From NCBI GenBank assembly GCA_963635575.1, contig CAVHFU010000031.1, positions 1 to 17,155 on the forward strand: a stretch of 17,155 bases of DNA, written 5' to 3'. The position numbers and the translations under genes are program-made. Shown here piece after piece: positions 1-17,155 of the stretch. The stretch comes from a bacterium (lineage in GTDB: Bacteria; Bacillota; Clostridia; TANB77; RGIG9151). Numbering within the stretch: position 1 is the first letter of the stretch; every line of letters starts with the position of its first letter. Under the pieces are notes generated by a model. The model saw only the letters and a program-made list of their open reading frames with translations. It made no database searches and was not told the origin of the DNA.

Positions 1-39
1 TTTGAAATCTTCATCATAACTTTTATATTGTCTTGCCAT
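1..39 (-). CDS. 5' end of a transposase-like ORF running off the left edge (probable IS3-family OrfA, HTH N-terminus)
   Basis: This ORF is too short for the ORF track. The minus strand reads GAGGTG-5nt-ATG GCA AGA CAA TAT AAA AGT TAT GAT GAA GAT TTC AAA, giving MARQYKSYDEDFK, with the ATG at 39..37. An opening of the form MAR-x-K-x-x-D/E-x-x-FK is typical of IS3-family OrfA proteins in Firmicutes, as recalled from memory. Only 13 codons are visible. Confidence 0.4.
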   Translation of the reverse strand, partial: MARQYKSYDEDFK

Positions 40-117
40 AGACACACCTCATTTCCTTAATTTGATATTATACCATATCGTTCGAAATTTCGTGTCTATG
101 TATCTATACTAACACCA
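1..117 (-). mobile_element. Putative left end of an IS3-like insertion sequence (terminal region, own promoter and start of orfA); boundary approximate
   Basis: The transposase-like ORF starts at 39. An extended -10 (TGGTATAAT, plus-strand 67..75) lies upstream of it. The ToxN-like reading frame loses its expected continuation at about 117..124, where the minus strand reads TTT ATA | TTGGTGTTAGTATAG. A TG dinucleotide at 117..116 would fit the usual IS3 5'-TG terminus. The other end and any target-site duplication lie outside the window. Confidence 0.35.
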
Positions 118-259
118 ATATAAAATAATCTAAATGTGTATCTATTAGTAAACAAGTATACGGACGTTCATACTTTAACATAAGTTCCGGATAAATATTT
201 ATAGGATAATCATTTATAAACTCAATAGATAATAAGGATATTTCCACATCATATTCCAT
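104..259 (-). pseudogene. Truncated type III TA toxin candidate (ToxN/AbiQ-like N-terminal 47-51 codons, then premature stop)
   Basis: This ORF is below the length cutoff of the ORF track. GGAGGTG (273..267) is followed by 7 nt and an ATG at 259..257. The translation is MEYDVEISLLSIEFINDYPINIYPELMLKYERPYTCLLIDTHLDYFILVLV*, with TAG at 106..104. The layout resembles ToxN/AbiQ N-termini (M-x-Y/F-x-V/I ... Y/F-I/L-x-x-Y/F ... RPY-hydrophobic strand ... Y-F/L-x-PL-S/T-S), but it ends where PLSS would be expected. Full-length toxins of this type are about 150-190 aa. Confidence 0.5.
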
Positions 260-278
260 ATTTTTACACCTCCGTTTT

Positions 279-313
279 AAAAAATCAGAGCATTCAATAT
301 TTAGAATGCTCTG
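279..313 (-). terminator. Rho-independent terminator between the repeat RNA and the toxin-like ORF
   Basis: The minus strand reads CAGAGCAUUC-UAAAUAUU-GAAUGCUCUG followed by AUUUUUU. This is a perfect 10-bp stem (313..304 pairing with 295..286), an 8-nt loop and a U6 tail. Confidence 0.85.
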
Positions 314-318
314 TTAGT

Positions 319-427
319 TTCTTCGCTCGGTCACTTTTTATTTTACCGATGTGTCAGAACCGTCACACATCTTCTTCGCTCGGTCACTTTTTATTTTACC
401 GACGAGTCGGAACCGTCACTCGTCATC
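319..427 (-). repeat. Two head-to-tail direct repeats (56 nt at 427..372 and 53 nt at 371..319)
   Basis: Unit 1 on the minus strand is GAU-GACGAGU-GACGGUUCCG-ACUCGUC-GGUAAAAUAAAAAGUGACCGAGCGAAGAA. Unit 2 is GAUGUGU-GACGGUUCUG-ACACAUC-GGUAAAAUAAAAAGUGACCGAGCGAAGAA. The 3' 31 nt are identical. The 7-bp hairpin stem differs at two base pairs, and both changes are compensated. Confidence 0.9.
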
Positions 428-451
428 TTTAGCGAATTCCCTTATAGTTAT

Positions 452-480
452 ATTATAGATAATAACTAGATACTTGTCAA
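452..480 (-). promoter_or_regulatory. Sigma-A type promoter driving the repeat RNA and toxin-like ORF
   Basis: The minus strand reads TTGACA (480..475), a 17-nt spacer (AGTATCTAGTTATTATC) and TATAAT (457..452). Both hexamers match consensus. Confidence 0.7.
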
Positions 481-500
481 CACAAATTATGTCGACAAGT
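472..500 (-). other. 11-bp inverted repeat overlapping the -35 box; possible weak hpf terminator or operator
   Basis: The minus strand reads ACUUGUCGACA-UAAUUUG-UGUUGACAAGU, with all 11 positions paired including one G-U. The 3' arm contains the TTGACA -35 element. The downstream sequence is only moderately U-rich (AUCUAGUUAUUAUCU). Confidence 0.35.
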
Positions 501-561
501 GTCAATCATCTACATATATAATATATGACAAAAGAGCTAACTTATACACTATAACTCAATC

Positions 562-1086
562 CTATTTCTCAGGTTCCAAAATTCCGAAGTTGCCATCTCT
601 TAATCTAAATAGCACATTAGTTTCTTGTGTATCGGAATTGTTAAATACATAGAAAGATTTATCAGAATCTCTTAATTCAAGCATTACATCTTCAACAGTC
701 ATAGGCTTTGTGTCAAAAGTCTTAACCTTTGTAATTTCTCCTTCTGTCATAATAGGTAATTCGATATTCGCATATTTGGCAGATAAACTGTCATCTTTTG
801 TTTGTCTTTCTTTCTTTGTTTTTGTCTTTCTGATTTGACCTTCAAGTAAGTCTATTCCTTTATCAATAGAAACATATAAATCATCATTCGTAGCCTCTAC
901 TCTATATGTATTTCCTTCAAAGAAAATTGTAACACCTAAAATATGTCTTTTCTTCTGTACACTAAATGTAACATTTGCTTCTGTGTCTTCATTAAAGAAC
1001 TTTTCAATTCTAGACAATTTTTTTTCTGCATACTCCTTCATTGCTTGTGTAACTTCTACGTTTCTTCCTGTCATAATGTACTTCAT
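562..1086 (-). CDS. hpf: Ribosome hibernation promoting factor, long form (S30AE/RaiA N-domain plus C-terminal dimerisation domain)
   Basis: The protein begins MKYIMTGRNVEVTQAMKEYAEKKLSRIEKFF, and its C-terminus contains KPMTVEDVMLELRDSDKSFYVFNNSDTQETNVLFRLRDGNFGILEP. Both are typical of Firmicute HPF/YvyD. I trimmed the start from the ORF-track 1125 to the ATG at 1086, which sits 7 nt after GAGGAGG. Confidence 0.9.
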   Translation of the reverse strand: MKYIMTGRNVEVTQAMKEYAEKKLSRIEKFFNEDTEANVTFSVQKKRHILGVTIFFEGNTYRVEATNDDLYVSIDKGIDLLEGQIRKTKTKKERQTKDDSLSAKYANIELPIMTEGEITKVKTFDTKPMTVEDVMLELRDSDKSFYVFNNSDTQETNVLFRLRDGNFGILEPEK

Positions 1087-1155
1087 AAAAATTCCTCCTC
1101 GTTGTTTTTTATATTTAGCATTCATACCTGAAACCAGATATGATGAAATATCAAA

Positions 1156-1470
1156 TTAAATCATTTTGTAGCTATTGTTTTTCACAATATCAAGTAACAA
1201 ATCAAAATTATCATCTTCAGCCATTTTGTTTTTTCTAATAGCACCGCATTTCTCACATTTATATATAATGATATATCCTTTTTTGGGGTTGTTCTCCATA
1301 CCGATAGGCTTTAACATTCCCTTGCATTCTTCAGCACGGTCGCCCGGCTCTTTATCTACATGTTTAGAATATAAACATGTAGGGCAATGGTTTCGGCAAG
1401 AATACCCAAGCGGTTTTACTTCATTACCACAATGTTCACAAACAAATGGCTCATCAATTTCAATAAACAT
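1156..1470 (-). CDS. RNHCP domain protein (zinc-ribbon, function unknown)
   Basis: The protein contains a literal CRNHCPTC motif plus CEHC and CEKC CxxC pairs, which matches the RNHCP family (Pfam PF12647, recalled from memory). It is 104 aa. Confidence 0.8.
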   Translation of the reverse strand: MFIEIDEPFVCEHCGNEVKPLGYSCRNHCPTCLYSKHVDKEPGDRAEECKGMLKPIGMENNPKKGYIIIYKCEKCGAIRKNKMAEDDNFDLLLDIVKNNSYKMI

Positions 1471-1499
1471 TTTCTCAATCCTAACATAAATAATTAAAC

Positions 1500-3020
1500 T
1501 TAACTAAGTGCAGATGCATATGTATGCGCTATATCTTTTTGCATATTTTCATAGTCAGTATCTAGTAATTTCAAGAACGCATTAACAACAAATTCATCAA
1601 ACTGAGTGCCTTTTCCCTTCTCTAATTGCTCTATCGCTTGAGAAAGTTCCATTTTAGTTCTATAAACCCTATCCGATGTCATTGCATCAAAAGCATCTGC
1701 TACACTAATAATTCTAGCTAAAAGTGGAATTTCCTCCCCTTTTAATCCATGCGGATACCCTCTTCCGTCTATTCTTTCGTGGTGATATTCAACCAATGGA
1801 ACAATATCCTTAAACATTGACATAGCTGATAATATATTTGCACCCTTTAGTGGATGTTTCTTTATTTCGTTATATTCATCATCATCTAATCGTGAATTTT
1901 TTAGCAAGATATCGTCATTAGTTCCAATTTTACCTATATCATGGAATATACCACCTATTTTTAGTCTCTCTATATCTGCTTCAGGCAATCCCATAGCTTG
2001 TCCTATTCTAGAAGCATAATAAGATACTCTGTCCGAATGACCTCTGGTATAATAGTCTTTAGCATCAACCGCAAGTCTTAAAGTTTCGATTGTGTCCATA
2101 TAACGTTTTTTTAATTCTGCATATGTCTCAACCAATTCGTCATTTTTCAAGTTAATTAAAGAATGCATTTGAGCATTATTTATAGCGGATGCAGCTTGTT
2201 TTGCATATATTTCTAAAAGCTTTAGGCAATCAGCATATTTATCACTCTCTATGTATAAGACACCTACTCCAGCAGAAGTATCGGTAACAAGCGGAATTAT
2301 AACTTCATTCGGCTTAGATATGGTTTGCCTTGTGCTTCTTGCATAACCGATATCAGTCATAAAGTCAGGTGACATAGAATCCATAAATATATCAATATCA
2401 CAGTTGTATTTTCCTATTCCTCTAAAAATACTCTTTTTAGCAGTGTCATCAGAAGAAACTATATCGTCTACAAGTATAAATGCATTTTCACTATATACAA
2501 GAGGCATAAGCTGAACAAGTATTTCCGCCAATATATTATCAAACGGTTGAAGTTGATAGATTTTAGGCAATGCGTTTATTATGTTATTTAATCCGTCCTT
2601 AAACTTTGAAATCGTTCTTTTTTGAGCAACAGACTTAAGGGCCGATTCAATTAAAAGCATAAGTTGATCAAATCTATCACTTTTTTCACAGTAGCATTGT
2701 ATATCGAGATTTTCCATCGTTTCAAGTGGAGGAGCTAAATCTTTGTGACCTGTAAGTAGCAGTATATATAAATCTTCGTCAAACTCTCTTATTAATTCTA
2801 CCATCTTATCGCCATTTATAGGTTGCATTATAAAGTCAAGAATCAACAAATCAAATTTATCCTTTTTAATTAACTCAATCGCGTCAAGAGGATTAGTTAC
2901 ACCAACGTACTCACAATTTTTACGTTTTAGTAAAATAGACACAGAATCTAAGATACCTATGTCATCATCAACAACAATAACCTTATATCTTTCTTCTGTG
3001 TTTCTGTTCCCTCTTCTCAT
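1500..3020 (-). CDS. Response regulator with receiver domain, central GAF-like region and HD-GYP domain (putative c-di-GMP phosphodiesterase)
   Basis: The N-terminal REC domain is recognisable (KVIVVDDD...LLILDFIMQ...LLLTGH). The C-terminus carries HDIGKIG and HHERIDGRGYP, which are the HD and GYP motifs. I trimmed the start to the ATG at 3020 (MRRGNRN), which lies 8 nt after GAGGGGAG. Confidence 0.85.
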   Translation of the reverse strand: MRRGNRNTEERYKVIVVDDDIGILDSVSILLKRKNCEYVGVTNPLDAIELIKKDKFDLLILDFIMQPINGDKMVELIREFDEDLYILLLTGHKDLAPPLETMENLDIQCYCEKSDRFDQLMLLIESALKSVAQKRTISKFKDGLNNIINALPKIYQLQPFDNILAEILVQLMPLVYSENAFILVDDIVSSDDTAKKSIFRGIGKYNCDIDIFMDSMSPDFMTDIGYARSTRQTISKPNEVIIPLVTDTSAGVGVLYIESDKYADCLKLLEIYAKQAASAINNAQMHSLINLKNDELVETYAELKKRYMDTIETLRLAVDAKDYYTRGHSDRVSYYASRIGQAMGLPEADIERLKIGGIFHDIGKIGTNDDILLKNSRLDDDEYNEIKKHPLKGANILSAMSMFKDIVPLVEYHHERIDGRGYPHGLKGEEIPLLARIISVADAFDAMTSDRVYRTKMELSQAIEQLEKGKGTQFDEFVVNAFLKLLDTDYENMQKDIAHTYASALS

Positions 3021-3133
3021 AAGAAAACTCCCCTCACATTTCCAAACATCATGGAAAAAACTCATACTAAACATTCCAACGTTTATGATATCGGCAAAAA
3101 GTCGTTTTATATTAACAATTTAGCAAAACAAAT

Positions 3134-3586
3134 TCAACTTTCAACGGTATCTCCTTTTTTTGTATAGCTAATTACAAGCATTATACATCCTACTACTATG
3201 CATATATCTGCAAAGTTAAATACGGGCCAAAACTTGAAATCAATAAAATCAACAACATACCCTCGAATTAATCTATCAATGTAATTCCCGACAGCTCCCC
3301 CTACCACTAAACTTCCGGCAAAAGTCTCAAATTTAGTAGGTCTTGACCTTATTAAAAACACAATAATTGCCAAAATAAAAATCGGTATAAGTATCTTTAG
3401 TAAAATATCATATTTATTAAAAAAACCCCATGCCGCACCATAATTTTCAACATACGTAAAAGACAAAATTTTATCTATTAGTACAATTTCATCTCGATAT
3501 AAGTTTAAAACTATAAATGCCTTGGTAATCTGATCAATTAAAATAGTGATAATACCGATTATTATACTTATCAATCCTATTCCCAT
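3134..3586 (-). CDS. lspA: Lipoprotein signal peptidase (signal peptidase II)
   Basis: The protein has the NYGAAWGF and FNFADICIV motifs (catalytic Asp regions) and four hydrophobic segments. I trimmed the start to the ATG at 3586 (MGIGLISIIIG...DQITK) after GGAGGG. The resulting 150 aa fits the usual LspA size. Confidence 0.85.
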   Translation of the reverse strand: MGIGLISIIIGIITILIDQITKAFIVLNLYRDEIVLIDKILSFTYVENYGAAWGFFNKYDILLKILIPIFILAIIVFLIRSRPTKFETFAGSLVVGGAVGNYIDRLIRGYVVDFIDFKFWPVFNFADICIVVGCIMLVISYTKKGDTVES

Positions 3587-3698
3587 TTTCCCTCCAATTT
3601 CAAAAGAGACACCATAAACAGCGGTCATATCCGCCAACACAATTGGTTTTAATTGCATTCGGTATTTCCGTTTTATTTAAGGTATCCCCTTTAACATT

Positions 3699-5666
<1,968 letters not shown>

Positions 5667-5687
5667 TTAATTCATTCCTTTCTAACC

Positions 5688-5960
5688 TTACATATCAAAT
5701 AGATTTCCTTCGGAATTTTCCGAACGTTTTAATAATGTAACGGAAGATATATTAGTTAAATAAACTTTATCTTTATTTTTCTTTCTTACTATAACAAAAG
5801 TCTTAGGGATATCCGAACATATAGTTTCCACGATTCCCATTTCCTCTGCTTTTTTTAAGTATATTTGAGTGTTTTTAGAAACACTCGCTGTATCCAAATT
5901 ACAAACAGCAACAATATCCTTCTGGTTTACATATACATCATTACCCAAATGTAAAAACAT
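5688..5960 (-). CDS. remB: DUF370 family protein (RemB-like extracellular matrix/biofilm regulator family)
   Basis: The sequence MFLHLGNDVYVNQKDIVAVCNLDT...VYLTNISSVTLLKR is typical of about 90-aa DUF370 proteins found just upstream of gyrB in Bacilli and Clostridia. The ORF-track start at 5975 is a GTG embedded in the RBS-like GAGGTG, so the ATG at 5960 is preferred. Confidence 0.75.
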   Translation of the reverse strand: MFLHLGNDVYVNQKDIVAVCNLDTASVSKNTQIYLKKAEEMGIVETICSDIPKTFVIVRKKNKDKVYLTNISSVTLLKRSENSEGNLFDM

Positions 5961-5993
5961 AATACTCACCCACACACCTCAAATCACAGTTAG

Positions 5994-6022
5994 ATAATAT
6001 CATTAATGCATTTAATAGTCAA
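5994..6022 (-). promoter_or_regulatory. Candidate promoter for remB-gyrB
   Basis: The minus strand reads TTGACT (6022..6017), a 17-nt spacer and TATTAT (5999..5994). Confidence 0.5.
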
Positions 6023-6056
6023 ACATTTTACGCTTTAATTTTCAAAAAAACAGTTG

Positions 6057-7631
6057 TTAAAATGTATCTTCATTCTTAGTTAACACAATATTATTCATTC
6101 CATTATAAATGTTGTTTATTTGTGGCTTTATTTGTTCGCCAAATTCCCTTGTATAAAACACCGTAGATGTTTCAAAATATAAACCTAGCATCGGTAATTT
6201 ATCAAACAAAATACTTTGCATTTTATCGAAATATTCTAATTGTTTGCTCTCTAAAATTTCATGCTTCGCAAGATAAACCAGATAGTCATATTCTTCATCT
6301 TTAAATCCGAATACATTACTTTTCGAGTTACTTTCAAAGTTGTATAAAAATTCCGGATAGTCTGTAATCGACCAATCAGTAACAGCTAGATCATAAGCAT
6401 ATGATTTAACGGCAGTATTATACTCCTCTCCTACTTTCGCAACAATGTTTATTTTCACACCTATTTTATCCAAATCATTCTTTATATACTCAGCCTTATT
6501 ATTCATACCTTTAGCATCACTATTTATAAGTAAACTAAATTCTAACTTATTCCCATCTTTGCTTCTAACAGAATTCCTTTGCTCCCAACCCGAATTTGTT
6601 AATAAATCTTGTGCTCTTTCAGGATTAAAAGCATATTTTTTCATACTCTTTGAATACAAATATGAATTAGGATTAATAGGCAAATCAGAATATATCCCAT
6701 AGCCATATAGTTCTTTTTCAATAATATAATCTCTATTAATTGCAAGTATCATCGCCTGTCTTATAACTTTGTCTTTTAGCACCTCATTTTGAGGGTTAAA
6801 TGTTATTCCTTCAAAAATACTCGTTACATATTTAGAATTATTATACGCACTCCTACCGTAAGCTCCAACTTCGGTGTTAGTATCAGCAATATCTATTTCG
6901 CCAAGTTTTAGTAAGTCAAATCCAGGTCTTGTTTTTGCAATAATCTTTACATCAATGTCTTTAATATTACCTGTTGATTGGATATAATAATTATCATTAT
7001 ATTTCAATGATATAAGGTCCTTATTGTTCGTAATAACCTCGTAAGGGCCTGTTCCGACATATCTTGATTCAGTAGCAAAATCTGATTTTTTGTAAACATT
7101 CTCACATAATATAGGAAAATTTAATTTCTCAGGCAAAAAATTATCATAATCGTTTAATTCTATTTTTATTTTGGAATCAGACAAAATTTCAACACTTTTA
7201 ATATTTTGTATATTATATATATAATACGATTGTTCACCTAATTCTCTTATTTTATTAATAGTGAAAGCGACATCAGAGGATGTAAACTTATCCCCATTAT
7301 GGAAATAAACATCATCTCTTAATGTAACTTCCCACTCTAGGTTATCATCCGTCAAAAGTAATTTGGCAAGTTGAGGTTCAGCTTTTAATTCATCATTTTT
7401 CTTAGTAAGCCCTTCAAAAACAAGATTACATACCTCATGTACATACTTATTCTTAGAAATTAAAGATAAATAATAGTCAGGTTCAATCATCAAAATATTA
7501 ATCTTTTCGTTTGGTTGATCAGCTTTCGCTTTTAACTCAGGCTGGACTTTATCTTTATTAATAAATAAAACTGTTAAACAGCTTATACACATAAATATAA
7601 TAGTAGATAAAGCTATAAATTTTACTTTCAT
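6057..7631 (-). CDS. ABC transporter substrate-binding protein, family 5 (peptide/nickel, OppA/DppA-like), N-terminally anchored
   Basis: The layout is SBP_bac_5-like (LVFEGLTKKNDELKAEPQLAKLL...EWEVTLRDDVYFHNGDKFTSSDVAFTINK), with an N-terminal hydrophobic anchor MKVKFIALSTIIFMCISC. I trimmed the start to the ATG at 7631, downstream of AAAGGAAA. No cognate permease or ATPase genes are adjacent. Confidence 0.85.
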   Translation of the reverse strand: MKVKFIALSTIIFMCISCLTVLFINKDKVQPELKAKADQPNEKINILMIEPDYYLSLISKNKYVHEVCNLVFEGLTKKNDELKAEPQLAKLLLTDDNLEWEVTLRDDVYFHNGDKFTSSDVAFTINKIRELGEQSYYIYNIQNIKSVEILSDSKIKIELNDYDNFLPEKLNFPILCENVYKKSDFATESRYVGTGPYEVITNNKDLISLKYNDNYYIQSTGNIKDIDVKIIAKTRPGFDLLKLGEIDIADTNTEVGAYGRSAYNNSKYVTSIFEGITFNPQNEVLKDKVIRQAMILAINRDYIIEKELYGYGIYSDLPINPNSYLYSKSMKKYAFNPERAQDLLTNSGWEQRNSVRSKDGNKLEFSLLINSDAKGMNNKAEYIKNDLDKIGVKINIVAKVGEEYNTAVKSYAYDLAVTDWSITDYPEFLYNFESNSKSNVFGFKDEEYDYLVYLAKHEILESKQLEYFDKMQSILFDKLPMLGLYFETSTVFYTREFGEQIKPQINNIYNGMNNIVLTKNEDTF

Positions 7632-7665
7632 ACAAACATTTCCTTTCACACAAAGCTACCATCTA

Positions 7666-7694
7666 ATAATATAATTTATATAAAATTTTTTCAA
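7666..7694 (-). promoter_or_regulatory. Candidate promoter for the substrate-binding protein gene
   Basis: The minus strand reads TTGAAA (7694..7689), a 17-nt spacer and TATTAT (7671..7666). The AT-rich background makes chance matches likely. Confidence 0.35.
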
Positions 7695-7716
7695 TAATAT
7701 TATAAACATTTTATGC

Positions 7717-7749
7717 AAAAAGAAAGACCTTGAAAATTCAAAGCCTTTC
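7717..7749 (-). terminator. Rho-independent terminator after mgtE
   Basis: The minus strand reads GAAAGGCUUUGA-AUUU-UCAAGGUCUUUC followed by UUUUU. The stem is 12 bp, including two G-U pairs. Confidence 0.75.
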
Positions 7750-7763
7750 GCTAAATACATTTT

Positions 7764-9119
7764 CTACGCGCCAGGAATAATTTCCATAAACTTAGTCGCT
7801 AATCCAAAATAAATTATAACCGTACACATATCTACAATAGTAGTAATAATCGGAGCAGCCATCATAGCAGGGTCTAGGTGGCAGGCTTTAGCAAGAATAG
7901 GCAGTGTTGCTCCAAGTACCTTAGCAATAATAACTGTGCATATTAACGTTAACCCTACAACAATCATAAGCTGAGCCATTATCGGTTCGCTACTATACAT
8001 TAGTCTGATTCTAATGACATTCGCTAATACTAAAACAACCCCAACCATCAAAGCTATTCCGACTTCTTTAGCAATAACCTTAAGGCCATCTCTAACATGG
8101 ATCTCATCTAATGCAAGACCACGAATAATCATAGTAGAACTCTGTGCTCCACAGTTTCCACCAGTATCCATTAGCATAGGTAAAAACGCTACAAGTAACG
8201 GAACAGCTGCAAAAGCATTTTGGTAATTAGTAATAATAGTTCCAGTGATAGCCGCTGACAATGTCAAAATTAATAACCAAAGTACCCTGTTTTTGGCTTG
8301 TTTCCAAACAGGAGTCTTGAAATATGTATCATCATTAGTCTGCATAGCTGCCATTTTTGTAAAGTCTTCTGTATTCTCCTCTTGAATAACATCAACAGCA
8401 TCATCGACAGTAATGATTCCAACCAATCTAAGTTCTTTATCTACAACAGGCATAGCAATAAAGTCATATTTTTCAAACTTTCTAGCCACAACTTCTTTAT
8501 CTTCCAGTGTTGTAGCATAAATAATGTTAGTCTTCATTATATCGCCAAGTGCTGTATCTTTTTCTGCGAGCAATAAGTCTTTTACAGTAACTATTCCAAG
8601 TAATTTACGATTTTTATTAGTAACATAGCAAGTATAAATAGTTTCTTTATCCACACCTGTTTTTCTTATCTTTTCAAAGGCATCTTCAACTGTCATATCC
8701 TTTTTCAAATCAACATATTCAACAGTCATAATGCTTCCAGCACTATCTTTAGGATACTTAAGTACCTCATTTATCATATTACGAGTAGCAGAATCAGTAT
8801 ACTTCAAAATCCTATTAACAACATTTGCAGGCATTTCTTCAATTATGTCTACAACATCGTCTAAATACAACTCATCAACGATCGCTTTTAATTCCTTATC
8901 ATTAAAAGCCGAGATAAGTAACTCTTGATCGTCACTATCCATTTCTACGAAAGTTTCAGCTGCTAAATCTTTAGAAAGCAATCTAAATGTCAAAATTAAA
9001 TCCTCGTTAGAAAGTCCATTTATCATAGATGCAACATCCATCGGACTAATATCATTTAACAAAAGTTTTAACTCTGAAAATCTTTTTTCTTTTAATAATT
9101 GTATTACTTTTTCCTTCAT
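7764..9119 (-). CDS. mgtE: Magnesium transporter MgtE
   Basis: The protein has an MgtE N-domain, a tandem CBS pair (IMTVEYVDLKKDMTVEDA..., FIAMPVVDKELRLVGIITVDD) and a C-terminal membrane domain with the conserved DTGGNCGAQS motif. I trimmed the start to the ATG at 9119, which lies 8 nt after AAGGAG; the ORF-track start is a GTG inside the RBS region. Confidence 0.92.
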   Translation of the reverse strand: MKEKVIQLLKEKRFSELKLLLNDISPMDVASMINGLSNEDLILTFRLLSKDLAAETFVEMDSDDQELLISAFNDKELKAIVDELYLDDVVDIIEEMPANVVNRILKYTDSATRNMINEVLKYPKDSAGSIMTVEYVDLKKDMTVEDAFEKIRKTGVDKETIYTCYVTNKNRKLLGIVTVKDLLLAEKDTALGDIMKTNIIYATTLEDKEVVARKFEKYDFIAMPVVDKELRLVGIITVDDAVDVIQEENTEDFTKMAAMQTNDDTYFKTPVWKQAKNRVLWLLILTLSAAITGTIITNYQNAFAAVPLLVAFLPMLMDTGGNCGAQSSTMIIRGLALDEIHVRDGLKVIAKEVGIALMVGVVLVLANVIRIRLMYSSEPIMAQLMIVVGLTLICTVIIAKVLGATLPILAKACHLDPAMMAAPIITTIVDMCTVIIYFGLATKFMEIIPGA

Positions 9120-9128
9120 ATTAGTCAC

Positions 9129-9341
9129 TCCTTTAATTTAATTTTTTAGGAATGAAACACAAAGTCCAAAACACCAAAAGTATATATTAAAAAGAATGGG
9201 CACAAAAATAAATCCCTGAAGTATAAAAATAAGTCGCGAGCTTATTTGTAAAATGCCCATTCTTCGTACTTCGGGGGACAGGTTTCATATCATTATTAGC
9301 TTCCGTACCCATGCTTTTCACCTCTTTCTACTTAACATCCA
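9129..9341 (-). promoter_or_regulatory. Structured 5' leader of mgtE with competing helices and a terminator (possible Mg2+-responsive attenuator; only partial resemblance to the M-box)
   Basis: The untranslated leader is about 210 nt, running from a consensus promoter to the mgtE RBS. Helix A/A' pairs 9276..9267 with 9223..9214 (10 positions, one C-A mismatch). Helix B/B' pairs 9264..9254 with 9202..9192 (11 bp) and is followed by a U-run. A small hairpin at 9247..9227 lies between them. The A-B-A'-B' order makes the two helices mutually exclusive. Confidence 0.5.
9186..9265 (-). terminator. Leader terminator candidate (long-loop stem AAGAAUGGGCA / UGCCCAUUCUU plus U-run)
   Basis: An 11-bp perfect inverted repeat pairs 9264..9254 with 9202..9192. 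On the minus strand it is followed by UUUAAUAUAUA, and the stem tail CUU extends the U-run to five. The loop is about 51 nt and contains an internal 7-bp hairpin, which is atypical for a simple terminator. Confidence 0.45.
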
Positions 9342-9347
9342 CATAAC

Positions 9348-9376
9348 ATAATACGCCATTTTTTGCAAAATGTCAA
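9348..9376 (-). promoter_or_regulatory. Promoter of the mgtE leader
   Basis: The minus strand reads TTGACA (9376..9371), a 17-nt spacer (TTTTGCAAAAAATGGCG) and TATTAT (9353..9348). Confidence 0.7.
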
Positions 9377-9492
9377 TCGTTTTTTTAATTATTAAAAATG
9401 TTTATAAATTGCATAATTGAGCCATTTGTCAGTATTTACTTTACGCTAGTAATTTCCTATTTATTGGTAGTTATAGCAACCGTTTAAACAGC

Positions 9493-9528
9493 AAAAAAGA
9501 GACTGCTAAAATTTTAACAGTCCCCTCT
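9493..9528 (-). terminator. Rho-independent terminator ending the efflux operon
   Basis: The minus strand reads AGAGGGGACUG-loop-CAGUCUCU followed by UUUUUU. It lies immediately after the stop codon of the TolC-like gene. Confidence 0.7.
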
Positions 9529-9531
9529 TTA

Positions 9532-10662
9532 CTACATATTTCCTATTACATCGCCAACTTTAATAGCTATATTAAATCTATCATTCAATAAGGTACTTTC
9601 TTTAACTTTACTTTTATAAGAATTTTCAGCATTCATAACAGCCAACTCAGAACCAAGATAAGAATTTTTAGATATTAATCCAACATCAAACATAACCTTA
9701 GCTTGTTCATATTGTGTTTTTACTCTGTCTAATTCTTCTTTAGCTATTTTTACTTCACTTTCTTTGTCTTTAACTTGATTATATAAAATTCTTAAGTTTT
9801 CCTTAACAGAATTTATATCATTATTTAATCTAAATTCAGCATCACTATAATCATCCTTGGCTTTTTTCTTATCATCTCTTAGCATAAAGCTTGTTTTAGT
9901 AGCCAATATATATTGGTTCTCTTTTTGTTGGTATTGAAGTTTAACAGATAATACAGAATTATTAGTTTCAAGTGAATCCTCAATTGTTTTTTCTAAATCT
10001 TCAACTGTAAGTTCCTTTTCAACATATTCAGGTCTTTTTATAAGTAATTCTTCAGTAACATTAAATCCCATAATTTGCTTTAATGAAATTTTTAATGTCT
10101 CCAAACTCTTTTTTATACTTTCTAATTGCAAACGTGACGTTTCCAAAGTAGATTTCACACTTTCCAAGTCATTCTTTGTAATCATATTAAGGCTAAACTT
10201 AACCTCAGCAATTTGTACATCATTTTCTTGCTTTAATATAGACTTATTAAGTAATTCTATATTATCTTCAAGCTCAAATATGCTATAAATCATATTCTTT
10301 ACAGAATACTCTATTTTTTGCTTTGCTCCTTCTCTTCCTGCCAAAAAGCTATTATATTGTAATTCTGAAATTTTCATCATATAGCCCCAACATGTAAGAT
10401 ACTCATTTTCATCTTCAAAAGAATATCCTCCGCTTCTAACTTTATTCTTCCACTTTCTGTACTCATCTTTTGCATCATCGTACAACTCTTTTTGGTCTTT
10501 TACAGTTTTCTCTAAATCCACAATTGTAGAATTATGCTTTAGTGCATACTCAACTGCTTGCTCCATAGTCATATAATTATCTTGAGTAGTTGTAACTTCT
10601 TCTGCTATGCAAACTGAGCAAAGTAAACAAAAAGTTACAACAAGACTTATAATTCTCTTCAT
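9532..10662 (-). CDS. TolC-like outer membrane efflux protein (OEP) family protein, short form, with signal peptide
   Basis: The protein has a signal peptide (MKRIISLVVTFCLLCSVCIA) followed by the OEP-type opening MTMEQAVEYALKHNSTIVDLEK and long coiled-coil repeats. It is the last gene of the MacAB-type operon, and GGGAGAGG lies 5 nt before its ATG. At 376 aa it is shorter than canonical TolC/OprM. Confidence 0.65.
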   Translation of the reverse strand: MKRIISLVVTFCLLCSVCIAEEVTTTQDNYMTMEQAVEYALKHNSTIVDLEKTVKDQKELYDDAKDEYRKWKNKVRSGGYSFEDENEYLTCWGYMMKISELQYNSFLAGREGAKQKIEYSVKNMIYSIFELEDNIELLNKSILKQENDVQIAEVKFSLNMITKNDLESVKSTLETSRLQLESIKKSLETLKISLKQIMGFNVTEELLIKRPEYVEKELTVEDLEKTIEDSLETNNSVLSVKLQYQQKENQYILATKTSFMLRDDKKKAKDDYSDAEFRLNNDINSVKENLRILYNQVKDKESEVKIAKEELDRVKTQYEQAKVMFDVGLISKNSYLGSELAVMNAENSYKSKVKESTLLNDRFNIAIKVGDVIGNM

Positions 10663-10679
10663 AATAACCTCTCCCTTCT

Positions 10680-11915
10680 CTATTCATATCTAAGTGACTC
10701 GATAGGGTCTAAATCAGCAGCCTTTTTAGCTGGATACACTCCAAAGAACACACCGCATAGTACAGCAACTCCTATTGAAACTATAATTATAGATGGTGAA
10801 ATCAAATCAGTCGGACTGCAATTAGCAATAGTTGCAAGTGGAAAACTAGGAATTATTCCTATTATTATTCCAACCAATCCACTCATCGATGTAAGTAATA
10901 CAGCCTCTACTAAGAATTGAATAATAATATCCTTCTTTTGTGCTCCAATCGCCTTTCTTATACCAATTTCACGAGTCCTTTCAGTAACAGCAACAAGCAT
11001 AATATTCATAATACCAATTCCACCAACAACAAGCGAAATTGCACCAATTGCAAGAATTGCAATTTGGATAACATTGATAACACTATTTACTGTATCTTGC
11101 ATTTGCTGAGAGCTTGTAAAAGTGTATTTGTCCTCTGTATTATGCAACAACTCAAGATACCTTTTTGCTTTATCTGCTATTTCTTTTGAATCCGCATCTT
11201 TGGGAAAAACAACTTCTATCTCATCAATTGTATTTGTTTGATAAAAGTTTTGGTATGTAGTATACGGAATAATAAGCATACCCGGTACACTATCCGACAG
11301 TTCATCTGCCGTCATATCTATACCTATGTCAAAATCAATTGTGCCAACAATAGTAAGTGTCTTACTTCCATACTTTTCATCTTGTATAATAACTTTTTTT
11401 CCTATCGGGTTAAAATTTCCGAATAATCCTTTAACACACATCTCAGGAATAACAGCAACACTAGCTGAACAATCAACATCATTTTGAGTAAGTAATCTTC
11501 CGTTAGTAAGATCCATTGGCCTCGTATTAAAAACTTCAGGTAAAGCCCCCATAATAATTCCAATTTTCGACTTATCTCCATAATTTACGAATGTGCTTCC
11601 TGTTTGATTAGAACCATAATACTGAATAGCAGTTGCTTCCTCTATATTCTCTTTTAAATATTCAACATCTCTTAGCGTAAATTTATCCGACTCTTCAATG
11701 TTAGCAGTTACAGAAGGTGCAATATTAATAATATTGGCACCAAGTTTTCCAAATAATCCGTTGATATATGCTTTTCCCGCATTACCGGCCGAAAAAATCA
11801 TAATAACTGAAGAAACGCCTATGACAACACCTAACATTGTAAGGAAAGTACGCATTTTATTCGACTTAATACTATCTATTGCTTGCGAAAACACCTCCAA
11901 AAACAACCGTATCAT
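10680..11915 (-). CDS. ABC transporter permease, MacB/FtsX family
   Basis: The protein has an N-terminal TM helix (MRTFLTMLGVVIGVSSVI), a large extracytoplasmic MacB_PCD-like domain and a C-terminal FtsX module with the TERTREIGIRKAIGA motif and three TM helices. Its ATG directly abuts the adaptor gene stop codon (TAGATG). Confidence 0.9.
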   Translation of the reverse strand: MIRLFLEVFSQAIDSIKSNKMRTFLTMLGVVIGVSSVIMIFSAGNAGKAYINGLFGKLGANIINIAPSVTANIEESDKFTLRDVEYLKENIEEATAIQYYGSNQTGSTFVNYGDKSKIGIIMGALPEVFNTRPMDLTNGRLLTQNDVDCSASVAVIPEMCVKGLFGNFNPIGKKVIIQDEKYGSKTLTIVGTIDFDIGIDMTADELSDSVPGMLIIPYTTYQNFYQTNTIDEIEVVFPKDADSKEIADKAKRYLELLHNTEDKYTFTSSQQMQDTVNSVINVIQIAILAIGAISLVVGGIGIMNIMLVAVTERTREIGIRKAIGAQKKDIIIQFLVEAVLLTSMSGLVGIIIGIIPSFPLATIANCSPTDLISPSIIIVSIGVAVLCGVFFGVYPAKKAADLDPIESLRYE

Positions 11916-13130
11916 CTACCTTTCTTCTGTAACCTTTAATCCGTCTGTATATGAAGATTTTATTGTTTTAACAATTTTATCTCCTTCATTAATACCTGAT
12001 TTAACTTCTAATACTTCATCAGAATGAATTCCTGTCTCTATACTAACAGACTTTAGCATCCCATTTTCTATTTTATATACTAAAATGTTACCATCTTTAT
12101 CCTCATTAAAGCTTGAAACAGGTATTGTCATTGTATCTTCACTCTTTGCAGACACAACATCACAAGTAACGTTTAAACCGCTTTTCAACAAAGTCTCCTC
12201 ACTATCTACATCAACAATAACTTCAATCGTAGTCTGTGAACTTGTATAGCTAACTACAGTAGATGCAATAGGAGCAATACTATTTATATGCCCTTCATAA
12301 GTATAACCTTCAAAAGCATCACCTGTGATATATACTTTTTGTCCAACAGCTAAGTTTTTAACTGTAAATTCTTTAACAGCACATTTAATCTCTAAGTTAT
12401 TATTATTTACAACTTTATATATAGGAGCTGTAGCACCGGCATAAGCACCTTCTGACATCGTTATAGAACTAACAATTCCATCAGTAGGGCTATACATAGC
12501 AGTATTTAATTTAGAAATTTGTTTTTCGAATTCTTTAATATTAATACTTGCAAGTTCAATATTCTTTTTTAATGTATCAATGTCATATGTAATACCTGTT
12601 GTTGAAAGTGTAAGTCCAGCTTTAGCATTATCATAAGCAGTTTTCGCATTATCATATTCAACTTTAGAAATTGCTCCTACTTCGTATAAAGCTTCAGCTC
12701 TTTCAAACGCATCTTTAGTGGCCTGTGCGGAATTTTCAGTTGCAACTAGTGATAGCATACCATTATCATCACTAATTGTAGCTTTTTTATAATTTAGTTC
12801 CAAAATTTCTTTGTTTAACTTTAATGTTTCTAAGTTAGAATACATAGAATCCATATCAAACTCTACAATTTTTTGTCCTTTTTTAACCTCATCATTTTCA
12901 TCAACTAAAATCTTTTTTACTTTTACATTTGTTTCTATGTAAACATTATTCTCATCTTTTTCTTTAACTGTACCAGATATAGAAACCAAAGATTCTACAT
13001 CTCCTCTAGTTACAGCAACTGTCTCAACAACGGGTAAAATGCCGCCTTTACTTCCGGCAATAAAGAAGAAAACTATAACCAAAACAACAGCAACAATAAA
13101 TATGTATCTTTTTTTAAACTTAAACTTCAT
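11916..13130 (-). CDS. Efflux transporter periplasmic adaptor (HlyD/MacA/YknX-like membrane fusion protein)
   Basis: The protein has an N-terminal membrane anchor, a coiled-coil hairpin region (LETLKLNKEILELNYKKA...ALYEVGAISKVEYDNAKTAYDNAK) and beta-barrel domains (GQKVYITGDAFEGYTYEGHINSIAP). Its start codon overlaps the ATPase stop codon by 1 nt (TAATG). Confidence 0.85.
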   Translation of the reverse strand: MKFKFKKRYIFIVAVVLVIVFFFIAGSKGGILPVVETVAVTRGDVESLVSISGTVKEKDENNVYIETNVKVKKILVDENDEVKKGQKIVEFDMDSMYSNLETLKLNKEILELNYKKATISDDNGMLSLVATENSAQATKDAFERAEALYEVGAISKVEYDNAKTAYDNAKAGLTLSTTGITYDIDTLKKNIELASINIKEFEKQISKLNTAMYSPTDGIVSSITMSEGAYAGATAPIYKVVNNNNLEIKCAVKEFTVKNLAVGQKVYITGDAFEGYTYEGHINSIAPIASTVVSYTSSQTTIEVIVDVDSEETLLKSGLNVTCDVVSAKSEDTMTIPVSSFNEDKDGNILVYKIENGMLKSVSIETGIHSDEVLEVKSGINEGDKIVKTIKSSYTDGLKVTEER

Positions 13131-13831
13131 TATAAAGTCCTCCTACTCTTATTAATTTCATCTGAAATAATATTTCCATCTTTAAACACAACAATCCTTT
13201 TAGCAAATGCTGCTATATCTGGTTCGTGAGTAACCAAAACAATAGTTACGCCTTCATTATTAAGTTGTGTAAAGAATCCCATTATTTCATCTCCAACCTT
13301 ACTATCCAAGTTACCGGTAGGTTCATCCGCCAAAATCATTTTTGGATTATTGACTAACGCTCTTGCAATAGCAACCCTTTGTTTTTGACCACCTGAGATT
13401 TCGTTAGGCTTATGATCCATTCTCTCACCAAGCCCAACACGCTCTAAGGCAATTTCTGCTCTCTTTTTTCTTTCAACCCTTCCAACACCGGCATACATCA
13501 TAGGCAATTCTACATTTTTCAAAATATCTATTTTAGGAAGTAAATTAAATGACTGGAATACAAAACCTATTTTCTTGTTACGAATAGTAGCAAGTTCACT
13601 GGAATTCATCTTAGATACATCTATTCCGTCCAGTTCGTATTTACCATGTGTTACTGTATCCAAACATCCTAAAATATTCATAAATGTTGACTTACCAGAA
13701 CCACTTGCTCCCATAATGGCAACAAATTCAGTTTCCTCAACATCGAAATTAATGCCTTTTAATGCTTCTACTTGAATTTTTCCGGTATCATAAATTTTTC
13801 GCAAATTTTCTACGTGAATTATATTTTTCAT
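13130..13831 (-). CDS. ABC transporter ATP-binding protein (MacB/LolD/YknY type)
   Basis: The protein carries Walker A GASGSGKST, the signature ISGGQKQR, Walker B ILADEPT and the H-loop VTHE. The N-terminus (LRKIYDTGKIQVEALKGI) is typical of the MacB-type ATPase clade. Confidence 0.95.
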   Translation of the reverse strand: MKNIIHVENLRKIYDTGKIQVEALKGINFDVEETEFVAIMGASGSGKSTFMNILGCLDTVTHGKYELDGIDVSKMNSSELATIRNKKIGFVFQSFNLLPKIDILKNVELPMMYAGVGRVERKKRAEIALERVGLGERMDHKPNEISGGQKQRVAIARALVNNPKMILADEPTGNLDSKVGDEIMGFFTQLNNEGVTIVLVTHEPDIAAFAKRIVVFKDGNIISDEINKSRRTL

Positions 13832-13845
13832 ATCATACCTTCTCT

Positions 13846-14376
13846 CTAAATTAACTTCTCAAGTTCGCTCCATACTTCGTCGAAATCTATCTTGTCACAT
13901 GCAGCCCACATAACTGAGCCAAAGAAAATTCTTGCAATAATTATACTCCTTAAGTTCATATTTTCTTGCATATATTTCATTACTTTTGTGTGAAAATCAA
14001 TAAATTTTTCTTCTAATTCCTCTTTTAAATTTATTGGATACTCATTTATCGTTGCAATTATATTTTTTAATTGTTTATTTTTTATATTGCAAAAATCTAA
14101 TTTTAGTATTTCATATATTCCACGAAGTTGTTCCTTGACATTATCGTTATTATTAATTGCTAATTTAACCTTTTCAAACTGTTCATCTGTCTTTATCTCT
14201 ATAATCTCCGTAAGTAAAGCAACTTTAGATGGGAAATAATTATATACAGTTCCAAGACCAATTTTACTTTCAATAGCAATTTTACGCATACTTATATCGT
14301 CCATATTCTCATTTAGGAACATATTTGTTGCAACTTTTAAGATTTCTTCTCTCACGTTGTCAATTTTCTTAGGCAA
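13846..14376 (-). CDS. TetR/AcrR family transcriptional regulator
   Basis: The N-terminal HTH is ISMRKIAIESKIGLGTVYNYFPSKVALL. It is the first gene of the efflux operon. The ORF-track GTG at 14385 lies inside the RBS AAGAGGTG, so the in-frame TTG at 14376 (6 nt after the RBS) is the more likely start. The start codon remains uncertain. Confidence 0.85.
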   Translation of the reverse strand: MPKKIDNVREEILKVATNMFLNENMDDISMRKIAIESKIGLGTVYNYFPSKVALLTEIIEIKTDEQFEKVKLAINNNDNVKEQLRGIYEILKLDFCNIKNKQLKNIIATINEYPINLKEELEEKFIDFHTKVMKYMQENMNLRSIIIARIFFGSVMWAACDKIDFDEVWSELEKLI

Positions 14377-14396
14377 AAAACTCACCTCTTTTTATC

Positions 14397-14429
14397 TGAA
14401 CGTCGTTCATTTTTTATGAACTGCGTTCA
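14397..14429. promoter_or_regulatory. Two copies of a TGAAC-N3-GTTCA palindrome (probable TetR operators)
   Basis: TGAACGTCGTTCA lies at 14397..14409 and TGAACTGCGTTCA at 14417..14429, with centres 20 bp apart. The second copy overlaps the -10 box by one base and the sites cover the expected transcription start and leader of the operon promoter. Confidence 0.6.
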
Positions 14430-14457
14430 GTATAGCAAAAAATTTTTTTATTGTCAA
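14429..14457 (-). promoter_or_regulatory. Promoter of the TetR/efflux operon
   Basis: The minus strand reads TTGACA (14457..14452), a 17-nt spacer (ATAAAAAAATTTTTTGC) and TATACT (14434..14429). Confidence 0.7.
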
Positions 14458-14460
14458 TAG

Positions 14461-14495
14461 AAAAAAGTGCTAAGTTTTGCACTCAGCACTTTTTT
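14461..14495 (-). terminator. Rho-independent (bidirectional-looking) terminator ending the lipoprotein operon
   Basis: The sequence AAAAAAGTGCTaAG-ttttgca-CTcAGCACTTTTTT forms a hairpin with A- and T-runs on both sides. Confidence 0.8.
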
Positions 14496-14586
14496 AAAGT
14501 CAGCTCTTTGGAGGAATTGCCAAAGTAAAACATATGGAATATAATCCCAAAAATCAAGATAAGTTTTTTATCAACCTGTCTTTTTT

Positions 14587-14766
14587 CTAATTTATTGCCG
14601 AAACCAATAAGATAGTTGCCCCAATATATAATGCCATTAAAACGGCTACAATTGAAAGAATAACTATATTAACTATCTTTAAAGACTTACATTTACCTTT
14701 AATGCTCACAAACACTATTCCGAATATAGCTAAAGCTAAAAATAATATTGCCATCCATAGTTCCAT
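14587..14766 (-). CDS. Small membrane protein (two predicted TM helices), unknown function
   Basis: The 59-aa protein is MELWMAILFLALAIFGIVFVSIKGKCKSLKIVNIVILSIVAVLMALYIGATILLVSAIN. The ATG at 14766 lies 8 nt after GGAGAG, whereas the ORF-track start is an upstream GTG without an RBS. It is the last gene before the terminator. Confidence 0.55.
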   Translation of the reverse strand: MELWMAILFLALAIFGIVFVSIKGKCKSLKIVNIVILSIVAVLMALYIGATILLVSAIN

Positions 14767-14784
14767 ATTAAACACTCTCCGTTT

Positions 14785-15351
14785 TTAACCTAATGTTTCA
14801 TCCTCGTCTTCTTCATTACCATCAAAATTCATATCGTCATCAAGGTCTTCTCCCAAATCCATATCATTATCGTCATCATCAACATTAGTTAAACTAGCAC
14901 CTGTAACATCATTATCGGCATAGTAATCATACTCAGAAAGATATGTTATTTCTCCCATTTCATTAAGCTTATATGAAAATCTCGTGTTGTACACAAACTC
15001 ATTATTCTTTACACCGGCTTTCCACCATTCTTCATAAAACTCTTTAGCATCAAAATACTGAGTTACACTTCTTGCCCCAACAACACCGAAAGTTTGTGCC
15101 TCACCATAAAACTCCTCAGCTAAAGGCAATATGTAACTAGCAGCATTTGCCTCTTGAGATGTATAAACATCAACACAATACCTATCATCATCGCTACGAA
15201 GCATCTGGTAAACTGATAAATACTCTACACCCTCCAAATCTGACTCGGATATATTGCTTATGTCATTTGCACTTATAACGTCATTCCCACAAGCAGTAAA
15301 CGTCAAACAAAGAACAAATAGCATACTAAAAACAATAATTTTCTTTTTCAT
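14785..15351 (-). CDS. Putative lipoprotein with poly-acidic C-terminal tail, unknown function
   Basis: AAGGAG lies 7 nt before the ATG. The signal peptide has a lipobox-like LTFTAC|G. The C-terminus is DDDDNDMDLGEDLDDDMNFDGNEEDEDETLG. Confidence 0.7.
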   Translation of the reverse strand: MKKKIIVFSMLFVLCLTFTACGNDVISANDISNISESDLEGVEYLSVYQMLRSDDDRYCVDVYTSQEANAASYILPLAEEFYGEAQTFGVVGARSVTQYFDAKEFYEEWWKAGVKNNEFVYNTRFSYKLNEMGEITYLSEYDYYADNDVTGASLTNVDDDDNDMDLGEDLDDDMNFDGNEEDEDETLG

Positions 15352-15365
15352 ATTTTTTCTCCTTC

Positions 15366-16433
15366 TTATAAAAGTTCATCAATATCATTTACTACTAATA
15401 TATTAATTGAAAAATCTTTTTCAGCATCGTCCACTTTTAATTTTCCGGTCACTGTCGTTTCTCCAGCCGAAACAGCGGTTATTGTGTCCCCATCAACAGA
15501 AATAATAGAACTGTCCTCCGAGGTTGCAGTAATTGTGTAAGGTAAATTCCAAGGCAACTTTGCAACTAGTTTTTCAGAATTTCCAACAACAAGTAAAGTA
15601 CCATTCTCAGTCTCAACACTTGCTACTTGGATAGGCTCGTCAAAAATAGTTACAAAATCCGTAAGCTCTACATCATCTTCTCCTTCGCCCTCCGAGAAAT
15701 TATCGCCAAGTCCGTCATCATCATAGTACTCATCATATAAATAAGTTTGAGCCTCCATCATGCTCTTGGCAGAACCATATATCAAAGTAGTATCCATTCC
15801 TTCATCTACACGATAAACCGAAGTCATATCCTTTGCAATAATGAATGGATATTCAGTTCCCAATATATTATCAGTGGCGGTTACAGTATAAAACCAATCT
15901 CCCACCAGACTCTCCGGTGGATTTACTGTATATCCTTCTATTCCACCATATAGTCCTGTTAAATCCTCAGATAAATAGCCTAAAATTGTCACAGCTGATT
16001 CATCAGAAACCTCTATTCCTTCATTTGTAAATGCATATTTTCCATCCGGAGAAATACTAAGTTCACCGGTATGCGTGATTTCAACACTCTTTAAATCATC
16101 AGATATTTGAAGATTAACACTTATAGGATTTTCATCATTTTGGTATGCTATAGTTCCTGAATTATTTTCCGTATGCATAACACTGGAAATTACTGTTTCA
16201 ATAGCCTCTGTTTCAGATTCACTGCCCTCCATAAGCTTAAGTTCAACAATAACGTCATCTTTGCCCAAATACTTCATACTAAGAACACCATTACTGTATT
16301 CCGAGCTATTCTCTCTTGCATAAGAACCACAGACCTCTTTCCAAAGGCTATTATCTTCTTCATCACCAAAGCAGCCGGTACAACAAATAGCAATCATAAA
16401 AAACATAGTCAAAAATTTAAATGTATTTTTCAT
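15366..16433 (-). CDS. Putative lipoprotein with acidic linker and C-terminal bacterial Ig-like (Big_2-type) domain, unknown function
   Basis: AAGGAGG lies 9 nt before the ATG. The signal peptide MKNTFKFLTMFFMIAICCTGC has Cys in a lipobox-like position. The acidic linker is YDEYYDDDGLGDNFSEGEGEDDVE. The C-terminal TATSEDSSIISVDGDTITAVSAGETTVTGK pattern is typical of Big_2 domains. Confidence 0.7.
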   Translation of the reverse strand: MKNTFKFLTMFFMIAICCTGCFGDEEDNSLWKEVCGSYARENSSEYSNGVLSMKYLGKDDVIVELKLMEGSESETEAIETVISSVMHTENNSGTIAYQNDENPISVNLQISDDLKSVEITHTGELSISPDGKYAFTNEGIEVSDESAVTILGYLSEDLTGLYGGIEGYTVNPPESLVGDWFYTVTATDNILGTEYPFIIAKDMTSVYRVDEGMDTTLIYGSAKSMMEAQTYLYDEYYDDDGLGDNFSEGEGEDDVELTDFVTIFDEPIQVASVETENGTLLVVGNSEKLVAKLPWNLPYTITATSEDSSIISVDGDTITAVSAGETTVTGKLKVDDAEKDFSINILVVNDIDELL

Positions 16434-16447
16434 ATTCTATCGCCTCC

Positions 16448-17155
16448 TTATATGTCAAGATAATAGGTCTTTTGAATAGGACTAGCTCCGGGACAGGAAA
16501 TCTTTACTGTGTAATTACCCGAATAACATCTTAATCCGCCCTTGCTAGGATAGAAATTCCATTTAAACCAACCAGTTTCATTATCTGTCTTTCTAGCCGG
16601 TCCGGTATGCTTATATACTAAATCAGAATACTCGTCATATATTTCAATAGTTCCCTTCTTGCCTTTTAAGCTTGAATATTTAACATTAAATACAATAGAC
16701 TTATTCCCCTGAGTATCATATTTATAATTTGCAGACCCAAAAGATAATTTACCGGCACTATGATTTATAGTATATTTCCAAGTAAATTTTCTGTATGGTC
16801 CTGCATATGAACTTGTATACCCACTCATTAAATTAAGTACGAAAGTATACTTGCCACCTGGCAATTTAGAATACTTAGCCAAATAATTCTTGTTTAATAC
16901 GCTGTTTTTATTTAACTTACTCCCCTTCCAAGTAAAAACCTTCTTACCAGATGAATTAACAACATACGGTTCAACATAGTATTCGTTATCGCCACTATTG
17001 TTTGTCATCTTAAAACTCATTGCATATTTGCCGTCTTTTGTGTAACTATCATTTCTTTTTACATATAATCCAACTTCACTAGATTTTATTGCATAAGATT
17101 GAGTACACAATAAACAACTACAAATAATAGCCACTACCATAAACAACTTTTTCAT
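16448..17155 (-). CDS. Secreted protein with two beta-rich repeat halves, unknown function
   Basis: The ATG lies exactly at the right window edge (17155..17153), so its upstream signals are not visible. The signal peptide is MKKLFMVVAIICSCLLCTQSYA|IK. Both halves end in G-K/N-Y-T-F/V-x-L/I-x motifs (GGKYTFVLNL and SGNYTVKISC), suggesting tandem Ig-like beta-sandwich domains. Confidence 0.6.
   Translation of the reverse strand: MKKLFMVVAIICSCLLCTQSYAIKSSEVGLYVKRNDSYTKDGKYAMSFKMTNNSGDNEYYVEPYVVNSSGKKVFTWKGSKLNKNSVLNKNYLAKYSKLPGGKYTFVLNLMSGYTSSYAGPYRKFTWKYTINHSAGKLSFGSANYKYDTQGNKSIVFNVKYSSLKGKKGTIEIYDEYSDLVYKHTGPARKTDNETGWFKWNFYPSKGGLRCYSGNYTVKISCPGASPIQKTYYLDI

Follow-up and report, generated by a model that had tools for sequence, protein, structure and literature searches.

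Positions 104 to 480 of the window (the whole stretch of DNA analysed here, 17,155 nucleotides) appear empty in the track of open reading frames (ORFs). An earlier interpretation made from the letters alone (the sequence-only reading) proposed that the minus strand carries there an unannotated type III toxin-antitoxin locus with a ToxN-like toxin gene, possibly of a new family or subfamily. The locus raises the question of which system it encodes and whether that system is still complete. We found that it is very probably a type III toxin-antitoxin locus of the TenpIN family, disabled by an insertion sequence (IS) and now a toxin-less remnant whose antitoxin array appears intact. It represents a known kind of phage-defence module, in an ordinary degenerate copy and not as a new system. 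The sequence-only reading named the right type III class, was imprecise on the family and wrong on the novelty, and missed the truncation of the toxin gene by the IS. In the following we demonstrate the anatomy of the locus, its family membership, the covariation of the antitoxin pseudoknot, the IS junction and the identity of the IS.

Layout of the locus and pseudoknots of the antitoxin repeats

All the elements of the type III toxin-antitoxin layout are present on the minus strand (Table 1), and the ORF at its end is the 5' piece of a type III toxin gene. A promoter scan showed that TTGACA-17-TATAAT matches the consensus at 12 of 12 positions and is the sole perfect match within positions 1-1200 of the window; the transcription start predicted from it lies at about position 445 and would leave a leader of about 20 nt. 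The terminator stem (313..286) has 10 perfect base pairs and an 8-nt loop, and is followed by an A and then by T6 at 284..279. Three terminator-like sites were observed where 0.2 were expected from shuffled sequences, and this hairpin was seen in both the minimum free energy and the centroid folds and has a counterpart in the intact relative L061. The RNA from position 445 to 275 folds with -45.5 kcal/mol, compared with a mean of -31.9 kcal/mol for shuffled sequences (z = -3.9). Promoter, both repeat units, terminator and ribosome-binding site (RBS) are undamaged in the window. The GC content is 32%, and the neighbours of the locus are housekeeping genes and an OEP/MacB efflux pair.

Table 1. 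Features of the tenpIN remnant and of the adjoining IS end (window coordinates)
Feature	Position	Strand	Basis or details
Sigma-70-type promoter	452..480	-	-35 TTGACA 480..475, 17-nt spacer, -10 TATAAT 457..452
tenpI unit 1, 53 nt	372..424	-	Direct repeat and unit profile (nhmmer, 62.8 bits); stem 1, 424..418 with 407..401; stem 2, 415..411 with 385..381; A-rich linker about 397..388
tenpI unit 2, 53 nt	319..371	-	Direct repeat and unit profile; stem 1, 371..365 with 354..348; stem 2, 362..358 with 332..328
Intrinsic terminator between antitoxin array and toxin gene	279..313	-	Terminator scan
RBS GGAGGTG	267..273	-	7-nt spacer to ATG at 259..257; read from sequence
51-aa ORF	259..104	-	Translation
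tenpN 5' fragment	119..259	-	Codons 1-47, ending ...THLDYFI
Junction and out-of-frame tail	104..118	-	Four foreign codons (LVLV) and stop from the inserted element
IS3-family left end	1..117	-	Terminus (T)TGGTGTTAGTATAG...; orfA start 39..37, MARQYKSYDEDFK...

This anatomy had been described correctly in the sequence-only reading: the promoter, the terminator with its 10-bp stem and T6, and the GGAGGTG placed 7 nt before an ATG at 259 were all recovered where it had put them. It had given the repeats as two abutting copies of 53/56 nt; both copies are 53 nt long, and the larger figure only prefixes GAT (427..425) to the first. As had been claimed, the stretch is not empty sequence, but "unannotated" goes too far, for the 51-aa protein already exists in the public record as a predicted protein, on an NCBI contig of 17,192 nt. 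A word-indexed protein search with the 51-aa ORF returned nothing beyond the query itself.

The two repeat units abut and are 91% identical (Tandem Repeats Finder: period 53, 1.9 copies, score 181). Both belong to a gut-Clostridia subfamily in which the 53-nt unit is highly conserved (GACGAGUGACGGUUCUGACUCGUCGGUAAAAUAAAAAUUGACCGAGCGAAGAU), and with 61.7 and 62.8 bits on the unit profile they score above the family median. Two of the five differences between the units are compensatory pair changes in a 7-bp hairpin (GACGAGU/ACUCGUC in one, GAUGUGU/ACACAUC in the other), which indicates that the repeat pattern is not due to chance and points to selection on the structure of the RNA.

The published description of tenpI is stem 1, a stretch of A and stem 2 (PMC12283969). 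We tested an H-type pseudoknot, with columns 1-7 paired with 18-24 as stem 1 and columns 10-14 paired with 40-44 as stem 2, in a gapless alignment of 85 distinct homologous 53-nt units. In these 85 units 99.5% of the cells were paired, and changes on both sides occurred in 8 of the 12 pairs; none of 500 shuffles attained any of the observed measures, and slid controls had at most 43% of the cells paired. Stem 1 occurs in many alleles (GACGAG/CUCGUC, GAUGUG/CACAUC, GUCCUG/CAGGAC, GUCGAG/CUCGAC and others). Few variants stand behind stem 2: U-A is replaced by C-G five times, and a single unit has three compensated pairs. Because most of this stem is prescribed by the search pattern for at least one unit at each locus, its variation is under-sampled. 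The A-rich linker between the stems reads AAAAUAAAAA, and all 12 pairs are formed in both window units. Each tenpI unit folds as an H-type pseudoknot, as shown by strong covariation, in agreement with the published scheme; for one large subfamily, the covariation is direct support for the predicted tenpI pseudoknot. Rfam gave chance-level matches only in positions 1-1200 of the window, and none in four related loci. A leader or attenuator of another gene and a chance repeat were also considered for these units, and both are ruled out by the covariation together with the consistent linkage to TenpN.

Family of the toxin fragment, and relatives with and without the toxin

The sequence-only reading had placed the ORF with ToxN/AbiQ and had proposed profile searches to check this. 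In these searches the 51-aa ORF matched NCBIfam model NF047358 (TenpIN family toxin) with E = 8.4e-7, residues 10-47 aligning with profile positions 1-37 of 141, and Pfam ToxN_toxin matched neither the fragment nor its full-length relatives. Pfam as a whole and PADLOC gave no match for the 51-aa ORF and nothing above sub-threshold noise for five full-length relatives, and a PDB sequence search with one relative gave no significant match. Because the fragment, being a fragment, alone reaches 29 bits on NF047358, below the whole-protein cut-off of 90 bits, the family assignment leans on the full-length relatives. In an exhaustive phmmer search with the 51-aa ORF we found 67 relatives, with only about the first 49 query residues aligned; the full-length ones have 150-170 aa, 55-67% identity, and 138-170 bits on NF047358. 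On a local TenpN HMM the fragment covers positions 1-49 of 159 (E = 2e-20). An AlphaFold2 model of the relative P0012 (pLDDT 87.8) had AbiQ (4glk, TM 0.55) and ToxN (4ato, TM 0.58) as best structural matches, followed by MazF, the AbiQ and ToxN matches having E values of about 5e-3 to 1.5e-2. The toxin is assigned to TenpN, with a predicted ToxN/AbiQ-like endoribonuclease fold and no membership of the ToxN sequence family, and its earlier placement is corrected on this point.

A toxin of the CptN type was also considered and rejected, as TenpIN is the sole family match and the 53-nt unit falls outside the published CptI range. The sequence-only reading had further held the repeat to be longer than those of the described families, and this does not hold: TenpIN repeats are 39-57 nt long (mean 50.9) in 1.9-3.0 copies (PMC3401426, Table 2; Blower et al. 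2012).

Relatives of the antitoxin were sought with a unit-core pattern, TGACGGTTCYGA-N15-25-TGACCGAGC, which was found in 14 viral contigs and at least 119 species-representative genomes. Of these genome matches as listed, seven are due to chance and have no profile-detectable unit, compared with a back-of-envelope expectation of about 6. Lachnospiraceae and other Clostridia make up most of the hosts among the matches listed, with Veillonella, Phascolarctobacterium and Erysipelotrichaceae besides, and near-identical units occur in more than 100 species. Two units are the norm (97 of 128 loci among the matches listed). When a full TenpN is defined as an ORF of 150-170 aa lying 50-300 nt downstream of the units, the 95 evaluable bacterial loci with real tenpI units among the matches listed have a full TenpN in 71 cases, a partial one in 7 and none in 17. 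The full operon is also present in four viral contigs (L003, L005, L010 and L012). The sequence-only reading had made its claim depend on finding such repeats ahead of a full-length toxin in related loci, and the 71 bacterial loci and four viral contigs are of this kind. An intact layout is seen in L061, with a promoter, two units, a terminator and a 157-aa TenpN starting MEYDSVLSLLSSKFIQDYP....

In 24 of the 95 evaluable bacterial loci among the matches listed, the antitoxin is kept and the toxin is lost or damaged. A single unit is found at 8 of 17 toxin-less loci versus 4 of 75 toxin-bearing loci (Fisher p = 9e-5), which indicates that the toxin-less arrays are eroding and are not maintained. 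This state of about a quarter of the antitoxin-bearing loci listed matters for counts of defence systems that are made from toxin or repeat matches alone. The candidate of a different toxin partner at the TenpN-less loci was rejected: the downstream genes are mutually unrelated (recA, a pepD-like gene and others), and remnants of TenpN are found at two loci.

Could an orphan array such as that of the window be selected as an immunity RNA, which neutralises either TenpN that arrives on prophages or plasmids (anti-addiction) or another TenpN encoded in the same genome? The promoter, both units and the terminator are flawless, with unit scores above the family median; tenpIN loci occur on phage contigs from the same habitat; and the 24 loci that retain tenpI without an intact toxin are compatible with the idea. 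The tenpI core is near-invariant across loci with toxins at 31% identity or more (median 47%), which makes cross-neutralisation conceivable, but the search pattern itself, through ascertainment, accounts for part of this near-invariance. The excess of single-unit arrays at toxin-less loci fits neutral decay better, those type III antitoxins that have been examined act selectively on the cognate toxin (title of PDB 4ato; PMC3401426), and the precursor may stay unprocessed where there is no TenpN. We regard selection as an immunity RNA as unlikely, and prefer to see the window locus as a degenerate TenpIN.

A set of phages carries tenpI-like units of its own. Unit 2 gave a blastn match to phage MT835481.1 (E = 3e-5), and nine syntenic gut-phage contigs of 64-80 kb contain one complete tenpI-like unit and a degenerate unit upstream of it (about 1.5 units), flanked by a 74-aa ORF on one side and a 156-aa membrane/coiled-coil ORF on the other; tenpN is absent. 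Two phage alleles were seen, AACGAG...CUCGU[C/U] with an intact pseudoknot and GAUGUG...AACAU with a weakened stem 1; they correspond to the two stem-1 alleles that are commonest in bacteria, and these are also the alleles of the two window units. Two further viral contigs, L007 (141 kb) and L009 (99 kb), have two tandem units and no TenpN ORF in the examined DNA.

These toxin-less phage copies are candidate RNA decoys for anti-defence, and could just as well be what is left of tenpIN loci once carried by phages. The 2025 survey of TenpIN, in which the search was toxin-based, describes no such orphan tenpI copies (PMC12283969). A wider idea is that tenpI is a shared "currency" RNA of gut Clostridia and their phages, with toxin-less arrays immunising bacteria and phage copies acting as decoys against TenpIN; we consider it rather unlikely. 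The phage orphan tenpI copies are the only lead here with some novelty.

Interruption of the toxin gene by an IS3-family element

In a protein alignment the fragment stays colinear with its full-length relatives as far as ...DYFI (residue 47), after which it reads LVLV-stop. The relatives go on past residue 47 with a conserved core, CxPFR..I.H...SGLDY.K, and the window fragment has neither this core nor any of the C-terminal helical part. A complete toxin ORF with the conserved core (P53, R55, H60, G75, D77 and K80 in the numbering of PMC12283969) is absent at the locus, and a profile search found no further TenpN segment or tenpI unit elsewhere in the window.

At the DNA level, blastn homology to intact relatives stops at window positions 120-118. 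A degenerate pattern back-translated from MARQYKSYDEDFK retrieved two metagenome contigs, L135 and L136, which have the same orfA start, whose homology to the window starts exactly at (T)TGGTGTTAGTATAGATA... (window 118/117 downward) and whose upstream flanks are unrelated. The element in L136 encodes a 92-aa orfA product (HTH_Tnp_1, 2e-12) and a 276-aa orfB product (rve, 7e-22; HTH_21). This is the organisation of the IS3 family, orfA with HTH_Tnp_1 being followed by orfB with HTH_21 and the DDE integrase core (rve); the terminus of the element begins with TG. The contig of the window ends inside the IS, and only about the first 117 nt of the element are within the window. The foreign tail of the ORF is supported by its translation and by alignment with the two independent copies of the element, the junction position being ambiguous by 1-2 nt. 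The exact 31-mer at the IS end was absent in 185,579 species genomes. Neither the plasmid nor the phage collection contained this IS, a search of the plasmids with window 1-560 gave no match, and the degenerate orfA pattern had no match in viral contigs and two in metagenomes.

An insertion is the reading suggested here because the homology of the relatives ends at 120-118, just where IS homology with different flanks begins. Thus tenpN appears to have been broken after codon 47 by an IS3-family insertion of which one end is seen, although a larger rearrangement or deletion at the tenpN site may also have taken place. Since the promoter, the units, the terminator, the RBS and the 47 native codons are all flawless, the insertion would seem to be recent.

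The junction could instead be an assembly artefact or a minority variant, most cells having a working tenpIN. The contig ends about 120-155 nt into a repeat element, as contigs assembled from short reads typically do, and the native part of tenpN has no other lesion; on the other hand, the break falls exactly on the conserved terminus of the element as found in two independent metagenome copies, which is the look of a true insertion, and assemblers seldom join unrelated sequence at such a point. We therefore hold an artefact or minority variant to be quite improbable. As first proposed, the locus would be an intact, functional type III system for toxin-antitoxin action or abortive infection, with repeats of unusual length that set it apart as a new family or subfamily. 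This reading has next to no chance of being right: the canonical promoter, repeats, terminator and toxin start are all present, but the toxin ORF ends after 47 native codons at the IS end, the toxin is a member of TenpN, a known family, two 53-nt copies are typical of TenpIN, and more than 100 species have near-identical units.

For the window, the result is mainly a correction of annotation: the stretch from 104 to 480 is an IS-inactivated TenpIN, neither empty nor a new defence family.

Proposed working of the system and comparison with known systems

The TenpIN of Photorhabdus luminescens has been established by experiment as both a toxin-antitoxin and an abortive-infection system (PMC3401426). 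By analogy with it and with ToxIN and CptIN, a constitutive promoter in the intact relatives would drive transcription of the two 53-nt tenpI units. The terminator would halt most transcripts, and read-through would yield TenpN of about 160 aa, limiting the expression of the toxin. TenpN, a putative ToxN/AbiQ-like endoribonuclease, would cleave the tenpI precursor into units, as in ToxIN and CptIN, and the processed pseudoknots would hold TenpN inactive. Phage infection or loss of the locus would then free TenpN, with growth arrest or abortive infection as the presumed outcome.

In the window, the product could be no more than a 51-aa stub that lacks the conserved catalytic core. Because the toxin is truncated, the window locus is expected to be without toxin, addiction (toxin-antitoxin) and abortive-infection activity. 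The cassette of promoter, tenpI and terminator would most likely produce an orphan antitoxin RNA of about 165 nt, which would probably stay unprocessed unless another TenpN is present.

The closest known system is TenpIN itself, with the prototype of P. luminescens TT01. The N-terminus encoded in the window fits the TenpN model, and the full-length relatives of the fragment are genuine TenpN; the same layout is seen, with a promoter, about two tandem repeats of about 50 nt, a terminator and a toxin gene; and the window repeats, 53 nt in two copies, are in the published range. The host range is likewise centred on Firmicutes and reaches into phages, and more than half of the 722 TenpN sequences catalogued are from Firmicutes (PMC12283969; Nadig et al. 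2025). The window copy differs in that its toxin gene is cut after codon 47 by the IS3-family element, which would leave it non-functional.

ToxIN of Pectobacterium atrosepticum plasmid pECA1039 and AbiQ/antiQ of Lactococcus have the same gene order and operating logic, with a tandem-repeat pseudoknot antitoxin, but ToxI has 36-nt repeats in 5.5 copies, whereas the window has 53 nt in two. The TenpN relative resembles ToxN, which in 4ato is that of Bacillus thuringiensis, by predicted fold only. [quoted passage not shown] Unlike the window repeats, CptI repeats are 40-48 nt long (PMC3401426, Table 2), and the window toxin matches the TenpN model only.

The orphan phage copies have their closest parallel in phage PhiTE, whose wild-type form has 1.5 pseudo-ToxI repeats; by expansion or recombination of these repeats ToxIN can be overcome (PMC3475682; Blower et al. 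2012). The tenpI-like copies likewise have about 1.5 units and no toxin; they differ in family, being TenpI and not ToxI. If the decoy idea is true, they would represent, for TenpI, the first natural equivalent of the PhiTE pseudo-ToxI.

Left edge and neighbourhood of the tenpIN remnant

The contig end falls within the IS3-family element that cuts tenpN. In the collections searched, this element is rare: there were two metagenome copies (contigs L135 and L136), and none among 185,579 species genomes or in the plasmid and phage collections. On the promoter side, an imperfect inverted repeat overlaps the -35 box and duplicates the TTGACA motif, in a promoter region that is unconserved among relatives. 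The repeat could be an operator, or it could be a trace of the site, downstream of hpf, at which the tenpIN cassette inserted. The gene neighbourhood, with its TolC-like and MacB/FtsX efflux set, and the GC content of 32% hint at a low-GC diderm host.

Features of the window and of related loci (L001-L015, viral contigs; L016-L134, bacterial genome loci)
Feature	Location	Strand	Remark
IS3-family insertion sequence, left end	window 1-117	minus	orfA start 39..37
Inverted repeat, imperfect, 17 nt	window 469-485 / 487-503		arms 82% complementary
hpf, RNHCP protein, lspA, gyrB/parE-like, mgtE	within window 562-11915		housekeeping; chromosomal
Response regulator with HD-GYP-type domain (housekeeping; chromosomal)	within window 562-11915
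OEP (TolC-like) and MacB/FtsX efflux set	within window 562-11915
tenpI-like units, phage	L001 2470-2550; L002 4730-4830		also in L004, L006, L008, L011, L013, L014, L015
Two tandem tenpI units	L007 2512-2615		141-kb viral contig
Two tandem tenpI units	L009 4393-4491		99-kb viral contig
7-unit tenpI array	L037 ~880-1250	minus
5-unit tenpI array	L124 2429-2692
645-aa ORF, TenpN into PepD-like sequence	L039 4134-6071		no stop between

Toxin loss and unusual arrays in bacteria

Among the matches listed, 95 of the bacterial tenpI loci (L016-L134) were evaluable; TenpN was absent in 17 of these and partial in 7, and single-unit arrays were significantly commoner in the toxin-less loci. For example, L030 and L113 carry internal-deletion remnants of TenpN, and L088 and L129 have orphan arrays upstream of recA. 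The arrays of L037 and L124 have more units than the 1.9-3.0 copies published for TenpIN loci, and the L037 toxin has a Lys/Asn-rich N-terminal extension. The 3' portion of the long L039 ORF seems, by reading of the sequence, to resemble an aminoacyl-histidine dipeptidase; the continuous frame is probably due to a lost stop codon or a sequencing error in the MAG, not to a true fusion.

Toxin-less tenpI in viral contigs

Two large viral contigs, L007 and L009, carry tandem arrays with no TenpN ORF downstream within the DNA examined. The sequence beyond the L007 array looks, on reading, like a structured RNA, and it matched no Rfam family.

Gut phage contigs of 64-80 kb that form one syntenic lineage have about 1.5 tenpI-like units in an intergenic position, composed of one full pseudoknot unit with a degenerate unit upstream of it, and they lack tenpN. 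The lineage has two tenpI alleles, and their stem 1 difference is the same as that between the two commonest bacterial alleles. By analogy, these units may be a pseudo-TenpI decoy; alternatively, they may be the remnant of a phage-borne tenpIN locus. For the decoy, the candidate counterpart is the pseudo-ToxI of PhiTE, a phage-borne antitoxin mimic whose 1.5 repeats in the wild type can defeat ToxIN once expanded or recombined.

What the first reader, a model, noticed from the sequence alone, without database searches (positions are those of the whole stretch)
319..427. Compensatory base-pair changes between the two repeat copies support a functional RNA fold with an exposed A-tract
The two units are identical over their 3' 31 nt (GGUAAAAUAAAAAGUGACCGAGCGAAGAA). 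They differ in the 5' hairpin stem: GACGAGU/ACUCGUC in unit 1 versus GAUGUGU/ACACAUC in unit 2. Two stem pairs change as C-G to U-A and A-U to U-A, so the 7-bp helix is preserved. The 10-nt loop GACGGUUC(C/U)G changes at one position. That pattern indicates selection on RNA structure rather than on DNA or protein sequence. The conserved ACCGA segment can pair with either of two CGGU motifs. Pairing with the hairpin loop gives a pseudoknot; pairing with the 3' flank gives a second hairpin that displays AAAAUAAAAAG. ToxI-type antitoxins are pseudoknotted, and ToxN-family enzymes cut within A-rich sites (AAAU or AAAAA, from memory). The single-stranded AAAAUAAAAAG tract is therefore a plausible processing site that would release unit-length antitoxin RNAs.
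Basis: seen in the sequence. Interest (0 to 1): 0.75.

Follow-up and report, generated by a model that had tools for sequence, protein, structure and literature searches.

The report
TenpI antitoxin pseudoknot repeats, toxin truncated
The two 53-base repeats encode the RNA antitoxin (TenpI) of a known phage-defence toxin-antitoxin family; each folds into a pseudoknot, as compensatory changes in more than 70 related loci show, but the toxin gene here is broken and the A-rich tract is most likely an internal loop of the pseudoknot, not a cutting site.

Summary
On the minus strand, 427..319 holds two 53-nt units that differ at five positions. Four of these are two compensated pairs in a 7-bp hairpin.

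The locus is a TenpIN type III toxin-antitoxin locus: consensus promoter, two repeats, terminator, RBS, then tenpN. The tenpN gene stops after about 48 of about 160 codons.

In 112 distinct homologous units from genomes and viral contigs, six of seven hairpin pairs covary. The hairpin loop CGGUU also covaries with the GACCG that lies downstream across the A-tract, at three of five pairs and always within the same unit.

Pairing in the register that A-tract cleavage would require is no better than shuffles. AAAAUAAAAAG is therefore the long loop of an H-type pseudoknot. It resembles the A-minor-twist loop with a kink U in the solved CptI antitoxin, so it is probably not the processing site.

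This is a new member of a known kind.

By-products:
- A covarying leader-tail helix closes the array.
- Many phage contigs carry toxin-less units, some inside tRNA arrays.

The parts
452..480 (-). Sigma-70 promoter of the antitoxin-toxin operon: TTGACA (480..475), 17-nt spacer, TATAAT (457..452)
   Evidence: 12 of 12 consensus matches. Homologous loci have a promoter at the same place.
431..436 (-). Leader strand of helix P0 (UUCGCU). It pairs with AGCGAA at 327..322 and closes the two-unit array.
   Evidence: The pairing appears in both the MFE and the centroid fold. Leader and tail are complementary and covary across 70 loci: cognate duplex -10.75 kcal/mol against -8.14 when tails are permuted (0 of 2000 permutations reach it).
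372..424 (-). TenpI repeat unit 1. S1 is 424..418 with 407..401. The loop is 417..408, with the S2 5' strand CGGUU at 415..411. The A-rich loop GGUAAAAUAAAAAGU is 400..386. The S2 3' strand GACCG is 385..381. The linker AGCGAAGAA is 380..372.
   Evidence: covariation counts.
319..371 (-). TenpI repeat unit 2. S1 is 371..365 with 354..348. The loop is 364..355, with the S2 5' strand CGGUU at 362..358. The A-rich loop is 347..333. The S2 3' strand GACCG is 332..328. The tail AGCGAAGAA is 327..319, and 327..322 is the P0 3' strand.
   Evidence: covariation counts.
286..313 (-). Intrinsic terminator between the antitoxin array and the toxin gene: 10-bp stem, 8-nt loop, U-run.
   Evidence: The same element sits at this place in related loci. 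Blower 2012 uses it as a criterion for type III loci.
104..273 (-). RBS GGAGGUG (273..267) and a truncated tenpN gene. The ATG is at 259. Homology to TenpN covers residues 1-49 (259..113), and an out-of-family tail ends at a stop at 106..104.
   Evidence: phmmer finds 67 homologues that all align by their N-termini. NF047358.1 matches at E=8.4e-07, residues 10-47 to profile positions 1-37 of 141. The alignment ends at DYFI, where relatives continue CVPFR. No other tenpN piece is in the window.
1..112 (-). Unrelated DNA that replaces the rest of tenpN. A new ORF starts at 39 (MARQYKSYDEDFK...) and runs off the window. It may be an insertion sequence.
   Evidence: Sequence. The source contig is only 17192 nt, so the window nearly reaches its end. 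The IS identity was not confirmed: no matches in plasmids or metagenomes.

Best explanation
Region 427..319 (minus strand) is the TenpI RNA antitoxin array of a TenpIN-family type III toxin-antitoxin locus. The operon runs from a consensus promoter through a leader, two 53-nt repeats and a terminator to tenpN.

Each repeat is a self-contained H-type pseudoknot:
- Stem 1 is the 7-bp hairpin.
- Stem 2 pairs the hairpin-loop bases CGGUU with the GACCG that lies 15 nt downstream of the hairpin in the same unit.
- The tract GGUAAAAUAAAAAGU is the long loop between them and must run along the minor groove of stem 1.

By analogy with the solved CptI antitoxin, I infer that the adenines dock into stem 1 as an A-minor twist with the central U as the kink. 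On this reading the tract is buried rather than exposed.

A further helix, between the leader (UUCGCU) and the tail of the last unit (AGCGAA), closes the array.

By family membership (not tested here), the pseudoknots bind and neutralise the TenpN endoribonuclease. Any processing by TenpN would most likely occur in the purine-rich single-stranded linker and tails (AGCGAAGAA / GAU) that flank each pseudoknot, as in ToxI and CptI.

In this genome the toxin gene is cut off after about 48 codons. The array is therefore an orphan, either recently bereaved or kept for its own sake.
For: Locus anatomy: promoter and terminator, repeats, and a TenpN N-terminus.

Fit to published family figures: repeats of 39-57 nt in 1.9-3.0 copies, with a terminator before the toxin.

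Stem 1: 6 of 7 pairs have double changes and there are ten stem versions, all complementary. All 163 genome-encoded or TenpN-linked units found without using stem 1 as a criterion have 7 of 7 pairs.

Stem 2: C-G to U-A, G-C to U-A and U-A to C-G double changes, plus U.G to U-A or C-G. Pairing is 99.8%. Compensation is always within the unit when the two units of a locus differ, as in L003, L076, L080, L078, L092, L093 and L088.

Helix P0: with new complementary sequences in phage copies.

CptI precedent: an H-type pseudoknot with an A-rich loop A27-G35 and kink U30 is required for antitoxicity, and cleavage is after A45 in the 3' tail outside the knot.

Nadig et al. 2025 independently propose stem 1, an A stretch and stem 2 for tenpI and suggest A-minor contacts.
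Against: - No experiment on this RNA or any close relative is available. The TenpI processing site is unreported in the literature I could read.
- ToxN-family enzymes do cut at A-rich sites, and the A-tract is the only long A-run in the unit.
- For P. luminescens TenpI, one cloned repeat was not antitoxic while the full array was. That could mean the active unit spans a repeat boundary, although the phase of that clone relative to the pseudoknot is unknown.
- The sequences are related, so independent stem 2 double changes number only about 3-4 events.
- One toxin-linked locus (L083) has a unit that is degenerate in both helices.
- The A-minor docking is inferred by analogy only.
Confidence: 0.8

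Rival explanations
1. Each unit forms the hairpin plus a second small hairpin (flank CGGU with ACCG) that displays AAAAUAAAAAG as a single strand. TenpN cuts there once per repeat and releases unit-length antitoxins that run from A-tract to A-tract.
For: RNAfold puts a 3-bp GGU/ACC helix in the MFE of single units. ToxN-family nucleases act at A-rich sites (my own knowledge; CptN cleaves after an adenine). The A-tract is almost invariant. The P. luminescens single repeat was inactive.
Against: The second hairpin has no double change and 20 unpaired cells, for example 14 units with GAU in place of GGU and no compensation. RNAalifold does not predict it. The register implied by A-tract cleavage is no better than shuffles (472 of 500 reach it), and every variant breaks it except L069, where both units carry the same change. 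Single-unit loci with an intact toxin (L017, L018, L086, L094) and single-unit phage copies exist. In CptI the equivalent A-rich loop with a kink U is buried and essential.
Confidence: 0.12
2. The array is a non-functional remnant in this genome. After loss of tenpN it is decaying DNA that still looks intact only because the disruption is recent.
For: The toxin gene is truncated at about codon 48, and no other tenpN fragment is in the window. Another array with a decayed toxin ORF of 25 aa is seen in L121.
Against: Both units match the family consensus at every conserved position. The promoter is 12 of 12 and the terminator is intact. Toxin-less units are maintained in many phage lineages, so a toxin-less array can have a use. 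This rival concerns present function only, not what the element is.
Confidence: 0.35
3. The pseudoknots are a cis-regulatory leader, such as a riboswitch or attenuator of the H-type pseudoknot kind like SAM-II or preQ1-II. They would control the downstream gene and would not be a trans-acting antitoxin.
For: The fold is an H-type pseudoknot with an A-rich loop, followed by a terminator and a gene. CptI's A-minor twist resembles that of SAM-II.
Against: No Rfam family matches. In genomes the element is tandemly duplicated and linked to TenpN, which is the defining type III arrangement shown to be a toxin-antitoxin pair for TenpIN of P. luminescens. It also occurs with no downstream gene inside phage tRNA arrays.
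Confidence: 0.03

Closest known systems
TenpIN type III toxin-antitoxin family (TenpI RNA / TenpN toxin; Photorhabdus luminescens prototype, Blower et al. 2012, PMC3401426; survey by Nadig et al. 2025, PMC12283969)
   Same: The toxin fragment and its full-length relatives match NF047358.1. The layout is promoter, about 2 repeats of about 53 nt, terminator, toxin. The units are non-identical, with stem 1, an A stretch and stem 2 able to form an H-type pseudoknot.
   Different: The toxin gene here is truncated. This Clostridia/Negativicutes-type repeat (loop GACGGUUCYG) was not checked against the published catalogue, because no supplementary files are held for that paper. The pairing register fixed by covariation, the leader-tail helix P0 and the toxin-less phage copies are not mentioned in the parts of those papers that I read.
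CptI antitoxin of CptIN (Eubacterium rectale; crystal structure 4RMO, Rao et al. 2015, PMC4627078)
   Same: An H-type pseudoknot whose long A-rich loop carries one central U. In CptI this loop forms an extended A-minor twist on stem 1 and is required for antitoxicity. About two repeats per locus; Firmicutes host.
   Different: The toxin family differs: a full-length relative (P0012) has no sequence match to any solved structure, CptN included. CptI has 45-nt units. The A-minor docking in TenpI is inferred, not shown.
ToxI antitoxin of ToxIN (Pectobacterium atrosepticum)
   Same: Tandem-repeat RNA antitoxin upstream of a terminator and an endoribonuclease toxin, with pseudoknotted units.
   Different: ToxI has 36-nt units in 5.5 copies cut at AA^AU in single-stranded tails. 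There is no Pfam ToxN hit for the toxin relatives and no Rfam hit. The A-tract here lies inside the pseudoknot.
Pseudo-ToxI of phage PhiTE (Blower et al. 2012 PLoS Genet, PMC3475682)
   Same: A phage-borne, toxin-less copy of a type III antitoxin repeat that can neutralise the host toxin. This is the obvious model for the toxin-less TenpI-like units seen on viral contigs, and for an orphan array.
   Different: It belongs to a different family (ToxI). The copies seen here are natural and widespread, and some sit inside phage tRNA arrays. Their activity is untested.

Membership tests
TenpIN type III TA | Toxin belongs to the TenpN protein family (NCBIfam NF047358.1) | tested here: met
   The window fragment matches at E=8.4e-07 and 29 bits, covering profile positions 1-37 of 141. 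This is below the whole-protein cut-off of 90 only because two thirds of the gene are missing. Full-length relatives that align to it at 47-67% identity score 152-170 bits.
TenpIN type III TA | Complete toxin ORF (about 160 aa) | tested here: not met
   The ORF is 51 aa. Homology ends at residue 47-49 (DYFI...), and no further tenpN piece is in the window.
TenpIN type III TA | Tandem repeats upstream of the toxin, 39-57 nt, 1.9-3.0 copies | tested here: met
   53 nt in 1.9-2.0 copies; family figures from Blower 2012.
TenpIN type III TA | Rho-independent terminator between repeats and toxin, and a promoter upstream of the repeats | tested here: met
   Terminator at 313..286 and a 12-of-12 promoter at 480..452.
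TenpIN type III TA | Repeat unit can form a pseudoknot with a conserved A stretch | tested here: met
   Covariation supports stem 1 and stem 2. The A-tract is invariant or nearly invariant at A30-A33 and A35-A38 of alignment A3.
TenpIN type III TA | RNA neutralises the toxin and is processed by it | not testable with these tools
   This needs kill/rescue assays and RNA end-mapping. There are no data for TenpI processing in the literature I read.
ToxIN (ToxI/ToxN, AbiQ) | Toxin in Pfam ToxN_toxin or similar to solved ToxN/AbiQ; ToxI-like RNA | tested here: not met
   No Pfam family reaches its cut-off for five full-length relatives. There is no PDB sequence match and no Rfam match to the repeats.
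CptIN | Toxin similar to CptN (4RMO) | tested here: not met
   phmmer of P0012 against all PDB chains finds no CptN. The resemblance is limited to the RNA architecture.

The most novel reading that the evidence does not exclude
The roughly 50-nt TenpI pseudoknot is a self-contained, portable inhibitor of TenpN that is used without a toxin. Many gut and rumen phages carry single toxin-less units as anti-defence decoys. In two phage lineages the unit sits between tRNA-Phe and tRNA-Lys inside a 17-19-gene tRNA array, where tRNA processing enzymes would release it. The orphan array in this window, which keeps a perfect promoter after losing its toxin gene, could serve the same protective purpose against incoming TenpN.
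Probability: 0.4. Interest if true: 0.7.

Novelty: new member of a known kind. Interest (0 to 1): 0.35.

Why it matters
For this window the result is mainly a correct annotation. An unannotated intergenic repeat turns out to be the antitoxin of a phage-defence system whose toxin gene has been broken.

For the family, the comparative data do something the literature had left open. Blower 2012 could not align TenpI or say how the active RNA is phased relative to the DNA repeat. Covariation now fixes the pseudoknot register as hairpin loop with the downstream GACCG of the same unit. It places the conserved A-tract inside the knot, and it reveals a leader-tail helix that closes the array. These points give precise constructs for testing TenpIN, the least studied type III family.

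The toxin-less copies in phages would be a natural RNA counter-defence if they are active.

Tried and rejected
- Pfam, PADLOC and PDB searches with the 51-aa ORF found nothing.
- The word-indexed protein search found only the ORF itself. The exhaustive phmmer search was needed to find relatives.
- Rfam has no family for the repeats at E up to 10, and nothing reaches gathering score in the whole window.
- Single-sequence folding is uninformative: z-scores are -0.4 to -1.1 for single units, and the MFE even favours the helix that covariation rejects.
- The first attempt to seed a locus search with a 13-sequence alignment failed for lack of a conserved stretch. A tighter alignment worked.
- I could not recover the source contig, an intact allele of this tenpN, or other copies of the DNA that replaces it. 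The insertion-sequence reading of 1..112 therefore rests only on the ORF start MARQYKSYDEDFK, recalled from memory as transposase-like, and on the contig ending there.
- MAFFT did not put the leader strand of P0 into common columns. I therefore tested P0 by duplex energies with permuted tails instead of by pair counts.
- I considered that the stem differences between the two units reflect recent compensated drift in this genome. I rejected this because the same unit-1/unit-2 stem pair is shared by 35 other loci.
- No supplementary files are held for the 2025 survey, so I could not check whether this repeat type is in its catalogue.

Full report
**What is at the coordinates.**
Tandem Repeats Finder reports a 53-nt period, 1.9 copies and 93% matches at 319-419. 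On the minus strand the two units are:
- Unit 1, 424..372: GACGAGU-GACGGUUCCG-ACUCGUC-GGUAAAAUAAAAAGUGACCGAGCGAAGAA.
- Unit 2, 371..319: GAUGUGU-GACGGUUCUG-ACACAUC followed by the same 3' part.

They differ at five positions. Four of these form two compensated pairs in the 7-bp stem (C-G to U-A and A-U to U-A), and one is in the loop. The only slip is that the quoted 31-nt identical string is 29 nt; identity reaches 31 nt when the last two stem bases are counted.

**Surroundings.**
All features are on the minus strand:
- A perfect sigma-70 promoter, TTGACA-17-TATAAT, lies at 480..452.
- An intrinsic terminator lies at 313..286.
- GGAGGUG and an ATG at 259 open an ORF of only 51 codons.
- Upstream are ordinary chromosomal genes: hpf, an RNHCP-domain gene, an HD-domain response regulator, lspA, a gyrB/parE-type gene, a solute-binding protein, mgtE and a MacB/HlyD/OEP efflux set.
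- The window is 32% G+C.

**Which family.**
Pfam, PADLOC and PDB searches with the 51-aa ORF gave nothing. The word-indexed protein search found only the ORF itself, on a 17192-nt NCBI contig.

The exhaustive phmmer search found 67 relatives at E up to 0.001. Nearly all align residues 1-49 of the query to their own N-termini. Full-length relatives of about 160 aa score 152-170 bits against NCBIfam NF047358.1, 'type III toxin-antitoxin system TenpIN family toxin', whose cut-off is 90. The window fragment itself matches profile positions 1-37 of 141 at E=8.4e-07.

These relatives have no Pfam hit and no sequence match to any solved structure. Rfam has no match to the repeats.

In the alignment the window protein follows the family up to ...DYFI, where relatives continue CVPFR. 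No other tenpN piece is in the window. After about position 113 the DNA is unrelated. A new ORF (MARQYKSYDEDFK...) starts at 39 and runs off the window, close to the contig end. An insertion sequence is a reasonable guess, but I could not confirm it.

The locus matches the published TenpIN figures: repeats of 39-57 nt, 1.9-3.0 copies, a terminator before the toxin, and toxins of about 164 aa.

**Comparative material.**
A distant blastn hit in a phage record and a pattern scan of viral contigs gave the first relatives. A toxin-based scan of one genome per species then gave 80 loci, mostly Lachnospiraceae, Oscillospiraceae, Acidaminococcaceae, Anaerovibrio and other gut or rumen MAGs.

Nearly all of these loci show the same layout upstream of tenpN: promoter, often a 5' hairpin, a leader, one or two units, and a terminator.

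A unit finder that does not use the hairpin stem found 170 units. Seventy-six loci have two units spaced 51-53 nt apart, and fifteen have one. I aligned 112 distinct units (A3) and 74 distinct two-unit arrays (A4).

**The hairpin (stem 1).**
- Six of seven pairs show changes on both sides, and 99.7% of cells are paired.
- All slid controls fall to 16-41% paired.
- RNAalifold predicts the same helix on its own.
- Ten stem versions occur, all complementary.
- All 163 genome-encoded or TenpN-linked units found without reference to the stem have 7 of 7 pairs.

The particular pair of stems in this window (GACGAGU in unit 1, GAUGUGU in unit 2) is shared by 35 of 71 two-unit loci elsewhere. It is old, not a recent compensated change.

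**Pseudoknot or second hairpin.**
Pairing of the loop CGGUU with the downstream GACCG (A3 columns 12-16 with 43-47) is kept in 99.8% of cells. The changes are:
- Double changes at three pairs: C-G to U-A in L088 unit 1; G-C to U-A in L078, L092 and L093 unit 1; and U-A to C-G in L003, L076 and L080 unit 2 and in both units of L069.
- One-sided U.G to U-A or C-G at a fourth pair.

Fourteen units have GAU in place of GGU without compensation.

Where the two units of a locus differ, compensation is always inside the unit. On A4 the within-unit helices are 100% and 98.9% paired. Pairing of the GACCG of unit 1 with the loop of unit 2 is no better than shuffles (472 of 500 reach it). Every variant breaks it except L069, where both units carry the same change.

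That second register is the one a unit-length RNA would have if it were cut out at the A-tracts.

Caveat: the sequences are related, so the stem 2 double changes represent about three or four independent events. One toxin-linked locus (L083) has a unit that is degenerate in both helices.

**What the A-tract is.**
With stem 1 and stem 2 as above, GGUAAAAUAAAAAGU (14-16 nt) is the loop that joins the 3' end of stem 1 to the 3' strand of stem 2. In an H-type pseudoknot this loop runs along the minor groove of stem 1.

The crystal structure of CptI (4RMO) shows exactly such a loop: A-rich, A27-G35, with a single U30. It forms an extended A-minor twist on stem 1 with the U as a kink. A29U or deletion of U30 abolishes antitoxicity, and CptN cleaves after A45 in the 3' tail outside the knot.

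The TenpI tract has the same composition. Its A positions are nearly invariant around one central pyrimidine. Nadig et al. 2025 also proposed A-minor contacts for tenpI A stretches.

I therefore read the tract as a buried structural loop. This step is inference by analogy. Conservation alone would also fit a cleavage site.

**Further arguments against A-tract cleavage.**
- Complete loci with a single unit and an intact toxin exist: L017, L018, L086 and L094.
- Phage copies consist of one hairpin-to-GACCG unit.

The processing site of TenpI is not reported in the papers I could read. The single P. luminescens repeat that failed to neutralise TenpN is a caveat whose phase relative to the knot is unknown. 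The purine-rich linker and tails (AGYGAWG...GAU) are the likely single-stranded handles.

**A helix that closes the array.**
In the window the leader UUCGCU (436..431) pairs with AGCGAA (327..322) directly after stem 2 of unit 2. RNAfold places this helix in both the MFE and the centroid.

Across loci the leader and the tail of the last unit are complementary with different sequences. Examples are CUUCGCU/AGCGAAG, CUUCAUC/GAUGAAG, UCUUCACC/GGUGAAGA and 11-12-bp helices in L003, L005, L069, L076, L079 and L080.

Mean duplex energies are:
- -10.75 kcal/mol for cognate leader-tail pairs;
- -8.14 (sd 0.25; 0 of 2000 permutations as low) when tails are permuted among loci;
- -5.07 with shuffled tails.

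Relatedness inflates this test, but the phage copies add fresh complementary pairs: CUGUCC/GGACAG, CUACCC/GGGUAG and GAUAACUUC/GAAGUUAUC.

**Toxin-less copies in phages (side finding).**
Of 40 IMG/VR contigs with a unit, only four have TenpN in the sequence fetched around the unit. GenBank phage record MT835481.1 (74.7 kb) has a unit but no TenpN anywhere.

Two groups of contigs carry the unit inside arrays of 17-19 tRNA genes, about 30 nt after tRNA-Phe and about 120 nt before tRNA-Lys. It is on the same strand, with no promoter or terminator between. Another group, contigs of about 200 kb, has it upstream of tRNA-Tyr.

The precedent is the pseudo-ToxI of phage PhiTE. I found no report of TenpI-like decoys in the held literature. 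Activity is untested.

**Verdict.**
The element is the antitoxin of a known family (TenpIN). Its pseudoknot character has already been proposed in general terms, and the toxin here is broken.

The exposed A-tract and processing-site reading is the least supported part of the finding. The case is a new member of a known kind and of modest interest in itself. It yields three useful leads: the register of the knot, helix P0, and the phage decoys.

Noticed in passing
L001 2460-2560 (= MT835481.1 about 14612-14758); also L002, L004, L006, L007, L010, L012-L014, L123: Gut phage contigs of about 63-80 kb carry one toxin-less TenpI-like pseudoknot unit in an intergenic gap. The complete GenBank record has no TenpN by tblastn. 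The hairpin in some copies has one or two mismatches (5-6 of 7 pairs).
   Followed up: partly
L099 3426-3488 (tRNA-Phe 3330-3406, tRNA-Lys 3611-3686); same arrangement in L095, L100, L102, L106, L116 and in L098, L101, L111-L113, L117, L119, L120: A toxin-less TenpI-like unit sits inside phage tRNA arrays (17-19 tRNAs; one of the two lineages also has a tmRNA). It is on the same strand, with no promoter or terminator nearby. Its flanks form a new complementary pair (CUGUCC/GGACAG or CUACCC/GGGUAG). It may be an antitoxin decoy released by tRNA processing.
   Followed up: partly
L096, L103, L109, L118 (contigs of about 200 kb): Jumbo-phage-sized contigs carry a single unit 130-190 nt upstream of the nearest tRNA gene (tRNA-Tyr or, in L118, tRNA-Leu), with 6 of 7 stem pairs.
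   Followed up: no
window 431-436 with 322-327; related loci: A leader-tail helix (P0) encloses the whole antitoxin array and covaries between loci. It was not mentioned in the parts of the TenpIN papers that I read. Its role (stability, assembly, or control of processing) is unknown.
   Followed up: yes
L015-L094, upstream of the units: Most relatives have a variable-sequence stem-loop at the very 5' end of the leader, just after the -10 box. The window's leader is shorter and lacks it; it has only the palindrome AGCGAATTC/GAATTCCCT at 431-442.
   Followed up: no
window 469-503: A 17-nt inverted repeat (82% complementary, 1 nt between the arms) overlaps the -35 hexamer of the antitoxin promoter. 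It looks like an operator but is not obviously conserved in related loci.
   Followed up: no
window 1-112 (minus strand): The DNA that replaces the 3' two thirds of tenpN starts a new ORF at 39 (MARQYKSYDEDFK...) that runs off the window near the contig end. It may be an insertion sequence, but no match was found in plasmids or metagenomes.
   Followed up: partly
L121 7567-7800 (minus strand of locus): An 85-kb viral contig has two intact units and a terminator, followed by a 25-aa remnant that starts like TenpN (MEYVAEIYLL...). This is a second case of antitoxin array retention after toxin decay.
   Followed up: partly
L008 4388-4502: A 99-kb viral contig has a promoter and two units closed by an 8-bp leader-tail helix. 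There is no terminator, and the downstream 67-aa ORF is not TenpN and has no PHROG match.
   Followed up: partly
L083 about 1880-1950; L028 and L087: One TenpN locus (L083) has a unit that is degenerate in both helices. Two loci (L028, which is near a contig end, and L087, Spirochaetales) show no unit of this type upstream of the toxin.
   Followed up: no
window 9532-13130: An OEP/MacB/HlyD efflux set in a 32% G+C genome suggests a diderm low-GC host, such as Negativicutes or Fusobacteria. The organism was not identified.
   Followed up: no
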